From the IMG/VR virus record IMGVR_UViG_3300045596_000094, positions 205,039-269,038 of that record: a DNA stretch of 64,000 bases; one strand, given 5' to 3'. This document shows positions 1 through 64,000 of this stretch, piece by piece; within the stretch, counting starts at the first letter, position 1, and each line of letters begins with the position of its first letter. The stretch comes from a virus. Taxonomy: Duplodnaviria > Caudoviricetes. Both the position numbers and the translations under genes were made by a program. Under the pieces are notes generated by a model that worked only from the letters and a program-made list of their open reading frames with translations, was not told the origin of the DNA and did no database searches.

Positions 1-1550
1 ATACCTGTTTGATTCGGAGCAATGGTGGCTTTATCATCACTCACGGTACGGATAGTGCATTCGGCTAGACTGTTTCCATTACTGTCACGCATTGTGACAA
101 TTGAGTTGCCCGCTGAAGTTGTCGGTGTAGTAATAGTGAAATTACATTCGCAACGTGTTTCAATTGCGCCAGTAGCACCATTCCAATTGCTTTCCTTTGT
201 AACTGGAACAACCATCGAGTAGCTACCATTATTGTAAACTAATTGAGGTTTACCGTCCGAAACTGACTTCACCGTTTTATTGACTAAATCAACAACATAC
301 TCAAACGCATAGTTAACAATGAACTGTTGTCTAGAACCTGTAGATCTCCGAACATAGAAGTAAGCTGTACGCGATAGTTTTAAACCGATAGAACCATCAT
401 CGTACTGAAATACATCTAAGAACCGATCGAGTGATTGGCCAGATAAATCTAGCGCCTTGAATTCTAAATTCTCAGCTTTTACAATACTAAGGTCTAATTC
501 AGAACCAGCTACCCCGTATAATCCACCTGACAATACCACCGCAGAAATGTTATCTAACGTTGTGCCTTGGAATTGCGATTTAAAACCGGTTATTGGAAGT
601 AAGCTTAGTTTCCCATCAACACCATTCAATCCTTTTAACTTATAAATTAATAAAGATAAACGACGATCTGGTTTATCACCGAAGCTCGTGTCAAGGGGAG
701 AGATATCAAAACGGGTGATAAAAACTTCCCCATTCGATTCAAATGCCGTATATTTGAATTTAGCTTCTATTACCTCAGCATCTAACCCCTTAGCAACATG
801 TTTTGCATATAGGTTGTTCTCTTCCAAAAAGTAAGCGTGATGGTACGCGCCATCCAAACTTCCGTCAGTCACGACTACGGCTAATTCATCTTTACTGCGG
901 TCACCACTATAGTGTTTTAATTTGATAACTAATAATGTTTTAGATGAAGAGAAGATCTGACTTACCGTGTAGTCTGATGGATTATATCCTTCAGGTAAGT
1001 TAGGGATATATTTATCTTCGGTCGCAGTATACGTAACAACATCATTACCTTCAATGATACCCGAACCGTAGTTATACGTCGTGTCAAACCCATTAGTGAC
1101 TGGAACTAAAGTATTGAACCCACCATCTACAGTTGGCGATGCAAATGCAGCGCGCGCTAAACCATCAATAGGATAACTGAAGCCTGTAGCACCAGATCCA
1201 ATTGGTAGAGTTGCTCGAGATAAATTCCCAACCTGTGATACGTTAGTTAGTGCGGCGATAGCGTAGTTTTCCGACATCCACGGCATGTTTGCTCTTAAAG
1301 GATCGCTAGTGCCACCAGTACCTGTTAGACCACCGGCTGGATCCACTGTTCCTAGTTCGGAAGTAATTCCTGATGTTTTCAAATCTGCCATGATAGTTGT
1401 ATAAACCATCTGGATAGTTGTGTTTACTGTTTTATATCCAGCTAACCCCTGTGCCCATGGTTGAGCAATCAGAATAAGGTCAGCATCTTTTAACGCCCCA
1501 GCAGCAGGTTGCTGGGAAAACGGTTGTGTGTTCTTATCTAAACCAGCCAT
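1..1550 (-). CDS. Large virion structural protein, tail fibre/baseplate-like (partial, runs off the window start)
   Basis: Absent from the ORF track because it is truncated. ATG at 1550 gives MAGLDKNTQPFSQQPAAGALKDADLILIAQ..., and the frame is open where I translated it (e.g. ...KAENLEFKALDLSGQSLDRFLDVFQYDDGSIGLKLSRTAY...). Beta-rich composition; upstream CTATG late-promoter-like motif. Confidence 0.6.
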   Translation of the reverse strand, partial: MAGLDKNTQPFSQQPAAGALKDADLILIAQPWAQGLAGYKTVNTTIQMVYTTIMADLKTSGITSELGTVDPAGGLTGTGGTSDPLRANMPWMSENYAIAALTNVSQVGNLSRATLPIGSGATGFSYPIDGLARAAFASPTVDGGFNTLVPVTNGFDTTYNYGSGIIEGNDVVTYTATEDKYIPNLPEGYNPSDYTVSQIFSSSKTLLVIKLKHYSGDRSKDELAVVVTDGSLDGAYHHAYFLEENNLYAKHVAKGLDAEVIEAKFKYTAFESNGEVFITRFDISPLDTSFGDKPDRRLSLLIYKLKGLNGVDGKLSLLPITGFKSQFQGTTLDNISAVVLSGGLYGVAGSELDLSIVKAENLEFKALDLSGQSLDRFLDVFQYDDGSIGLKLSRTAYFYVRRSTGSRQQFIVNYAFEYVVDLVNKTVKSVSDGKPQLVYNNGSYSMVVPVTKESNWNGATGAIETRCECNFTITTPTTSAGNSIVTMRDSNGNSLAECTIRTVSDDKATIAPNQTG

Positions 1551-1602
1551 AATCGTTGTCTCAAAATAAGCAATTCATAGGATATCGAAGCGACGGCATA
1601 AC

Positions 1603-1633
1603 TCCAGTAGATGGGAAATACCCCATCTACTGA
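1603..1633. terminator. Intrinsic terminator hairpin
   Basis: cagtagatggg-aaatac-cccatctactg inverted repeat just downstream of the 1641..1925 stop codon. Confidence 0.7.
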
Positions 1634-1640
1634 TGTTTGG

Positions 1641-1925
1641 TTATACCAATTTATTGTTCAAGAAGTTAATCTTTAAACCGTTATCTAAAGTGACTTCACC
1701 AGAGAAAGTTTTGTTAGCGACTTCCCAATGTGCCGGGGATTCCACTAGAATTGTATCGTCTGATTCATCTGCAAGATCGCCCGCGTCTACTGCGCGAATC
1801 GTATCACCCTCAATCGCATATGAAGCATCGATTTCACCTAAACCTGTACATGGGCACCAACCAGGGTTAATGCCTAAAGCCTGAGCCATTTCATGCGGGA
1901 TTTTAATTTGATCCGCTTTTGTCAT
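1641..1925 (-). CDS. Hypothetical protein (94 aa, CxxC)
   Basis: Last gene of an overlapping minus-strand operon; contains a CPCTG motif. Confidence 0.65.
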   Translation of the reverse strand: MTKADQIKIPHEMAQALGINPGWCPCTGLGEIDASYAIEGDTIRAVDAGDLADESDDTILVESPAHWEVANKTFSGEVTLDNGLKINFLNNKLV

Positions 1926-2397
1926 CTTCGGTAGTTCCTTCGTCTGTCACAACACCCACAGGGTCAGACTCCGATTCCACAATTGGTTCTTCAATTGTAT
2001 CACGACCTGAAATATCGATGCGCATAATTTTTTGTGGTTGTTTTCCAACTTCTGTTGGAAAGTATTGAATGTCAATTACATTCATACGTTTAATAAGTGT
2101 AAACTGTAATGTACCTAACCCGTTATTTGTAGCGAGCAGTGCTGCTAAAGTCAAATCCCCCATAACGGATGTAGACTTTACTGAGTCAATAGTAAACATT
2201 CCAGCTGCATTTAGATTTTCATCTAAGGTTACTAAATCTTCCTGAGTTAGTTCAAGCGTATCTAGTAATGCAAATAAATTTCTTGAGATGACCGTATCTG
2301 GGATCAACTCTCGGTTTTTGCTAAACATCAGATTTCTCCAATTTACGTCATAGATATAGTGATTGCATAAACGAGTGTGGGGTAAACCCACACTCAA
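1903..2397 (-). CDS. Hypothetical protein, acidic C-terminus (start may be downstream, MFSKNREL)
   Basis: ORF packed tightly between its neighbours. Confidence 0.65.
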   Translation of the reverse strand: MSVGLPHTRLCNHYIYDVNWRNLMFSKNRELIPDTVISRNLFALLDTLELTQEDLVTLDENLNAAGMFTIDSVKSTSVMGDLTLAALLATNNGLGTLQFTLIKRMNVIDIQYFPTEVGKQPQKIMRIDISGRDTIEEPIVESESDPVGVVTDEGTTEDDKSGSN

Positions 2398-2401
2398 TCT
2401 A

Positions 2402-2935
2402 TTATGCTTCCACTAATTCCTTAACCGTTTTAGTTTTAGCAGATGCGAGGGTGTAGCTCTTCAGATACTTTTCAGTAATCTCCAGATGACGACTACCCAA
2501 ACTATTACCCCAGTCGTATTTCGGTTGACGGGGTGTTGCTACAAAAGAATCCTGATAAGAAGCAACATCAAAAGGAACTTCTATTGTAATAGCCCCACCA
2601 GGCAACCCTTCAATAACAACCAAAGCCGAAGCTGCAGTAGGCGTCCCGAATTGTTCTGGCTCTTCACCAACCTTACCATTCTTACGCCACTGATTCCAAT
2701 ACGGGAGTTCAGGACGAACGTAATTGAAACGTAGTGATGCTTGAACGAAAGGTGCGTTTGGTGCGTAATCTACGTCTTCACGTAGATAAACTGCGAAGTG
2801 TTTCTTCGCAGTAATGTTGGCTTGCATTTCTTCTTTTAAAGACTGGATTAAAGGGAGAACTGCTTCGCCATAAATCTTTTCAATGATCTTAGTAGCGTTA
2901 TACGTTACTAGGTTCACATGGGTTTGTGTTGCCAT
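2402..2935 (-). CDS. Hypothetical protein (177 aa)
   Basis: ORF with phage-like codon usage in an operon arrangement. Confidence 0.75.
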   Translation of the reverse strand: MATQTHVNLVTYNATKIIEKIYGEAVLPLIQSLKEEMQANITAKKHFAVYLREDVDYAPNAPFVQASLRFNYVRPELPYWNQWRKNGKVGEEPEQFGTPTAASALVVIEGLPGGAITIEVPFDVASYQDSFVATPRQPKYDWGNSLGSRHLEITEKYLKSYTLASAKTKTVKELVEA

Positions 2936-3710
2936 GATCCGTACCTTCAGTTTCTGTAGACTTGTCTATAGGATTTGCCTTAGCATTTTGTTTTACGCTA
3001 GGCAACATAGACTCACCCTTTAACCAATGTAATTTCAAACGTTCTGGTGAAATTTCTTGCCAACGCCAAATCGCATTAATAGCGACATTACCCGCTTTCA
3101 CACGCACACAAGGAACAGTGGTTGCAACATTAATTACTTTTGTTGGATCTTTCGGATTGATCACTTGGTGATTTAAACACTCGTACCAACCATAGATAGT
3201 TTCACGATTAGTTTGCGCTTTAATAGCGATGCGTTCACCTTTGAAGATACGTTCAACAGGAAGAGCATCATAACGCCAATTCGGATCTTTATCGGTTTCT
3301 GGTTCGCGTTCAGCCAACGCTTCACGAGGGATAGCAGAGAAGTTATTGCGGATACCGATAATGCCATTTTGCAAAATAAATTCCACAACATTATCTAGAT
3401 TACGTTCTTGCAAAACATGGTATTCGAAATTCTCAACAAACTCATGTGTGTGCGCTACCGTTTTGATGTGCGCGTTTCGTAACGGAGCCAGTAAATTGAC
3501 GATAGCGGTTTTACGCCCTTCTTCATCTAGCTCCTCACTTTTCATGATGTTGATCATGCCATCAGTTACAACGTTCCAAGCAGCACCCAAACACTGCATT
3601 ACAAAATCCGCGTTAGAAACCGGCGGGAAATAATCTTTTTGTTCTTCTGATACGTTTGGAATTTCTTTAAAATCAGCGTCTACGATTTCTTGAGCTTTAG
3701 GGTCTAACAT
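2898..3710 (-). CDS. Hypothetical protein (~270 aa; start re-called at MLDPKAQ)
   Basis: AAGGA Shine-Dalgarno before ATG 3710. The longer ORF-track start crosses a terminator and poly-T run. Confidence 0.75.
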   Translation of the reverse strand: MLDPKAQEIVDADFKEIPNVSEEQKDYFPPVSNADFVMQCLGAAWNVVTDGMINIMKSEELDEEGRKTAIVNLLAPLRNAHIKTVAHTHEFVENFEYHVLQERNLDNVVEFILQNGIIGIRNNFSAIPREALAEREPETDKDPNWRYDALPVERIFKGERIAIKAQTNRETIYGWYECLNHQVINPKDPTKVINVATTVPCVRVKAGNVAINAIWRWQEISPERLKLHWLKGESMLPSVKQNAKANPIDKSTETEGTDHGNTNPCEPSNV

Positions 3711-3766
3711 GAGAGAGGTTTCCTTATTAATCGAGTTTAAACCATAGTAATACATGGCAATACAAA

Positions 3767-3816
3767 AAAAAAATAGATAGAACAATATTGACCACATCGC
3801 CGAAGCGATGGGTCAA
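3767..3816 (-). terminator. Intrinsic terminator with UUCG tetraloop
   Basis: Minus strand reads ttgacccatcgc-TTCG-gcgatgtggtcaa, followed by a T-rich tract ending in T9. Confidence 0.85.
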
Positions 3817-3819
3817 ATT

Positions 3820-4356
3820 GGTTTGTTCACTACTTCGTTCAGTTACCCCTAACACCTTACATATGGCCACTATGTCTAGAACATAGTTACTGTGTATCTT
3901 AGGCATTCATACTTTCTCAGTGTAGGGTTGATCTGTTGTCTTCTAAAAGACTATATAGAAAGAGATAACTCTTTTGTTCCCGCATTTAAGGGATTGGCTA
4001 TTTATTAAGTTTTTGAAGTAGTAAGTCGTTATCTATTTTAGATATCAGTTTGACCTATACTCGTCCATACGAAATCCTCTTTTCCGCGGTACTGAGTATT
4101 TCAAAAGGTAAGCAGAAATCTTTAAATAAATGCTCCACTATTACAGGATAATAATGGAGTTTCTCCAAAGGGAAAGGTGTGTAGAACAACTCAAACATTT
4201 CACAGATACTGGGGAAGCTATAACATTCTTCCCTAAACTCATCTGCGATTGATCTAACCCCCACACCTTCAAACACCTCGGAGAGCGCATCTAACAATCT
4301 AGATGTGATACGACCACTACCGAGTACGACTACTTGGATAGTGGTTTACCTGCAAA
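3820..4356 (-). ncRNA. Candidate large structured non-coding RNA (or highly structured 3' UTR), ~530 nt
   Basis: No credible ORF in an otherwise gene-dense genome. Multiple nested helices: 4313-4319/4339-4345, 4262-4269/4174-4181, 4212-4217/4228-4233, 4015-4022/3829-3836, 3920-3927/3847-3855, 3869-3875/3881-3887. Ends at the UUCG terminator. Confidence 0.55.
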
Positions 4357-4824
4357 TTATTTCAATAATTCAGCAGCAGCTTCAGCAATACCAGATTTGA
4401 TACGGTTAATTGCAGCACCATTTTTAGTTGTTTGTTTAACAGTAGTATAACCAACAACTTCTTTGATTGTCGCTTCTTGACCTTTTTCTTTAGGTGGGAT
4501 AGAAACTTGACCCACACGTTTAACAGTAACGTCAACAACAGAACTACCGATTTTAGTAGAAGCATTTACGTGAGAGAGTTCAGCATTTGTTTTTAATACG
4601 TCAAGACCTTTTGTACCGCCCGCATGTACAAAAGCTTCTTTATAAAGAACGTCGTGTTTATGTACGCCATCTGCTTGTTCAACACCAGTCTCACCAAATG
4701 TTTCTGGCAGTGTACCATTGTAGGTATCTTTGTCAGAAGCAAAAGTAAGTTCAGAGCCAGTTACTTGGAACTGTTCTTGAAGAGATGCAGAAAGATCAAG
4801 GTAAGAAGTTTTAGCGTTAGACAT
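4357..4824 (-). CDS. Hypothetical protein (155 aa), probably highly expressed
   Basis: GGAG RBS; strongly biased codons (GCT/ACT/GGT/AAA); upstream partial early-promoter motif at ~4934-4976. Confidence 0.85.
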   Translation of the reverse strand: MSNAKTSYLDLSASLQEQFQVTGSELTFASDKDTYNGTLPETFGETGVEQADGVHKHDVLYKEAFVHAGGTKGLDVLKTNAELSHVNASTKIGSSVVDVTVKRVGQVSIPPKEKGQEATIKEVVGYTTVKQTTKNGAAINRIKSGIAEAAAELLK

Positions 4825-4989
4825 CGTGTCTACTCCAGTTTGAGATTTTAGAGAGTTTAATAAAACGTGTTACAATTACATAAGAACTACCACGCCATTT
4901 ATTTTTAACGTGATAGTTGATATTTACATTACACTACATAAGGATAGTGTAGATGTATAATTTGTTTATCTTTGAATTTGGATATTCTT

Positions 4990-5547
4990 TTACCACAAAC
5001 TACGAAGATTCACCGCTTGCGGATTGCCAACATGCATTTGGGTTCCTTGTTGGATTGCAGCGCGTTGTTTAGCAGCTTCAATCAATAGAGAATTGTGTTT
5101 GAAAGTCATCTCTACGATTTTGGCAAATGTTGTTTCTACACCAAAGAATGATCCAGAGATAGCTTGAAGCAGTTCCTGACGGGGAACACGATTCAGGTCA
5201 TAGAACAAGGCATTTTTAGTCACACACTGGATATCAGTATCTTCGATACTTTTGACAATGTCTGATGGGAATGGTGACCAGCGTTGATTTGAACATACCA
5301 GCCACGGCTCATGCGACGATTGTTCTGATTTCGGTAATACAAGAATAGCTAGGTGTTTAAACTTTGCTGTGAGGTGTTCCATTAGTGAAAAGAACGTAGC
5401 TTGGAGAGCCGGTTCAAAATCCACAGTATAGTAACCAATCACACAACCGTCTTCTTCAGAATATAGGCGAATTTCAGCAGCACCTGAGAACTCCATTACC
5501 GCTTTGTCTGGGTTAATGCTTTGTTTAATAATGTCTTGTACGTTCAT
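4990..5547 (-). CDS. Hypothetical protein, paralog family member 1
   Basis: Motifs IRLYSEEDGCVIGYY and TAKFKHLAIL...W...W are shared with 5953..6417 and 6457..6965. Confidence 0.8.
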   Translation of the reverse strand: MNVQDIIKQSINPDKAVMEFSGAAEIRLYSEEDGCVIGYYTVDFEPALQATFFSLMEHLTAKFKHLAILVLPKSEQSSHEPWLVCSNQRWSPFPSDIVKSIEDTDIQCVTKNALFYDLNRVPRQELLQAISGSFFGVETTFAKIVEMTFKHNSLLIEAAKQRAAIQQGTQMHVGNPQAVNLRSLW

Positions 5548-5604
5548 GTTAAATACCTTATAAAGTTAGATATGGTGTTCGAGATATTGAGGGGTAGTTA
5601 TTAC

Positions 5605-5937
5605 CTACCCTTGGATGCGGATATCTTTAAAGCTTTCCAAGTAACGTGAAGTTACAAGGTGTTTCTCAGTAACCACTGGATCATCGGTAGGGTGTAACGG
5701 GTTAGTCAACATGATCGTTACAGCGTGGGTGTCGTGAATCTGGTTCACATCACGAGCTGTGTTGATTATTTCTGCTTTACCGTAGTTCTTTACCGTAACC
5801 GCCATGCTTGAATGGTTAAGTACAGTTTGCATTTTACCAGAAGAGTGTGTGGTGCCAAATAATGATTCTAAAGTTTTCATTTTGATTACCTTGTGTTCTG
5901 TATTAAAGATAGAGTTAAAATCGTTAATATCGTACAT
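5605..5937 (-). CDS. Hypothetical protein (start possibly MKTLESLF at 5880)
   Basis: ORF within the early cluster. Confidence 0.65.
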   Translation of the reverse strand: MYDINDFNSIFNTEHKVIKMKTLESLFGTTHSSGKMQTVLNHSSMAVTVKNYGKAEIINTARDVNQIHDTHAVTIMLTNPLHPTDDPVVTEKHLVTSRYLESFKDIRIQG

Positions 5938-5952
5938 GAAAAAAACCCCTAC

Positions 5953-6417
5953 TTAAGCCAGCGCTGTGTAAATATAAGTAAACGTTGAATCAGCGATGTC
6001 AGCAGCAGGGAAAGATTCTAGAAACTTTTTTCGATAATGTCGATTGTTATCAAAACGCGACATCTCCAAATAGGTGAGTATACCCATATCTTTCCGAACG
6101 AGACCATCGATAAAGTTACGCTCTAACCCATCCCATTGTTGATCGATTACTACCCATTGTAACGCACTGAGATGTCCATCGCCGAGATAAGCAACATCAG
6201 GCTGGATTAGTACAACAATGTGTGGAAATTTGGCAGTAAATTTATTAATCCTTTTCATGAACTTTTTAGAGGTTAGCGGTACTGCTATATTGTAACGGCC
6301 AATAACGACATTGTCGAGAGTACAGAATAATAACAAAGTGATAGGTCGATATGATTCACCATCGAAGTTTTTAGGTAGATCGGTAATTGCATTTTTGATA
6401 GAAGTTAAAGAGTTCAT
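5953..6417 (-). CDS. Hypothetical protein, paralog family member 2
   Basis: AAGGA RBS; motifs LLLFCTLDNVVIGRY and TAKFPHIVVL...W...W. Confidence 0.8.
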   Translation of the reverse strand: MNSLTSIKNAITDLPKNFDGESYRPITLLLFCTLDNVVIGRYNIAVPLTSKKFMKRINKFTAKFPHIVVLIQPDVAYLGDGHLSALQWVVIDQQWDGLERNFIDGLVRKDMGILTYLEMSRFDNNRHYRKKFLESFPAADIADSTFTYIYTALA

Positions 6418-6456
6418 GGTAATTCCTTATTAAAGAGAAGGTTTAAAATATTAAAA

Positions 6457-6965
6457 TTACTTCGGATACTGCATGGTTTGTAATTGGTGAGCAACCATGT
6501 TTTTACCTGAATGGAAAGCTGCTGTAATAGTTTGATCCAGTAACCCACAAGTGCTAAATCCATTGCTGCTAAATTCGCAACGTATCGTTGTTTCTCTGAG
6601 AATAGCGGGTATGTGATTAACGAATAAGTACACTGTATCCTGCGTAACATTACTGTAAGTACTAAGATTCACACCTAACCAAATACCATTTAAACACATA
6701 AAGAAATTATTATCGTTGATAATTACATTATTTCTTGAAGTCAGGACAATATACTCGGGGTGTTGCTTGGTGAAAGTCTCCGCATATTGTTTAAACTCGT
6801 TCAGGTGTTTGTCGCAGTTATCTAAAGAATAGATGCCCACAATCATGTCTTCTTTTTAGAAAAAAGATAGATGTGGTTGATAATGCGGTTATTTGCGGTC
6901 AAAGAAACAACACCCTCAACGAGGTTTGTTGTAAGTTGGGTGTAACGTGATGATTTATTAGTCAT
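6457..6965 (-). pseudogene. Paralog family member 3, split by a -1 frameshift near 6853-6858 (pseudogene, assembly error or programmed shift)
   Basis: A 40-codon ORF from ATG 6965 (good RBS) ends ...HIYLFSKKKT*. One extra A joins it to 6457..6846, giving IYLFSKKEDMIVGIY, which aligns without gaps to the two paralogs. Confidence 0.65.
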
Positions 6966-7007
6966 GTTTAATTCCTTAAAGTGAGTTTAAAAGATAATTT
7001 ATATTAC

Positions 7008-7050
7008 CTTATTCAAAATGATAGTGTATAATTGTTTTTATTTTAGATTA
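7008..7050 (-). promoter_or_regulatory. Putative early (virion RNAP) promoter, divergent copy
   Basis: Shares the caaaatgatagtgtata core with the 49349 copy; lies upstream of the early paralog cluster. Confidence 0.6.
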
Positions 7051-7074
7051 GATTTTTAGACAGCATAAATAACC

Positions 7075-7096
7075 CCATAGCCTCGAAAGGCTATAA
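7075..7096. terminator. Terminator hairpin
   Basis: atagcc-tcgaaa-ggctat, flanked by GCATA/TATG motifs. Confidence 0.55.
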
Positions 7097-7107
7097 GGAT
7101 AATTATG

Positions 7108-7602
7108 TTATTTTTGATGTGAACATAAACCGCGACCAATTGCCTTTTCTAAGCAAATGACTCTTACTCGAAAAGTAGGACCAAAACTTAATAACCTTAA
7201 CTCATTAAGCAACATCCTCTGCCAGAGCTCAACTGTTCGTATTAGCTCTAACCCTTCATCTGCACTGAACTCTGTTTTTCCATAGAACGTTTTTAGCTGT
7301 ATTCGCTTGACCAGAAAATGTATCATCAAACGAAGCTCCATAACCCCATATGTCTTCCGAAGAACAACTAACTCGCTATAGATGTGTTGCCATATCCAAA
7401 CCCGTTCTGCGTCTGTGAGCAAGACAGTACGCACAAAGGTGGAGGTCATTAGATAGATGATAAACATCGCAGCTAATACACGAATACCCATAAGTAAACA
7501 ACACTTTCGTTTGAATACTAAGAATAAAGCAACAACTAAAACTAAGCAGTACAGATAAATAAGATTATCGGATTGCCCCAAGGACAAACCGATAGATCCC
7601 AT
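7108..7602 (-). CDS. Membrane protein (two predicted N-terminal TM segments); syntenic with phiKZ gp174
   Basis: Two hydrophobic stretches; position immediately downstream of the protease gene. Confidence 0.7.
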   Translation of the reverse strand: MGSIGLSLGQSDNLIYLYCLVLVVALFLVFKRKCCLLMGIRVLAAMFIIYLMTSTFVRTVLLTDAERVWIWQHIYSELVVLRKTYGVMELRLMIHFLVKRIQLKTFYGKTEFSADEGLELIRTVELWQRMLLNELRLLSFGPTFRVRVICLEKAIGRGLCSHQK

Positions 7603-7606
7603 TACA

Positions 7607-8386
7607 TTATTTCCAATGCGCAGAACGAGGAAGAACCGCAGCCCCTACAATCCCACGAGGAATTTCAGGTTGGCGTTTCAAGCGTTCTAAACGTTCAACA
7701 ATATCGTCAGATTCCATACCCGTAAACAAATCACGAGCACGTGCAATCGCATCGTTCAAGTTCTGTTGTGTAAAGGTGTGTAAATCTAATTGTTCTAGAG
7801 CAGGGTTATGGTATTTCGTAGCTTGCTCAATACCAGGCTCTATCACCCAATCGTAAGTTACAATTTCCTGCATTTCTTTGGTCAATACACCGTTTACTGG
7901 ATTAATGCGATCCATAGTGATTGAACGAATAGAGAATGCTGTATCTTGGTCGTTGTCATCCAAAGATAACCCTAGGCTTTCAGCAAACGGGCCAGCAGGT
8001 TTCAATCGAGCAAATACTGTAACGATGCGACCCCCGTCTTTATTACGGAACAGTGAGTCATCGATATGAAGTTCTTTGATGTGGTGAGAAACTGATTTCT
8101 CATCAATTGTTAATACGCGAATCATCCAGTCTTGTTTCGACATACCTGGGATTGGTTTTGGATGACCAGCTTCACCAAATAGTTTCTTACCGGCAATGCG
8201 GCGTTGAAAATGGTGTGAGCTATCAAAATGCGATTTGGCGGAATTGAAGGTATAATACGCCCCAGCGCTGTTATACGTATCAAATCCTCCAACGATCATA
8301 TCGTAATACCCGTCAGGATCACAACGAAGTTTTCCTTTCTTGGTAGTACCTTGAAGAATCGTTGGCTGATATGCGAAAGTAGCCAT
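7607..8386 (-). CDS. Prohead (head maturation) serine protease, phiKZ gp175-like
   Basis: Motifs GEAGHP, FSIRS and TYDWVIEPGI; C-terminal ALE/GME autocleavage-like sites; synteny with the vRNAP genes. Confidence 0.9.
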   Translation of the reverse strand: MATFAYQPTILQGTTKKGKLRCDPDGYYDMIVGGFDTYNSAGAYYTFNSAKSHFDSSHHFQRRIAGKKLFGEAGHPKPIPGMSKQDWMIRVLTIDEKSVSHHIKELHIDDSLFRNKDGGRIVTVFARLKPAGPFAESLGLSLDDNDQDTAFSIRSITMDRINPVNGVLTKEMQEIVTYDWVIEPGIEQATKYHNPALEQLDLHTFTQQNLNDAIARARDLFTGMESDDIVERLERLKRQPEIPRGIVGAAVLPRSAHWK

Positions 8387-8434
8387 GATTGTTCTCTGAA
8401 GATTTCTAAAGTGGGCAAATGCTCATAGCATTTA

Positions 8435-9721
8435 CTAGAGGTTCGTTGTGCGAGGCATTTTCAGTCTCGGGAGAACGGGTTGTTTGCGTGGACAATGGGC
8501 ATCTGACAAACGAATTAATCCGAGTGTCATCAGATCCACAGGGAAAGATTCTAGATTGTCGTAAATGCTTCGTTCGTTCATGACACAAAGCTTAATACGT
8601 TCTTCGGCATCTTCGCCCAATTCCTCACCACGCTTCACTTTATCCATAATGAAATTGAACTCTTCTAAGGTAAGTTCTAAAACAAAAGGAATAATAAGGT
8701 TAATCGCAAAGATCGCGTACGGTTGAATACTAGCAAGCTGTTTTAGACGATCTTTCTCATTGACTAGGTCTATACCAATCTCTTCGTAAAGTTCCTTAGC
8801 TGCGTTATCACGCGGTTCCAGACCCTTTTCCCATGACCCACCAGGAAGTTCGTAAACATAACCTTTCTTATTGGTTGATGTGGAACGAAAATCACGCACT
8901 AGAACATAACTACGAGAACCATCTGGATTTGTAAAGAAAGGTACCGTGTACGTTGCGTGGGTTCTACTGAAGATCCACTCACAGCTCTTTTCCCGATCCT
9001 CATTCTTGATCCAAATAGATACCCATGCTGAGAAACCAAATAGTTCTTTAAAGTTGTCTAAAGTAATAACGGACTTTACTTCAAAGGCGAGAACACGGTT
9101 CCCTTGATTCTTGTGGGTAATCCACCAATCTTGAAATTGATCTGACTTCCAGAATAGCAAAGGGATCTTACACTCTAAACCTTTACGTTCTGCACCTTCG
9201 CCAATACGCTCTACTGCTTGTTTTAGGCCGTTCTCTAGTTCAAAACATTCTACCTTAAAGCGTTTAGCCAGATCATCCAAATAACGAACGCTGATGGCGT
9301 CATGTGGTCTTGCATAAACCACGCGTCCAGAATCAATGTATCGACCAAACTCAATGTTTGTAGTAAGTCCAGGGTTTTCTTCAGTTCGAGCAACATAGAA
9401 GAAAATAACATCGGCACGATCTAAAGCGGTCTTTTCCCACTCTACTTGATTTTCGTAATCGTATTCTTCATCCAACACATTCCCTAATTGAAAATGTTTT
9501 TCAGGAATAGGAATATAGATTGTTCCATCGTAACCTAGATTACGGAGTGCCTCTACAGCAACATGTCGCCAAGTTGAACCCATGGTATCACCCACACTGG
9601 AGCGAGGGGTGGGTCCCGCAAGGAAGATAGATTTTGTTACGGTATCAGTATCCTGATCATCAAAATAACTATCGCTATACTTAATAAACATCACTTTCTC
9701 CAGATTTAAATGCGACGACAA
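8435..9721 (-). CDS. Nucleoside 2-deoxyribosyltransferase-like domain fused to a Nudix hydrolase (start may be 9691)
   Basis: N-terminal SIFLAGPT...QVEWE..ALDRADVIFF...TTNIEFG (NDT-like fold); C-terminal Nudix box ELPGGSWEKGLEPRDNAAKELYEEIG. Confidence 0.85.
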   Translation of the reverse strand: MSSHLNLEKVMFIKYSDSYFDDQDTDTVTKSIFLAGPTPRSSVGDTMGSTWRHVAVEALRNLGYDGTIYIPIPEKHFQLGNVLDEEYDYENQVEWEKTALDRADVIFFYVARTEENPGLTTNIEFGRYIDSGRVVYARPHDAISVRYLDDLAKRFKVECFELENGLKQAVERIGEGAERKGLECKIPLLFWKSDQFQDWWITHKNQGNRVLAFEVKSVITLDNFKELFGFSAWVSIWIKNEDREKSCEWIFSRTHATYTVPFFTNPDGSRSYVLVRDFRSTSTNKKGYVYELPGGSWEKGLEPRDNAAKELYEEIGIDLVNEKDRLKQLASIQPYAIFAINLIIPFVLELTLEEFNFIMDKVKRGEELGEDAEERIKLCVMNERSIYDNLESFPVDLMTLGLIRLSDAHCPRKQPVLPRLKMPRTTNL

Positions 9722-10005
9722 CCGCGTGTACTTACAACAAACGCGGTGGACTCAGGGATTTCTTTATAACTTGACCAGGCAGCCTGATCAACATAGCAGT
9801 TAAAGCTATAGCCGTTAATGTGGGTGGTTTTAATATCACCGCTAAACCCCATCGAAAAAGCAATATCGACCGTATTGTTAGATACTACTTTACTCGGATC
9901 TAGAAGTAAAGAAGCGGCATTACCTGCTACTGCGAAAAAGACACGACTGATTTTATTCTTATCTGCAAACTCATTGATTGCTTCAATTAACGCTACACGT
10001 TCCAT
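9706..10005 (-). CDS. Hypothetical protein (~99 aa), possibly a degenerate nucleotidyltransferase fold
   Basis: Start re-called at MERVAL. FAVAGNAASLLL...NTVDIAF loosely resembles the GGxA...TxDxD pattern. Confidence 0.55.
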   Translation of the reverse strand: MERVALIEAINEFADKNKISRVFFAVAGNAASLLLDPSKVVSNNTVDIAFSMGFSGDIKTTHINGYSFNCYVDQAAWSSYKEIPESTAFVVSTRGCRRI

Positions 10006-10064
10006 AACGGTCACCAATAGACAAAATTCATAGAATGCCAAAGAAAAAAGATAATGGAGAAAAA

Positions 10065-10090
10065 CCCAGACCACCCGAAGGTAGTCTGGG
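10065..10090 (-). terminator. Terminator hairpin with UUCG loop
   Basis: Minus strand reads cccagactacc-TTCG-ggtggtctggg-ttttt. Confidence 0.85.
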
Positions 10091-10097
10091 GATGTTG

Positions 10098-10271
10098 TTA
10101 GTTATTACCGCGTAACTGGTTAATCGTTAATGATGTCGAAGCAACAATAAAAGTTGCAACTAACACCGTGCGAGCAATTATGCAAGGGCCTTTTAAGGAT
10201 ACCTGCGCAGCTATGTGCGCGGCTGATAAAAGTGCAATCTTTTCAGAATGATCTAATTTACGTTTAGTCAT
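10098..10271 (-). CDS. Small hypothetical membrane protein (57 aa), below ORF-track cutoff
   Basis: MTKRKLDHSEKIALLSAAHIAAQVSLKGPCIIARTVLVATFIVASTSLTINQLRGNN; AAGGA RBS; ends just before the terminator. Confidence 0.6.
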   Translation of the reverse strand: MTKRKLDHSEKIALLSAAHIAAQVSLKGPCIIARTVLVATFIVASTSLTINQLRGNN

Positions 10272-10368
10272 TGCGTTTTTCCTTCTTGTATCGGTTACCG
10301 GTGCGTTTGATTTTACCTTGGCTAATGTTGCGATATATTTCTTTTAAAGCAAGTACAAGAATATCCAT
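10264..10368 (-). CDS. Small basic peptide (34 aa)
   Basis: MDILVLALKEIYRNISQGKIKRTGNRYKKEKRND; TAATG-coupled to the upstream gene and overlaps the next start. Confidence 0.5.
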   Translation of the reverse strand: MDILVLALKEIYRNISQGKIKRTGNRYKKEKRND

Positions 10369-10634
10369 TAGTTTGTCTCCACGCAAGTATTAGTGAGGAT
10401 GTTTAATTTGTCATTGCGTCTTTGAGTGATGATTCTGCAGTGACGATCATAGGTCAGAATGAATACGTCATCTTTCAGCGATTCTTCGAGTCGTAACGAG
10501 GTTGGTTTAATACCTTGTTCAACCAAAGCGGTAACTGCTAATAATCTAACAGTTTTAGATTTGTTTGCATATGCGTAAGTTACACTGATAAGTCCGATAA
10601 CAACTAATGCTAAAATTGCGTATAATGTTTTCAT
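10368..10634 (-). CDS. Small membrane-anchored/secreted protein (start MKTLYAIL)
   Basis: AAGGA RBS, N-terminal hydrophobic helix, C-terminal Cys pair. Confidence 0.75.
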   Translation of the reverse strand: MKTLYAILALVVIGLISVTYAYANKSKTVRLLAVTALVEQGIKPTSLRLEESLKDDVFILTYDRHCRIITQRRNDKLNILTNTCVETN

Positions 10635-10680
10635 GATAATTTCCTTAAAGAGAAAGTAGAAGAAAGAAAGCATATACTTT

Positions 10681-10723
10681 CCTATTCACTTAGGTAATGT
10701 GTATCTGAAATAATTTTAATTGA
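10681..10723 (-). promoter_or_regulatory. Putative early promoter, 43-bp repeat
   Basis: Identical to 52724..52766. Minus strand TCAATTAAAATTATTTCAGATACACATTACCTAAGTGAATAGG resembles the phiKZ early motif (AT-rich element plus TATATTAC). Confidence 0.75.
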
Positions 10724-10740
10724 GACAAAAGACAGCATAG

Positions 10741-10766
10741 CTAGAGAGTCCCTAGGGACTCTCTAG
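10741..10766. terminator. Perfect CCTAGG-centred palindrome (terminator family)
   Basis: ctagagagtccct|agggactctctag. Confidence 0.75.
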
Positions 10767-10773
10767 TATTGTG

Positions 10774-11475
10774 TTATTTACGTAACATGTTCTCAATAGC
10801 TTCTGGTTTCGTTGTAGGGGACACTAAGGCTGATGTGACACCATCCTCAAGGTTAGCCCCTAAAAGCTTCGCTGTCGTGCTTGAGGCGTTAAATAGAACA
10901 CTATTGAACGGTACAACCACCGCAGGCTTATCCATTGGTCCATGTCGCCAGAATTTAAACTTATCTTCACTATCGTGACTGATAATCGAAGTAACGATTT
11001 CAAACGGTACGTTGTTAGGGGAAATGTTCAACCCACCATATTCACGGTGAAGTGCAAATAGATTCCCCATATCGTCCTGTGTCATAAAGTCTGGTGCCCG
11101 ACCATTTGAATAGAAGTATTTGTTCATCTCGTAAAGTAAGTCAGAATCTTTGACAATCGTTCTGTCAGAGATTACTGGGGAACCCGCTTCAAAAGAGAAC
11201 TCAATCCACTCAGTACCATTTGTCTTTACTTGTCGGGTTTGATCTGGTTTAATGTCAATAGCACAACAGCCATTGAGTACACCATATCGATTTCCCACAA
11301 CAAAAGCCGCAACAGCCAAGATCGTGACTTTCTCACCCATCTTAGCCATGCGGTATGACAAATAGTTATACGGGATAACAATCTTACAAGCCTGCTTTGC
11401 GATATATTGCGTCTGCGTTTCCACGAGAGTATTTTCAATGAGTTTATAATCTCGTGTTAGCTTAGTAAAATCCAT
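10774..11475 (-). CDS. Conserved jumbo phage protein, syntenic with phiKZ gp176
   Basis: 233-aa ORF between the vRNAP beta gene and the protease region. Confidence 0.75.
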   Translation of the reverse strand: MDFTKLTRDYKLIENTLVETQTQYIAKQACKIVIPYNYLSYRMAKMGEKVTILAVAAFVVGNRYGVLNGCCAIDIKPDQTRQVKTNGTEWIEFSFEAGSPVISDRTIVKDSDLLYEMNKYFYSNGRAPDFMTQDDMGNLFALHREYGGLNISPNNVPFEIVTSIISHDSEDKFKFWRHGPMDKPAVVVPFNSVLFNASSTTAKLLGANLEDGVTSALVSPTTKPEAIENMLRK

Positions 11476-11476
11476 C

Positions 11477-12931
11477 CTAACCTCGTGGCAGTTGTTTTAC
11501 TTCAACATGATCCATAGACCATTGAACTAACCATTCAATGATACCCAACTCTAGGGCTTCGTCAAATTCAACACCTTCGAGCTTATCACACACCGCATCT
11601 ACTGCTTTCAAGACAGCGTTGTAATCGGTATCTGGCCAAAGTGCATCGATCATGATACTGCGTGTTTTGATAAAGGCATCAGATGGCGCCAATACGAAAC
11701 TACGCTCATACATGTCATCAATTGCAGCGGTATTGAGTTTAATACCATGCTCTTCACTATACTTGTAGAGTTCACGGCGAAGTTCATGTACGAATTTACG
11801 TTGGAAATCATCTAGATTAGAACTTTGGGCAATTTGCACATGCGTCAACCACTGCTGTTCTAAACGAGGACCATCTGCAAGAATTTCATGCATACGTCGT
11901 TCTTTAGTACCTACATAGCTACCGTAGATAGCGTCAACAGAACCGCCTTGATCTAAGAACTTGTTATAAGCAACACCACAAACAACGATAGCCTTAGAAG
12001 AGTCGTACATTGAACCATCAGATGGGAACGAGATGATTAGGCGATCTGCCTGAGCATCCAGAAGATAACCTTGAACTGTTTCAACAATGTAATTCGCATG
12101 CCAAGCAGCAACCGCACCCAATTCATTGCGGTAAGCATCATGTTCCATTCCGTAGCAACCTTCAGGGATATTTTCCATGAAGTGGATGACCATAAAGAAT
12201 GCAACAATAGATTCAGGTAATTGACCTTGGCCCGGGTAACGTGTCGCTTCCTTTACATTGAAGATTTCACTGTAAGTATGTTCAACTAAGTTTGCAAGGT
12301 TGTATTCGGATAAGAACTCAGCCACCTCAGCATCAATCAAACCATTCCCGGTTTTAATTGCTGCTACTAAATTATCTACAGCCATTTCAGGGAAGGTGAT
12401 ATCCGTGCTAATGCACTGATGTGAGTTTTTGTCAACGTAGTGCGCGAGAAGCTCACCGAAAGCTGCATTAGACCAAAGCGCTAATTCTGATTTGTTGGTT
12501 TCGATTGAAAGTTTCACACCACCAGTTTCCACCATATCAGAAACGCGGTTATACGCATTTTCAAAGATAGTTGAAATGGTTGGGTTAACATTGTTTTTCA
12601 AACCGTCAACAATACCAAGTACAATCGGTTTTAATTCTGCAACAGCTTTCAGACAAAGTTCGTCGTAGAATACACCCGCTTTAACTTCTTCTGCTTCTTC
12701 AGCACTTTCGAAAGAAGCTGCAAAAATAGAAGGGTGTTTGTTATCGAAGTTCGCATTGATCTGAGCTACGAAAGATTCAGTAGAAACATCTTCTGTAAAT
12801 TCTGCTTCTGCTTCTTCAGCCAACGCTTCTGCTAAGGGTGCGAAAACACTATTTGGTTTGGGTTGAATATATAAACCGATGCTGGTTAAATAATCAGTCA
12901 ATTGACGAGAAATAGGTTTAATCGTTTGCAT
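11477..12931 (-). CDS. Putative virion head protein, syntenic with phiKZ gp177
   Basis: Acidic N-terminal region with S-x-E processing-like sites (STE, SFE); synteny. Confidence 0.7.
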   Translation of the reverse strand: MQTIKPISRQLTDYLTSIGLYIQPKPNSVFAPLAEALAEEAEAEFTEDVSTESFVAQINANFDNKHPSIFAASFESAEEAEEVKAGVFYDELCLKAVAELKPIVLGIVDGLKNNVNPTISTIFENAYNRVSDMVETGGVKLSIETNKSELALWSNAAFGELLAHYVDKNSHQCISTDITFPEMAVDNLVAAIKTGNGLIDAEVAEFLSEYNLANLVEHTYSEIFNVKEATRYPGQGQLPESIVAFFMVIHFMENIPEGCYGMEHDAYRNELGAVAAWHANYIVETVQGYLLDAQADRLIISFPSDGSMYDSSKAIVVCGVAYNKFLDQGGSVDAIYGSYVGTKERRMHEILADGPRLEQQWLTHVQIAQSSNLDDFQRKFVHELRRELYKYSEEHGIKLNTAAIDDMYERSFVLAPSDAFIKTRSIMIDALWPDTDYNAVLKAVDAVCDKLEGVEFDEALELGIIEWLVQWSMDHVEVKQLPRG

Positions 12932-12933
12932 GA

Positions 12934-13122
12934 TTAGCTCTCCACCGTTTGATGTTTAGCGGCATGCTTACGGATAGAAGCTACCACCTTTTGTTCAGTC
13001 ACGACGTCACGCGCCTGTGACTGGCGCTCAGGATTTCTCACTGAGGCAGTCAGGCATGTGATGAGATGAACTAAACTCTCAGTAGTCGCCAATGACTTGA
13101 GATACAGAGGGTTCGGTTTCAT
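12934..13122 (-). CDS. Small hypothetical protein (62 aa)
   Basis: Fills the gap between two core genes exactly; AAGGTG RBS. Confidence 0.65.
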   Translation of the reverse strand: MKPNPLYLKSLATTESLVHLITCLTASVRNPERQSQARDVVTEQKVVASIRKHAAKHQTVES

Positions 13123-13133
13123 GTTTCACCTTT

Positions 13134-16100
13134 TTATTTAGATGGGTTGTCCAATGGTTTTCCATAGTAAGCGTCTACCACTTCTTTTTCAATCAATGAA
13201 AGAACGGTATTGGTTGTTGCAATGAGATCCATGGAGTTAACGATACGGTTTGCAATAGATTGACGAGAGAAGGCTACATCAATCACATCACCACGTTCTG
13301 ACACATACGGTTTATCGACCACTTTAGAGATGATAGACTTCATTTGATTACCAAATACAAGTTTATCCCCCACACCTGCCCCTACCGTTTCGGTAACGTA
13401 GAAACAGATAACGACATGGTCTTTTGTAATGTCAGTATTGTTGATGCGATATGATGGATCAACATAAGCTGATTTGACAGGAATACCCAGAGCTTTATTT
13501 TCACGATACAGTTCAGCATCTGAACGAGATACAATTTCTTGTAGTGATTCAGACATGTGATCAATATCACCAGTATAAATTACTTCCATCCGGTCAATGA
13601 TCCCGTGATGGTCTGCTCGTGGTGTTAAGGTGTTCAAGAGATCCAATGCTTCTTTTGCATCTTCACTATAATGATTACCTAAACCTGACATAGGGGGTCT
13701 TAAATTACATAGAATTGTCTCGTAATCGACCTTATCCCCTACTTTTGCTATTAGTTCCACGTCATGGTCAAAAGGAATTTTAACGTAACGTTTCTCTGTA
13801 GCGCCAGTCGTCAACTTACCACCAAACCCACGAGATACGGAACACGCATCCTCTAGGGTCTCAGTACTTTCAACCATCAACATCTTAGCAGTCATACCGC
13901 GTTTAAAGATGATCTGTCTAGGATCAATCGTGTCTGGTTGGAAATAATGGGAGTTATAAGTCAGGATATCATCCTTCTCAAACTTCTCCCCTACCTTGAC
14001 ATGTGAAACAATGTCGTGCGGTAGAATCTTACCAGACCACGTACCGAACTTACGTCCGATCTTAAAGACCTCCTCAGTGCCATCATCGTAAATAACCTCT
14101 AAGAACTTAGAACTTACCGATTTGACTTTCCCGCCCATTTGAGCGACATTCACCCAACTACTATTTGTACGGTAGGCGATCGTTAATTCACCACCAGTAC
14201 GAACACGGTTTGGTACAGAATTATAAAGGAAAGTAGACGAGGTCATCATCACATTGGTAAATGTTACACGCTTACTGTCATCGGTATCAGACCCAGCCGA
14301 GATTAACATCGCTGTAGATTGCAGTTTAGTTTTTCCAGCGCTAGCAGGATCTTCTAAAGGTTTATTGATCCCAGATAAGCTAACAATGTTTGGATCTGCA
14401 GTAAGGTACGTTACTGTACCAACTGACCCGTTATCCACGTTTGCTTCTGAAACCACACCCACAGCATCCTTAGCGAACTGACGGTGTTTAGCTGTCATCG
14501 AGTCAGCAGAACGCCCACCCGCACCACGGAATACCACAACCTCTTTCTCTTTGATCGCATGAATTGGATTCGATTCTTCAATCGGTCCAACGGTTTGATC
14601 TTGGATAATAGAGAACCATACAGCTTTAGGGTTTAACTCTAAGCGGGAACTCTTCGACAGCGGTGCGTTGTTATAACGACGAATCTCTTTAAAGAGTTGT
14701 TCATACATCATTCCAACAATTCGACGATATCCACGAATATAAGAACCTTCAATACCGTTAGGGTCTTTATGTTGATCATCTGCAAGCTTATCTACAGCTG
14801 ATAAGAACAACAAAACCATATCGGTCGGCTCTTCCATCTCGATCAGTAGTTCTCGAGTCATATGGTCAACCCAAGAACTGTACATCAAATCGTAAAACTT
14901 CGTATGTCTGAATTCTCCACCTAGCGCTTTAATACAACGAGCGTATATATCAGGTTTATCAAAAGAATAAACCGACAACCCTTTGATTACGTTTTTCAAA
15001 CGGTTTAACCCATTAAAGATTAATTCCGCTTTACGCTCACGCTTATCGAAAACTAAGATTTCATCTTCGAAATAAACAGGGAATTCATAGTCAGCAAAGA
15101 TGTTTCCTTTACCACGACGAGGTAAACGTCTACAAGTTACCCCTGTTGTTTTGATGAGGTTACCCAAACCGATTTTGTACCCTAATAAGAATACCACTGG
15201 TACAGGTGTACCCATCAACCGAACTTCAGCATATTCAACTGGGCGCTTAGAGGATTCCATTCCTAAGAATCGAGGGATATCGCCCAATGACTCCACTTTA
15301 CCTGAATTGATGTAACGAACAAAAAGCTCGTCATTCTGCTCAAGATAAAGTACAGCTGATTCGGAACTACCCTCACGATACCCTACAGGAATCTGCTTTT
15401 CTATATTCAATAGTTTCAACACAGATTCAGGGAACACGATTTGGATGTTTGCGTAGTTAAATGAAAGTTTAGTTTCGCCGTAAGACAACGCGGAAATATG
15501 CCTAGCAATAGATGTATAGCTGTAAGGTAGTTTTACATCGCGGTTAAACACATCCTCGTAAATCACTTCGCCCACTTTAGAATTAGGGTCCATAGCAGCA
15601 AGGTTAATTTGCTGGATGATCCATCTTTCAAAATTGAACTGCATTCGATCAGTACGATTCACAAACATCTTAGAGAAATAGGAAGTGAGCGCTACTGAAT
15701 TCTGGGCAACTTTACGAATCGGAAGGTCAACTCGCTGAGATCTCATTGAATAGAGTACATTATTTGCTTTGAAAATACCGTCTTTATCGGGAATAGGGAA
15801 CGACATCTTAACGGTAGTAGGTGAGCCCACCAGTGGTGTGAACTGAACACTTAACTCCATAACGGAGCTGAGATAATCATCCTTACGTTCAGCTTTAAAG
15901 TCTGTTACAGCAATACCTGATTGCTGTACATGAAGCATACAGTTCTCAATGTCTTTAGATAACACATCTTTAATGTAGCGACTACGAAAGTCTTTTAAAG
16001 AATAGTTCATCATGGACTTATCGAATACACCCACTAAGTCACGCTGTAGTAAGCGAGTAGACTCTGGAGTAATCTTTAACTCTTCAGCAGAAATAGGGGC

Positions 16101-17606
16101 GTGTTCTGCGATCGATTCCGTGGCACTGAATGGGGATGGGAGTTGTTCAAAACGACGAGCCAGACCTTTTGCTCTTCGGATTTCAGCTGCAGACAATAAA
16201 CCCTCTGACGCAAGGTTATCTGCCAAACGATCAATGCGTTCCGTATGGCTGAACTCTTCAGGTTTATAGGTGACGTAATCGCGATGAACATCTAGAGCAT
16301 CAGCCTCACGCTGAGCATCTAAAATCTCCAACTGCTTCAGGTCATCTTCCATTTGCTGACCAAGTAACTCGTTTTCAACTAAGTCACCAACATCGGGATT
16401 ATCGTATTTCCCAACCTGATCCGCCAAACCACGTTCAACCCCTGTAACATCACGACCTTTTGGCTCTGTCTTTTTAATGTTTACATTAATTGGAGCTTTT
16501 GTGATGCCGGTGGCGTCGAGTTTGATGTCGGTAGTTGGATCGAGTTTATTTTCTAACAAGATACGGGTGGTTTCACTTAACTTTTCTTGTTGTTCTTCGG
16601 TTAAGGCAATGCCCGCCTTCTGCATTTCTTTAATTTCTTCAACCGTATCTTCATCTACAATAACAACATCATCAGCAACAGTACCAAATTGTTGTAAAGA
16701 CATGAAGTGTCGAAGAATAACCAATTGCGCGCGGTCTTCAGAGATAGAACCTTTGTCCTTAACATCACGTTTAATCCATGACGCCAGTTTCCCTAAGTTC
16801 AACACAGAGAAACGATCATCTACAGCAACCAACAGATCCACACGAGAATGTAGTTCTTCAGGGATACGGTCAAAAATCGATAGATGATGGTTTTTACCGG
16901 CGTACAACCACAATTGGAGAATCCAGAATCGCCCATCGGTCGCGAAGTTTTCACGACGCATTTGGTCTAATGGGATTTCCTTGTCCTGATTCTTTAACCA
17001 TTGATTTTCAGCTTCTCTTAAACGGGAAGCAGCTGGGATAGTCGATGGTGTTTCGATTAATAGGAATTGTTGGCGAGCACTATTATTCAACTCTTCTACC
17101 AAACCATCAATGACTGCAGAGAAATAGTTGTATCGGCGAATGAAGTAGATCCCTGGCGCAGTTTTATAGCGATAAGAATCATCTATGGCCGAATAACTAA
17201 TAACCTTAGGAACAACTCTGAGTTCTTCCAATGCTCGGTTTGCCATCACGTATTTGAAACGAGTATTTTTCGCAACAAACTTACGAATCTCTTTTACAAA
17301 GAGGCGTGTTTTACGAATAGGTTTACCAATAACATTATTACCGTAGAAGCCTACAGCATCGAATGCAATACGGTCACCCATATTGACCAGTAGAGGGTCA
17401 TCTTCAGTAATACCAAAGGCACTATTTTCACGAGGGGTGTAGTGTAGTGTGGAATATAAAGGCATGACGAAACCGTCAAGTTTATTTTTTCGAAGATTGA
17501 CTAATTGAGACGTACTTCGAATCCCGTGATTCCGGTAGAACTCATTGTACTGGGGAAGTGAAGCCTCTAAAGAAACTTCTAGATCCGTCAAGTGATTAGA
17601 GATCAT
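13134..17606 (-). CDS. Virion RNA polymerase beta subunit, large part (phiKZ gp178-like)
   Basis: ~1490 aa with beta motifs (GVVSEANVDNGSVG, DDSKRVTF, EDACSVS, VGDKLVFGNQMKSII). TAATG coupling to the beta-prime gene places the start at 17606. Confidence 0.92.
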   Translation of the reverse strand: MISNHLTDLEVSLEASLPQYNEFYRNHGIRSTSQLVNLRKNKLDGFVMPLYSTLHYTPRENSAFGITEDDPLLVNMGDRIAFDAVGFYGNNVIGKPIRKTRLFVKEIRKFVAKNTRFKYVMANRALEELRVVPKVISYSAIDDSYRYKTAPGIYFIRRYNYFSAVIDGLVEELNNSARQQFLLIETPSTIPAASRLREAENQWLKNQDKEIPLDQMRRENFATDGRFWILQLWLYAGKNHHLSIFDRIPEELHSRVDLLVAVDDRFSVLNLGKLASWIKRDVKDKGSISEDRAQLVILRHFMSLQQFGTVADDVVIVDEDTVEEIKEMQKAGIALTEEQQEKLSETTRILLENKLDPTTDIKLDATGITKAPINVNIKKTEPKGRDVTGVERGLADQVGKYDNPDVGDLVENELLGQQMEDDLKQLEILDAQREADALDVHRDYVTYKPEEFSHTERIDRLADNLASEGLLSAAEIRRAKGLARRFEQLPSPFSATESIAEHAPISAEELKITPESTRLLQRDLVGVFDKSMMNYSLKDFRSRYIKDVLSKDIENCMLHVQQSGIAVTDFKAERKDDYLSSVMELSVQFTPLVGSPTTVKMSFPIPDKDGIFKANNVLYSMRSQRVDLPIRKVAQNSVALTSYFSKMFVNRTDRMQFNFERWIIQQINLAAMDPNSKVGEVIYEDVFNRDVKLPYSYTSIARHISALSYGETKLSFNYANIQIVFPESVLKLLNIEKQIPVGYREGSSESAVLYLEQNDELFVRYINSGKVESLGDIPRFLGMESSKRPVEYAEVRLMGTPVPVVFLLGYKIGLGNLIKTTGVTCRRLPRRGKGNIFADYEFPVYFEDEILVFDKRERKAELIFNGLNRLKNVIKGLSVYSFDKPDIYARCIKALGGEFRHTKFYDLMYSSWVDHMTRELLIEMEEPTDMVLLFLSAVDKLADDQHKDPNGIEGSYIRGYRRIVGMMYEQLFKEIRRYNNAPLSKSSRLELNPKAVWFSIIQDQTVGPIEESNPIHAIKEKEVVVFRGAGGRSADSMTAKHRQFAKDAVGVVSEANVDNGSVGTVTYLTADPNIVSLSGINKPLEDPASAGKTKLQSTAMLISAGSDTDDSKRVTFTNVMMTSSTFLYNSVPNRVRTGGELTIAYRTNSSWVNVAQMGGKVKSVSSKFLEVIYDDGTEEVFKIGRKFGTWSGKILPHDIVSHVKVGEKFEKDDILTYNSHYFQPDTIDPRQIIFKRGMTAKMLMVESTETLEDACSVSRGFGGKLTTGATEKRYVKIPFDHDVELIAKVGDKVDYETILCNLRPPMSGLGNHYSEDAKEALDLLNTLTPRADHHGIIDRMEVIYTGDIDHMSESLQEIVSRSDAELYRENKALGIPVKSAYVDPSYRINNTDITKDHVVICFYVTETVGAGVGDKLVFGNQMKSIISKVVDKPYVSERGDVIDVAFSRQSIANRIVNSMDLIATTNTVLSLIEKEVVDAYYGKPLDNPSK

Positions 17607-19261
17607 TATTTTCTCCACATTAATCCAACAATAACACGTTCCACTGTTTCCACACGTGGTGAGTTTAAGAACGAGCCTTTAGGGTTGAGGTATGAGTTGG
17701 CTTTAGAAAGATAATCGTTGACTTTACGAATAGATTCATCCATGTATAACCCAATCTGTGACATAGTGTCACCATCGAAGTCACCACCCAACCCAGCTAG
17801 TCGCGACGGGTTTGGTGAAGCGGTTTCAACATACGTACCCACATCAAAATCTGGATACTCGTAAGCGTGGTCAATCGGATTGTTGTCGAAGAACTTCTTC
17901 AAATTCCATTCTTCATCTAATTCCCAACGAGCAACCCCTTGAGTGGTGGTCTTCACGTAGAAATAAGAAACATAAATCGAACCTAAGCCCGCTACAGGGT
18001 AACGAGTAGAGGTCATCGGATATTTGTTCCACTCACGATAACCTGAAACATACAGAAGTTCAGCAAAAGTGATTGGATGTACATCACGACGAGGTAATTC
18101 AGTGGGTAGTTCATCTATATCGTTAAAGAAACGAAATACATTCTTACCGTTTTTCTGACCACGATAAACTAAACCGAGGTAGTTACCCGCAATTGTAACA
18201 GGTGCACCACGAACAGAACGGTCAAAGAAATTAGAGATGATTTTCTCTATCCCTTCAGGGGTGTTGAATCGGTCAAACTCTTTACGAGGTACGTTAACAA
18301 CCTCACGTTTTAATGTTTTCGGGTTGGTTGTATACGCACGCCCGTCACCAGCTTCAAACGCATCCTTTAAATATCCGTTTAAGATCAAATGCTGAGCCAC
18401 TGGTAGTAGTGCTTTCAATGTTTGATACAAACCAACAACGGTACTGTTTAGTTTTGGGGCATTCTTATCGCCCAAATGTCTAACAGAGGTATCCATCGCC
18501 GAGATAACATTTCGCGTACCATTAAACACACCGCGAGAATAATATCGCTTATATGCAAATCCACGTTTACCTTCGTAGAGATTCCAAAGATATTCAAAGA
18601 TAGCATTAAAAGCATTCTGCATGGTAAGGCGTGTGGTGTTAAAAGCACCAGAAGTAGAATCAGCATTATCTGGAATCGCATTTGCCGAAGCTAATAACGA
18701 ACGATAACGTCCGTTGATCTCATCCTCGTTAGTTCTTCCATCCGCCCCAATATAGGCGTCACGCAAACCTGCTGGAATAACTGGAATCAAACGGCAGAAA
18801 GCACGACCACTCTCTAAAGCGTTAGTAACTGTCTTTACGCTTTCTTCACGTTTGGCCGAACCCGTGAGTTTGAATTCTATTTTTGGTAAATGGTTTAAAA
18901 AGAAAGCATAGCCCGTTTGACCAGAGATCATATCTGAGGGTTCGAGGTCTTTTGTAACTGGATCGAAAATGGCATACTGCCGACCAGCAATAATGTCCCC
19001 GTAAATGGAACGGAGTCTAACAATCTTCTTGTAAATGAAAGGGTGAAGGATTGGGATTTTTACATCAATCTTTGCAAATCGGTTATCTCGTTCCTGAGAA
19101 CCGACACGGCCAAAGATCTCCGTAGAGAAAAGTCCATCCTGATGAAAGTTCCCTGTTCCACCATCATAGGTGTCAAGCACCTTGATGGGCATTAGGTTCT
19201 TCATCGAAGATTCAGACATGTCCATTAACGAAAGGTTAACTGGCATTTCTAAACGATTCAT
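17606..19261 (-). CDS. Virion RNA polymerase beta-prime subunit, catalytic part (phiKZ gp180-like)
   Basis: Catalytic GGDFDGD motif; DGLFSTEIFG; IPVIPAGLR; TRYP. Confidence 0.95.
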   Translation of the reverse strand: MNRLEMPVNLSLMDMSESSMKNLMPIKVLDTYDGGTGNFHQDGLFSTEIFGRVGSQERDNRFAKIDVKIPILHPFIYKKIVRLRSIYGDIIAGRQYAIFDPVTKDLEPSDMISGQTGYAFFLNHLPKIEFKLTGSAKREESVKTVTNALESGRAFCRLIPVIPAGLRDAYIGADGRTNEDEINGRYRSLLASANAIPDNADSTSGAFNTTRLTMQNAFNAIFEYLWNLYEGKRGFAYKRYYSRGVFNGTRNVISAMDTSVRHLGDKNAPKLNSTVVGLYQTLKALLPVAQHLILNGYLKDAFEAGDGRAYTTNPKTLKREVVNVPRKEFDRFNTPEGIEKIISNFFDRSVRGAPVTIAGNYLGLVYRGQKNGKNVFRFFNDIDELPTELPRRDVHPITFAELLYVSGYREWNKYPMTSTRYPVAGLGSIYVSYFYVKTTTQGVARWELDEEWNLKKFFDNNPIDHAYEYPDFDVGTYVETASPNPSRLAGLGGDFDGDTMSQIGLYMDESIRKVNDYLSKANSYLNPKGSFLNSPRVETVERVIVGLMWRK

Positions 19262-19318
19262 GATTTTGCCTCGTTATCGGGTATTTTGTGATATCACACT
19301 TATAGAGTGAGCTATAGA

Positions 19319-22300
19319 ATGGTTAAGAAAACTGAACATTACGATTTCGACTTCCCTGAATGGGATGACTTCGGAGATAATGGGGAAGGTGGCTTCCGTG
19401 AGTCTAGTAAGAAGGGAGGTAAACGTAAAGCTATCACAGAATTCGGTGGTTCATTTTTATCAGGTATTAAAAAGAATCTATTAAACAAAGATACGCAACG
19501 TAAATTTATTGAAAATGCGATGCCGAGTTCAGGTTATACCCGTTTATTTGATTCGGCACATATGGTGAAAGATTCCATATCAGATCTCTCGTATAGCCTA
19601 AAAGGTGACATCCGAAAAGTCTCTGATGATTTTAGAGAACCTTTAAAAACATTAGAGAGAGCACATCGTGATAATCGCTTTGTACCGAAGAAGATCTCGG
19701 AAAAGATTCGCGGTTGGGAATCTAATAGTTACGGGAATACCTCTTCTGGTTCTCGTAAAGATAAGTTTGACTCAGACATGGCGGGGATCTTCGATGGATT
19801 CGACACTGCCCAGGCTGCAAGCACTGTTCAAACGAAGAAAGCGATCCGTGAGTCGTCGGATAAAGCTACTGCTGTAGGTGTAATGAATACCAAAGCGACG
19901 TTAGCTGTTGCTCAAGGGATCAATGAAACCAATGCGGGAATTGGGCGTCTAGTTGCCTTTAATGAGAAGGTTACTGGTCGAGCGATGCGCAAGCAGCTTG
20001 AATTACAATTCAAGCAATACGTGACTGCCCGTGAACAATTAGATGTACTCCAACAAATGCGCGATCTTCAATCGAAGAGTTTCGATTCTTTAGTGAAGAA
20101 CACGGGGTTACCTGAAGCCGTTAAAGTTACTAACTTTGAAATGGCAAATCAACAACTTAAACGTCAGTTGTTCGGTGCAGCAAACCGACGTGTAGCCAAT
20201 AGTTTTAAAGATATTGGCGCACGTATGTTAGAAGACTTGAAAGTCAATGCTTCGTCATTTATTGATCTTGCCGGTGTTGGTTTAGCGGGAGGTCTCAGCG
20301 GTTATGCAAATAGTGTTGAAAATAAAGCCTTGGACCGAGAAATGGGTCTCGGGGAATCACGTGCTCGTAAAGCCGGAAATCTAGGTGGTCAAGCAGCTAC
20401 GTGGCTTTTGTCTTCTTACGGCGGTAAAATGTTCAATAAGAAGTTTGGAAATAATCCGAATATTAAGAAATACTCGGATATGCTTTTGAATGCCTCAGAT
20501 AACTCAGCGCACTGGTTCAATCGCGTTGTTAATGAAAGAACAGACAGTCAAGTAGCAAATGCTCTAATAGACATTCTCGGTCTGGATAAATATACCTTCA
20601 AAGAGAACCCTAAAGTTCGTGGCTCGGCAGTCCCAGATCTCGAGAAACAAGCTTTCTTTAACGTACAGTCCCAATTAGCGTTGACTGAAGTAATCCCAGG
20701 TCATTTAAGAACGATGTCTCGTTTCTTGGAAATAATGGCAACGGGTAATCAAGATGTTGAGACTGAACGATACGATTACGAAACTGGTAAGTTTGTTCGC
20801 GATAGTGCATTGGTGGATCGTTACAATAAACGTTTATTTGGTGCGGAACGTTCTAAGACCGTAAAAGAGAACGTGGATAATGTTATCCGTGAAATGGATA
20901 CAAAGAATCAATTGTCGCCTAAGGCGAAACGTGAGCTACGTAGACATCTTCTAGATACTGCACGTTATGATCAGAAGAACGTAGATATCCGTGCTTTGAT
21001 TTCTGATGATTCACCATTGAGCTCTGATGTTGCAGATGAAGTTGCCCGTGTGTTAGGTGGTGTCGATAACTTCAATATGGATCCATCAGCACCGTATGAC
21101 CGTTCGTCTCACAAAGACATGTTCAAGTCATCGATTGAAGGATCAAATGAATATCATAGTCGTACTCGAAATGTAAATGAAGCAATGCGTAATCTTCGTG
21201 ATGTGTTGCCGAATAACATGCAGGCTGCGATTGATATTTCAAGACAAGGACATACTGATCTCCTAGAGCGCATCGGAGCGATCAATTATGTTGGCGATAC
21301 CTACAATCTAGATCGCCAGAAAGAAATGGATTATTACCTATCTGGTGGTGCTAAGTCAACCAATTACACTTCAGCACCAAATACGAATACTCGTTCAACC
21401 ATGGGGCCACCTAACTTTAGAGGACCTATCAATCCATACATGGGTGGTTCGAAAGTATCGGACGGGGTATTTGATCAACCCACTACAACAGTAGGTTCAG
21501 ACGCTCTCCAATTGCTCCAAGAGAACATCACAGCAGCAATAGAGCGTAACAGTACTGTTGACCTCCATCGCATCTCTAACGAGCTCCTAGACGCAATTAG
21601 AATGCAGTTGGAAATGGGTATAAATACCAACGCAGGTGATTCCTCTGACGGAACAACCGCTAGAAATACATCACGTAGAAACTCTTGGTTTAGTAAAGTC
21701 ATGACCCCTTTCCGTAAAGGTTTGGGTGGTATGGCTACTTACACTAAAACGATGTATGGTAAAGTCATTCCTGGAATCGTTAAAGCTCCTTTCAAACTAG
21801 CACGCTCTGCTTGGGATGGATTAAAGAGTTTAGGTGGTGCTAAGGGTGTTTATGACATTACTGCGAAGAAAGTCAAAGATACCGTTGGTGACGTCTACGC
21901 GATGGGTAAGAGCTCCCCATTATTAGAGAAATCTAAAATGGTGGCTGGCGAGTATTACGATCAGGCAACTGGTAAACACATCAAAACCTTTAAAGACATC
22001 CAAGGTGCGGTAGTGGATAAAGAAGGTAAGGTTGTCCTTACCATCGAAGACTTTAAACAAGGGTTATTCACTGTACGCAACGGTAAACCTGTTCGTTTAT
22101 TAACGGGCGCTTTAGGTTTAGCATGGAAGGGTACAAAAGGTTTATTGACCTTAGGCACTAAACCATATGCTTGGATGGGTCGCGGTTTATTTGGCGCAGC
22201 CAAAATTGCCGGTAAAATGTTATTTGGGACGAGTAAGTTCCAAGACGTCTACGTACCAGGAGAGCGTTCACCGCGACTAATGGCTTCAGTCTTAGCCGCT

Positions 22301-25300
22301 GGTGGGTATTTCAATGAAGATGGATCTGTGATCAAATCCATTGACGACATTAAAGGGGATATCAAGGATGCAACTGGTAAGGTTCGTTTAACCTTAGCTG
22401 AGATGACTGAGGGTCTTGTAGATTCTGCAGGGAAACCTTTGGAGTCATTCAAGAAGAAATCAGCGAGTCTCTTAGGTATTGCGGGCGGAGCATCAGTGCT
22501 TGGTGCTAAGGCAGCTTGGGCAATTGGATCTGGCGCTGCTAAACTTTACGGAAAAGCTTTACGTGGTATGGGGCGTGGCGCTAAGGGAATATTCTCATCT
22601 ATCTTCGGTCGCAAGAAAGGGCAAAATGCTGGAATTGGTGGGTTCGATGACTTCACCATGAAAATGCTTGCTCACCAAGCAGATAAGGTTGATCAGATCT
22701 ATGACCTATTGGATAAACGCCTTCCTGAAAACAAACGTCGTTTCGACGATATAGATGGTGATGGTTTACGTGAGGGGTCTCGTGAATCATGGTTATCTAA
22801 ACTTGCTAACCGTACTGAAGAAAAGACAGACGAAAAGAAACCAGAAGATAAGAAACAAAAAGGTATCTTCGGTTTACTCATGGCTGCTGTTAGTGGTATC
22901 GGTGGTTTAGTTGGCACCTTAAAAGGTTGGGCTTCCCGTATCTTTGGCTTAATGCGTGCGACCGCAATGATGCGTGCTGGTGGTTCACTCATGAGTGGTT
23001 TAGGTGGATTGCTTGGTGGTCTAGGTGGTCGTCGCGGTAGAGCGGGGCGTGCTGCTGGAAGAACCGCTAGTCGTGCTGCCCGTGCAGGTAGCTTTGTGAA
23101 AAACAATGCTGGTAAGATGCTTGGTTTTGGTCTACTGGCAGGTGCTGCAGGAATGGCGTTCGGCGGTATCGGATCTGAAGGTACTTCTGCGTTTAACTTA
23201 CTCGGTAAAGCTGAGCAGGAAGCATTAAAAGAATCCGGTGCATTATCGGGCGGTGATCCGTTAGCGGGAGCTGATGGTGGTGGTTCCGATCAAGGTGGTT
23301 CTGGTGGTTTCTGGGATAACCTTAAGAACGCTGTCATTGGTGGTGTTGGTGGTGAAGCCGCTGCTATTCTAGGTGGTATGGGGCTGAGCGCGCTAATCGG
23401 TAAGGTGACTGGTCGTAAGGGCGGTACACCAAGTGCAGTTAAGCCTAGTGCCAAACCGACAGGGATGTTAGGGAAAGCTGGTAACTTCTTATTTAAGAAT
23501 AAGTACGGGCGACTTCTAACGGCTGGGGCTTCGGCTGCTGGACTCTATACCGGGATGAATGCACTTACCGGTGACGACTCTGAGGTTAATCCGCAAACAG
23601 CTGCGCTGAAATCCATGGGTATTACCATGGGGATAGATGCGGGATTGGGCTATGGTGTTCCGTGGCTAATGGATAAGTTCGGTAAAGGTGGTAGAGCCGC
23701 GGGTACCGCCGCTGAAGCTGCTCAGGCTGCTTCCGGTGTAGGTACTGCTGCAACAGCTGCCGGTGCTGCTTCTAAGGCAGGGATGTTAGCTCGATTAGGT
23801 GGTGGTTTAGGTAAGGCTGCACGTTTCGCTGGTAAAGCAGCAATACCACTAACACTCGCGATGGGTGCTATGGATGCGTATAACACCGAAGGAACATTTG
23901 GAGATAAAGCCGGTGCTTTTGCTGGTTCTGTAGCTCCAGGGTTACTCGGTATTGGCGCGTTGAAGTTAGCAGCTAATCCATTAGCTCGTGCTGCAATGTG
24001 GCAGGGTGCGCGTAGTCTCGCTGCGGGCGCAGGTAGTCTAATTGCGGGTACGGTTGGGATGCCTGTTGCATTAACAGCAGCAGCTATTGCGGGTGCAGGA
24101 TATCTTGGCTATAAGGCTTACAAACGTTGGTTTAAGAAAGATAAACAAGCGTTAGTTAGATTCCGTATGGCTCAGTATGGTTTTGACCTTGATAAGAAAG
24201 AACGTTCAGATCTACTTCTCCAATTAGAGAAATTAGCGATGGACTGCGTGACTATCAAAGGGGAACAGGCTGAATTTAACAAGAACCTTTCAGCTGAGAA
24301 GATCACGAGCTTATTCGGTATTCTTGCCGAAGACCGCACTTCTTTGAAACAGTTTGAAGCTTGGTTCATGTATCGTTTCCGCCCTGTCTTCTTAAAGGCA
24401 TACGGTGTAAACTACAAGATCACCAAGAAGAAAGACCTACACGCTGCCGATGACAACATGGCACGTGAAGAGAAGATGCAATATCTTCAAAACACCAATA
24501 GTTTCTTCGAAACTCCATCGCCATATAAGGTAACTATTAGTCCTTTCCCTGACGAAGGTAAAACCCCGTATAGCGAAGAAGATGTAGCTGACGCATACAA
24601 GAAAGCCATGCGTGATGTGAAGAAAGAGAAAACTCGTGCTGAGGTCGATAAAGACAAAGCCAAGGATGATCTAGATAAGGAAGTGAACCGTAGAGAGACT
24701 GCTAAAATCGATAATCGTTTAGACTGGGAACAGGAAGAACGAAATCGGACTAAGCAAGATCTTGCTGCTCGAGCTGAAAAGTCTGGGTCGATTGTAGATA
24801 AGGCAAAATCGATGGCGTATAACGCCTACGATAAAATCGCCGGTTCTATCTTTGGTAAAGCGTTGTCCAATATCGGTGCAGGTATCTCAGATGCTGCTGG
24901 TAGTGCTTACACCATGTTCACTGGAAATGTGAATATGTCTAAGTCTCAGAAGCAGTGGCAGATGATGGTCTATAAAGCTTTCAAAACTGCTGGTTTCTCT
25001 GATATGCAGTCACGTATTCTCACAGCAGAGGTAGGGCGTGAGAACTCGTATAATCCACAACATCTCTTTGGTGGTCATGCCGACCCACATCGTGGTGCTA
25101 ACCTAGGGATGATCTCTTGGCAGGGGGATCGTAGAACCCGTTTAGCTGATCGTTTGAGAAAGGCAGGTTTATTAACTGGTGGTGATCGCATCGCTCCAGG
25201 GCAACCAGCACTTGATGAGCAAGCTCGGTATGTGATGTGGGAATTAAGAAACACTCATGCGAAAGCAGGGAATAAGTTCTTATCTAATCCTAACATCGAT

Positions 25301-26662
25301 TACAAAACAGGTGCTGATCTCATCGGTCGTGAATATATTCGTTGGCGCATTGACGACCCTAAATACCGTGCAGGTGGTTTACGAAACCGTGATGGTTTCT
25401 ACAACATGCTGAATCAACAGTTAGGGGCTCCGCAAAAGAATGCTGATTCAGGTCAGGGTTCCGGTCAAGCTAAACCAGCGAATAAAAATGCTTCTAGTGA
25501 ACTACCACCATATCTGAAACGAGCTCCTGGTAACCCAGATGCAAAACTGTTAACCAGTGACGGTAAGTTAAATAAACCTAACCTATCAGACACAGGCACA
25601 GCGAAACAACTGGCAGGTGCGGGTATTTACGTAGGGCCGGGTGCTGCTTCTGGCGGTGGAGGTACCTCTGGTCAAGCAGGTGCATTAAAAGCATTCCTAG
25701 AAACACTGAGCCCTGATAAGATCAAAGCTGGTGCCACTTTCGTTGTTAAACAAAACAACGACGTTGACCTTCGCGGAATGAAGCAAGACTTCATGGCGAT
25801 ATTCTACGCTATGGCGTACGACTATAATCAACGCACTGGTAAGAAAATTCAGGTTAACTCAGGTTATCGTAGTGTGCAGAAACAAAAGCAACTCTACGAT
25901 GCTTGGATTGCTCGCGGTAAGACTGGTGGTGCTGTGGCTAAACCTGGTAACTCGCGCCACAATAGCGGTGTGGCTATTGATATTAACTCGGCTACCGCAA
26001 ATGAGTTAGATAGCATGGGTCTATTGAAGAAATACAGTTTCCATAGACCGGTGCGTGGTGAGGCATGGCACTTAGAAAACCATTTCTTCTCCGCTGCTAA
26101 ATTGACTCAGGATGCTTTAAAGCAAGCTGAATCTGGTGGTGTATCAGATTCACAGGTAGAAAACGCACAAGCTCAGTTAGATGCTTCTGAAGGTCGTTTC
26201 CAACAGAAGGGTTTAACCGGTAAAGCTTCTGCTACATTCGATCCGTCCACTGGTAAAGTGACGTATGCGAATGGAACTACCGCAGGTGCGCCAAAGATCC
26301 CTGGTGTTACTTCATCTGGGTCTACAGCTAAACCAGCTACAAACACCAGTAGTTTCACAGCCAATCAGCCAACGCCAACACCGACGCGTAGAGTTACACA
26401 AACTTCAGCGGCGGCAGAGCGTAGTTCGGTGGTTGCTGAAGCAACTAATCGTCGTCAGACTGAGGAGCAAGCTACGCAAAATGTTGAGCAGACCAATCTC
26501 ATGAAACAACAAGTTTCATTACAGACTGAGATGTTGAAAGCATTGCGTAGCATTGATACTAAACTACAGGGAGGGAGATCTCAACAGACCTCACAGTCGC
26601 AGAACTTTAGATCTGCGGATGTAAATACTCCTGTTAGTATGAGTGTCAGACCAATAAATTAA
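19319..26662 (+). CDS. Tape-measure/tail-associated lysin (phiKZ gp181-like) with C-terminal phage tail lysozyme-like and M15 peptidase domains
   Basis: ~2450 aa, Gly/Ala-rich helical. AEVGRENS...GMISWQGDR (tail lysozyme-like). INSGYRS-type motif (VNSGYRS)...PGNSRHNSGVAIDI...EAWH (M15 zinc peptidase). Divergent from the vRNAP genes as in phiKZ relatives. Confidence 0.9.
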   Translation: MVKKTEHYDFDFPEWDDFGDNGEGGFRESSKKGGKRKAITEFGGSFLSGIKKNLLNKDTQRKFIENAMPSSGYTRLFDSAHMVKDSISDLSYSLKGDIRKVSDDFREPLKTLERAHRDNRFVPKKISEKIRGWESNSYGNTSSGSRKDKFDSDMAGIFDGFDTAQAASTVQTKKAIRESSDKATAVGVMNTKATLAVAQGINETNAGIGRLVAFNEKVTGRAMRKQLELQFKQYVTAREQLDVLQQMRDLQSKSFDSLVKNTGLPEAVKVTNFEMANQQLKRQLFGAANRRVANSFKDIGARMLEDLKVNASSFIDLAGVGLAGGLSGYANSVENKALDREMGLGESRARKAGNLGGQAATWLLSSYGGKMFNKKFGNNPNIKKYSDMLLNASDNSAHWFNRVVNERTDSQVANALIDILGLDKYTFKENPKVRGSAVPDLEKQAFFNVQSQLALTEVIPGHLRTMSRFLEIMATGNQDVETERYDYETGKFVRDSALVDRYNKRLFGAERSKTVKENVDNVIREMDTKNQLSPKAKRELRRHLLDTARYDQKNVDIRALISDDSPLSSDVADEVARVLGGVDNFNMDPSAPYDRSSHKDMFKSSIEGSNEYHSRTRNVNEAMRNLRDVLPNNMQAAIDISRQGHTDLLERIGAINYVGDTYNLDRQKEMDYYLSGGAKSTNYTSAPNTNTRSTMGPPNFRGPINPYMGGSKVSDGVFDQPTTTVGSDALQLLQENITAAIERNSTVDLHRISNELLDAIRMQLEMGINTNAGDSSDGTTARNTSRRNSWFSKVMTPFRKGLGGMATYTKTMYGKVIPGIVKAPFKLARSAWDGLKSLGGAKGVYDITAKKVKDTVGDVYAMGKSSPLLEKSKMVAGEYYDQATGKHIKTFKDIQGAVVDKEGKVVLTIEDFKQGLFTVRNGKPVRLLTGALGLAWKGTKGLLTLGTKPYAWMGRGLFGAAKIAGKMLFGTSKFQDVYVPGERSPRLMASVLAAGGYFNEDGSVIKSIDDIKGDIKDATGKVRLTLAEMTEGLVDSAGKPLESFKKKSASLLGIAGGASVLGAKAAWAIGSGAAKLYGKALRGMGRGAKGIFSSIFGRKKGQNAGIGGFDDFTMKMLAHQADKVDQIYDLLDKRLPENKRRFDDIDGDGLREGSRESWLSKLANRTEEKTDEKKPEDKKQKGIFGLLMAAVSGIGGLVGTLKGWASRIFGLMRATAMMRAGGSLMSGLGGLLGGLGGRRGRAGRAAGRTASRAARAGSFVKNNAGKMLGFGLLAGAAGMAFGGIGSEGTSAFNLLGKAEQEALKESGALSGGDPLAGADGGGSDQGGSGGFWDNLKNAVIGGVGGEAAAILGGMGLSALIGKVTGRKGGTPSAVKPSAKPTGMLGKAGNFLFKNKYGRLLTAGASAAGLYTGMNALTGDDSEVNPQTAALKSMGITMGIDAGLGYGVPWLMDKFGKGGRAAGTAAEAAQAASGVGTAATAAGAASKAGMLARLGGGLGKAARFAGKAAIPLTLAMGAMDAYNTEGTFGDKAGAFAGSVAPGLLGIGALKLAANPLARAAMWQGARSLAAGAGSLIAGTVGMPVALTAAAIAGAGYLGYKAYKRWFKKDKQALVRFRMAQYGFDLDKKERSDLLLQLEKLAMDCVTIKGEQAEFNKNLSAEKITSLFGILAEDRTSLKQFEAWFMYRFRPVFLKAYGVNYKITKKKDLHAADDNMAREEKMQYLQNTNSFFETPSPYKVTISPFPDEGKTPYSEEDVADAYKKAMRDVKKEKTRAEVDKDKAKDDLDKEVNRRETAKIDNRLDWEQEERNRTKQDLAARAEKSGSIVDKAKSMAYNAYDKIAGSIFGKALSNIGAGISDAAGSAYTMFTGNVNMSKSQKQWQMMVYKAFKTAGFSDMQSRILTAEVGRENSYNPQHLFGGHADPHRGANLGMISWQGDRRTRLADRLRKAGLLTGGDRIAPGQPALDEQARYVMWELRNTHAKAGNKFLSNPNIDYKTGADLIGREYIRWRIDDPKYRAGGLRNRDGFYNMLNQQLGAPQKNADSGQGSGQAKPANKNASSELPPYLKRAPGNPDAKLLTSDGKLNKPNLSDTGTAKQLAGAGIYVGPGAASGGGGTSGQAGALKAFLETLSPDKIKAGATFVVKQNNDVDLRGMKQDFMAIFYAMAYDYNQRTGKKIQVNSGYRSVQKQKQLYDAWIARGKTGGAVAKPGNSRHNSGVAIDINSATANELDSMGLLKKYSFHRPVRGEAWHLENHFFSAAKLTQDALKQAESGGVSDSQVENAQAQLDASEGRFQQKGLTGKASATFDPSTGKVTYANGTTAGAPKIPGVTSSGSTAKPATNTSSFTANQPTPTPTRRVTQTSAAAERSSVVAEATNRRQTEEQATQNVEQTNLMKQQVSLQTEMLKALRSIDTKLQGGRSQQTSQSQNFRSADVNTPVSMSVRPIN

Positions 26663-26726
26663 TTATTTGGACACTGGTGGGTTCGTCCTGCCAGTGTCTA
26701 TGTTTCTATTTTTGGAGTATTTGAAT

Positions 26727-29120
26727 ATGGCTGGAGTAGTTGTACAAGACCAGACCAATGTCGGGAATATCCGCGACGTTGATTGGGTTGCCAAATCGTT
26801 TCTACTCGGCGGGGAACGAATCGAAAAGAACGCAGAACTAAAACGATGGAGAAAGTTCTCAACCGCGGATACTAAATTTGTAGGCTCGGGTATTGGTGAA
26901 CATACGGTAATCAACCCGTCACCACAGTTCACCCCAATGGCGGATATTCCACGCCAAGGTTTGTGGGTTCGTAAAGGCGAGCCGTTATTCACCCCTGGAG
27001 ATAAAGAAAATGTATTCTTTGGTTTAGGTCGTGGTTATTCTGAAGGGATAGATGATCATTTACAAGTTGTACATATGCGTTTCGGTGTAGTTCACTACAA
27101 AGGACTTATTACATTTTTCACGAGTTTTTACGATGCCGAAGCTGCTAACCTTGCCCGCTATGGTCGAGCAAGTATCAGTTATTACGCTGGTCTCATTGCA
27201 GGCACAATTGCTACGCTACCTTTAGCGCCATTAATTCTCGTAGGTAAAGCTTGGCGATTCTTCACAGGACGCTCAAGTTCTAAGTTTGCTGATTTTAAAC
27301 AAACGATGCCTTTATTTTGGACACGTATGCAAGTCATTTACAATATCCTTGGTGCTAACCTTGGTGTCATTGCACGTACTTGGGAGAATGAAGGGGTCTA
27401 TGGTAACGGGGCGGATAAGTTTGATGATCTTACCGATAAGAGTAAAGACTCAGCGTATCGTCGTTACATGCATAGACTCATTCCAGATCTCTTTAAAGAA
27501 GATGGTCGTTTAGATATCTTCACTGTAGCGAATGCCGCATCAAAACGATCTGTGAAATACCAAGCAATGATTGAGAAGATCGTGGGTAGCGCGAATAGCA
27601 TGACAGCCATGCGTGAACAGATCCTTAACCTGATAGATAAGACAACCGTAGTTGGTGAGAATTCGATCGGGATTGAAGAATATCTGAAAAAATACCATGA
27701 GTCGGTGTACGGGTCTGTCGCAGAGATGAATCTCGATGTTGACGGTATGGAAGATGAAACATCTAAAGCGATCAACGCAGTCGCATCTGGTGAAGATCCA
27801 GACGCATTAACCCGATTAGGTCAGGCAGCTTCTCAAAGCGGTACGGATGGTAATGCGCAGAACTCTGGAGCCATTGGTAACGATCAAGCAGCAGATCAAT
27901 CAGCAGTCACCAACCTTACCAATCAAAGTAACTATATGGCTGGTATCGAAGGGATGGGGATGGGTGGTTCTGGCGGCACTGGTGCGAGTAAAACAGGCGG
28001 TGCTACGGGATCAGGTACAACCAATGAAGTTGATGCTAACGGTAACCCTATTTCACCAAAGGTGACGGTAGAAGGTTCCAGCACAGCCCTAACCTCATCA
28101 GGTTATAGTCGTGAAAATGAAATGAAGGACGTTATTGTCTCTCGGGATAAGAACTCGGAAGGTAAAAGCGTAGTTGAGCGCATCGATGGTTGGTTTAGTC
28201 GTTTTGCTGAACAAGCTGTGAGTGAATGGAATCAGGGTGCTGCTTTTTTAAATGTCGCAGTTAACTATACCGGCTCTAGTTCTATTTCACTTTCCAATTC
28301 ACTGAAACAGACAACCATTCAGACACTGTTTAACGGAACCTCGGCAACCTCTCGAGATACCCGTATCTCATTAGCTGATTATAAGACTGGTTTTGATTTT
28401 ATCGACGCCGGTACGAAAATGATTGGTGGGTTTGTATCTGGTGCTGCTGACGGGCTGCGTTTATCCGGTTTAATGGCATTGGCTGGGAATGCGTTTGTTG
28501 ATATCCCTCAGCAATGGGATAACTCCGACGTTACATTCCCTACAGCTTCTTTTGAAATCGAAGTACGGACAGCAAACCCAGGTAACCCATTAAGTGCTTA
28601 TCTAAATCTATACCCAGTGGTTGCTGCCTTACTTGCTGGAGCAATGCCCCAATCCACAGGACCTCAGTCATATACCTCACCGTTTGTTTGCGAATGTTAT
28701 TGTCAGGGTTTAGTCGCCATCAGATTAGGGATGATGACAGAACTCACCATCACGGCAGCTCCTGGTAATTTAGGTTATACTAAAGACCGCAGACCTTTAG
28801 CGTTTAATATCTCGTTCACTGTAGCGGATATGAGTTCCATGATGCATATGGGGGTATCGAATGGGTTTAACGTTGGTAGCCCACTTAAACGTACCTTGGA
28901 TGACGATAGTGCTTTCTTAGACTATCTATCGACTATCACAGGTCTGCATATGCGGGATATGACTAACCCTCACCGTAAACTAGCTTTACGTGTTGCTGCT
29001 CGCATGCAGGACTATAAAGCATGGATGTCGCCTGAACATATGGCTTCCCGTATCTTTGGTCGGGATGGTATTTTGGGTTTGAATAAAATGTTTGGTGCAA
29101 CAAACTGGCCGGGTGTTTAA
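26727..29120 (+). CDS. Virion structural (tail/baseplate) protein, syntenic with phiKZ gp182
   Basis: GGAG RBS before ATG 26727 (MAGVVVQ); follows the tape-measure gene; central Gly/Thr/Ser-rich insert. Confidence 0.8.
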   Translation: MAGVVVQDQTNVGNIRDVDWVAKSFLLGGERIEKNAELKRWRKFSTADTKFVGSGIGEHTVINPSPQFTPMADIPRQGLWVRKGEPLFTPGDKENVFFGLGRGYSEGIDDHLQVVHMRFGVVHYKGLITFFTSFYDAEAANLARYGRASISYYAGLIAGTIATLPLAPLILVGKAWRFFTGRSSSKFADFKQTMPLFWTRMQVIYNILGANLGVIARTWENEGVYGNGADKFDDLTDKSKDSAYRRYMHRLIPDLFKEDGRLDIFTVANAASKRSVKYQAMIEKIVGSANSMTAMREQILNLIDKTTVVGENSIGIEEYLKKYHESVYGSVAEMNLDVDGMEDETSKAINAVASGEDPDALTRLGQAASQSGTDGNAQNSGAIGNDQAADQSAVTNLTNQSNYMAGIEGMGMGGSGGTGASKTGGATGSGTTNEVDANGNPISPKVTVEGSSTALTSSGYSRENEMKDVIVSRDKNSEGKSVVERIDGWFSRFAEQAVSEWNQGAAFLNVAVNYTGSSSISLSNSLKQTTIQTLFNGTSATSRDTRISLADYKTGFDFIDAGTKMIGGFVSGAADGLRLSGLMALAGNAFVDIPQQWDNSDVTFPTASFEIEVRTANPGNPLSAYLNLYPVVAALLAGAMPQSTGPQSYTSPFVCECYCQGLVAIRLGMMTELTITAAPGNLGYTKDRRPLAFNISFTVADMSSMMHMGVSNGFNVGSPLKRTLDDDSAFLDYLSTITGLHMRDMTNPHRKLALRVAARMQDYKAWMSPEHMASRIFGRDGILGLNKMFGATNWPGV

Positions 29121-29141
29121 AAATAAAATAAACCATAATCG

Positions 29142-29171
29142 AATAGAGAGAGCCCTAGGGCTCTCTCTATT
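29142..29171. terminator. Perfect CCTAGG palindrome between convergent genes
   Basis: aatagagagagccct|agggctctctctatt. Confidence 0.8.
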
Positions 29172-30247
29172 TATGACCAATTTAAATATTTGTATTTTCC
29201 ACTAAGCGCTTTCTTAAACGGTACAATATCGTACGTACCCGCTATTGCTAAAGGGTCAACATACATATCGAATGTGAAGAAGCATTCTTTGGTAAAAGTC
29301 GATGCATTCTTGAAAACATCTAAATCATAAACTTTAGTTGACTGCCCATCAATGAATTTATACATCCATTCTTTACGGATCTTTTTCAAGGTTTCATCAA
29401 GTTTCTTAGCGGTGGCTTCTGTGGCTTCTGGATAAGAAGTTGTTGATCTGAAGTTTGCAAGAATATCCGCAATAAGGTTAGGATTCTGTCCGAGTAACTC
29501 CTCACCACTGGCGTGACTCAACATGGTTTGCAGATAATCCAAATCTGATATGGCATAATTATCTTTGGCAGATGCTGTAACGACTTGTTTCTTTTCATCG
29601 TCACTCAGTTTCTCAATTAACTTATCCATTACCCCGGGAAGGTTAAATTCCACGGCAGCTTTATTGAGTGCTTTATAAACTGCTAACGTGTCAGATAGGT
29701 TAAAGATCTTAATGAATTCGTCATCGTCTGAAATAGATGCGATATAATCAGAAAGTGTTTGTAAGTTGGTGATATCTTTGAATCCACGCATGGTTGTTTT
29801 TAAACCTGCCTGCGTTACATCGATATTCTTAAAACCTGCCTGTACTGATTTTTCTAAACTACTACCACCTGCAACCTTTGTAATCGCATCTAAACGCTTA
29901 CCAAGTTCAGTATTATAAAAACCCAATGACTTCAAAATATCATCAGTAACCATACCGGTGTAGGTTTTCATCTCACCAGATGTCTGACCAGTAACCCCAG
30001 AAGCGCGATTTAGAGCACCATCCCAATCTACCTTACCGTTGGTTGCATAACCTTTAGCTACTTCTTTTAAAATATCGCTAAACGGATTTGAACTTTTATT
30101 TACAGCGCCACCAATCCCGTTGGTGTCTGTGGCTAATCCAGGTGTGGCATTAGTAGGGCGCTTTGGCGGATCTTTATAGACATCTACCGTGGCGGCTTTA
30201 TTATCAGGACCACTTGTGAAACTTGTGTTCGCTAACTGTAAAGGCAT
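29171..30247 (-). CDS. Putative virion structural protein (358 aa)
   Basis: GGAG RBS; N-terminus LANTSFTSGPDNKAATVDVY resembles a phiKZ-like virion protein (recalled, not searched). Confidence 0.65.
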   Translation of the reverse strand: MPLQLANTSFTSGPDNKAATVDVYKDPPKRPTNATPGLATDTNGIGGAVNKSSNPFSDILKEVAKGYATNGKVDWDGALNRASGVTGQTSGEMKTYTGMVTDDILKSLGFYNTELGKRLDAITKVAGGSSLEKSVQAGFKNIDVTQAGLKTTMRGFKDITNLQTLSDYIASISDDDEFIKIFNLSDTLAVYKALNKAAVEFNLPGVMDKLIEKLSDDEKKQVVTASAKDNYAISDLDYLQTMLSHASGEELLGQNPNLIADILANFRSTTSYPEATEATAKKLDETLKKIRKEWMYKFIDGQSTKVYDLDVFKNASTFTKECFFTFDMYVDPLAIAGTYDIVPFKKALSGKYKYLNWS

Positions 30248-30323
30248 AGCAAATCTCCAAAAATAAAAATATTCACAGAATCATAGAATCAGTCTGGGAC
30301 TAACCCAGACCGATCCTTTTAAT

Positions 30324-30827
30324 TTAACTAGCGAGTTTTTCCTTAGAAGAAACATGAGTTTCCTTCTTACCGAAAGGAAATTTAACATCAGCCCTGAGCA
30401 TCTCAGCTGAGGCAGGTTTAACTTCTTCACTCGTAGCCTCATAGCTATCGAACTGTGAACTGTCAATTACCGTCTCGTGTCGCTCAACCACCCCAAGTGG
30501 GAAATGCACATCTGCTTGAAAACGAACTGCCTCTACTCTAAGAATACTCATTCCACGTAAAAAAGTCTTCCAAGTCATAGTGGGTTCGGATAACGCTCGG
30601 ATCAGGTTTCCCCGAATAGAGCTTCTTTGAGCAGTTTTAATGGTCCCTTCATTAATGTTTCGAATCAACCAAAGATTCAAACCTTTGTTAAAACCATCTT
30701 CGGTAATACGTCGCGTACGCAACATACTTCTCCAGAGATAAGTGAGGTCATCTTCAGCCTCATCGATACGTTTGTCTGCTGCAGAAAGCATCCGACTAAG
30801 CGGTGTCTGTTTCTTTCGTTGAGTCAT
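30324..30827 (-). CDS. Hypothetical protein (167 aa)
   Basis: Overlapping operon ORF followed by a hairpin at ~30287-30315. Confidence 0.75.
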   Translation of the reverse strand: MTQRKKQTPLSRMLSAADKRIDEAEDDLTYLWRSMLRTRRITEDGFNKGLNLWLIRNINEGTIKTAQRSSIRGNLIRALSEPTMTWKTFLRGMSILRVEAVRFQADVHFPLGVVERHETVIDSSQFDSYEATSEEVKPASAEMLRADVKFPFGKKETHVSSKEKLAS

Positions 30828-31458
30828 TTATTTTTCCATGTTTAATTAGTTCGTGTATGTAATCCTCGACTAGAGTAACAACTTTAGAAATATTACGCTC
30901 AGCATAATCTTTCTTTACACTACTTAAAGTTGGGTGGGCTTTAAGTGCTGTGTAGGTTTCATACACGGTTAATGTTAATGACAAAATACTATCAAAAGCT
31001 TCTTTCACTGTACGACATTTTCCTTGGGAGATAAAGAGACTAAGCTCTTTATCCATAATCACACCTCTGGATAAACCTGTGATTTTAGGATCATCCAGAT
31101 AAAAAGCATCATCAGGAAATTTCGTTTGGTTTGTTAGATACTCATTCACTTTATTTAAAAGTAAAAGATAATCTCCATGATTACCTAGTTGGCTTTTAAT
31201 ATTTTTATAAAGTTTAAAATCGAATGGGTCATCAGATAAATCAGTTGAGAAAGTTTTGAATGCTAACAAGGTATGGAATATTTCTAATACAGGATCTCCT
31301 TCTTGTTCGGTTTCTATAATGGGTTCTACAGGTAAAGGGTCAGTCACTGGCTCTACGGGGAGTATAATGATTTTATCATTTACCCAAATGCTTTTGAGCA
31401 ACGCCATCAGCCAGGTAATAAAGCGGTGAAACATTTTAGAATATCTCCGTGGGTACAT
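30796..31458 (-). CDS. Hypothetical protein (start probably MFHRF)
   Basis: ORF with GGAG RBS before the second Met. Confidence 0.7.
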   Translation of the reverse strand: MYPRRYSKMFHRFITWLMALLKSIWVNDKIIILPVEPVTDPLPVEPIIETEQEGDPVLEIFHTLLAFKTFSTDLSDDPFDFKLYKNIKSQLGNHGDYLLLLNKVNEYLTNQTKFPDDAFYLDDPKITGLSRGVIMDKELSLFISQGKCRTVKEAFDSILSLTLTVYETYTALKAHPTLSSVKKDYAERNISKVVTLVEDYIHELIKHGKINDSTKETDTA

Positions 31459-31502
31459 AGAGATAATATGTATCTATAAAGTCTTTAAAGGAGTATTGTG
31501 CT

Positions 31503-32012
31503 ATGTCTGAATCAGAACTCACCGTACCACGCCGAATCACTACGGCTGAATTACTTGCTGGCGATACTCTGAATGATGACGACACACTCCGACTCGTTCG
31601 AAATGCCAGACTAACAATTACGGATAAATTATTAGAAGGTGGTATCCCTACTGATAAAGATTCGTTTGAGATGTTAAGTAAGAACTTAGCTGAGCTTGAT
31701 AAATCCGCACTCAAATCCAAAGGATTGGCAATTGATGAATCTAATGCCGAAGCTAATGCAAAACTTGCTGCCGCAGCTGCCGAAACCTTCTTTAAGAAAG
31801 TGGGTTCTGGTAAAGATCCATTCTTAGCAGAAGAGGGTCAGGTTGTTACTGTTATTGATCCCGTAGCGGAGATTCAAGGAACAGGTATTCCAGTTCCTGG
31901 AGAACTTAAAGTCGGGGATGACACAAAGTCATACGACGAGTTCATGAAGGAAGCTGGTGAGGGAATCGCCGAACGGGTTCGTTCTGGTGAGTTAAGTTTG
32001 AAAGACCTATAA
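31503..32012 (+). CDS. Hypothetical protein (169 aa)
   Basis: AAGGAG RBS; followed by a palindromic terminator. Confidence 0.8.
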   Translation: MSESELTVPRRITTAELLAGDTLNDDDTLRLVRNARLTITDKLLEGGIPTDKDSFEMLSKNLAELDKSALKSKGLAIDESNAEANAKLAAAAAETFFKKVGSGKDPFLAEEGQVVTVIDPVAEIQGTGIPVPGELKVGDDTKSYDEFMKEAGEGIAERVRSGELSLKDL

Positions 32013-32026
32013 CCGCATAGATGAAG

Positions 32027-32052
32027 ATAGAGTAGCCCTAGGGCTACTCTAT
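32027..32052. terminator. Perfect CCTAGG palindrome between convergent genes
   Basis: atagagtagccct|agggctactctat. Confidence 0.8.
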
Positions 32053-32080
32053 TGGATTTATGTTCTAGTATTGGCTGACA

Positions 32081-33442
32081 TTATTCGCCAAGTCGATACC
32101 AGATATTGACTGTAACCCCATAACCGTACGGGTTTGCAATCGTAGCGGTTGAATCATCGTCACTTAACGTAACATCTAATTTACCCGCATCTTGTTCATT
32201 ATCTGGACAATGTACGTTAAAATCATTAACCTTTGAGAGTGATCCGTCATGTAGTCCAAAGTTCACCGCAGAGGCAGCCGGATTAATTTTCAATGAGCTA
32301 TATGGCGGGATAATTGCCTTGGCTAGGTATTCGTTATCGCCAACTAAAAACATACCTAACAGACATTGATCTTTAGAAACCACTGCGTTATTTAAACCGG
32401 CCAATAGGTGCGATTTTCCGATTAAAGAAGCGATATGTTTACAAACTTCTGTGGGTATATCTGTATTATCTAAATCAATACGAATGACACGTTTTAGCGG
32501 GTTGCGGTCCACAGTAACGGTCAGAGCCTTTACTTCGTTACGAATATTTGTAATGTGGAATTGACCAATTTCAAATTTAGTAACGATTTCAACCCCATTA
32601 GTGTCGAAGCTAGGTACTTCACCGTCGACATCGAAACTAACATTGTCCACCGTAATTTTCAATTCGTCTTCGTCTGTACCAGATTTACTTAACAGGACAC
32701 CGTGACTTTTAATTTGACCAAGAATATTACAGTTGGATAATTCTGAATTAGCGTCGATATTGATCGTAGCTCGATATTTGTCTTTGCCCACTTGACTAAG
32801 TGAAGCCAAACAACTATCTTCTTTCACTGGGATATCGATTACCTTATTACTTAATTGATGTGCGTATTCAATTAATTCTTCTTCAGAGCCAACGAATAAA
32901 AGCGTACCCGCATTTTTAACAACTTGGATTTTATCGATATTTGGACGATCTTCAATTAGACCCACCATTTCAAACACTGGGGTTTGGAACTTGTATGATT
33001 TCAACCATTTGTCTTTAGGGTAAAATTCCCCATCATTGCCTTCAACAGATTCTTTCACACGGTTGATGTATTGTGCAGTACGCTCATCAAATACGATATA
33101 GGTTTCAACCCCTTTATCCGCGTATTTCTGCTGGGTTTTTAATGCACCTTCTTCGCTGTCGTCTAAACGTGTAAACAGTTTAGAAACGATTTCTTCGTAG
33201 TCTTCGTCAAGCGAATAAGTGACCGAAGCTTTTTGCGCATCCAACAATACACGGATGTCTCCAGTGGCATCACGGAAATCTTCTTCGTTACGTTGGTTAA
33301 ACGCTACAACCTGCTCAGCTGTTTCTTGTAATTGATAGGTTAGATGCTTCTGAAGATCTGACCAAAGGTTATTTTTACGGTATCCCGCAATACGTTGCAT
33401 TTCTTCTGAAGTTTTTGCAGCAGTTTCAGTTTGGCTAGTCAT
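32081..33442 (-). CDS. MazG-like/all-alpha NTP pyrophosphohydrolase with long C-terminal extension
   Basis: N-terminal QETAE...EEDFRDATGDIRV (ExxE...DxxxD) and K(W)LKS tail motif; internally repeated C-terminal region. Confidence 0.6.
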   Translation of the reverse strand: MTSQTETAAKTSEEMQRIAGYRKNNLWSDLQKHLTYQLQETAEQVVAFNQRNEEDFRDATGDIRVLLDAQKASVTYSLDEDYEEIVSKLFTRLDDSEEGALKTQQKYADKGVETYIVFDERTAQYINRVKESVEGNDGEFYPKDKWLKSYKFQTPVFEMVGLIEDRPNIDKIQVVKNAGTLLFVGSEEELIEYAHQLSNKVIDIPVKEDSCLASLSQVGKDKYRATINIDANSELSNCNILGQIKSHGVLLSKSGTDEDELKITVDNVSFDVDGEVPSFDTNGVEIVTKFEIGQFHITNIRNEVKALTVTVDRNPLKRVIRIDLDNTDIPTEVCKHIASLIGKSHLLAGLNNAVVSKDQCLLGMFLVGDNEYLAKAIIPPYSSLKINPAASAVNFGLHDGSLSKVNDFNVHCPDNEQDAGKLDVTLSDDDSTATIANPYGYGVTVNIWYRLGE

Positions 33443-33509
33443 TAGACAATCCTTAGTTTGGGTTTTAGAGAGAGGTTATTACTACAGGATAACAGAGATA
33501 AATAAATTA

Positions 33510-34301
33510 TTACTCATCTCTGATGGTTGCGTTATGTAACTCCATAGCGACGAATAAATCGGGTTCTAAAAGAGAGAAATGTTCAGCTCCGAGATACTCA
33601 AGATGGAAATACGTTTTCATCCAGAATTGGATTGATTCCAAAGGATCTGCTTTCTTACCTGCAGGGTTTTCAAAATCACGGAGTTCTTTGAGTTTTTCTA
33701 GACTCGTAAAAAGAGCAGGAGCATATATTGAGTTTCGTGGGCGTTCGTAACTTTCGATCTTATCCTCATTCCCTTCACCGAAATGGGACGTTAACCATTC
33801 ATCAAAATCATACATGATCGCTGTCGCAATCTTTAAACGATCCCATTCTACTGGATTAAGGTCTTTAATCGGAACACAGATAAAATCAATCTTTACCTGC
33901 TGTTTGAGTCGTGCGCGAATAGCACTCTCAATGGCTTCTAATTCGTCCGTAGTGAGGTTTTTATACGGATGGTAGTTGACTATCAGGTCGAACCCGCTAA
34001 TCGTGTGCGGTGCAGCCTGTGCTTGATCAAAGACCTGTTGTATTAGATCGGTGAGTTCAAACACGAAAGGGGTAATTGATGATGCGCGCAAATGGGTTTC
34101 ATCGCGTTGTTTCCAGAGCTCTCTGAATTTACTAGAATCAACCCCTTGCTCTGACCAATCATCCACCAAACGGGTACGGTACTTTTCAAAACTTTCTTTA
34201 GAGGAAACAATTGCTTTCGGTATTTCGGGGTCATAAGACCCTAGAACAGCTAGACGCGTATCAAGTATGCAGTCTAGCTGTATCATCAGGTTGTGTTTCA
34301 T
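33510..34301 (-). CDS. Conserved jumbo phage protein (263 aa; HAD-like N-terminal DxxLDT)
   Basis: LMIQLDCILDTRL; lies in the core operon with the vRNAP subunit. Confidence 0.7.
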   Translation of the reverse strand: MKHNLMIQLDCILDTRLAVLGSYDPEIPKAIVSSKESFEKYRTRLVDDWSEQGVDSSKFRELWKQRDETHLRASSITPFVFELTDLIQQVFDQAQAAPHTISGFDLIVNYHPYKNLTTDELEAIESAIRARLKQQVKIDFICVPIKDLNPVEWDRLKIATAIMYDFDEWLTSHFGEGNEDKIESYERPRNSIYAPALFTSLEKLKELRDFENPAGKKADPLESIQFWMKTYFHLEYLGAEHFSLLEPDLFVAMELHNATIRDE

Positions 34302-34789
34302 CGTTGGGGCTCTTTATCTTGTTCTGGATCCAAAGGAATAACAATGGAAGTAAAGAAGTTCATTCGGATGAGGAAAAGGCTAATCAGCCATTGGTTGTTA
34401 GTAAAGATAGATACACATTCACTTTCACTAACAATACTTTCCTTGGTTACTGCATTTGCTTGCATCGCACGCCAATAACCGTTAGCTAAGGCTGTAGCCA
34501 ATGTGGTATAGGCATCGTCACTAAATTTAGTCATGAGATACATATTGATTTCATGCATAAACGTTTTAGTACTACTTTGCATATAACTTCGATGTAGATC
34601 AGAAATCACTGAAGCGTTGACGATTTCAGGAAGACGTTCGTCGACCTTAACATCACGAACAAAATCGGATAGCTCTGTAGATACCTTCGCAAATTTAGTT
34701 TCATCGTCGCCGTCGTGGGAATTGTATTCAATTAACATTCTTCCCACGACAAAGTTTGTTTCATCTAAGAAACTTTCTAATAAATCCAT
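34298..34789 (-). CDS. Hypothetical protein (163 aa)
   Basis: ATGA-coupled operon gene. Confidence 0.75.
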   Translation of the reverse strand: MDLLESFLDETNFVVGRMLIEYNSHDGDDETKFAKVSTELSDFVRDVKVDERLPEIVNASVISDLHRSYMQSSTKTFMHEINMYLMTKFSDDAYTTLATALANGYWRAMQANAVTKESIVSESECVSIFTNNQWLISLFLIRMNFFTSIVIPLDPEQDKEPQR

Positions 34790-34792
34790 GTT

Positions 34793-35470
34793 TTAACCTG
34801 CAAAGTTATTGGCAAAGCCCATTCCATTAAGAATAATAGAAAGTGTCTTTACTGAACGGGTTGGTCGCAATGAAGCCCCAGGTGTAGCGTACATAGAGGC
34901 TGCACCTGTTTTAATGATCATGTTTTCAGTGTACCGACGAGATACGTTGTCCCCGCCACGATACTTCATGAGTTCCATAATCGGGGCTTCTAAACCGACT
35001 GAGTTTAAGATCATGAACTCTGGACCAGAACATTGCGCGGAACGAGAATCTCCAGCAGGCTGCCCTGTGGTATTGTCGATTGACTTATTGTTCTTCGGTA
35101 CAGAGATCTTATCATCGATGGTTTGCGTCTGACGACAAACTGTAGAATCATAAACCAAATGTTTCAGCGGGGTTAAAAACTCCACACCAGTGACTGGATC
35201 AGTTACCCAAATACGCTGATAGAAATCATACCCCATACGTTTAGCCATTTCGATATTGTTATCTACAGTAATTCCTGTAACTTCATCATAGTTCGGCACA
35301 TTAACAAACAATGGATTCTTACCAGACACAATACCGTCAATAAAAAGTTTAAACTCTTCATTGCTCATCTTTGGGAGAACGTCGTTATAAAACTCATAAT
35401 GACGCCCAGATGTATCTAACTCCTTCATTCGTTGAAGGAGCTTTCCTGTAGCTGAAGCTCGGTTAAGCAT
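34793..35470 (-). CDS. Virion RNA polymerase beta subunit, C-terminal part (phiKZ gp149-like)
   Basis: TDPVTG; TGQPAGDSRSAQCSGPE; ELMKYRGGD, corresponding to the RpoB C-terminus. Confidence 0.88.
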   Translation of the reverse strand: MLNRASATGKLLQRMKELDTSGRHYEFYNDVLPKMSNEEFKLFIDGIVSGKNPLFVNVPNYDEVTGITVDNNIEMAKRMGYDFYQRIWVTDPVTGVEFLTPLKHLVYDSTVCRQTQTIDDKISVPKNNKSIDNTTGQPAGDSRSAQCSGPEFMILNSVGLEAPIMELMKYRGGDNVSRRYTENMIIKTGAASMYATPGASLRPTRSVKTLSIILNGMGFANNFAG

Positions 35471-35479
35471 GTTTTACCT

Positions 35480-35782
35480 CTATTGACCTTGATAGTGGTC
35501 TGACAAGAAAGGAAGTACAGTTCTACAGAACGTGTTTAACCAAACACCGACATTGTCTGTATGACTATTCAAGTTAGCCAGACAGGTCTCCTTATCAATA
35601 TTTTCTACTTGTGAGATTTCACGAGTAAAGACCTCAGTTAAATCACCAATCATTAGAACCTCTTTGCGTGGAATGACTGAGTTCACTCGACTACAAATGG
35701 CTGGGTGCGTATTAAATACAGCACCCATGAGGAATTGGCGGTTAATTGCCGCAGTTTGCATGATAATTCCTATTTCATCCAA
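35480..35782 (-). CDS. Hypothetical protein (100 aa)
   Basis: Operon gene between UvsX and the RNAP subunit. Confidence 0.7.
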   Translation of the reverse strand: MDEIGIIMQTAAINRQFLMGAVFNTHPAICSRVNSVIPRKEVLMIGDLTEVFTREISQVENIDKETCLANLNSHTDNVGVWLNTFCRTVLPFLSDHYQGQ

Positions 35783-37170
35783 TATGGTTTCTTATCGTGG
35801 TTATAAAGTTCCAACAAGTCACGAGTTGACATGAATGGAATAGGGTTTGTATACTGGTCAAACGTCCAATAACCACGGGTACTTAATAATTGATCCCAGT
35901 CGTAACCTTGTTCCTTCAAACCCTTATATAGTTCAGCAGGTTCTACCAGGTTCTCAGCTGAGAACTCTAGCCAGAGATTACGCATCTGACATAGTTCAGA
36001 AGTAATTTCCATTGCTCGACGGAATTTAGGATCTTCTTTGATCAGTTGACGAATGTTGTTACGTGTAAACTTAACATCTGGATAAATTTCTAGATATTGA
36101 GTAACAACGTTAGAGCTTAAACCAAAGCGGTTGAAGTTCTTACAATACCAATACTCAGACAGTGTTGTCTGCAAGCCGTATGTTTGTGAGAAAATCAATT
36201 CAAAAGGAATACCGGTAACACCAGACTTGGTGCGAATAGGTAATACTGTCGCTACCATAAGGTCGGTTGACCCTTTCATATCATCTTCTTTAGATAATGG
36301 GAATTCAGGCTGTTTTGTACCCTGATTAATCATCGATTTGAGATCAGTAATCTCAAATAAGTTATTTGTTAAGAATGTAAAGTTCTCAGGAACTTTCTTC
36401 ATTTTACGAGTATTCTTTACAAACGCTAACTTCTTCTTGGGCGCGTTGTATTGATCCATGACAATAACGTCACCCATATGAGCCGTCATAGTGATACAGA
36501 GAGAAGAACGCCCAGTAAGTACAGGTAACGCATCCAACAACTGCGCCTTACCTGCGGCAGACTGCATTGCCACTGTGTTCATTTCAGACTCACCCACACC
36601 GGCACCGTCTACTTTCTTCGTAATCGCGGCTGTCCAGAATTGTGATAGCGAATCGATTTCACCAAACACTGGGGCGTAAATAGCAATTGGTTTACCAGAT
36701 TTATCAACGAAAGGTGTTTCGATCATCTTTTCATTTTTAACACGTTCGTCAACCATTGCTTTTAAAACGCCGAACCAAGCAGTGCCATCGTATTCCACGG
36801 CAGAGGTAAAACCAAAACGTCCGAGTTCTTCATCTAGGGTAGATGCCAATTCCCCCGATGGGTCAATTTGATTTGCCAACTCAATAAAACGTAAACGCGT
36901 TGATGAGTTTTCTGTATCGTAAGAGAAGCCTGATGAAACCGCATAACGATACATAGCGATCAATAAACGCGCATGCGCTAATGTCGATTTCATCGAGTTA
37001 CCGGGACCAGTGATCCCTTCAATAGCGGAAATACCACCATTTAAAATCCATTCGCCCTTAGCGCCTTGGATATACCGCCCAGTTTGCACATCCATCAAAC
37101 AACCCACATTAAACATTGGACGGAATGGAGATGCTTGTTTAAAGCCTTTAGAAAAATTAAAGCCAGACAT
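35770..37170 (-). CDS. uvsX: UvsX/RecA-like recombinase (phiKZ gp152-like)
   Basis: Variant Walker A GPGNSMKST, YDTE, Walker B EIDSLS; synteny. Confidence 0.85.
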   Translation of the reverse strand: MSGFNFSKGFKQASPFRPMFNVGCLMDVQTGRYIQGAKGEWILNGGISAIEGITGPGNSMKSTLAHARLLIAMYRYAVSSGFSYDTENSSTRLRFIELANQIDPSGELASTLDEELGRFGFTSAVEYDGTAWFGVLKAMVDERVKNEKMIETPFVDKSGKPIAIYAPVFGEIDSLSQFWTAAITKKVDGAGVGESEMNTVAMQSAAGKAQLLDALPVLTGRSSLCITMTAHMGDVIVMDQYNAPKKKLAFVKNTRKMKKVPENFTFLTNNLFEITDLKSMINQGTKQPEFPLSKEDDMKGSTDLMVATVLPIRTKSGVTGIPFELIFSQTYGLQTTLSEYWYCKNFNRFGLSSNVVTQYLEIYPDVKFTRNNIRQLIKEDPKFRRAMEITSELCQMRNLWLEFSAENLVEPAELYKGLKEQGYDWDQLLSTRGYWTFDQYTNPIPFMSTRDLLELYNHDKKPYWMK

Positions 37171-37254
37171 GTTTGTACCTTACTTTATATGAATGATTAC
37201 GTTTCAGATTATACTGGGAACGCTAATAAAATAATTTTCTCTGAGGAATTACCC

Positions 37255-38124
37255 ATGTTAGACCATCTAGAAAAGGAACATCAGCAAGTCAGTATCGAGA
37301 TGAGCAACTTGTTCTTAGAGGCTGGTTCATTTGCAAAGAATCGTCTATCTAAATTTATGCGTTCGTCTACAGACACCGCTATACAACTTGTTCATGCAAT
37401 CAGTCGCAATCAGTCTGGTCGTGATACTGGGGTAATTACCCCAGGTGCAGTGCAACAACTCACCTCTAAATTTTCCTACAGCGATATCGCACGTGTAGAA
37501 GTATTCGTTCCTTCGGTATTGAAACCAAAAGTCACTATGGATGTTTATGGTGCTTCTCTTTTGAAGTCTATTGAAATAGCCTACGACATTGTTGATTTTG
37601 GTGGTCAGGAAGTCCTCGATAATGTAGAGAAATACATCTCATTACCAAACCGACTAGGGGATATTACTGGTGACGAATCTGTTGGTGATATTACTTCTGG
37701 TTTAATGCACCGTTTGACTAATGCCCAGAAAGAATTTGCTGAACTAACAGTATCTAACGGCACACAAACACAACGACCTTATTCCGAAGCGTTTCGTCGT
37801 AATTTAGATTATGTAAAAGCAGTTGAACATTGTAATGAGATTGAAAAGAAACTCAATGCCATTATTAATAAGTTACCGGCATATACTAAATTAATGGATA
37901 AGACATCAGCAGCAACTAAACGTTTAGCTTCATTGATTGAAACTAAACCAGATCAATATCGTTTAGGAAATGTTGCAGGTGCTCGATTAAGTAACTTAGT
38001 TTTTACGCTAGCTAAAGAAACTGAATATGTGGGTGCGGTAATTCATTTTGCTCGCACGTATATAAAGTCTATGGCAGATACCCACGCAGTTATTGTAACC
38101 GCTACTAAACGCTTTACCGAGTAG
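37255..38124 (+). CDS. Putative virion protein, syntenic with phiKZ gp153
   Basis: GAGGA RBS before MLDHLEK; S-x-E site (SIE) near the N-terminus. Confidence 0.7.
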   Translation: MLDHLEKEHQQVSIEMSNLFLEAGSFAKNRLSKFMRSSTDTAIQLVHAISRNQSGRDTGVITPGAVQQLTSKFSYSDIARVEVFVPSVLKPKVTMDVYGASLLKSIEIAYDIVDFGGQEVLDNVEKYISLPNRLGDITGDESVGDITSGLMHRLTNAQKEFAELTVSNGTQTQRPYSEAFRRNLDYVKAVEHCNEIEKKLNAIINKLPAYTKLMDKTSAATKRLASLIETKPDQYRLGNVAGARLSNLVFTLAKETEYVGAVIHFARTYIKSMADTHAVIVTATKRFTE

Positions 38125-38130
38125 CATAAA

Positions 38131-38160
38131 GCCCACTAGCCCTTTGCGGGGCTAGTGGGT
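38131..38160. terminator. Bidirectional terminator
   Basis: gcccactagccc-tttgcg-gggctagtgggt between convergent genes. Confidence 0.85.
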
Positions 38161-38186
38161 GTTTTGTGCGTCTCATGTGAGTTGCA

Positions 38187-38663
38187 CTAGGCTTCTTTAC
38201 GCGTCTGCCCAAACAGATGTGTAATATCGGAAACCATTGCGCTTTTACCATATTTTAATCCTGGGGGAGTTTGTCTTTCAACAGCTTCGGCAATAAGAAT
38301 CGCTTCCGCCTGACAAAGTTCCCCAGTGGAACAAATACGTTGAACATCAACACCGCTGTCATTTAATTCAGCTAGATTAAACTGGATGAAATGGTCTTGG
38401 GTGATATCAGACACATTTGTCAAAACTAAAGGTTTCTTTATCTGTAGAAGTTTCTCGTTCACTTTGTCAATAGTAATCCCTTGGAAAAAAGATTGACGCT
38501 GTAATTCATGGTAGGTGGCTACAATGAAAAATACACGTTTCAAATAATTTCCATAATTAGGGAAGAGGACTGCAAATAAAGAGAGGAATTGTAAAAATAA
38601 AGAGACACCTAAGGTTCGTAACAAACTACTTAGCTGACTTCTGATGTGGTTAGCCATAATCAC
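38187..38663 (-). CDS. Hypothetical protein with N-terminal hydrophobic segment
   Basis: Coupled to the RNase H stop codon. Confidence 0.7.
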   Translation of the reverse strand: MIMANHIRSQLSSLLRTLGVSLFLQFLSLFAVLFPNYGNYLKRVFFIVATYHELQRQSFFQGITIDKVNEKLLQIKKPLVLTNVSDITQDHFIQFNLAELNDSGVDVQRICSTGELCQAEAILIAEAVERQTPPGLKYGKSAMVSDITHLFGQTRKEA

Positions 38664-40327
38664 TTACTCACGACCGTATGTACATTAAGAGGCACAAGGT
38701 TCGAAGCAACATTTGTCCATAGACCAATATCCCCGTTTTCAAGCTGTACGATCGTATAAACTCGAAAACCGACAAATGGTTCAAAAACAGTTAACACCCA
38801 AACCTTAGGCTTCTGATCTTTCACACCACCAATAATTCGACGTCTCGGTAATGTGATCCCATAAGTGAGCGTCACATCTATTGTGATTTCACTGTACATA
38901 GAATCCACAGGGTTTTTCACATTTACTTTCAAAGGGAGTTTAATCGATGCATCTGCCGAGGCAATTAATTTTGTCTCGGATTTCTTCTTACCTTCAGTTG
39001 TTTTTAAGAAATAATCCGTGACATCGTTAAGCACCATTCGATCATCCAAACTACCTGCCTGTACTGTTTCCAGTAAATCCGAAAGATAATGATAACGAAC
39101 CATAGCTGCGTTTTCTAAACGTCCAGTTAAACGATACAGTAACTCCTTACCGTGAGAGGTAATCGTTTTTCCGTAACCGTTTAAACTCAATAACTTTCCA
39201 CCATGATTATTCACCAATTCAGCAACATCAGCAGACATGAGATTATTCAGATGACCACACCAGATTCCGTTAGTTTGTAAGGTGGTTGTAATCGGATCAA
39301 TCGTAGCACCGATGTTTCGAACTGCCTCCAAAGTTTTAGGTGGGTTGCTAATAAATGCAACACTCTGTGTTTGGTCAGAGATAAGCTGACCAACACGTTC
39401 ATCCTCTTCATGGGTTCCCATAAAGAAGATAAATTTGCCATCGGATGTTTTTGGGGCTTCGTCATTAATATAAGTATACCATTTTTGGTCTGCCATAAAG
39501 TAATGCATACCAACATCCACACCCGCATTAGACCAATAACCTTGTGCAGGTCGAACAACTAACTCATCAAAGAAATAATCATTCATACCGGCATTTAATC
39601 CAGATGTGGCTAATCTATCAGCTACATGATTTCCTAGATATTCCGAATGACCCTTAACCCATTCGATAGACCACGGACAATCCACAACTTCTAGCGCCTT
39701 ATCTAAATTATCCAGAATTTCAATCCACATCTCTCGGTTTGCTAACGGCTGACCATCAGCGCGTCGCCAATCTGATTCCCGATACTTAAATCGATTCTTT
39801 ACAGCACCGATCACATATCGCGAGTCTATGCGTAGATGAACGCTATTTAGTTTTACTTGGCTATTGAGCTTTACAATCGCCTCAACCGCTTTATTGAATG
39901 CCTCTGCTTCTGCTACATTGTTAGTCGCATCTAGCAGAGAACCTCGCCCGTTTAAATAAACAACGGGCATTCGTGGGGATGAAGCTGTCTTATAAGGTTC
40001 AACGTTAGTAAGACGCGGATCAACAGTTACTTCCACCTTAGCACCTTCTGGTAATGATTTAACCATATAACCTTTATCAGTGACATTGTAACCATTACAT
40101 CCTGGACCAGTTTTGGTCGGTGTATTCGCATGAACAAAACCATGGTATCCGTAACCGCCAATATATACTTGACCTATTTGACCACCACCATCAGTATAAA
40201 AAACCACACCAAGTGATAATGGTTCTTCTGTTGCCTTCTGGTGTTTAGTCTTTAAATCGTCAAGTATGGATTCCTCAATAAGAGGAGAAAATTGTTCAGT
40301 CATTTTAGGAAACTCGAAGTCAAACAT
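38660..40327 (-). CDS. rnh: Ribonuclease HI-domain protein (phiKZ gp155-like)
   Basis: YTDGG, TNNVAE, IDSRYV and WVKGHSEYLGNHVADRLA motifs. Confidence 0.92.
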   Translation of the reverse strand: MFDFEFPKMTEQFSPLIEESILDDLKTKHQKATEEPLSLGVVFYTDGGGQIGQVYIGGYGYHGFVHANTPTKTGPGCNGYNVTDKGYMVKSLPEGAKVEVTVDPRLTNVEPYKTASSPRMPVVYLNGRGSLLDATNNVAEAEAFNKAVEAIVKLNSQVKLNSVHLRIDSRYVIGAVKNRFKYRESDWRRADGQPLANREMWIEILDNLDKALEVVDCPWSIEWVKGHSEYLGNHVADRLATSGLNAGMNDYFFDELVVRPAQGYWSNAGVDVGMHYFMADQKWYTYINDEAPKTSDGKFIFFMGTHEEDERVGQLISDQTQSVAFISNPPKTLEAVRNIGATIDPITTTLQTNGIWCGHLNNLMSADVAELVNNHGGKLLSLNGYGKTITSHGKELLYRLTGRLENAAMVRYHYLSDLLETVQAGSLDDRMVLNDVTDYFLKTTEGKKKSETKLIASADASIKLPLKVNVKNPVDSMYSEITIDVTLTYGITLPRRRIIGGVKDQKPKVWVLTVFEPFVGFRVYTIVQLENGDIGLWTNVASNLVPLNVHTVVSK

Positions 40328-40350
40328 TCATACGTTACACAAACCGATAT

Positions 40351-40752
40351 TTATTTATTGTCTTTAAGCGAACCAATGACCATCATTTTCTTTTCGGGAT
40401 CGTAATGAGACAAAACATTCTTCGCAGCGACCACGGGTTCAGAGGCAGCCTCGGGATGAGTTAGAGAAGCCAAACACTGTTGTGCTGATTCTTGGCTTTC
40501 CGCTAGTTGTTCTGTCAAACGGGCATTGTTTTTCTCAAGACTCTGATATTGTTTAATCATAGGCTCATGCATTTGTAGATTGGCTGTGGCTTGTTCAACC
40601 GCATAGCCTAAAAACATAAGCAAAACGAAGATAGTCGAAGTCGTTGTAAGAAACACTAAATTCTGACCACCGCGTTTTAAACGTAGGTTTGATAAAGCAT
40701 ACTCTCTAAGCAGAGGGTAGATCAATTTTAATAATTGTAACAATATAGTCAT
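40351..40752 (-). CDS. Membrane-anchored coiled-coil protein
   Basis: TM segment followed by a heptad-rich region; GAGGT RBS. Confidence 0.7.
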   Translation of the reverse strand: MTILLQLLKLIYPLLREYALSNLRLKRGGQNLVFLTTTSTIFVLLMFLGYAVEQATANLQMHEPMIKQYQSLEKNNARLTEQLAESQESAQQCLASLTHPEAASEPVVAAKNVLSHYDPEKKMMVIGSLKDNK

Positions 40753-40826
40753 AACTACCTCGGTACAGATTTCGTTGAATCAATAGTATGATTACATAGA
40801 AAGATAGCGTTTTCGGGATTATTCAC

Positions 40827-42158
40827 ATGTACATACTGAAATCATTTATGGGAATGCCTTCCTTAGAAGACAACCGCCCAAATACGACTGCTCCATTTGG
40901 TGAGCTGACGACTCAAGCCCGTACCTATACTCGTGATATTCGCACTTATAGTGGAACAGTTTACCCAGATGTGGTAAATAACGTATTCCATTGTGTCGAC
41001 GATATGCTTGTACGTGTAGAACCTTCTGCCGGTTTCAGTAATGAACTTCTGGCATTGGGGCAATGGGTCTTTGAACAACATAAAGCAAAAGTTATTCCTA
41101 ATAACGCGAATAAAGAAGCTTTTATTGTCGCGATAGGGAATCAATTTAAAACAATGTCAGCAATCTCTATCGGAGAAATACTCCGCGGAGATCAACCTGA
41201 CTTATATATGCCTAACTATATCCAGTTTAAGATACTGGATGTAAATAAGCAATATCAAGTAACTATCTGGTTTGCTGGTGCAACTTTCGACATAGAGTAC
41301 GACGAGTACGAAGTTTTTGTTGTGCCACCGTTACCGGATATCAATGATCTGATTGGTTCTAAACCAGCTGTATTTGAAAAGATCAGAAACCAACTAACTT
41401 CTGTAACTATTAATAAAATCCAAGAGATTCGTGGCGATAAGCCGGAAACGGGTTTACTTACTTTAGATCTTACTTGGCATGATCCTGATGATTTCAATGC
41501 TATGATGTTAACCACATGGACCGCAGTTATTTATGGTCCTGCGGGTATGGATCGAGAAGCCATTAAAGACGCTATTCGCGATTACATTGCCGATAACTCC
41601 GATTATGAAAAATGGCCTGAGATCTATCCAGAACTTTACTCAGAAAATGAATTCGTTCTTCTACCTATGTGGGATGAATTAGCATTACAACCTAACGCTT
41701 TAGAACATGTTGGACTTTACTCAACTATCGTGAAGATGAGTAAATTCAAGAAAATAGGTAAACAATTCCTTCCTTCTGGATATAGCCAATCTACTAACGT
41801 GGATAAATTTGTAGAAGATAACTTAGAAATTGGTTCAGCGGTTTATCGAGCAATAATGTTCTGTACGTTGGGTAACCCGAATAACAAAGGTGACATTTTT
41901 AGTTTCCGTCAATTATTCCCTGATTACATGGCTGTCCCTACTGACGATGCAGATTTTAACAGAATGGATCCAGAAACACAAGAGTTCTGCTTGAAATTTA
42001 CCGACGCACTAAAATGGGCTTATGATTATAAACCAACTGATTCATTACCTATTGGTTATACTCGTTTTGTTCGTCGAGGTATGCATTACTTATCCTTTAA
42101 TCATAAAGGGTATGATTTCCCTATCCTTTCTAAATTCACCTACGATAAGTACAACTAA
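40827..42158 (+). CDS. Virion structural protein, syntenic with phiKZ gp157
   Basis: 443-aa ORF; TATG late motif upstream; conserved position. Confidence 0.7.
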   Translation: MYILKSFMGMPSLEDNRPNTTAPFGELTTQARTYTRDIRTYSGTVYPDVVNNVFHCVDDMLVRVEPSAGFSNELLALGQWVFEQHKAKVIPNNANKEAFIVAIGNQFKTMSAISIGEILRGDQPDLYMPNYIQFKILDVNKQYQVTIWFAGATFDIEYDEYEVFVVPPLPDINDLIGSKPAVFEKIRNQLTSVTINKIQEIRGDKPETGLLTLDLTWHDPDDFNAMMLTTWTAVIYGPAGMDREAIKDAIRDYIADNSDYEKWPEIYPELYSENEFVLLPMWDELALQPNALEHVGLYSTIVKMSKFKKIGKQFLPSGYSQSTNVDKFVEDNLEIGSAVYRAIMFCTLGNPNNKGDIFSFRQLFPDYMAVPTDDADFNRMDPETQEFCLKFTDALKWAYDYKPTDSLPIGYTRFVRRGMHYLSFNHKGYDFPILSKFTYDKYN

Positions 42159-42174
42159 TCACTGGAGAGATTAA

Positions 42175-42822
42175 ATGGCTTACCCACAACTTACCCCTTC
42201 ACACCGTGCAAGGGGGGTTTGGAAGCTGAGAACTCCGTTCGCAGTTGTTACTGATGTTGAATATACGTGTATTGCAATACGTACTTTTGACGACATGTAT
42301 AACGATGGCATAGATCCTTATAAAGAGATCTATGTCCCCGTCGGTTTATCTGACGGTGTAGCGATTGGAACGGAAACATTTAGTTTTGCTCAAGAGCGCC
42401 TGTTAGGGATTAACATTATTTCCCTAGCAGACCCTAAAGGGCAGGTCTACCATGTTCCGGATAACTATATTCTCAGCTATCCAACCACATCTGGGATTCT
42501 TTATGAGCATTTCATTATGTCGGCGTCACTCGGCGCATTACCGAGTACAATTGACATGACCGATGCACAGACTGCCATGAAGCAATCTATTAAGGATTCA
42601 TTTGGTGTCGATGCGACTATCAATGTTCATCGAGTTTCTACGTTGACCTCTCCAACGTATGAGGAACACTTAGAGCTAGAGCGAATTCGCGAAGCGGCTA
42701 AGAAGATAGACAACACCTTAGTTGCTAAGAATGAGGAGTTGGAACGTAAATTAACATTGGCTAATGATACGGTTCAAACACTCACTCAGATCTTAATCGA
42801 CAATAACCTTATGCCAACATAG
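42175..42822 (+). CDS. Putative virion protein with C-terminal coiled coil
   Basis: GGAG RBS; operon position. Confidence 0.7.
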   Translation: MAYPQLTPSHRARGVWKLRTPFAVVTDVEYTCIAIRTFDDMYNDGIDPYKEIYVPVGLSDGVAIGTETFSFAQERLLGINIISLADPKGQVYHVPDNYILSYPTTSGILYEHFIMSASLGALPSTIDMTDAQTAMKQSIKDSFGVDATINVHRVSTLTSPTYEEHLELERIREAAKKIDNTLVAKNEELERKLTLANDTVQTLTQILIDNNLMPT

Positions 42823-42836
42823 GTGATCAGAATACC

Positions 42837-43478
42837 ATGCCTACATTTTACGAACACTATCGGGATCTAAAAACCCCAACCGCTTCTCTTGAAGGGTTTA
42901 TCGATGGTTCGGTTCATCAAGAAATTGAATTTTGTATCTACGCCGAAATTAAAGATCTTGAGGAATTGAAGAAGAAAGCCATTGCTGTTGAACGCCACGA
43001 ACAATGGCAGATGCCATTAGACCAAGACAAAGTTGATGGTAAAATGCGTCTTCGTTTAATCGATGACACACGGCCAACAATGGCAACTAAAATCAAACGT
43101 GCAAATATGATCGGCTGTGAAGAAGTTGAATCTGATATTACCATGGATGCATTTAAACATTTAAAACAAATGGCATTCAATGGTTATGTTAAGCAACGAT
43201 ATACGGTTCCTTCGAACATTGCAGGCTTACAATGGGAAGTGGATGTCTTTTATACCAAAGGCGGATCACAGCACCCGTGGGTTAAAATTGATTTAGAGGT
43301 TAAATCCCTAAATGATCCGATTCCTGCATTCCCTATTGCTACAGTAAAACAAATTTACGATGACGAAGAAATGACCCATGGTGAGCGAACCATCGTCAGA
43401 AATCTTTGGGATAATGAATGGCAACGCTTAGATGCCAATGAAGCCATCCGTAAAGAACAACAAGCAAGAGCAATTTAA
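42837..43478 (+). CDS. CYTH-like (triphosphate tunnel) domain protein, probably packaged in the head
   Basis: EIE, RLR, K, ExE, KxRY, WEVD and DLE pattern of the CYTH fold; N-terminal ASLE processing-like site. Confidence 0.7.
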   Translation: MPTFYEHYRDLKTPTASLEGFIDGSVHQEIEFCIYAEIKDLEELKKKAIAVERHEQWQMPLDQDKVDGKMRLRLIDDTRPTMATKIKRANMIGCEEVESDITMDAFKHLKQMAFNGYVKQRYTVPSNIAGLQWEVDVFYTKGGSQHPWVKIDLEVKSLNDPIPAFPIATVKQIYDDEEMTHGERTIVRNLWDNEWQRLDANEAIRKEQQARAI

Positions 43479-43486
43479 CAGCATAA

Positions 43487-43516
43487 ATAGAGTAGTGCCC
43501 TAGGGCACTACTCTAT
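43487..43516. terminator. Perfect CCTAGG palindrome between convergent genes
   Basis: atagagtagtgccct|agggcactactctat. Confidence 0.8.
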
Positions 43517-43525
43517 GCGTTTATG

Positions 43526-44050
43526 TTATTCACCCTCATCGATACGTACAGGAACACCACGAACCATCTTCCAACGATATGTGTAGTTTGGATAGCGTCG
43601 ACGTAATCGTAGCCAAGAACCTGTAATGTGTAGATATGTTCTAGCTACTGAGTTCGTCATCCAAGCTTCGTCTAAATAACTCAACGCTGTTACGATATTA
43701 CGTTTATTTAGATTCAACACAAAACCTGCTTTTGGCGGACAAAACGGGCAGGTGATAATAGACTTCATCCCTTCACCGAAATGTGTTGGGGTAGCTTTTG
43801 AAATAAAACGATGCTTATGACAAATAATCATCACTTCAACAGCTGTTGGAAACTCCTTGATCTCTTTAGGATCAACGTCGGGTTTAACAAATGTTTGCAC
43901 CAGCGTATTTGGGTTTTTCAATTGAAAAGGGACATACCCGTTATGCCACATTTTCTCAGTTGGGGTAAAAACATTTATAAATTCAGCAACGGTTCTTTTC
44001 CAGAAACCTGCTTTAGCAAGAGGAACTGGTCCTTCTGTTGTAGTCGTCAT
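43526..44050 (-). CDS. Hypothetical zinc-binding protein
   Basis: CHKH...CPFC motif. Confidence 0.7.
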   Translation of the reverse strand: MTTTTEGPVPLAKAGFWKRTVAEFINVFTPTEKMWHNGYVPFQLKNPNTLVQTFVKPDVDPKEIKEFPTAVEVMIICHKHRFISKATPTHFGEGMKSIITCPFCPPKAGFVLNLNKRNIVTALSYLDEAWMTNSVARTYLHITGSWLRLRRRYPNYTYRWKMVRGVPVRIDEGE

Positions 44051-44085
44051 TTCATAATCCTTATGGGTAGAAATACCCCTCTGTG

Positions 44086-46605
44086 TTAAGCAGCCAAAGC
44101 TTCGCTATAAACAAGCTTCACATGCTTATTATATTCTTTAGGGATCGTTAGGATATTACGCGCATCGGTGATGAATATCTCACTATTACCAAACGCGCTA
44201 TGGTTCGCATTGTAGTGAGAAATCATGAACATCTGATCGTATATACCCGCTTCCATAATCCCGCTTAAATAACGGGTTAGGCGTGGTCTATGCGCTTCAT
44301 CCAATGTGGGTGCTAATTCATCCACATAAAGAGGAAACTCATCTAAACCTAGATACTTTTTAACCACCATACGGAAAGCAAAGTTAATAATGTCACGTTG
44401 ACCGTCTGAACATTCTGAAATGTCAGGTGTCATTAAGTAACCATTATCGATCGACAAAGGAAATTTACATGTAACATCAGTGCTATCTACACCACAAGCT
44501 AAAACTTCTAATTTTGTTGTCCATACCTGATCGATAATTGTATTAACATCAGCAATGAATACGTCAACGAAGTTTTGAATATAGCGAGAGATTAAACCAT
44601 CTACTGGAGATAGTGCTTTCATAATGGCGTGATAGTCCGCAGTATTTTCTTTTGCCTTGTCGCGTTCACGTTCCAATTCTTCTATTACGGCACCATGTCG
44701 AGCAATGTGGTTCAATGCTGTATTGGCTGTTGCTAGATTTATCTGCTTTGTATTTGCTAATTCAGATAAGGCTCTATTCTTACACGCCAGTAATAGAAGA
44801 TCGTGTTTCTCCTGAATCTTCGTATGGATTGCCATTGCGCGAGAAGCACATTCTTCTGCTCTGGTAATCTCTTTTAGATATTTACGACTAGATTCTAGAA
44901 GTGTCTTTTGATGAGCGAGATGGTCAATCGTTAATGCAATGCGTTGCTCTAGCTTCTGAACAGTCTCACCATTATACACGTCTTGAGATTCAGTTAGTCG
45001 TTTAGCGTTTTCCAACACTACCCGATTCATTTCAATCTTCTTCTCTAGCTCTGAGATTCGTTCACATTCTTGTAATCCAAAACCAAAGCGTTGTAGAGTT
45101 GGTAAATGGGAGATTGGTGCAACTCGATATAGATTCTCCTCAACCAATATAGTCCATAGAGGATCCAGAATAGTGTTGTTTTCAATAACATGTTTCAATG
45201 TTTTGATCTGTACGGAATATTCTTGAGCACCAGTTAGATATTCGTTGGCGGAATCTAGATTTGCTTGTTTTGTTTTCAGCTCATCGGCTAGGTTTATTAG
45301 TTCGCGTTTAGCATCTTCTGGATTAAACTGAACCAAACCCGGTCTGAACGAAAAATCACATTTAGGGCAGTTGATGTCATGTGACTGATCGTAATGTTCA
45401 ACCTGATGCTGTAAACGCATCATCCGATCTTTGATAATTGCGATAGAGTTATTAATCGTTTGGACCTCAGCTCTTTTGTCTTGTACCTTTTGTTTGGTGT
45501 AGAACATTGAGGTGTTGTCAAACATTGTTGAGAAAGCTTCGGTTAGAATTGGTTGAACAGAATTGAAAGCTCCGAGGATAGTTGAGATGTTCTGTCCTTT
45601 GATTTTTTCATAGACATCATTTCGTGAAGTGAGTTTTATATATTCCTTGTTAAATTGACCATTCACTTTCTCCAAATCCTGAACACCACCTACCCCAGAC
45701 GCCGCTAAAGCTTCTAAAGTATCAAGAATCTTGTCCTTGTCCTTATAAAGCTCGTCTAACTTCTCCTGATCACCCTGCATGCGACTTTCTAATCCCGCAA
45801 TATACATTTGCACCATATTGGAAGAATTGCTAACAGAGATCAAATGAGGAGGTTTCACAAGGTGTAGGGTCATTACCTCTGCAGAACAATCTTCAAACTC
45901 ACGCAACAATTTATCCATCTCAATTCGAATGGTTTGCATTGAGGGTATGTTATTCTCACGCTGGTGCATGATTAGCTGTAGTTCTTCTGTTAAACGTTTA
46001 ACGGAAGTTTCTAATTCGCCAATTCGTTCCTGATCAGCGATGTCTTGAGATTCTTCCGCGAGGCGTTTTACATTGTGTTTTTCAATAGTCTGAGCTTCAC
46101 GATGTAATTGTTTAGCTGAATTGAAAAGACGCATTGCATAATCTAAATCATTACCTGAGAGTTTTAATATCCAATCTCGGCGTTTGATTGGCGCCATATC
46201 GGTGAATGTGGTGCGTCCGATTAATATCTTCATGATATCATAATTCACACCAAAGATACGTTCAATAAGTGTCTTCTGAGCTGTAGCTGTACCTCCAGGG
46301 TTAAGTTCAGTTTCACGACCATCTTCATGTAATTCTAAGAACGAATGGCGATTATGTTTTTCGTAGCTAGAATGGAGTTTATATTTCTTTCCTTCATGTG
46401 TCGCTACAAATGTCTTGTAACCACCTAACAACATATCTTCTGTTCTTGGAGGGAGGGGGTTCAGCTCATTCATAAATGAAGATTTACCTGAGCCGTTAGT
46501 GCCAATAATAATTTGGATGTCTTGATCTGGGTTATAATGTATTGTTTCTATGCCAGAAAATCCAAGACGTTTAAAACGATGGAGGATAACTTCTAAAATA
46601 CGCAT
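44086..46605 (-). CDS. sbcC: SbcC/Rad50-like ATPase (phiKZ gp165-like)
   Basis: Walker A GTNGSGKSS, coiled coils, zinc hook CPKC, signature CSDGQ, Walker B LYVDE, H-loop ISH. Confidence 0.92.
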   Translation of the reverse strand: MRILEVILHRFKRLGFSGIETIHYNPDQDIQIIIGTNGSGKSSFMNELNPLPPRTEDMLLGGYKTFVATHEGKKYKLHSSYEKHNRHSFLELHEDGRETELNPGGTATAQKTLIERIFGVNYDIMKILIGRTTFTDMAPIKRRDWILKLSGNDLDYAMRLFNSAKQLHREAQTIEKHNVKRLAEESQDIADQERIGELETSVKRLTEELQLIMHQRENNIPSMQTIRIEMDKLLREFEDCSAEVMTLHLVKPPHLISVSNSSNMVQMYIAGLESRMQGDQEKLDELYKDKDKILDTLEALAASGVGGVQDLEKVNGQFNKEYIKLTSRNDVYEKIKGQNISTILGAFNSVQPILTEAFSTMFDNTSMFYTKQKVQDKRAEVQTINNSIAIIKDRMMRLQHQVEHYDQSHDINCPKCDFSFRPGLVQFNPEDAKRELINLADELKTKQANLDSANEYLTGAQEYSVQIKTLKHVIENNTILDPLWTILVEENLYRVAPISHLPTLQRFGFGLQECERISELEKKIEMNRVVLENAKRLTESQDVYNGETVQKLEQRIALTIDHLAHQKTLLESSRKYLKEITRAEECASRAMAIHTKIQEKHDLLLLACKNRALSELANTKQINLATANTALNHIARHGAVIEELERERDKAKENTADYHAIMKALSPVDGLISRYIQNFVDVFIADVNTIIDQVWTTKLEVLACGVDSTDVTCKFPLSIDNGYLMTPDISECSDGQRDIINFAFRMVVKKYLGLDEFPLYVDELAPTLDEAHRPRLTRYLSGIMEAGIYDQMFMISHYNANHSAFGNSEIFITDARNILTIPKEYNKHVKLVYSEALAA

Positions 46606-46668
46606 GTTACACTCTTTAATATATTACATTCATATGTAAAGTGAACTCAATTATTTTTTAGGAGGATA

Positions 46669-47628
46669 TTGGCAATGGCGAGTATTCCAATGCGTGATTT
46701 GTCCTTGCTCCGAGTGATCTCTGTGGGTACGGTGGCTGAAAATAAAGAACTGGATTCCGATAAAGTAGAAATTGTATTAAGTGAACAACGTTCTTTTCTG
46801 GACGGGGAAATTAAATCCGACTTTAGCTCAGACACTGCAAAGGGTGTAGATGCTTCTGGTAAAGCCTTCGAAGTCACTGTACATATGTGTAACACAATCA
46901 ATGCCGAATGGATTGGGGATGGTACGAACCGAATATCGGCCCCAGATGTCCGTCGCGGTGATCGTGTTGAAGTTCTACAATATGCGGAAGTGGATCGTTT
47001 CTTTTGGAGAGCGTTGCCGACCACTGGGAGTTCTGTTCGCAAATTAGAAACAGTAGTGCATGCGTATTCAAATACTCAAGACGAGAATGATAATTCCCCG
47101 ACAGCTGCCAATAGCTGGCATAGTGAAGTCAATACCCATTCTAAGGTTTGGACTTTAGCAAAGACTAATAAAAACGATGGTGAGGCTTACGCTTATATCC
47201 AGCAGATCGATGCTAAGGCAGGTAATGTTGTACTTAGTGCTGACGATGTCGGTAACTACGTTCAAATGAATTCTAAGGATTCTCATATCGAAATAGCGAA
47301 TGCTTCAGGGTCGCAGGTCTCGGTAAATAAACGTGTGATCACGCTTAGTGCTGATACCATCATTCTCGACGCTAAGAAAATGATTCAAATGAATTCAGCT
47401 TCGGCTGAGGTGAAAATAGCAGAAACCAACTGGACAGGCAATACCAAAATGACTGGTAATCTTTCCATGACTGGGGGTATTAGCGTGGAAGGGGGTGGGT
47501 CATTTACTGTTAACAGTAATGCTGATTTCCAATCTGGGATTAATCACCAGGGTGTGGATATTGGTAAAGACCACAAACACCAAGTATACGGTACTAACTC
47601 TATCTCTGGTATTGTGGTTGCTGGTTAA
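46669..47628 (+). CDS. Baseplate central spike protein (phiKZ gp164-like)
   Basis: N-terminal OB-like region (APDVRRGDRV), beta-helix repeats and C-terminal HxH (DHKH) metal-binding apex. Confidence 0.8.
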   Translation: MAMASIPMRDLSLLRVISVGTVAENKELDSDKVEIVLSEQRSFLDGEIKSDFSSDTAKGVDASGKAFEVTVHMCNTINAEWIGDGTNRISAPDVRRGDRVEVLQYAEVDRFFWRALPTTGSSVRKLETVVHAYSNTQDENDNSPTAANSWHSEVNTHSKVWTLAKTNKNDGEAYAYIQQIDAKAGNVVLSADDVGNYVQMNSKDSHIEIANASGSQVSVNKRVITLSADTIILDAKKMIQMNSASAEVKIAETNWTGNTKMTGNLSMTGGISVEGGGSFTVNSNADFQSGINHQGVDIGKDHKHQVYGTNSISGIVVAG

Positions 47629-47646
47629 AATAAAAAGCATAGTTGA

Positions 47647-47678
47647 GTATCAGAAGGGGCAATCCCCTTCTGATATTC
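47647..47678. terminator. Bidirectional terminator
   Basis: tatcagaagggg-caat-ccccttctgata. Confidence 0.85.
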
Positions 47679-47686
47679 GGTATGTA

Positions 47687-48202
47687 TTATTTTAAATATT
47701 GTGTTAGATTTCTATTACCCAAAACAATAAAGAAAAGTACAACTGCTGGACTATAATCTATTTTTGTTGATAGCTTAGTAGTAATGATTTTATTGATCGC
47801 GAGTGTGTCTTCATCTACAGTCTGTGCTGGTAGAGAATCAAACCCTAGATCGGAATACTGTCTAAGTTCTTCAACTGCTGCTCTTAAAATAGTTACGTCA
47901 TTATAGTCTTTATGTCTAAGTTGATTTAGTAACTTTTGACTGAGATTAATTTCTTTCGTCATGAGTATTGGGTTCTTCCGTGCAACCACCAAAAGACGAA
48001 CTACGAAATCATACTGAATTAAACGACTGGCACATTTAATCCGTACTTCCTGACTGTCAAATTGTCTTACTTTAGATAAGACATAGTACAGAAAGAAATA
48101 ATTGCAAAATCGAGTCACGCCTTTCTGTAATACGAACTTCCAAACAAGCATAAACGCTACTATAACAGAAAGAGTAAAGATAAACCAATGGGGGACAGAC
48201 AT
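47687..48202 (-). CDS. Hypothetical membrane-anchored protein
   Basis: AGGAG RBS; N-terminal TM segment. Confidence 0.75.
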   Translation of the reverse strand: MSVPHWFIFTLSVIVAFMLVWKFVLQKGVTRFCNYFFLYYVLSKVRQFDSQEVRIKCASRLIQYDFVVRLLVVARKNPILMTKEINLSQKLLNQLRHKDYNDVTILRAAVEELRQYSDLGFDSLPAQTVDEDTLAINKIITTKLSTKIDYSPAVVLFFIVLGNRNLTQYLK

Positions 48203-48243
48203 AATCTAACTCCTATATCTTCATAGCAATAGTCGTATACTAT

Positions 48244-48385
48244 GAAGTTGTTGCCGCAAAGTTGTTGTTTGCGAGTTTATTCGAGGACACCCATGGTAGA
48301 CTCCAGACTATCATGGACTTACACTCACCCACACTTAGCATTTAGAGAGAGGATGCCTATGGTGTGGGTTATTTTTTATTTATGC
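48244..48385 (+). ncRNA. Candidate small structured RNA (~140 nt)
   Basis: Starts at a CTATG motif. Three hairpins: cgcaaa/tttgcg, ccatggtag/ctatcatgg, acccacac/gtgtgggt. Ends in a T-rich tail with TATGC. Confidence 0.45.
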
Positions 48386-48418
48386 CGTCAAATAAAAAAA
48401 AAGAATAGTAATATGTAA

Positions 48419-48448
48419 ATAGAGTATAGCCCTAGGGCTATACTCTAT
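48419..48448. terminator. Perfect CCTAGG palindrome
   Basis: atagagtatagccct|agggctatactctat; overlaps the stop of 48445..48672. Confidence 0.8.
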
Positions 48449-48672
48449 GGTATTTGTGCGCATTCTTTATCTACAATGGTTTTGATTCGATTATAATGAT
48501 CCCGATGAACTAGGGTCTGTCTAATCGGTTTAGCGAGAGTCATTAAATCTTCGATCTTTCGATCAGCTATTTCCTGGGGATATTGCTCACTCCATGCTTT
48601 ACAGAGATACTCAATCTTTTCATTGAGTATTCTGATATAAGCGTGTGATTGTTTAAGCATGAAAGTATTCAT
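48445..48672 (-). CDS. Small hypothetical early protein
   Basis: TAATG-coupled to the upstream gene. Confidence 0.7.
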   Translation of the reverse strand: MNTFMLKQSHAYIRILNEKIEYLCKAWSEQYPQEIADRKIEDLMTLAKPIRQTLVHRDHYNRIKTIVDKECAQIP

Positions 48673-48890
48673 TAGTAGTCCGTATATTTTGTTTGTTCTT
48701 GGGACGCTTTCTCAGCTTTATGCCAGTAAGCGAAGATTAAACCAGAAGCCGTTGAGATTGTAAGCCCAACGATTCTCATGATGTTGCTATAGGTAACCAG
48801 ATCAAAATGGATAGAAATGTTAGCGAATAAAACCAACATACCGAAAATAATAAGAGCCATTGCGATTGCTTTAGTGTTGTGTGCGTTCAT
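48672..48890 (-). CDS. Small two-TM membrane protein
   Basis: AAGGA RBS; two hydrophobic helices. Confidence 0.75.
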   Translation of the reverse strand: MNAHNTKAIAMALIIFGMLVLFANISIHFDLVTYSNIMRIVGLTISTASGLIFAYWHKAEKASQEQTKYTDY

Positions 48891-48972
48891 GATAATTTCC
48901 TTAAAGAGTATTGTATTTTAGTAAGAGGTGACATATGTTCGATGCCACTTGTAGGAGCACCGTTAGATTAGA

Positions 48973-49254
48973 TTATTCGTTAATGACGGTTTCAGCGTAA
49001 ATTTCCAGTTCTTCAACTGCCAGATCTATATCACTGAATTCCAAGATTGCAATTGGGTTTTGGTCTTCACCATACACTAAGATGTTTTGTTCATCGCGTA
49101 TGACAATCACAGAAACACCGTTGTCCAATTCAATATGATATTGTGTTTTGTGTTCATGTGCTTCAAAATATTCAGGTTGTTCCGAACTGATTTCGCAATC
49201 AAGATTATGTTCTAAAGAGATTATTGCGATTAATTGTTCAAGGTGAAGATGCAT
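48973..49254 (-). CDS. Small acidic early protein (start MHLHLEQ)
   Basis: Very Glu/Asp-rich; first gene after the early-promoter repeat. Confidence 0.7.
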   Translation of the reverse strand: MHLHLEQLIAIISLEHNLDCEISSEQPEYFEAHEHKTQYHIELDNGVSVIVIRDEQNILVYGEDQNPIAILEFSDIDLAVEELEIYAETVINE

Positions 49255-49348
49255 GTTAATGGGCCCATTTAAAAAGAGAGAGTGTTCTCTATAATATTTT
49301 AAAGCTGTAGCTGTAATAACAACTACCATAATGAGTGGGATGTTCTCC

Positions 49349-49391
49349 TCTACTCAAAATGATAGTGTATATTTGAAATAATTTTAATTGA
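49349..49391 (-). promoter_or_regulatory. Putative early promoter repeat
   Basis: ...gatagtgtatatttgaaataattttaattga, matching the 10681/52724/56667 copies. Confidence 0.7.
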
Positions 49392-49393
49392 GA

Positions 49394-49615
49394 TTATTTC
49401 GAAACCCTTCGATAATTCACACATTCATTTCCATTGGATGTGACGTTGTATTCGGAACAGGACCAATCTCGATCTGATAAGGTAATGGGTACACGATTAC
49501 CACCAGGGGTAGGCATACCGTAACGCGCACCAATGAATATTAGAAATGAAACAATAGACGTTACAACTAATAAAGATATCCACTGATGTTTTGATAACTG
49601 TTTTGTGGTTTTCAC
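49394..49615 (-). CDS. Small membrane-anchored protein with Cys pair
   Basis: AGGAG RBS with GTG start; TM segment; WSC...ECV. Confidence 0.7.
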   Translation of the reverse strand: MKTTKQLSKHQWISLLVVTSIVSFLIFIGARYGMPTPGGNRVPITLSDRDWSCSEYNVTSNGNECVNYRRVSK

Positions 49616-49809
49616 GTTAGTCTCCTTTTCTTTCTTTTACCTTCTGCTTGCCAGGGTTCTTTCTCAACCATAGAGTGAATGTTTTCATTCATGATTAAAG
49701 CCGCCCCCATACAGGAAGGCGACAATCTAGACAATTTATTCCGAAGTTTAGTCCGCGCTTTACTTGGGTTCTTTTTCTGCATCTTTCGTGTTTCAGCTCG
49801 ATAATTAAA

Positions 49810-49986
49810 TTACTCATCACTTACCCATTTCGTACAATAAACATTTACGTTAGCACCTACACGCTGTTCTTGTGTTGAAACACAAGCTGTAGGAGATTCA
49901 TTATTCTGATGGGTCGCCTTATACGACCCAATCAGTATTGCCGTCATAGCTGAAAAGCTAATGCTCGCTACCAATAATTTATTCAT
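49810..49986 (-). CDS. Small membrane-anchored protein with Cys pair (58 aa), below ORF-track cutoff
   Basis: MNKLLVASISFSAMTAILIGSYKATHQNNESPTACVSTQEQRVGANVNVYCTKWVSDE; AGGT RBS. Confidence 0.6.
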   Translation of the reverse strand: MNKLLVASISFSAMTAILIGSYKATHQNNESPTACVSTQEQRVGANVNVYCTKWVSDE

Positions 49987-50102
49987 TACAATAACCTAAT
50001 TCTTAGTTCATAGTAAGGAACATCCACTCAATAATAAATGCGTGTATCAGACAAGTCATGAGGAATATAGTTATACCGTTCAGATATGGTTCAGGTACAC
50101 GT

Positions 50103-50357
50103 TTAGCCATGTAGAGACCATCCCAATAATAAGCCAGCAACAAAGCATAAAACACTAAGCATAGCAATATGCCATCCTCGGTCAGAGAACAAGGCATCCG
50201 TATAGGTTTCTTTCTCTTCGATGACCAATGGTTCTTTTACAATAAATTTCACAGGTTTAAATTCCTTATCCTTTTCCATATGGTTACAGACCGGACAATC
50301 TTTCTTACATTTCATTTCTTTCCTTCCTCCATCGCTCAACCATGCGATTATTTTCAT
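50103..50357 (-). CDS. Small protein with CxxxCPVC motif and C-terminal TM segment
   Basis: GAGGA RBS; overlapping small-gene cluster. Confidence 0.55.
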   Translation of the reverse strand: MKIIAWLSDGGRKEMKCKKDCPVCNHMEKDKEFKPVKFIVKEPLVIEEKETYTDALFSDRGWHIAMLSVLCFVAGLLLGWSLHG

Positions 50358-50499
50358 AATCCTCTAATCTTCTTATTGCTGCAGCTTGTTCATTCAACAT
50401 GCGTCTTCTTAAAGCTCGAAATCTCTGATCTCTCAATACCTGCATTCTAACTTCATACCGGTATATCTCTATTTGTTTTTCTAGGGGTAACATATTCAA
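50305..50499 (-). CDS. Small Arg/Glu-rich helical protein
   Basis: GGAG RBS upstream; charged coiled-coil composition. Confidence 0.55.
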   Translation of the reverse strand: MNMLPLEKQIEIYRYEVRMQVLRDQRFRALRRRMLNEQAAAIRRLEDYENNRMVERWRKERNEM

Positions 50500-50729
50500 A
50501 TCTCCATTTAATCTATTTTCTAACGAATAGATTAAAGACTAAAGTATCTCTCTTATCTATTCAATAAGGATGGTTGTTACACAACACTACTGAAGGAGAT
50601 TAGATACTCTTAGTATCTAATGCTTAGTATATATTTAATAAAGCATAGGATGCCTAGAGGGAAAACCTTTAGTGGTTCTCTATACTACAGACATATTCAA
50701 TAAAAAATGAGAGCCGAAGCCCTCATCCC

Positions 50730-51254
50730 TTATTTCGATTCTTCTACGGGTATTGTCTTTGGCCAAGCAGCCAATACAAAATCTAATTCTGCGGAATAGT
50801 CTCGAGCGAGCTTAACCACTTCTGCTGTAAAGGCTGAGCATTCTGCAAGATTGTTTCCTGCGGTAATGGCGTACTGCGTTTTGGCGGCATCGGATAAGTT
50901 GGACACTTTATTGTTAAGGGTTGTGATGGTGTTGCGCAACCGCTCATTAGTAGCGAGATCAGCGCGATGCTGAATAAGGATTTCATTGATAGCTGCCTTA
51001 TGTTCTTGGTGTGCTTTATTGAGGTCTTCTTCGGCTTTACGAGAGAGTTCAGCATTGTTAGTATTCAGTTCATTGATCTTAGCTGCAGCGCCCGCTAGAG
51101 CGTCGCTATGCTCCTTCTGGAGTGATACTAAGTCATTCTTAGCCTTAACAGTTAGAACCTTCTCCGATTGCCATAGGAATGCAAATACACCTACAGCAAT
51201 CAATAGAACAAGAATCACCCCACCTACTATTTTAGCTTCGAGAGTTTTAAACAT
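50730..51254 (-). CDS. Inner-membrane spanin (Rz-like)
   Basis: N-terminal TM segment plus long periplasmic coiled coil; directly downstream of the endolysin; contains an embedded lipoprotein ORF. Confidence 0.85.
   Translation of the reverse strand: MFKTLEAKIVGGVILVLLIAVGVFAFLWQSEKVLTVKAKNDLVSLQKEHSDALAGAAAKINELNTNNAELSRKAEEDLNKAHQEHKAAINEILIQHRADLATNERLRNTITTLNNKVSNLSDAAKTQYAITAGNNLAECSAFTAEVVKLARDYSAELDFVLAAWPKTIPVEESK
50783..50986 (-). CDS. Outer-membrane spanin lipoprotein (Rz1-like), fully embedded in the i-spanin gene
   Basis: MKSLFSIALISLLMSG-C lipobox and Pro-rich mature region (CPTYPMPPKRSTPLP) in an alternate frame. Confidence 0.85.
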   Translation of the reverse strand: MKSLFSIALISLLMSGCATPSQPLTIKCPTYPMPPKRSTPLPQETILQNAQPLQQKWLSSLETIPQN

Positions 51255-51738
51255 TCTTGAACCCTACTGTTGTCTTACGGTTATGAATTGTGAGAAGTTG
51301 CCCACGTTTACGCCCATCTTGATGGGCTATGCCGAAATGGCACCATTTCGCACCACCGACTTTTTCATAAATAATTTGATCGAACTTAATGTTCTTACGT
51401 TTTACAAAATCTGCAACATAAAGACAGAACTCACGGACATTGCCGTTCTTATAAGCTGGGCAAACAATATCCACAGCTAACCCATGGCAGTGTGCAGAGG
51501 TAGTGGATGATCCGGGAATGGCTTTATTCAGAGCTTGAGAACGAAACCCTGAGTTGATACGTATCGGTAGCTTTATATCGTCACGCAATGGCTGTAGAAA
51601 GGTTTCAACTAATTGCTTGAGGTTAGCTAGCTCTTTCGCATTTGGCGCGTTAGAGATCCCCTTAGAGATCGCTGTATTTGAGTAGAGTAATTCACCAAGT
51701 GTGAAATTAGCACTGAGTTTTTGAGAGGTATCCATCAT
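51247..51738 (-). CDS. Endolysin, peptidase M15 family (zinc peptidase)
   Basis: LSANFTLGEL, INSGFRS, SAHCHGLAVDI, FDQIIYE, WCH; AGGAG RBS before 51738. Confidence 0.9.
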   Translation of the reverse strand: MMDTSQKLSANFTLGELLYSNTAISKGISNAPNAKELANLKQLVETFLQPLRDDIKLPIRINSGFRSQALNKAIPGSSTTSAHCHGLAVDIVCPAYKNGNVREFCLYVADFVKRKNIKFDQIIYEKVGGAKWCHFGIAHQDGRKRGQLLTIHNRKTTVGFKNV

Positions 51739-51786
51739 TAACTCCTGATGATATGAAAACTGTTTTATACCTGAAGGAACGCTAAT

Positions 51787-52203
51787 ATGCTTAAACCAGC
51801 AGTTGAACTTTACAATAACCTTTTCAAACAAGCTATTGACTGTAATACCGTCAAAGGATTTAAACATTGGGCGGAGATGACCACCGCACATGCTGAGCGT
51901 AGAATCATAGAATTGTTAAAACCGGGTAAACTGTACACCTATAATGGTCAGTTCATTGTAAAGCATTTTAACCGACTGTGTGTTATCTCTCTGAATAAGC
52001 AAAACCCGGCGATTAATGTTGGAACCGTGAGTTATTATGGCGCTGAACCTATTTTATTGGTAGAGGAAGACCGTAGAACTGTTCGTGTATCACTACCTTT
52101 CTCTCCAAAGCATATTTGTGGCGGGTACTATAAAGGGTGCGAGATTAAACGGATCTCAGATGCCTCAACTCTTAATCATATTCTCATGGGATTAAACGTG
52201 TGA
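51787..52203 (+). CDS. Hypothetical protein (138 aa)
   Basis: AAGGA RBS; divergent from the endolysin. Confidence 0.65.
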   Translation: MLKPAVELYNNLFKQAIDCNTVKGFKHWAEMTTAHAERRIIELLKPGKLYTYNGQFIVKHFNRLCVISLNKQNPAINVGTVSYYGAEPILLVEEDRRTVRVSLPFSPKHICGGYYKGCEIKRISDASTLNHILMGLNV

Positions 52204-52305
52204 AAAATAATTGTTTAACATTTGTTATGTAATTAAGTAATTTATTGAAAAATAAAAAAAGATTGTTGGTGAAAGCACCTCCCGAGGAAATGCTTTTTTT
52301 GTTAT

Positions 52306-52650
52306 TTAGTAGATGGCAAATCCATCCAAACCACTCGAACTATTGTAAAGTAGTTTACGATCTAACTTAGTTTCTAGTTTTTCACCGAAGTGATCTACCC
52401 CAACAGCACTGAGTAGCCAACTTAGTTGATGGTCAATTTCTTTAGCGTAATCGTCATCCGAAAGATTGCTCGTCTGATCCATGACAATATTCTTTTTGGT
52501 TGTTACCATAAGAGATTCAGGTCCGTGATAGTGGGAAACTATATTCGCCTCATTGTTCAATCTCAGGTTTCTATATTTACCTGGATATATTTTTTGATGT
52601 TCTTTATGTAAGTTTAGAATGTTGAGCTTAGTATCGCAAGAAATACACAT
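52306..52650 (-). CDS. Hypothetical early protein (start MCISCD)
   Basis: AAGGA RBS; has its own promoter repeat and terminator. Confidence 0.75.
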   Translation of the reverse strand: MCISCDTKLNILNLHKEHQKIYPGKYRNLRLNNEANIVSHYHGPESLMVTTKKNIVMDQTSNLSDDDYAKEIDHQLSWLLSAVGVDHFGEKLETKLDRKLLYNSSSGLDGFAIY

Positions 52651-52723
52651 ATGGTAATCCTTAAAAATTAAAATTAGTTTAAGGTAATGCTCGAACATTA
52701 CTTTAAACAAATAGAGCACATTC

Positions 52724-52766
52724 CCTATTCACTTAGGTAATGTGTATCTGAAATAATTTTAATTGA
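52724..52766 (-). promoter_or_regulatory. Putative early promoter, 43-bp repeat
   Basis: Identical to 10681..10723. Confidence 0.75.
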
Positions 52767-52808
52767 AACGGACTAGACTTATACAAGAATATCAAAGGTG
52801 AACGAATT

Positions 52809-52832
52809 CAGAGGAGTCTTCGGACTCCTCTG
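52809..52832 (+). terminator. Hairpin with UUCG loop
   Basis: cagaggagtc-TTCG-gactcctctg followed by tcttatgc. Confidence 0.7.
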
Positions 52833-52867
52833 TCTTATGCTGCCAAAATAAAAAAGTGACATAAAAC

Positions 52868-52897
52868 TAGAGTAGAGAGCCTAGGCTCTCTACTCTA
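52868..52897. terminator. Perfect CCTAGG palindrome
   Basis: tagagtagagagcct|aggctctctactcta. Confidence 0.8.
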
Positions 52898-52909
52898 CAA
52901 TAGGTATGT

Positions 52910-53161
52910 TTACTCTTTCTTGGTTGCAGAGGGTAAAACCTCAATTGGTTTTAAGCCTTGCTGATTGGTATTGCGAAGAATTACTGTTGCGATGTTTGTA
53001 ATCATTAAGATCATACCCGCTGTTTCAACACCAAAGATATCGGTAAGGATTTGCTGATTACCAGTAATCCATGAAGCAAGATATAATCCAGCAGTCACAA
53101 GGAATAACCCTAAGTTAAAAGTTACAACACTAGAGTTAATCTTTAAGCGCCAGATTTTCAT
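52910..53161 (-). CDS. Candidate holin (two TM segments, charged C-terminus)
   Basis: 83 aa, two hydrophobic helices, AGGAG RBS, ~1.2 kb upstream of the endolysin/spanins on the same strand. Confidence 0.55.
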   Translation of the reverse strand: MKIWRLKINSSVVTFNLGLFLVTAGLYLASWITGNQQILTDIFGVETAGMILMITNIATVILRNTNQQGLKPIEVLPSATKKE

Positions 53162-53214
53162 GAGTTTCTCCTAGAGAGGTTTATAGATTCACATAGAATT
53201 AACTCATACCCACA

Positions 53215-53808
53215 TTAAGCTACAGAATAAATCCAACCATGTGTTGGAACAGCCACACGACGACGAACTTCTATCTTGGGGTTTTGTGTTTCGTTACGGA
53301 TATCCACATAACGTTTACCATGACTTTGTAGCGGTACTGCAGTTGCGATCGTTACATCCAGGTCAGTAAATAATTCTTCAACGATTTCGAGGAAGTTGGA
53401 TGTACGAATACCAGTGATACGGTTTGTTGAGATATTCGGAAGTACAACCGATTTCATTCCTTGCTCCCGCATGGCATCGGCTACATTAGCAAGAATAGAT
53501 CTTAGTGCGGCACGATTCAGATTGTTGTTCACATGGGTGTGTTGAGCAACTACAGCAGCAATAAATACACGTGCCCCTAACATACTGTAACCGTGGTTGT
53601 GTGGGCGATAAAGTCTACGCCCACTATATGTTTCTGTCGACTGAATCCCCGAGAGAGCCTGATCAAATAGATGTTTTTCGTTGAAGTAAATATCACGACT
53701 AAAGCCATCAACAGTTGTTCCGTAATTATTTACCCAGATCAAAGTCACATCTGGTTTAATAAGTTGCGTTACATCTGAAGTGTTGTTGGCTTGCATAATA
53801 GTAATCAT
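53215..53808 (-). CDS. Degenerate macrodomain-like protein
   Basis: ALRSILANVADAMREQGMKSVVLPNIST...FLEIVEELF matches the C-terminal half of macro folds, but the canonical GGG loop is missing. Confidence 0.5.
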   Translation of the reverse strand: MITIMQANNTSDVTQLIKPDVTLIWVNNYGTTVDGFSRDIYFNEKHLFDQALSGIQSTETYSGRRLYRPHNHGYSMLGARVFIAAVVAQHTHVNNNLNRAALRSILANVADAMREQGMKSVVLPNISTNRITGIRTSNFLEIVEELFTDLDVTIATAVPLQSHGKRYVDIRNETQNPKIEVRRRVAVPTHGWIYSVA

Positions 53809-53832
53809 AATCTTTATCCTATTTCAATTCAA

Positions 53833-54255
53833 TTAAATGTTTTCTTTTAAGAAGATGTAGATCTCGTCTACAGTCAATTCTCTACGTAAATTACTTGGTG
53901 CTTTGGTAGCGGTTTTCGCAATGATTTCAAATACCTTCACAATAGCCGCTTTTGGCTCATCAGCTAAACTAACAGATGGAGCTATTCGAGCATACGCCTC
54001 AGTGATGAAGCAGACATCGCATTCTCTTAAATAGAAATGGCGACTTCTGAAGGCTTTGAATACTTTATCAATATTGTCTCTAAAGAGAATCCGTTCACGA
54101 TCGGTAAGTTCCGTTAGAATATTACCCAACGTAAAACTTAATGCGGTTAGGTCGGTTGGATGTCTTGATTTTAAACGTCCGTATAAGAACGCAACAATTT
54201 TACCACGGAACATAATCACCAGGATAATGAGCGTGAGGGCTAATAAAAACGGCAT
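53833..54255 (-). CDS. Membrane-anchored hypothetical protein
   Basis: AGGAG RBS; N-terminal TM segment. Confidence 0.7.
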   Translation of the reverse strand: MPFLLALTLIILVIMFRGKIVAFLYGRLKSRHPTDLTALSFTLGNILTELTDRERILFRDNIDKVFKAFRSRHFYLRECDVCFITEAYARIAPSVSLADEPKAAIVKVFEIIAKTATKAPSNLRRELTVDEIYIFLKENI

Positions 54256-54353
54256 GATGAACTCCTAAGGGTATAATTTAGATTTAATAAGGGAGAAAAA
54301 GAAAGGTGGCTGGTTACAAGAGCTAACCTTTACAGATTAGCCCCTGTGGTTGA

Positions 54354-54947
54354 TTAAAACGCTGGCGAGCGATTCATTTTAGGCATCCATAAAGCTTGCA
54401 TTTTATTCGACAACATTCCGTTTTCATAGACTGCTAATTCGATAAGATCAACAAAGTTTTCCATGATGAAACTGTGATCGAACTCTTTACGAATTTCTTC
54501 CAGTTTATCTAAATCAATCAATCCACCGTTCATGATGGTGATCGCACTGAAAATCATATCGAGATTGCGAAATTGCTTTAATTCGATATTATTCCACAAC
54601 ATGGTGTTAAAGCAAGTATTCAACAAGTATTGTTGATTACCCTGGTTCTGCCCTGACACCATGACCGCATATGTTAGAACTTGCAAAACAGGGTTGTTAT
54701 GATTAAGCGGATTGACCAGAATGCGGATATCGCTCAAGATTTCAGGACTAAATCCAGGCTGTTCGCTAAGACGCTTTTTCAGGGCATTCATTTCTTCCTG
54801 TTTTTTATTCATAGCTTCTGTTAACCCATTAACATCGGGGTGATTCTCTACACCGCCTAGATAAGCTAATTGGTCTAAAGTATAAATACCGCCCGCTTGT
54901 GTTGGGGTTGATGGTTTTTCGCTTGCATTATTACGAGTAACTGGCAT
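54354..54947 (-). CDS. Hypothetical protein (197 aa)
   Basis: AGGA RBS. Confidence 0.75.
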   Translation of the reverse strand: MPVTRNNASEKPSTPTQAGGIYTLDQLAYLGGVENHPDVNGLTEAMNKKQEEMNALKKRLSEQPGFSPEILSDIRILVNPLNHNNPVLQVLTYAVMVSGQNQGNQQYLLNTCFNTMLWNNIELKQFRNLDMIFSAITIMNGGLIDLDKLEEIRKEFDHSFIMENFVDLIELAVYENGMLSNKMQALWMPKMNRSPAF

Positions 54948-55015
54948 GAGGTTGATTCCTATAAAAGAGATGGCATAAAAGAGTCTAGCCTATTTCAGGC
55001 TAGACTAAGAGAGGA

Positions 55016-55336
55016 TTAAAGGTTTAACGGAGTTTGGTAATCTTGATCTTCAACATCTGACCCTAACATATCTAGGTCGATATCGGTTGAATCATCATAG
55101 CCGAAGAGAGCCATACCCTCTACAGCGCGTTGCTGTTGAATGCGACCGATAATCGCACCTTCCAGATCGGTGATTGTGAGTCCAGCAGTTGTCACACCAT
55201 CATGGGAGACTGTGGTTTCTAGTGTTCCAGCATTAAGACCATCCACAACCATATCGGGGGTCCAACCTGCTTTAGTGATTAAGATCTTCTGGCGCATTTT
55301 ACCTGATACGTTGAAATCGGCGATAAAACTATTCAT
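55016..55336 (-). CDS. Hypothetical protein, acidic tail
   Basis: AAGGA RBS; downstream hairpin agtctagcct/aggctagact. Confidence 0.75.
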   Translation of the reverse strand: MNSFIADFNVSGKMRQKILITKAGWTPDMVVDGLNAGTLETTVSHDGVTTAGLTITDLEGAIIGRIQQQRAVEGMALFGYDDSTDIDLDMLGSDVEDQDYQTPLNL

Positions 55337-55352
55337 GAGAGAGGTTTCCTTA

Positions 55353-55583
55353 TTAAATCAGTTGAAGTTCTACAAACATTCCTTCGCATTTAGCGTAGGC
55401 TTTCTTGCCACGTTTTATTGATACGTTGGTCAAGTCTTTTCCTTTAAACGCACCAGCGTGACGCTTAAGGGATTTCAATAGCGCTGCTTCTTTTGCAGCG
55501 GCTTTTTCTTTAGCACGTTCGATATGCCAAACTGTACGTAATTCAGAAAGGGTGATGTTGTTTACTTTACGAGTATTTTTCAT
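55353..55583 (-). CDS. Small basic protein
   Basis: Lys/Arg-rich, 76 aa. Confidence 0.7.
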   Translation of the reverse strand: MKNTRKVNNITLSELRTVWHIERAKEKAAAKEAALLKSLKRHAGAFKGKDLTNVSIKRGKKAYAKCEGMFVELQLI

Positions 55584-55595
55584 GGGTTTATTTCA

Positions 55596-55892
55596 CTATA
55601 AGAAAAGAAAGTCTAAGGGCAGTGTATTAAGGTAAGAACCTATAGATACAATTGCGAGAATACAGATGACGGGTGTTCCGTCTCGCCATTCATCTTCGAA
55701 TCGGTTCTTCTCATCTTGAATAAGAACATCGAAACTATATTGGGTAGGCGCAGCAGTTACTACTTCATTGTAGTAGTATCTGAATGTAAAATATCTTAAA
55801 GAAATTTTGGCTAAATGTAAAAGGGTTGTGATTAAAATTAAGCCGAATGTGATGAACATAAACATAGACATGGTAAATACTCCTGTAAACAC
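55596..55892 (-). CDS. Two-TM membrane protein (start probably MSMFMF)
   Basis: AGGAG RBS; two hydrophobic helices. Confidence 0.65.
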   Translation of the reverse strand: MFTGVFTMSMFMFITFGLILITTLLHLAKISLRYFTFRYYYNEVVTAAPTQYSFDVLIQDEKNRFEDEWRDGTPVICILAIVSIGSYLNTLPLDFLFL

Positions 55893-55928
55893 AGTATACG
55901 TGCAACAAGAGTATTTATTTACATAAAT

Positions 55929-56168
55929 CTACCACGCCAAGTAACCGCAGTACACGATTATCACGAAAAATATTATCAGCCAGACTACGACCAATAACTC
56001 AATAATGAAAACCGTTGTATTGTTAAAATTCCGATGCTTACCGTGAACAACCCAGCTACGTGTACGCTGATACCATTTGCGGTAAAAAATATTACCTACC
56101 AACCTAATACCGCAAACAGCGATAGTTAAAATGGCTACTTTAAATAACAGCGATGCGAGTAGAATCAT
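55929..56168 (-). CDS. Two-TM membrane protein
   Basis: Two hydrophobic helices. Confidence 0.65.
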   Translation of the reverse strand: MILLASLLFKVAILTIAVCGIRLVGNIFYRKWYQRTRSWVVHGKHRNFNNTTVFIIELLVVVWLIIFFVIIVYCGYLAW

Positions 56169-56175
56169 GATTTAT

Positions 56176-56622
56176 TTACCCATGTGAAGTTAATGTTTCT
56201 TGGCTAGCTTCGGTTTTACTACTTTCATCTGTGTCGCGCAGGATTTCACGTACTTCTTTTACTAAATGGCGTTTCTTCCAAAACCACCAGGTGTTTTCAT
56301 ATGCGTTCACTTCCTGAGCCAGCAATAGAAGATTATGATCAATGATATCATGATCTGCTTCGAAATTATGGTTTGAAAGAATCGCGATGGTTTCTGTCAA
56401 CGGTAACTTATCTAAGCAATAACTCACAATCAGCTCAAAAGCTTTACGGTGACGAGATGTTAGAAACTTAGTGTTTAGTACTGATGCTTGTGAACGTAGC
56501 AGTTTAAACTCTTCCTCGTATAAACGTTCTAGGAAATCGATTGGATTTTTCCCATTCAGTTTCATTTTAAAAACTTGATCTGCATGCTCATGGATTGAGT
56601 GTTTTACATTAATGGTTGACAT
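56176..56622 (-). CDS. Hypothetical early protein
   Basis: AAGGA RBS; first gene after the promoter repeat. Confidence 0.75.
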   Translation of the reverse strand: MSTINVKHSIHEHADQVFKMKLNGKNPIDFLERLYEEEFKLLRSQASVLNTKFLTSRHRKAFELIVSYCLDKLPLTETIAILSNHNFEADHDIIDHNLLLLAQEVNAYENTWWFWKKRHLVKEVREILRDTDESSKTEASQETLTSHG

Positions 56623-56666
56623 AAAGGGATTCCTTGATGAGGTTATTGGGGAATAGAATTTACTTT

Positions 56667-56709
56667 CCTATTCACTTAGATAGTGTATAAGTGAAAATAT
56701 TTTAATTGA
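56667..56709 (-). promoter_or_regulatory. Putative early promoter repeat
   Basis: cctattcacttagatagtgtataagtgaaaatattttaattga has the same length and ends as the 10681/52724 copies. Confidence 0.7.
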
Positions 56710-56757
56710 GAATAAATGACGGCATAAATAAAGAGCCTCGAAAGGCTCACTACTTAA

Positions 56758-57693
56758 TTAACATTTAGTAAGATTTATCACTGTTTCTCGATTAATTTTA
56801 AAATGAAATGGAATTGCTAAATCCAGATATTTTTCAAACTCTTCCTCATTAAACAAAGGATCGGGATTTGATAACATACCTTTATACGTACCCATCTTAA
56901 TTACCGACAATATAAATGGTTCAGTAAAAGTGCGATCAGCTGTGATATAGTAAATAGAGTTCAGCAGTTGCGCGGTAAGTAACTTTAACCCCGTTTCTTC
57001 AAACGCTATCTTACCTGTATATAGCTGATCCAATACCTGAAGGACATGTCCTAAATAATCACCTACCGCAGTACCAAGTGTTAACGACGGCATATATGAC
57101 AACGTACCGTCCACCATTATCTTCATGAATTGGTCAGGCTTTACTAAATCGGCAGGTAGACTTTTGTGAGTGTCTGTAAAATTTACTATAGCTAAACCCT
57201 GAAAATTTTCAATTGTAGCTGGCTGGGATGCCAGTGTTTTCAAAGGTTCGGCTACTGTCTGCTGATACGTGTTCATGAAATCAGTTACCGCCGAAAGACA
57301 GCGAGATCTAATCGTTTCGATATCATGTTCAGGATACAGATCCGCAGACAACGAAAGTATCTCGCACCCCAATATAACTGCTTCAAAATTCAAAGCATTT
57401 ATAAGGTGAGGTCCTAAAGACCAGTTCTTCATGGTGCTGTAGTCTTTCTGCCATATGGAGGTAATGATTGCTCCAACCATGTCATTCAGAACACCCACAT
57501 GCCGTTGCACTCGTTTAACCCACGCTTTAGCTTCGTCGGTTTTACTAAAATCAATAGGGTTGTTGAGATTCTGAACAACCTCCCGATCTAAGGAGATTAA
57601 TATCGATCGACTCGCTGCTTGGACGATTGGATCGGATTTACCGACCCAACCAGAACGACGAGTATATTCGGAAATATACTTCTTATCAATCAT
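56758..57693 (-). CDS. Hypothetical protein (311 aa)
   Basis: ATGA-coupled to DHFR. Confidence 0.75.
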   Translation of the reverse strand: MIDKKYISEYTRRSGWVGKSDPIVQAASRSILISLDREVVQNLNNPIDFSKTDEAKAWVKRVQRHVGVLNDMVGAIITSIWQKDYSTMKNWSLGPHLINALNFEAVILGCEILSLSADLYPEHDIETIRSRCLSAVTDFMNTYQQTVAEPLKTLASQPATIENFQGLAIVNFTDTHKSLPADLVKPDQFMKIMVDGTLSYMPSLTLGTAVGDYLGHVLQVLDQLYTGKIAFEETGLKLLTAQLLNSIYYITADRTFTEPFILSVIKMGTYKGMLSNPDPLFNEEEFEKYLDLAIPFHFKINRETVINLTKC

Positions 57694-58196
57694 GCAGTTG
57701 GCTCCAGATTGAAATAGGTGTATTGGACATCTACACTTTTAGGGATATCCAGATCTAATTTTACCAAGGTTTTCCCAGGAATAGATTGAGTGATGGTGTT
57801 AATAACAGAGATATAAGCTTTGTCTAAATATTCTAAGAAAGCTTTATAAATAGTAGCTCCACCACAGATCATTATCTCATCACTCACGGTATAACTCAAC
57901 GCAAGCTCCAATGCTTTCTCTGGAGATTCTACTAAGTGATGTGAGTTTAAATCCGAGACCTTACTTTGGAGTTCTTTTGTCGGGTTAGCCGAGATAATAA
58001 TTACTCGACGGTTCTTCAATGGGGCTGGTAATGACTCAAAAGTTTTACGCCCCATGATGCAAACTTTACCAGTAGTGAGTTTACGAAAGTGCTGCAAATC
58101 AGCTTTACACCGCCAAGGAAGTTCATTGTCGATTCCGATATTGTCTTCTAAGTCCCGTGCCACAATAAGAGATATCTTCGTATTTTTAATCATCAT
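57690..58196 (-). CDS. dfr: Dihydrofolate reductase
   Basis: IGIDNELPWRCKADLQHFR, IMGRKTFESL, LKNRR and ICGGATIY motifs. Confidence 0.95.
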   Translation of the reverse strand: MMIKNTKISLIVARDLEDNIGIDNELPWRCKADLQHFRKLTTGKVCIMGRKTFESLPAPLKNRRVIIISANPTKELQSKVSDLNSHHLVESPEKALELALSYTVSDEIMICGGATIYKAFLEYLDKAYISVINTITQSIPGKTLVKLDLDIPKSVDVQYTYFNLEPTA

Positions 58197-58659
58197 TTTT
58201 ACTCGCTGTAAGGTATTCGGATTGACAACGCACCCAGCCCATAAGTTGAGGGTATATTTCTAAAAGGAAAAGTTTGGATTTTTCTTTGTCAAAGCTGTGA
58301 TAAATAAAATACTGATTTGCCATTGCGAGGAACCGTTGTAGTACAGTCAATCGGGCGGCAACATGCTTAACAGCTTCCAGGTAAACGGCTGGGGCACGAT
58401 GGAAATCGATATCGATAGAGAGGTCATTCAATCCACCAAGCAAATGCCCTTCAAACGTAGTGAGGTCGTATTGGTCACCCTTCTCTCGAATAATATCTGC
58501 CACATTAATAACCGTTCTAATTTTGCGGTCTAGAAGATTAATGAGACTATGGGTTTCCTGATATTCCTCAGAGAGTCTAAGTTTAGGTAAGCGTTCAGTT
58601 ATGGCGATTGTTTGTTTCCATCGTCTGTCCAGAGTTTCCCGATTCATCATTTCTTGCAT
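58186..58659 (-). CDS. Hypothetical protein (157 aa)
   Basis: AAGGA RBS; overlaps the DHFR start. Confidence 0.75.
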   Translation of the reverse strand: MQEMMNRETLDRRWKQTIAITERLPKLRLSEEYQETHSLINLLDRKIRTVINVADIIREKGDQYDLTTFEGHLLGGLNDLSIDIDFHRAPAVYLEAVKHVAARLTVLQRFLAMANQYFIYHSFDKEKSKLFLLEIYPQLMGWVRCQSEYLTASKNDD

Positions 58660-58712
58660 TGTTATATTTCCTTAAAGTAGGGATAGTGTTATACTATCCC
58701 TTTTGACAGTTT

Positions 58713-59093
58713 TTAATTATGCGTTTCACACCCAAAAGTAACGGATACCCGGAGTTCTTCATCTTCCCAGTAATCATCTACGAGGACACGTAGGTCACAG
58801 CGAGTGACTTCAGGCCAACCCCGAAGATCAATTAACTGCCCTAGACGATCTTGATCTATATAAAAGAAATATAAATCTTGATGCTCATCATGTTCGTAAT
58901 TAACCAATCCCGTGGAATGGAAACGTTTCGCAATTCGTCGGGATAAACCTTCAGCATCGCGTTCACGTTTATAGGTAGGGATAACGATTAATTCGCCTTG
59001 ATGAACTTGGGCTTCTTTAAATTTTAAGTTATCTAAGATAACCGCCATTTCTTTAACAAAACCCATAGGTGCTGGAAAAGTGCTTACTAACAT
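58713..59093 (-). CDS. Hypothetical protein (126 aa)
   Basis: AAGGA RBS. Confidence 0.75.
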   Translation of the reverse strand: MLVSTFPAPMGFVKEMAVILDNLKFKEAQVHQGELIVIPTYKRERDAEGLSRRIAKRFHSTGLVNYEHDEHQDLYFFYIDQDRLGQLIDLRGWPEVTRCDLRVLVDDYWEDEELRVSVTFGCETHN

Positions 59094-59107
59094 GAGGTTG
59101 ATTCCTT

Positions 59108-60136
59108 CTAAGCTTTGATTTTTTCGCTACAGATGTACGCGGTATAAGCTAACCGTTTCTTTCTGTAGATCAGATAGAACTTCTGCATATTTGCAGCGAG
59201 TTGTGTGAAGCTGTGCGGGTCTCTCCCGTGAATGAAGGAGATACAGCGTTCTTTTCTAAAGTGCCCTTCGTATCGAGCAAAGTAATCAATCATATCCTTG
59301 ATTGGCTTTAAATGCTCCTTATAACGAGGATCATCGAAGAACCTGCGTTTATACGATAAAGACGGGAAGTTAGCTTTGAGATCCACTACAGCTTCAAATA
59401 AAGCATTCGCATACTTCTTCTCAGTACAATCGGCATTGACATATGTCAAATGCTCATATCTCTCACCCTTTAGATATTTTTCTACCCGCACAATACCTTC
59501 GATAGGTACAGACGTCAGATGTTCGATATCGGTCTGAACAGGTAACTGCGAGTCAATTACTGTCCGCATCATATCGGCTATGGATTCCAAAGGTTTCAAA
59601 TACTGAGAACCAACGCATTCTTCCCCACGATAAAACTGTGCTTTCTTAATCTCGGAGATATATTCCTCTAAGATCTGGATGCGTGTTCTAATCATCGTTT
59701 CAAATGCTTCTCTAGATGCGTAGGTTGATGAATCGTAACGAGGCATACAGCTATACTGTTTAGTTACAGTTTCGTATATGGAAGCCGTGTACGCTATCCA
59801 TGAACACATCGTGGTACCTTCAGTGATATGTTCGAACTCGCGTTCATCAGTGGGTATGTAACTGTAAAGCCAACCATTGCGATTTCTGTAGAATTCATAA
59901 CGGTAACACCCATAGCTGATCTTTTTACGAATCACCCAACCATCTATGTTTTCTTTACCCGTATGGAAAGTTAACATTCTATCACGGGTAATAATGAACG
60001 CTTCCCCTTCTGGATCAGGACGCTTATCTATATTTCTAGAGAAGCGTTTTACTTTAGAGACTTTCTCCAGTGTAGTCCAAAGTTCTTTTCTCCCCACATC
60101 TTTCTCTGTGGGGGTAAGACCAAATCCTGCGCCCAT
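59108..60136 (-). CDS. Hypothetical protein (342 aa)
   Basis: AAGGAG RBS. Confidence 0.75.
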   Translation of the reverse strand: MGAGFGLTPTEKDVGRKELWTTLEKVSKVKRFSRNIDKRPDPEGEAFIITRDRMLTFHTGKENIDGWVIRKKISYGCYRYEFYRNRNGWLYSYIPTDEREFEHITEGTTMCSWIAYTASIYETVTKQYSCMPRYDSSTYASREAFETMIRTRIQILEEYISEIKKAQFYRGEECVGSQYLKPLESIADMMRTVIDSQLPVQTDIEHLTSVPIEGIVRVEKYLKGERYEHLTYVNADCTEKKYANALFEAVVDLKANFPSLSYKRRFFDDPRYKEHLKPIKDMIDYFARYEGHFRKERCISFIHGRDPHSFTQLAANMQKFYLIYRKKRLAYTAYICSEKIKA

Positions 60137-60149
60137 AATTGTTGACTCC

Positions 60150-60659
60150 TTAATTAACCATAGTACTACTACCGCAGTTTAAACATTTATGTACTTCGGC
60201 ATAACTACCTACTTCTACTTTAGTATAACCAATCTTACACGACTTACACGTTTGACCCGTTATGTGTAAATAGATTACATATTTAGCAAGTAAGTTATCA
60301 TCCAAATGCGGTTGCATTTCTCGTAATTGCGCCATCTGTTTTGATTTGATAATCAGTTTACGCGACGGTAGGTCGATCTTCTTACCGTGACGCAACGAGT
60401 TAGAAAGGATAATGTCGAATATAAATTTTGCATAGCCTTCGGGTGACTGATCTGGGTAATTTGAATATTCGTCCGCCCAAGTGCGGAAAGCGCCATGAGT
60501 GATGAATCGCATTCCGTAATTACGATCAGTATAAATGTTAATCACGTGGTCAGCGATTACCAAGCCAAACTCAACAGGACCTTTGTAGTCTTTGACGAGT
60601 TTTTGCAGTTCTTTATAAACTGCTGTTTGATGTGTTTCTAGATTAATGTCTTCTGACAT
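60150..60659 (-). CDS. Hypothetical protein with C-terminal zinc ribbon
   Basis: CKSC...CLNCG; AGGAG RBS. Confidence 0.75.
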   Translation of the reverse strand: MSEDINLETHQTAVYKELQKLVKDYKGPVEFGLVIADHVINIYTDRNYGMRFITHGAFRTWADEYSNYPDQSPEGYAKFIFDIILSNSLRHGKKIDLPSRKLIIKSKQMAQLREMQPHLDDNLLAKYVIYLHITGQTCKSCKIGYTKVEVGSYAEVHKCLNCGSSTMVN

Positions 60660-60668
60660 CTCTTTCTC

Positions 60669-61241
60669 CTAAAGATAAACGACGGTAGGTCGATTTCGTG
60701 TATATAAAAAGTTTGTGGTGTTAAAATCTTTTATGAAATATCCCACTGCCAATGGCGGCGCTGGGTTATTTAAAGCATGGATTCTATCTTTAAATCTTTG
60801 ATCAAACCAGGATGGTGCGATACCTACCATGGATGATACTTCCTGCCATGAATGTCCGAACCCCACATATGCTGCTAAATCAGTTAACGTATCTAATGGC
60901 GGTAACACCACATTACCCCTGCCCTTGAAACCGTTAACTCGAAGATAGTGAAGAATCAGATTTAAGTGGAAATAATCCACATCTTCCTTACCTGCAATTT
61001 TAATGAGGAAATCAAAAATAAAGCGAGCCACCTGATACCGTGTGTATGCTATCTCAAAGACGCGTGGTTCGGTTGATATCCATAGTGATAGGATTACTGG
61101 CTCATTTTCTACATCAATTTCCAGTCCGTTAAGAACACATTTTAGTTCCTCTAGTACCGATACGTTCGGCTCAGTTCCAAAAATGTCAATCCAAGGTAGT
61201 ACACAATTCGTTCTAAGTGTTTGGTTATTGGTTTTCTGCAT
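60669..61241 (-). CDS. Hypothetical protein (190 aa)
   Basis: GGAG RBS. Confidence 0.7.
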   Translation of the reverse strand: MQKTNNQTLRTNCVLPWIDIFGTEPNVSVLEELKCVLNGLEIDVENEPVILSLWISTEPRVFEIAYTRYQVARFIFDFLIKIAGKEDVDYFHLNLILHYLRVNGFKGRGNVVLPPLDTLTDLAAYVGFGHSWQEVSSMVGIAPSWFDQRFKDRIHALNNPAPPLAVGYFIKDFNTTNFLYTRNRPTVVYL

Positions 61242-61254
61242 GTTAATACTCCGG

Positions 61255-62877
61255 TTAAGAATTAGTGTTGTCGAATAGCCACTGTTTTATTGTTGCCAAA
61301 GCGGGTGCAGGTAACTCTTTATTCCGTAACCCTTTTGCCTCAACAACCCACCAGCGTGAACCGCCATCGACTTTGTCTTGAGACTCCTCGTCTTGAGGCT
61401 CCACAATTCCCCGTATGATAGAATCATCGGTGGTTGGATCGTATTTTGCTAGATGTATGGTGTATCCAAATTTATCACTAGAACTATTTACATGGAAAGC
61501 TATGTTTTCCTTGTTGTTCAATTCCTCACCGTAACCGCCAATACAGTGCCGCATCTTAACCCCTTCAGATTTCAATTCAATAGAATTACTCAATCGAATA
61601 AATGAAAGGGTCTCTCCGACGGCTGTTACCTGATCCGATATGGTTAGATCGATATCTGGGAATACGATCTTTTCACTTATCTGTTGTTCTACACAGGTTT
61701 GGATAATGCTGGAATAAATTTCAAGCAATTCAGAGGGCGTTGTGGATACAGTAATCAACCCTTCGTATTTTGATTCCGTTTGGTCGGTGATAGCCCTTAT
61801 GATATTAAGCAAAACGGTATGTGTGTGAATCGCTATTTCTTCACCATTTTTACCATAGTACATCCGAGTACTCTCAGTAAATTGTTTATGATACTGAGTC
61901 CACCGGTATAGCTCCAATAAAGCTACATTGACTTGACTGGGTGGGAGGGTCGTAAACAATTGTTTAACATCAGAGTAAAAGTAAGAATCCCTATTGGGAA
62001 ATCCATGTGTGGCACGATCTAGGCAACCAAACACGACATCACGGAGTCGTGCTATTGGTGTAGGTGCGGTGTTTGAGTTGACCTGTTGTTTAAATAAACA
62101 CCCTAGAGATTCTCCAAATCTACGTAATTCATGGTTGTGCCTTATACGGGATTCTGCGACTCTGGTTATAGCCGATTTATTTATGCTATTTAGAACAAAC
62201 GTTTTAACTTTCGGCGAATAGTCAGTAAGTCCGGATTCAAATATCTGTCTATGAGTAACACCCATTGCAATGATTGATTCCAATGATATTTCATTGGAAG
62301 TAAGATCCTCGGAACAGTCCCAATAGAAGGGTTCTACTTCTGTTTGCTTTATTTCTTTTAAGAAATACACCGTATTTAAGATACGGCTAACTTCGGTAGT
62401 ATTGATCTTACCCTTTACTTCAAAATAACGTTTCAATAATTGACGTGTTAACTTTTTAACCGTTGGTAATAAATAGTGTTCTAGATCGCTGATTAGCAGA
62501 TTATAACTATAACAGGTGTTTTTCGGGTCGTAGTCAGCTACCAGTTGCGGGTAGGTTAAAATTAGCTTGATTTCATTTAATGGGTCTACCCCTGAATCCG
62601 TTATTTGATAATCGTAAATTTCTATTAATTCACGCAAAACAAGTTCATCCATACGTTTTAGGTCTGGGAATTTCAATCTTAAAAGATTTACAAAATCCCC
62701 ATTCGTTGTATAAGGGATCGGGATGAAATTTGAAGTGAACTGCTCTAACCAATACCAGAGAATATGGTGTTTCATTCTGGCGTAGGTGGATTCCACATAA
62801 CTAGGGATTAATGCGTTCAAAATAATTTTCTTACGGGTATCGTTGGCTATTGCTAAAAGATAATCTTCGTGTTTCAT
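61255..62877 (-). CDS. PcfJ-like domain protein
   Basis: C-terminal LSNSIELKSEGVKMRHCIGGY...EAKGLRNK pattern typical of PcfJ-like domains. Confidence 0.7.
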   Translation of the reverse strand: MKHEDYLLAIANDTRKKIILNALIPSYVESTYARMKHHILWYWLEQFTSNFIPIPYTTNGDFVNLLRLKFPDLKRMDELVLRELIEIYDYQITDSGVDPLNEIKLILTYPQLVADYDPKNTCYSYNLLISDLEHYLLPTVKKLTRQLLKRYFEVKGKINTTEVSRILNTVYFLKEIKQTEVEPFYWDCSEDLTSNEISLESIIAMGVTHRQIFESGLTDYSPKVKTFVLNSINKSAITRVAESRIRHNHELRRFGESLGCLFKQQVNSNTAPTPIARLRDVVFGCLDRATHGFPNRDSYFYSDVKQLFTTLPPSQVNVALLELYRWTQYHKQFTESTRMYYGKNGEEIAIHTHTVLLNIIRAITDQTESKYEGLITVSTTPSELLEIYSSIIQTCVEQQISEKIVFPDIDLTISDQVTAVGETLSFIRLSNSIELKSEGVKMRHCIGGYGEELNNKENIAFHVNSSSDKFGYTIHLAKYDPTTDDSIIRGIVEPQDEESQDKVDGGSRWWVVEAKGLRNKELPAPALATIKQWLFDNTNS

Positions 62878-62904
62878 GATAGTTTCCTAAAAGGACATAG
62901 TTGA

Positions 62905-62931
62905 GATTCCTCCCCGCAAAGGGGAGGAATC
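62905..62931. terminator. Terminator hairpin
   Basis: gattcctcccc-gcaaa-ggggaggaatc. Confidence 0.85.
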
Positions 62932-62933
62932 GA

Positions 62934-63449
62934 TTATGAAAATGCTTTTAAGCTAGAGCGAGTAACTCTAAAGTATCCCGTATACGGGTAAAATTCAATA
63001 TACGGAAAAGTGGTATTGTTAGGTCTACCGAATACATTGGTTGCGTACTTCTTTAAAGCTTTCTGCAAGGAGGCTATTCCGCGACCAGCATGTCCATGTT
63101 TCTCAGCCCACTTGTTCATGTGCGACGCGGAATCTTCACCGTACCTTTTCTTTTCCAATAAATATTCTTTAGTGTCTTTCAATGCCCAAGCTATATTTAT
63201 TGGAAGGGTAGTGATATCTATTTCATTCTCATAAACGGGTTGAGAATCATCCACCATTTTAGATCCGAGTATTTGATCTTTCCCTAAAGGATAGACAAAT
63301 AATTTCACCGCATCTACGCTAGCACCTACCGCGTCAGTTAATGTGGCTTGTTTGTTCGAAACATCTATATCGGATTGGGTTAAGTCCCCTAATTTTCTAA
63401 GAGATTTTACATAATCCAATGAGACATTGCTGTAGTAATAGAAGTGCAT
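62934..63449 (-). CDS. Hypothetical protein (171 aa)
   Basis: AGGAGG RBS. Confidence 0.75.
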   Translation of the reverse strand: MHFYYYSNVSLDYVKSLRKLGDLTQSDIDVSNKQATLTDAVGASVDAVKLFVYPLGKDQILGSKMVDDSQPVYENEIDITTLPINIAWALKDTKEYLLEKKRYGEDSASHMNKWAEKHGHAGRGIASLQKALKKYATNVFGRPNNTTFPYIEFYPYTGYFRVTRSSLKAFS

Positions 63450-63469
63450 AGAGCCTCCTGTCGATTACA

Positions 63470-64000
63470 TTAAAATGATTCATCACTCAGCGCATTGTTT
63501 TGTTCTATAGAATTAGGTTGGATAAGTTCAATTACCTTATTCCATTCCTTTAGATCGGAACGATCCTTGACCACCATCACTGTATGTTTTTCCAAATCGA
63601 TAGCCTCTGGTTTATTGGTGATAAAACGATCTGATTCTAAAGTAAACATGTGTCTGAACATTTGCGTTTGTGCCGTTGTAAATGAAGTGATCATCACCAC
63701 AACAGATACTCCTGCTTTCTGGTTTAGAGCAAAGTGTCTAAGGTCTCGAAGTGCCATCTGCACTGCACGACCTTCATCCGGCATTTCTAGAGTTAATCCG
63801 AAACACAACACAATATTCTTATTACCTGATTTCTGAACATCGGAGATTAAATTCTTCAATTGGTCAAGATGAGAACAAAATCGACTCCCACCAAAAAACG
63901 CATAAGGATCGGGCATAACAACTACTTTATCATTACACGAGGGGTGTAGTCCTGTATTAACTAAATTGACACGGTACTCACCGTAACGGTCGTGAAGTAA
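63470..64000 (-). CDS. Hypothetical protein, 5'-truncated by the window edge
   Basis: The frame of 63470..63916 stays open for 28 more codons to position 64000 (LLHDRYGEYRVNLVNTGLHPSCNDKVVV-MPDPY). Confidence 0.65.
   Translation of the reverse strand, partial: LLHDRYGEYRVNLVNTGLHPSCNDKVVVMPDPYAFFGGSRFCSHLDQLKNLISDVQKSGNKNIVLCFGLTLEMPDEGRAVQMALRDLRHFALNQKAGVSVVVMITSFTTAQTQMFRHMFTLESDRFITNKPEAIDLEKHTVMVVKDRSDLKEWNKVIELIQPNSIEQNNALSDESF

Follow-up and report, generated by a model that had tools for sequence, protein, structure and literature searches.

The gap that follows a strongly codon-biased gene for a 155-aa protein, in the 64,000-nucleotide stretch of jumbo-phage DNA analysed here (the window), holds a fast-evolving small protein gene and then a conserved, covarying structured RNA, and is not one non-coding RNA. 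The features lie on the minus strand. The 155-aa gene (4357..4824) is followed after about 10 nt by a hairpin, Hs (4313..4345), which holds the start codon of the small gene, ORF2 (4055..4339; 94 codons plus TAG, start AUC). A second hairpin of 6-7 bp with the loop AAGRGG, H0 (4065..4089), overlaps the last codons of ORF2. It is followed by the RNA core (3824..4012), with three hairpins (H1, H2 and H3) and a long interrupted arm, and by a terminator-like hairpin (3788..3816) that has a UUCG loop and then a U-rich tail. The first-pass annotation had proposed an undescribed structured RNA of about 530 nt on the same strand as the codon-biased gene and 3' of it. The RNA, its position and its strand hold up, whereas its length is about 190-270 nt. 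We give an even chance to the reading that the locus is a cassette, inserted 3' of an early gene of the gp186 family and ahead of the next gene, of Hs, a reinitiated ORF2 and a stable RNA module that forms the 3' end of the transcript.

The codon bias of the 155-aa gene is the strongest among the genes tested (codon score 0.74, GC3 0.18); that it is strong had been noticed from the sequence. Homologues of the protein were found at 53-79% identity together with 29 distant ones, and its profile, A8, matches PHIKZ186 (E=1e-7), Ea35-70 gp172 (E=4e-22) and Xoo-sp14 gp179 (E=3e-15). Judged by these profile matches, the protein is a member of the phiKZ gp186 family. Its AF2 model has a pLDDT of 90.7, and the structural matches in BFVD are proteins of KTN4, Phabio, Psa21 and Noxifer, all of them uncharacterised jumbo-phage proteins. 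A fold search of the PDB gave no significant match, and a likeness to levivirus coat protein in that search was dismissed (E ~0.2, TM < 0.2). DNA and protein searches with the 155-aa gene and the gap found no match in the phage collection or in IMG/VR. The gp186-family gene adjoins the S80 protease gene in Ea35-70, Xoo-sp14 and the present phage; its position in phiKZ differs. A chimallin homologue and the S80 protease/vRNAP synteny agree with the earlier assignment of the genome to a jumbo phage of the nucleus-forming type. In phiKZ, phiKZ186 is an early transcript and its knock-down strongly lowers plaque number (bioRxiv 10.1101/2024.07.31.605949).

As described, the gap that separates the 155-aa gene from its downstream neighbour is ORF-poor, and on the minus strand it folds far beyond chance, with a z-score of -5.56 against shuffles. 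The z-scores of its two parts are -4.9 (4055-4359) and -4.96 (3790-4057), and 36 coding segments of the same phage, which served as controls, had a mean of -0.93 (sd 1.4, minimum -4.4). The helices that had been listed at 4313-4345, 4287-4306 and 4133-4159 and in the long arm 4162-4284 are all present in the minimum-free-energy fold, as are 4015-4024/3827-3836 and 3869-3887. The division of the gap into two domains of a single non-coding unit fares less well among the relatives. What had been called domain 1 is a conserved reading frame under selection, and its big helices vary in position and sequence between lineages, with only the hairpin at 4313-4345 kept. The 10-bp helix said to close domain 2 (4015-4024/3827-3836) is specific to the window and is left out of the RNAalifold consensus of the relatives; about 4 bp of it are common to them when the sequences are read by eye. 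Conversely, the conserved hairpin H0 had been missed. DNA may be coding even where its folding z-score is very negative.

The first-pass annotation had named translation of an ORF at 4055..4297 as evidence against its proposal, and at the evolutionary level this is what was found: the frame, which really spans 4055-4339, is under coding selection. It is open in 10 of 10 related lineages (88-105 codons), and open frames of this length are rare by chance (6-77 of 2000 shuffles, depending on the lineage). The two closest lineage pairs with countable changes gave dN/dS values of 0.12 (L002/L028; 15 synonymous vs 7 non-synonymous changes, p=1e-5) and 0.34 (L007/L008), and the pooled binomial p for the synonymous excess is 2e-7. 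Nucleotide identity between lineages is 42-57%, which is near saturation, and the indels between an N-terminal V-I-L-G motif and C-terminal K-R-G codons preserve the frame. ORF2, as judged by purifying selection on a diverged open frame, is protein-coding, and gene callers annotated it in four lineages. Its codon adaptation is weak (0.12), the pLDDT of its AF2 model is only 43, and a family search found none in Pfam, PHROG or the ESM Atlas.

The start codon of ORF2 is AUC in the window, L010 and L011, AUU in L007 and L008, and UUG in L002, L005, L026 and L028. These AUY and UUG codons occupy the same codon position, six codons ahead of a conserved Gly; the most distant lineage, L006, has GUG at a different position. 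A search for a canonical start with a Shine-Dalgarno sequence found no clear Shine-Dalgarno sequence in most lineages, and the non-canonical start is compatible with reinitiation. Hs was found in the eight folded lineages and in L026 and L028, with dG values of -16 to -24.5 kcal/mol. It is a covarying stem with a conserved apical sequence; in a scripted count 6.9 of 7 positions pair between the arms of one lineage but 2.95 of 7 between arms taken from different lineages. The frame of ORF2 relative to the 155-aa stop codon is 0, 1 or 2 depending on the lineage. The idea that frameshifting, readthrough or bypassing fuses ORF2 to the upstream protein was rejected, as the frame differs by lineage and a stop codon intervenes. 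A match to take-off and landing sites like those of T4 gene 60 was sought as well; the ORF2 frame has no matching Lys codon in the window, L002, L005 and L007, and a GGU/GGU coincidence occurs in L006 only.

The RNA core consists of H1 (3979-3992), which carries an invariant (U)CCCUUA, H2 (3959-3974), H3 (3938-3951) and the long interrupted arm (3839-3931), which is capped by H7 (3870-3886). Its loops and junctions are invariant. In an alignment that was fitted to the model and represents about eight independent lineages, 93.6% of the core cells are paired compared with 35-52% in slid controls, compensatory (double) changes are seen in 14 of 40 core pairs compared with 1-5 in these controls, and the covariation score was reached by 0 of 500 shuffles. 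H1 and helix 4 are invariant, so that compensatory change cannot show there. H0 has seven different stem sequences among eight lineages with 97.9% of cells paired, and a scripted count gave 5.9 of 6 paired positions for arms of the same lineage vs 3.2 of 6 across lineages. With compensatory changes above those of the controls, the core, H0 and Hs have the generic signature of structured RNA. The conserved G.U pairs and the changes between G.U and A-U fit the minus strand alone, which places the RNA on the strand of the gene and bears out the earlier reading of the wobble pairs. A covariance model of the RNA, R1, finds a single copy in the genome and matched all the relatives, each time on the gene strand. 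Nucleotide identity of the core is 72-85% in the main clade, similar to the value for the adjacent protein gene and much higher than that for ORF2. The core holds no conserved ORF, and a 59-aa frame at 3727-3906 has no counterpart in the relatives.

The H0 loop AAGRGG is conserved and resembles a Shine-Dalgarno sequence, and its complement is present in H1 as the invariant (U)CCCUUA. From the complementarity of these two near-invariant motifs, a putative H0-H1 contact can be proposed. Within the RNA, no site forms a better duplex with the H0 loop than the H1 site in five of eight lineages, and in a sixth the H1 site falls short of the best by no more than 0.2 kcal/mol; in L007 and L008 another site beats it. 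Wherever the loop contains AAG, this triplet is in frame with ORF2; L006 has UUG there. CsrA-type GGA loops were also considered for H0 and proved inconsistent across lineages. The stem of the hairpin at 3788-3816 has compensatory changes in the relatives (alignment pairs 228-241), and a U-rich run stands immediately 3' of the hairpin in L002, L005 and L010, by which it is predicted to be an intrinsic terminator; a simple terminator scan missed it in the window owing to a bulge. Directly upstream of this hairpin is a conserved unpaired stretch (3818-3838). A search of the phage's own genome for complementary targets of the conserved single-stranded motifs found none.

The sources of the sequences are bioreactor sludge and wastewater. 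Two wastewater runs labelled RNA-Seq contain contigs that are 100% identical to the locus only at 3848-4059 and 4041-4200, of 6 kb. One DNA run has similarly patchy, short contigs of 100% identity, and the matches of all three runs fall within 3848-4258. The labelled runs are possibly DNA, and as a sign of RNA abundance their contigs are a weak hint at most because they show neither ends, strand nor level.

The RNA had been said to lack the hallmarks of tRNA, tmRNA, RNase P and introns, and this view is sustained. ARAGORN found no tRNA or tmRNA. No family of Rfam 15 (tRNA, tmRNA, RNase P, 6S, introns, ribozymes, riboswitches and ROOL/GOLLD included) claims the RNA as a member: no match reached the gathering score in the window, and none was seen at E <= 10 in 3600-5000. 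The sole Rfam hit in the loci of six relatives, to SprD, was set aside; it lies on the opposite strand, is driven by the terminator and scores 24.5 bits against a gathering score of 100. Group I intron models gave no match at E <= 10, and the cassette sits after the 155-aa stop codon and not within a gene, the 155-aa gene ending where its insertion-free homologues end (L017, 150 aa; phiKZ gp186; Ea35-70 gp172). The sequence UUAAAUGCGGGAAC presumably resembles the P4 region of group I introns. A group I intron was rejected because this P4-like pairing is inconsistent across lineages and no model matches.

In L017/L018, phiKZ and Xoo-sp14 only about 95-120 nt with a terminator are present 3' of the gp186-family gene. 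A search with R1, filters off, at the loci of phiKZ, Ea35-70, Xoo-sp14 and L016/L017 gave only noise (E > 2). Because the distant relatives (phiKZ, Xoo-sp14 and the metagenomic L017) have only the terminator, ORF2 and the RNA are, as far as homology searches can tell, a clade-specific cassette. It had also been suggested that the RNA may form a ribonucleoprotein with the 155-aa protein; an obligate complex is unlikely because the gp186 family is present in phiKZ, Xoo-sp14 and L017 without ORF2 or the RNA. The suggested roles as a decoy, scaffold or sponge are speculative. In L010 the RNA moves with the upstream genes and not with the downstream gene. Recombination within the cassette is shown by L026, whose RNA combines two lineage types as a mosaic. 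A metagenome scan found one further locus. A pattern scan of the contigs of 185,579 prokaryote genomes gave one chance match, on a 258-kb contig of a 'Bacteroides' MAG, which the covariance model rejected. The gp186 homologue of the Erwinia phage Ea35-70, of the Agricanvirus group, for which isolates and hosts are available, is followed by a highly structured gap of 253 nt (z -6.97).

In the reading that we favor, the 155-aa gene, ORF2 and the RNA would be parts of one early transcript. The covarying hairpin 3' of the 155-aa stop would enclose the conserved non-AUG start (AUC, AUU or UUG), from which the fast-evolving ORF2 protein of about 94 codons would be translated, most likely by termination-reinitiation coupling to the heavily translated 155-aa gene. 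The 3' end of the transcript would be an RNA of about 270 nt, composed of H0 with its Shine-Dalgarno-like loop, the 190-nt multi-helix core and the intrinsic terminator. Its role is most likely that of a stable, perhaps processed, non-coding module, and its invariant loops, which are single-stranded, may be the means by which it acts on a partner that is itself conserved, be this a protein or the translation machinery. Pairing of the H0 loop with the anti-Shine-Dalgarno-like CCCUUA of H1 could allow the fold to be remodelled by translation of ORF2. An extension of this mechanism, which we regard as speculative and unlikely, is a translation-gated module, in which ribosomes reinitiated on ORF2 break a kissing contact between H0 and H1 and so switch a trans-acting RNA that engages the 30S subunit or another conserved factor of host or phage. 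If true, such a module would be a new class of ribonucleoprotein or ribosome-directed RNA that acts early in infection.

A purely cis-acting 3'UTR, which stabilises, terminates or insulates an abundant early mRNA and has no role in trans, is a possibility to be taken seriously, at well below an even chance. It could block 3' exonucleases or RNase E, or separate the mRNA from the next promoter. The placement of the RNA between the coding part and the terminator fits this idea, the insertion-free relatives carry a simple hairpin and terminator at the equivalent site, and the structured gap of Ea35-70 suggests that the gp186 gene may generally need heavy structure on its 3' side. Invariant loops and junctions on covarying stems, however, typically mark a specific fold or a surface for binding, and not a generic stabiliser. 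Moreover, a 190-nt RNA that has three hairpins besides a branched arm far exceeds the needs of termination, for which a terminator alone suffices in phiKZ, Xoo-sp14 and L017. It is quite improbable that the 3' end of the early transcript is instead processed by the core acting as a new catalytic RNA, self-cleaving or otherwise. Small ribozymes are frequent in phage intergenic regions, and the conserved junctions CUGAGAAAG, UGUAAGGUG and CUGAACGAAAG are set in a compact multi-helix fold; yet no ribozyme family of Rfam is matched and no catalytic core can be recognised.

The locus could also be a selfish insertion, active or a remnant, in which an intron-like or mobile pair of small ORF and RNA is hard to lose and brings the phage no benefit. 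Precise placement of a clade-specific cassette between two conserved genes, the fast evolution of ORF2 and the recombinant RNA of L026 would be expected of such an element. We consider it unlikely in view of the missing intron and ribozyme matches (group I/II, E <= 10), the position outside any gene that follows from where the 155-aa gene ends, the single copy per genome, the prokaryote genomes that are empty but for the chance match, the lack of an endonuclease, reverse transcriptase or transposase domain, and the purifying or structural selection on both ORF2 and the RNA. Least probable, and very doubtful in our judgement, is one RNA of about 530 nt in which ORF2 is untranslated and its open frame a by-product of constraint on the RNA. 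The structure of the ORF2 region is indeed as strong as that of the core (z of -3.4 or lower in 5 of 8 lineages), half of the lineages are without a canonical start codon, and AF2 confidence for ORF2 is poor. Against these points stand a frame that stays open in 10 lineages despite near-saturated divergence, its synonymous excess and frame-keeping indels, and large helices that vary between lineages.

Like the 3'UTR-derived small RNAs of bacteria and phages, the RNA is located 3' of the final stop codon and has its intrinsic terminator in common with the operon. These RNAs often carry a seed just upstream of the terminator hairpin, where the conserved unpaired stretch is found here. The present RNA, at 190-270 nt and with 7-8 helices, far exceeds them in size and in complexity of fold, and the likeness to Hfq-type small RNAs consists of the shared terminator and the unpaired stretch, with no target found in the phage genome. 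ONT-cappable-seq has identified small RNAs in jumbo phages, such as a 5'UTR small RNA upstream of phiKZ gp182 and 201phi2-1 gp277 (PMC11512511). They too are conserved structured RNAs of phiKZ-like phages tied to a protein-coding unit, but they are shorter than 250 nt, derive mostly from 5'UTRs through premature termination and map to a different locus, whereas the RNA described here is at the 3' end of a gp186-family operon, behind an extra ORF, in one uncultivated clade. With the large RNAs ROOL and GOLLD of phages and the raiA-like RNAs of bacteria it has in common several helices, invariant loops and covarying stems, and it is carried by a phage. It matches these Rfam families in neither sequence nor structure, and differs from them in size (about 0.2-0.3 kb compared with 0.6-0.8 kb) and in being embedded in the 3' end of an mRNA, whereas they stand alone. 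The position of the ORF2 start, enclosed in a stable hairpin some 10 nt 3' of a stop codon that is heavily used, recalls the coat-replicase and lysis coupling of MS2, a mechanism suggested here by geometry alone, and the use of AUU, AUC or UUG without a good Shine-Dalgarno sequence recalls the AUU start of infC.

Nucleus-forming jumbo phages have hardly been explored for structured RNAs, and those reported are short small RNAs, mostly 5'UTR-derived. Here a complex covarying RNA is joined to an operon of the gp186 family, which is important for plaque formation by phiKZ, and the non-AUG start of the small protein beside it is conserved and hidden within a hairpin. The RNA is a candidate new Rfam family, and the locus of about 550 nt is a compact target for studies of translation, stability or anti-host use of early jumbo-phage transcripts.

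Downstream of the terminator and outside the RNA, a promoter-like element composed of a T-run and TATTAC-TATGG (3739..3773, minus strand) precedes the next gene, which probably starts at the ATG at 3708-3710 rather than at 3797. The element is unique in the window, is invariant in seven relatives and is missing behind the RNA in L010. The sequence TATTACTATGGT was considered as a repeated promoter and dropped, since it occurs only once in the window. The early promoter of phiKZ consists of a T-rich block and an extended -10 (PMC8244752), and the layout of the element at 3739-3773 resembles it.

The 155-aa gene (4357-4824, minus strand) is followed by a well-supported succession of elements: a hairpin (Hs) holding a non-AUG start, a small reading frame (ORF2), a second hairpin (H0), a structured core RNA and a terminator. 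A separate promoter-like element then stands ahead of the next gene. What is new here is a candidate RNA family, of which no published description was found in the literature, and a previously unannotated small gene. The window is the final 64 kb of a 269-kb IMG/VR record that bears direct terminal repeats, and by its sequence the source phage is of the phiKZ type. Among its gene products is a homologue of the phiKZ nuclear shell protein (E=9e-22). The S80 prohead protease shares 37% identity with its counterparts in Erwinia Agricanvirus phages (37.0-37.4%) and 38% with the one in Xanthomonas phage Xoo-sp14, and its gene stands in the same synteny with that for the beta subunit of the virion RNA polymerase as in these phages. 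Every gene around the 155-aa gene and the gap lies on the minus strand.

The AF2 model of the 155-aa protein is confident (pLDDT 90.7), and a structure search found no counterpart in the PDB. The protein resembles uncharacterised proteins of the jumbo phages KTN4, Phabio, Psa21, Noxifer, PhiEaH1 and RSF1, and its profile picks out PHIKZ186. According to a preprint (10.1101/2024.07.31.605949), phiKZ186 is transcribed early, and plaque counts fall strongly when it is knocked down with antisense. Upstream of the gene, at 4850-4960 (minus strand), all relatives share a TACACTATC-N-TTATG motif and, after it, a hairpin whose loop is A-rich, both of them conserved; this element is probably the promoter or 5' leader of the early operon.

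Six close metagenomic clusters of the 155-aa protein were found (53-79% identity), and a gap of 630-700 nt is kept behind the gene in all contigs of the related loci L002-L011 and L026-L028, the latter three added later and found through ORF2. The set comprises about ten lineages, of which approximately eight are independent. The more distant metagenomic loci L017/L018 (42% identity) have the same gene order but only ~100 nt after the gene, consisting of a short hairpin, a terminator and a T-run, and a terminator alone follows phiKZ gp186 and Xoo-sp14 gp179. The extra ~550 nt is thus a clade-specific cassette, and the structured RNA is not an obligate partner of the 155-aa protein since the family occurs without it. 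So far the cassette is known only from a single uncultivated clade of sludge and wastewater phages that encode chimallin.

The ~645-nt gap, which the first-pass annotation had described as structured, folds far more stably than its dinucleotide shuffles: z is -5.56 for the minus strand and -6.70 for the plus strand, and the 5' and 3' halves taken separately score -4.9 and -4.96. By comparison, 300-nt segments drawn at random from coding sequence of this phage (n = 36) have a mean z of -0.93 (sd 1.4, minimum -4.4), and the 155-aa gene itself has -0.15. The helices named earlier appear in the minimum-free-energy structure. No Rfam family matches the gap, either at gathering score or with the cut-off relaxed to E <= 10, and the search for tRNA and tmRNA genes was negative.

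Judged from sequence comparison, the 5' half of the gap is a gene. ORF2 (4055-4339, minus strand) lies in a stop-to-stop frame of 88-105 codons that every lineage has and that begins no more than 15 nt past the upstream stop; for each lineage, just 6-77 of 2000 shuffles yield such a frame. Nucleotide identity in the ORF2 part is only 42-57%, near global-alignment noise, compared with 72-79% in the 155-aa gene. Synonymous excess was judged on the two least diverged pairs that have countable changes: L002/L028 (15 synonymous and 7 non-synonymous; dN/dS 0.12, p = 1e-5) and L007/L008 (dN/dS 0.34). All three changes between L002 and L003 are synonymous, and the pooled excess has p = 2e-7. The products have a V-[VI]-[IV]-L-G N-terminal motif and a C-terminal K-(R)-G in common and are only 14-47% identical outside these termini. 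AUC, AUU or UUG always stands six codons ahead of the conserved Gly (GUG, three codons ahead, in the more distant L006), and the 1-5 sense codons between the preceding stop and this codon include no usual start. The start codon is enclosed within Hs (4313-4345, minus strand), which opens ~10 nt past the UAA of the 155-aa gene and is found in all lineages (dG -16 to -24.5 kcal/mol) with a conserved apex and stem sequences that vary by lineage. This geometry is compatible with termination-reinitiation coupling. A readthrough or frameshift fusion to the 155-aa protein was ruled out because the ORF2 frame relative to the upstream stop varies by lineage. No ORF2 family was found in Pfam, PHROGs or the ESM Atlas, and the AF2 model, built from eight sequences, has low confidence. 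The mRNA structure over ORF2 (4055-4345) is unusually stable in five of eight lineages (z <= -3.4, down to -4.9), with L005 (z 0.1) and L006 (z -1.5) as exceptions, yet it is not conserved. The large helices of the region previously assigned to a non-coding 'domain 1' differ between lineages, and that assignment gives way to an open frame with synonymous excess.

From ~4090 to 3790, nucleotide conservation equals that of the neighbouring protein gene. H0 (4065-4089, minus strand) shares sequence with the last ORF2 codons; its 6-7 bp stem has seven sequences among eight lineages, with 97.9% of cells paired and up to five pair types per position, and its loop is constant (AAGRGG, Shine-Dalgarno-like). 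The core RNA (3824-4012, minus strand) consists of the short hairpins H1 (3979-3992, with an invariant UUAAAUGY loop), H2 (3959-3974) and H3 (3938-3951) and a long interrupted arm (3839-3931) capped by H7 (3870-3886), all on the minus strand. A covariance model of the core, R1 (182 positions, 40 pairs), detects a single copy in the complete phage genome and a match in every relative, each time on the gene strand. Across the 12-sequence alignment 93.6% of cells are paired, versus 35-52% with slid partners; 14 of the 40 pairs are changed on both sides, versus 1-5, and 0 of 500 shuffles reached the observed covariation score, in an alignment that was fitted to the model and holds few lineages, with H1 and helix 4 invariable. 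In the seven sequences used to build R1, the junctions CUGAGAAAG, UGUAAGGUG and CUGAACGAAAG vary little or not at all; the partial match in L006 deviates from them. G.U pairs make up ~10% of paired core cells, several positions alternate between G.U and A-U, and one U.G is kept in all nine sequences with letters there. These pairs would be C.A mismatches on the other strand, which argues for the minus strand, and the gene orientation and the terminator hairpin (3788-3816, minus strand; UUCG, covarying stem, U-rich tail) are also consistent with it. No conserved reading frame was found inside the core among relatives. In L026/L027 the RNA (L026:2818-2991) is a mosaic, with Hs, the ORF2 ends, H0 and H1-H3 of L002 type and the long arm and H7 of L007 type, H7 being a third variant, indicating recombination within the cassette.

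H1 carries, as its 5' arm and loop, a (U)CCCUUA to which the H0 loop is complementary; both motifs are almost invariant. The H1 site gives the most stable duplex for the H0 loop anywhere in the RNA in five of eight lineages and is within 0.2 kcal/mol of the best in L005; in L007/L008 the loop pairs better elsewhere. A tertiary contact between the two is possible, and since reading of ORF2 passes through H0, translation could remodel it.

Ahead of the next gene, an element at 3739-3773 (minus strand) comprises T9-10, CTATTG-like bases and TATTACTATGGTTT. It is invariant, lies ~30 nt before that gene's start and occurs once in the window. Its layout is like that of phiKZ early (virion RNAP) promoters, which have a T-rich block and an extended -10 (PMC8244752). 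L010 has the RNA and terminator followed by different sequence without this element, and the RNA therefore goes with the genes upstream of it. ATG 3708-3710, rather than 3797, is the most likely start of the next gene, as relatives begin there behind a conserved AGGA-type ribosome-binding site, and the gene most likely spans 2898-3710 (270 aa; 260-295 aa in relatives). The mechanically listed 299-aa ORF (2898-3797) reads through the promoter-like element and T-run.

We favour a stable non-coding RNA module, placed 3'-terminally in the transcript, that would act on a conserved partner and may be linked to translation. The main rival is a purely cis-acting stabiliser or insulator; invariant loops with covarying stems suggest a specific fold or binding surface instead. 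The single 530-nt non-coding RNA of the first-pass annotation is less likely given the open frame in every lineage and the synonymous excess. The observation is partly confirmed and its interpretation partly supported. A selfish origin of the cassette and a new ribozyme in the core are also less likely. The known sRNAs of jumbo phages are short, derive mostly from 5'UTRs and come from other loci (PMC11512511), unlike this 3'-end RNA. Two wastewater libraries labelled RNA-Seq gave 100%-identical contigs for just two stretches of the 6 kb examined, 3848-4059 and 4041-4200, at most a weak hint of expression, as no run is firmly RNA, a DNA run is similarly patchy and contigs give no ends.

In Xoo-sp14 a ~900-nt unannotated gap lies from the prohead protease to the gp186-family gene (L013:7730-8630; MT939492.1 about 165691-166591). 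In Erwinia phage Ea35-70 the unannotated 253-nt gap after gp172, of the gp186 family (L020:1945-2205; NC_023557.1 139845-140105), is likewise extremely structured, with an MFE of -74 against -45 kcal/mol (z -6.97), and its R1 score is at noise level (7.9 bits, E 2.9). Its conservation is confined to Agricanvirus (85-100% identity), and other genera may carry a different structured 3' RNA behind the gp186-family gene.
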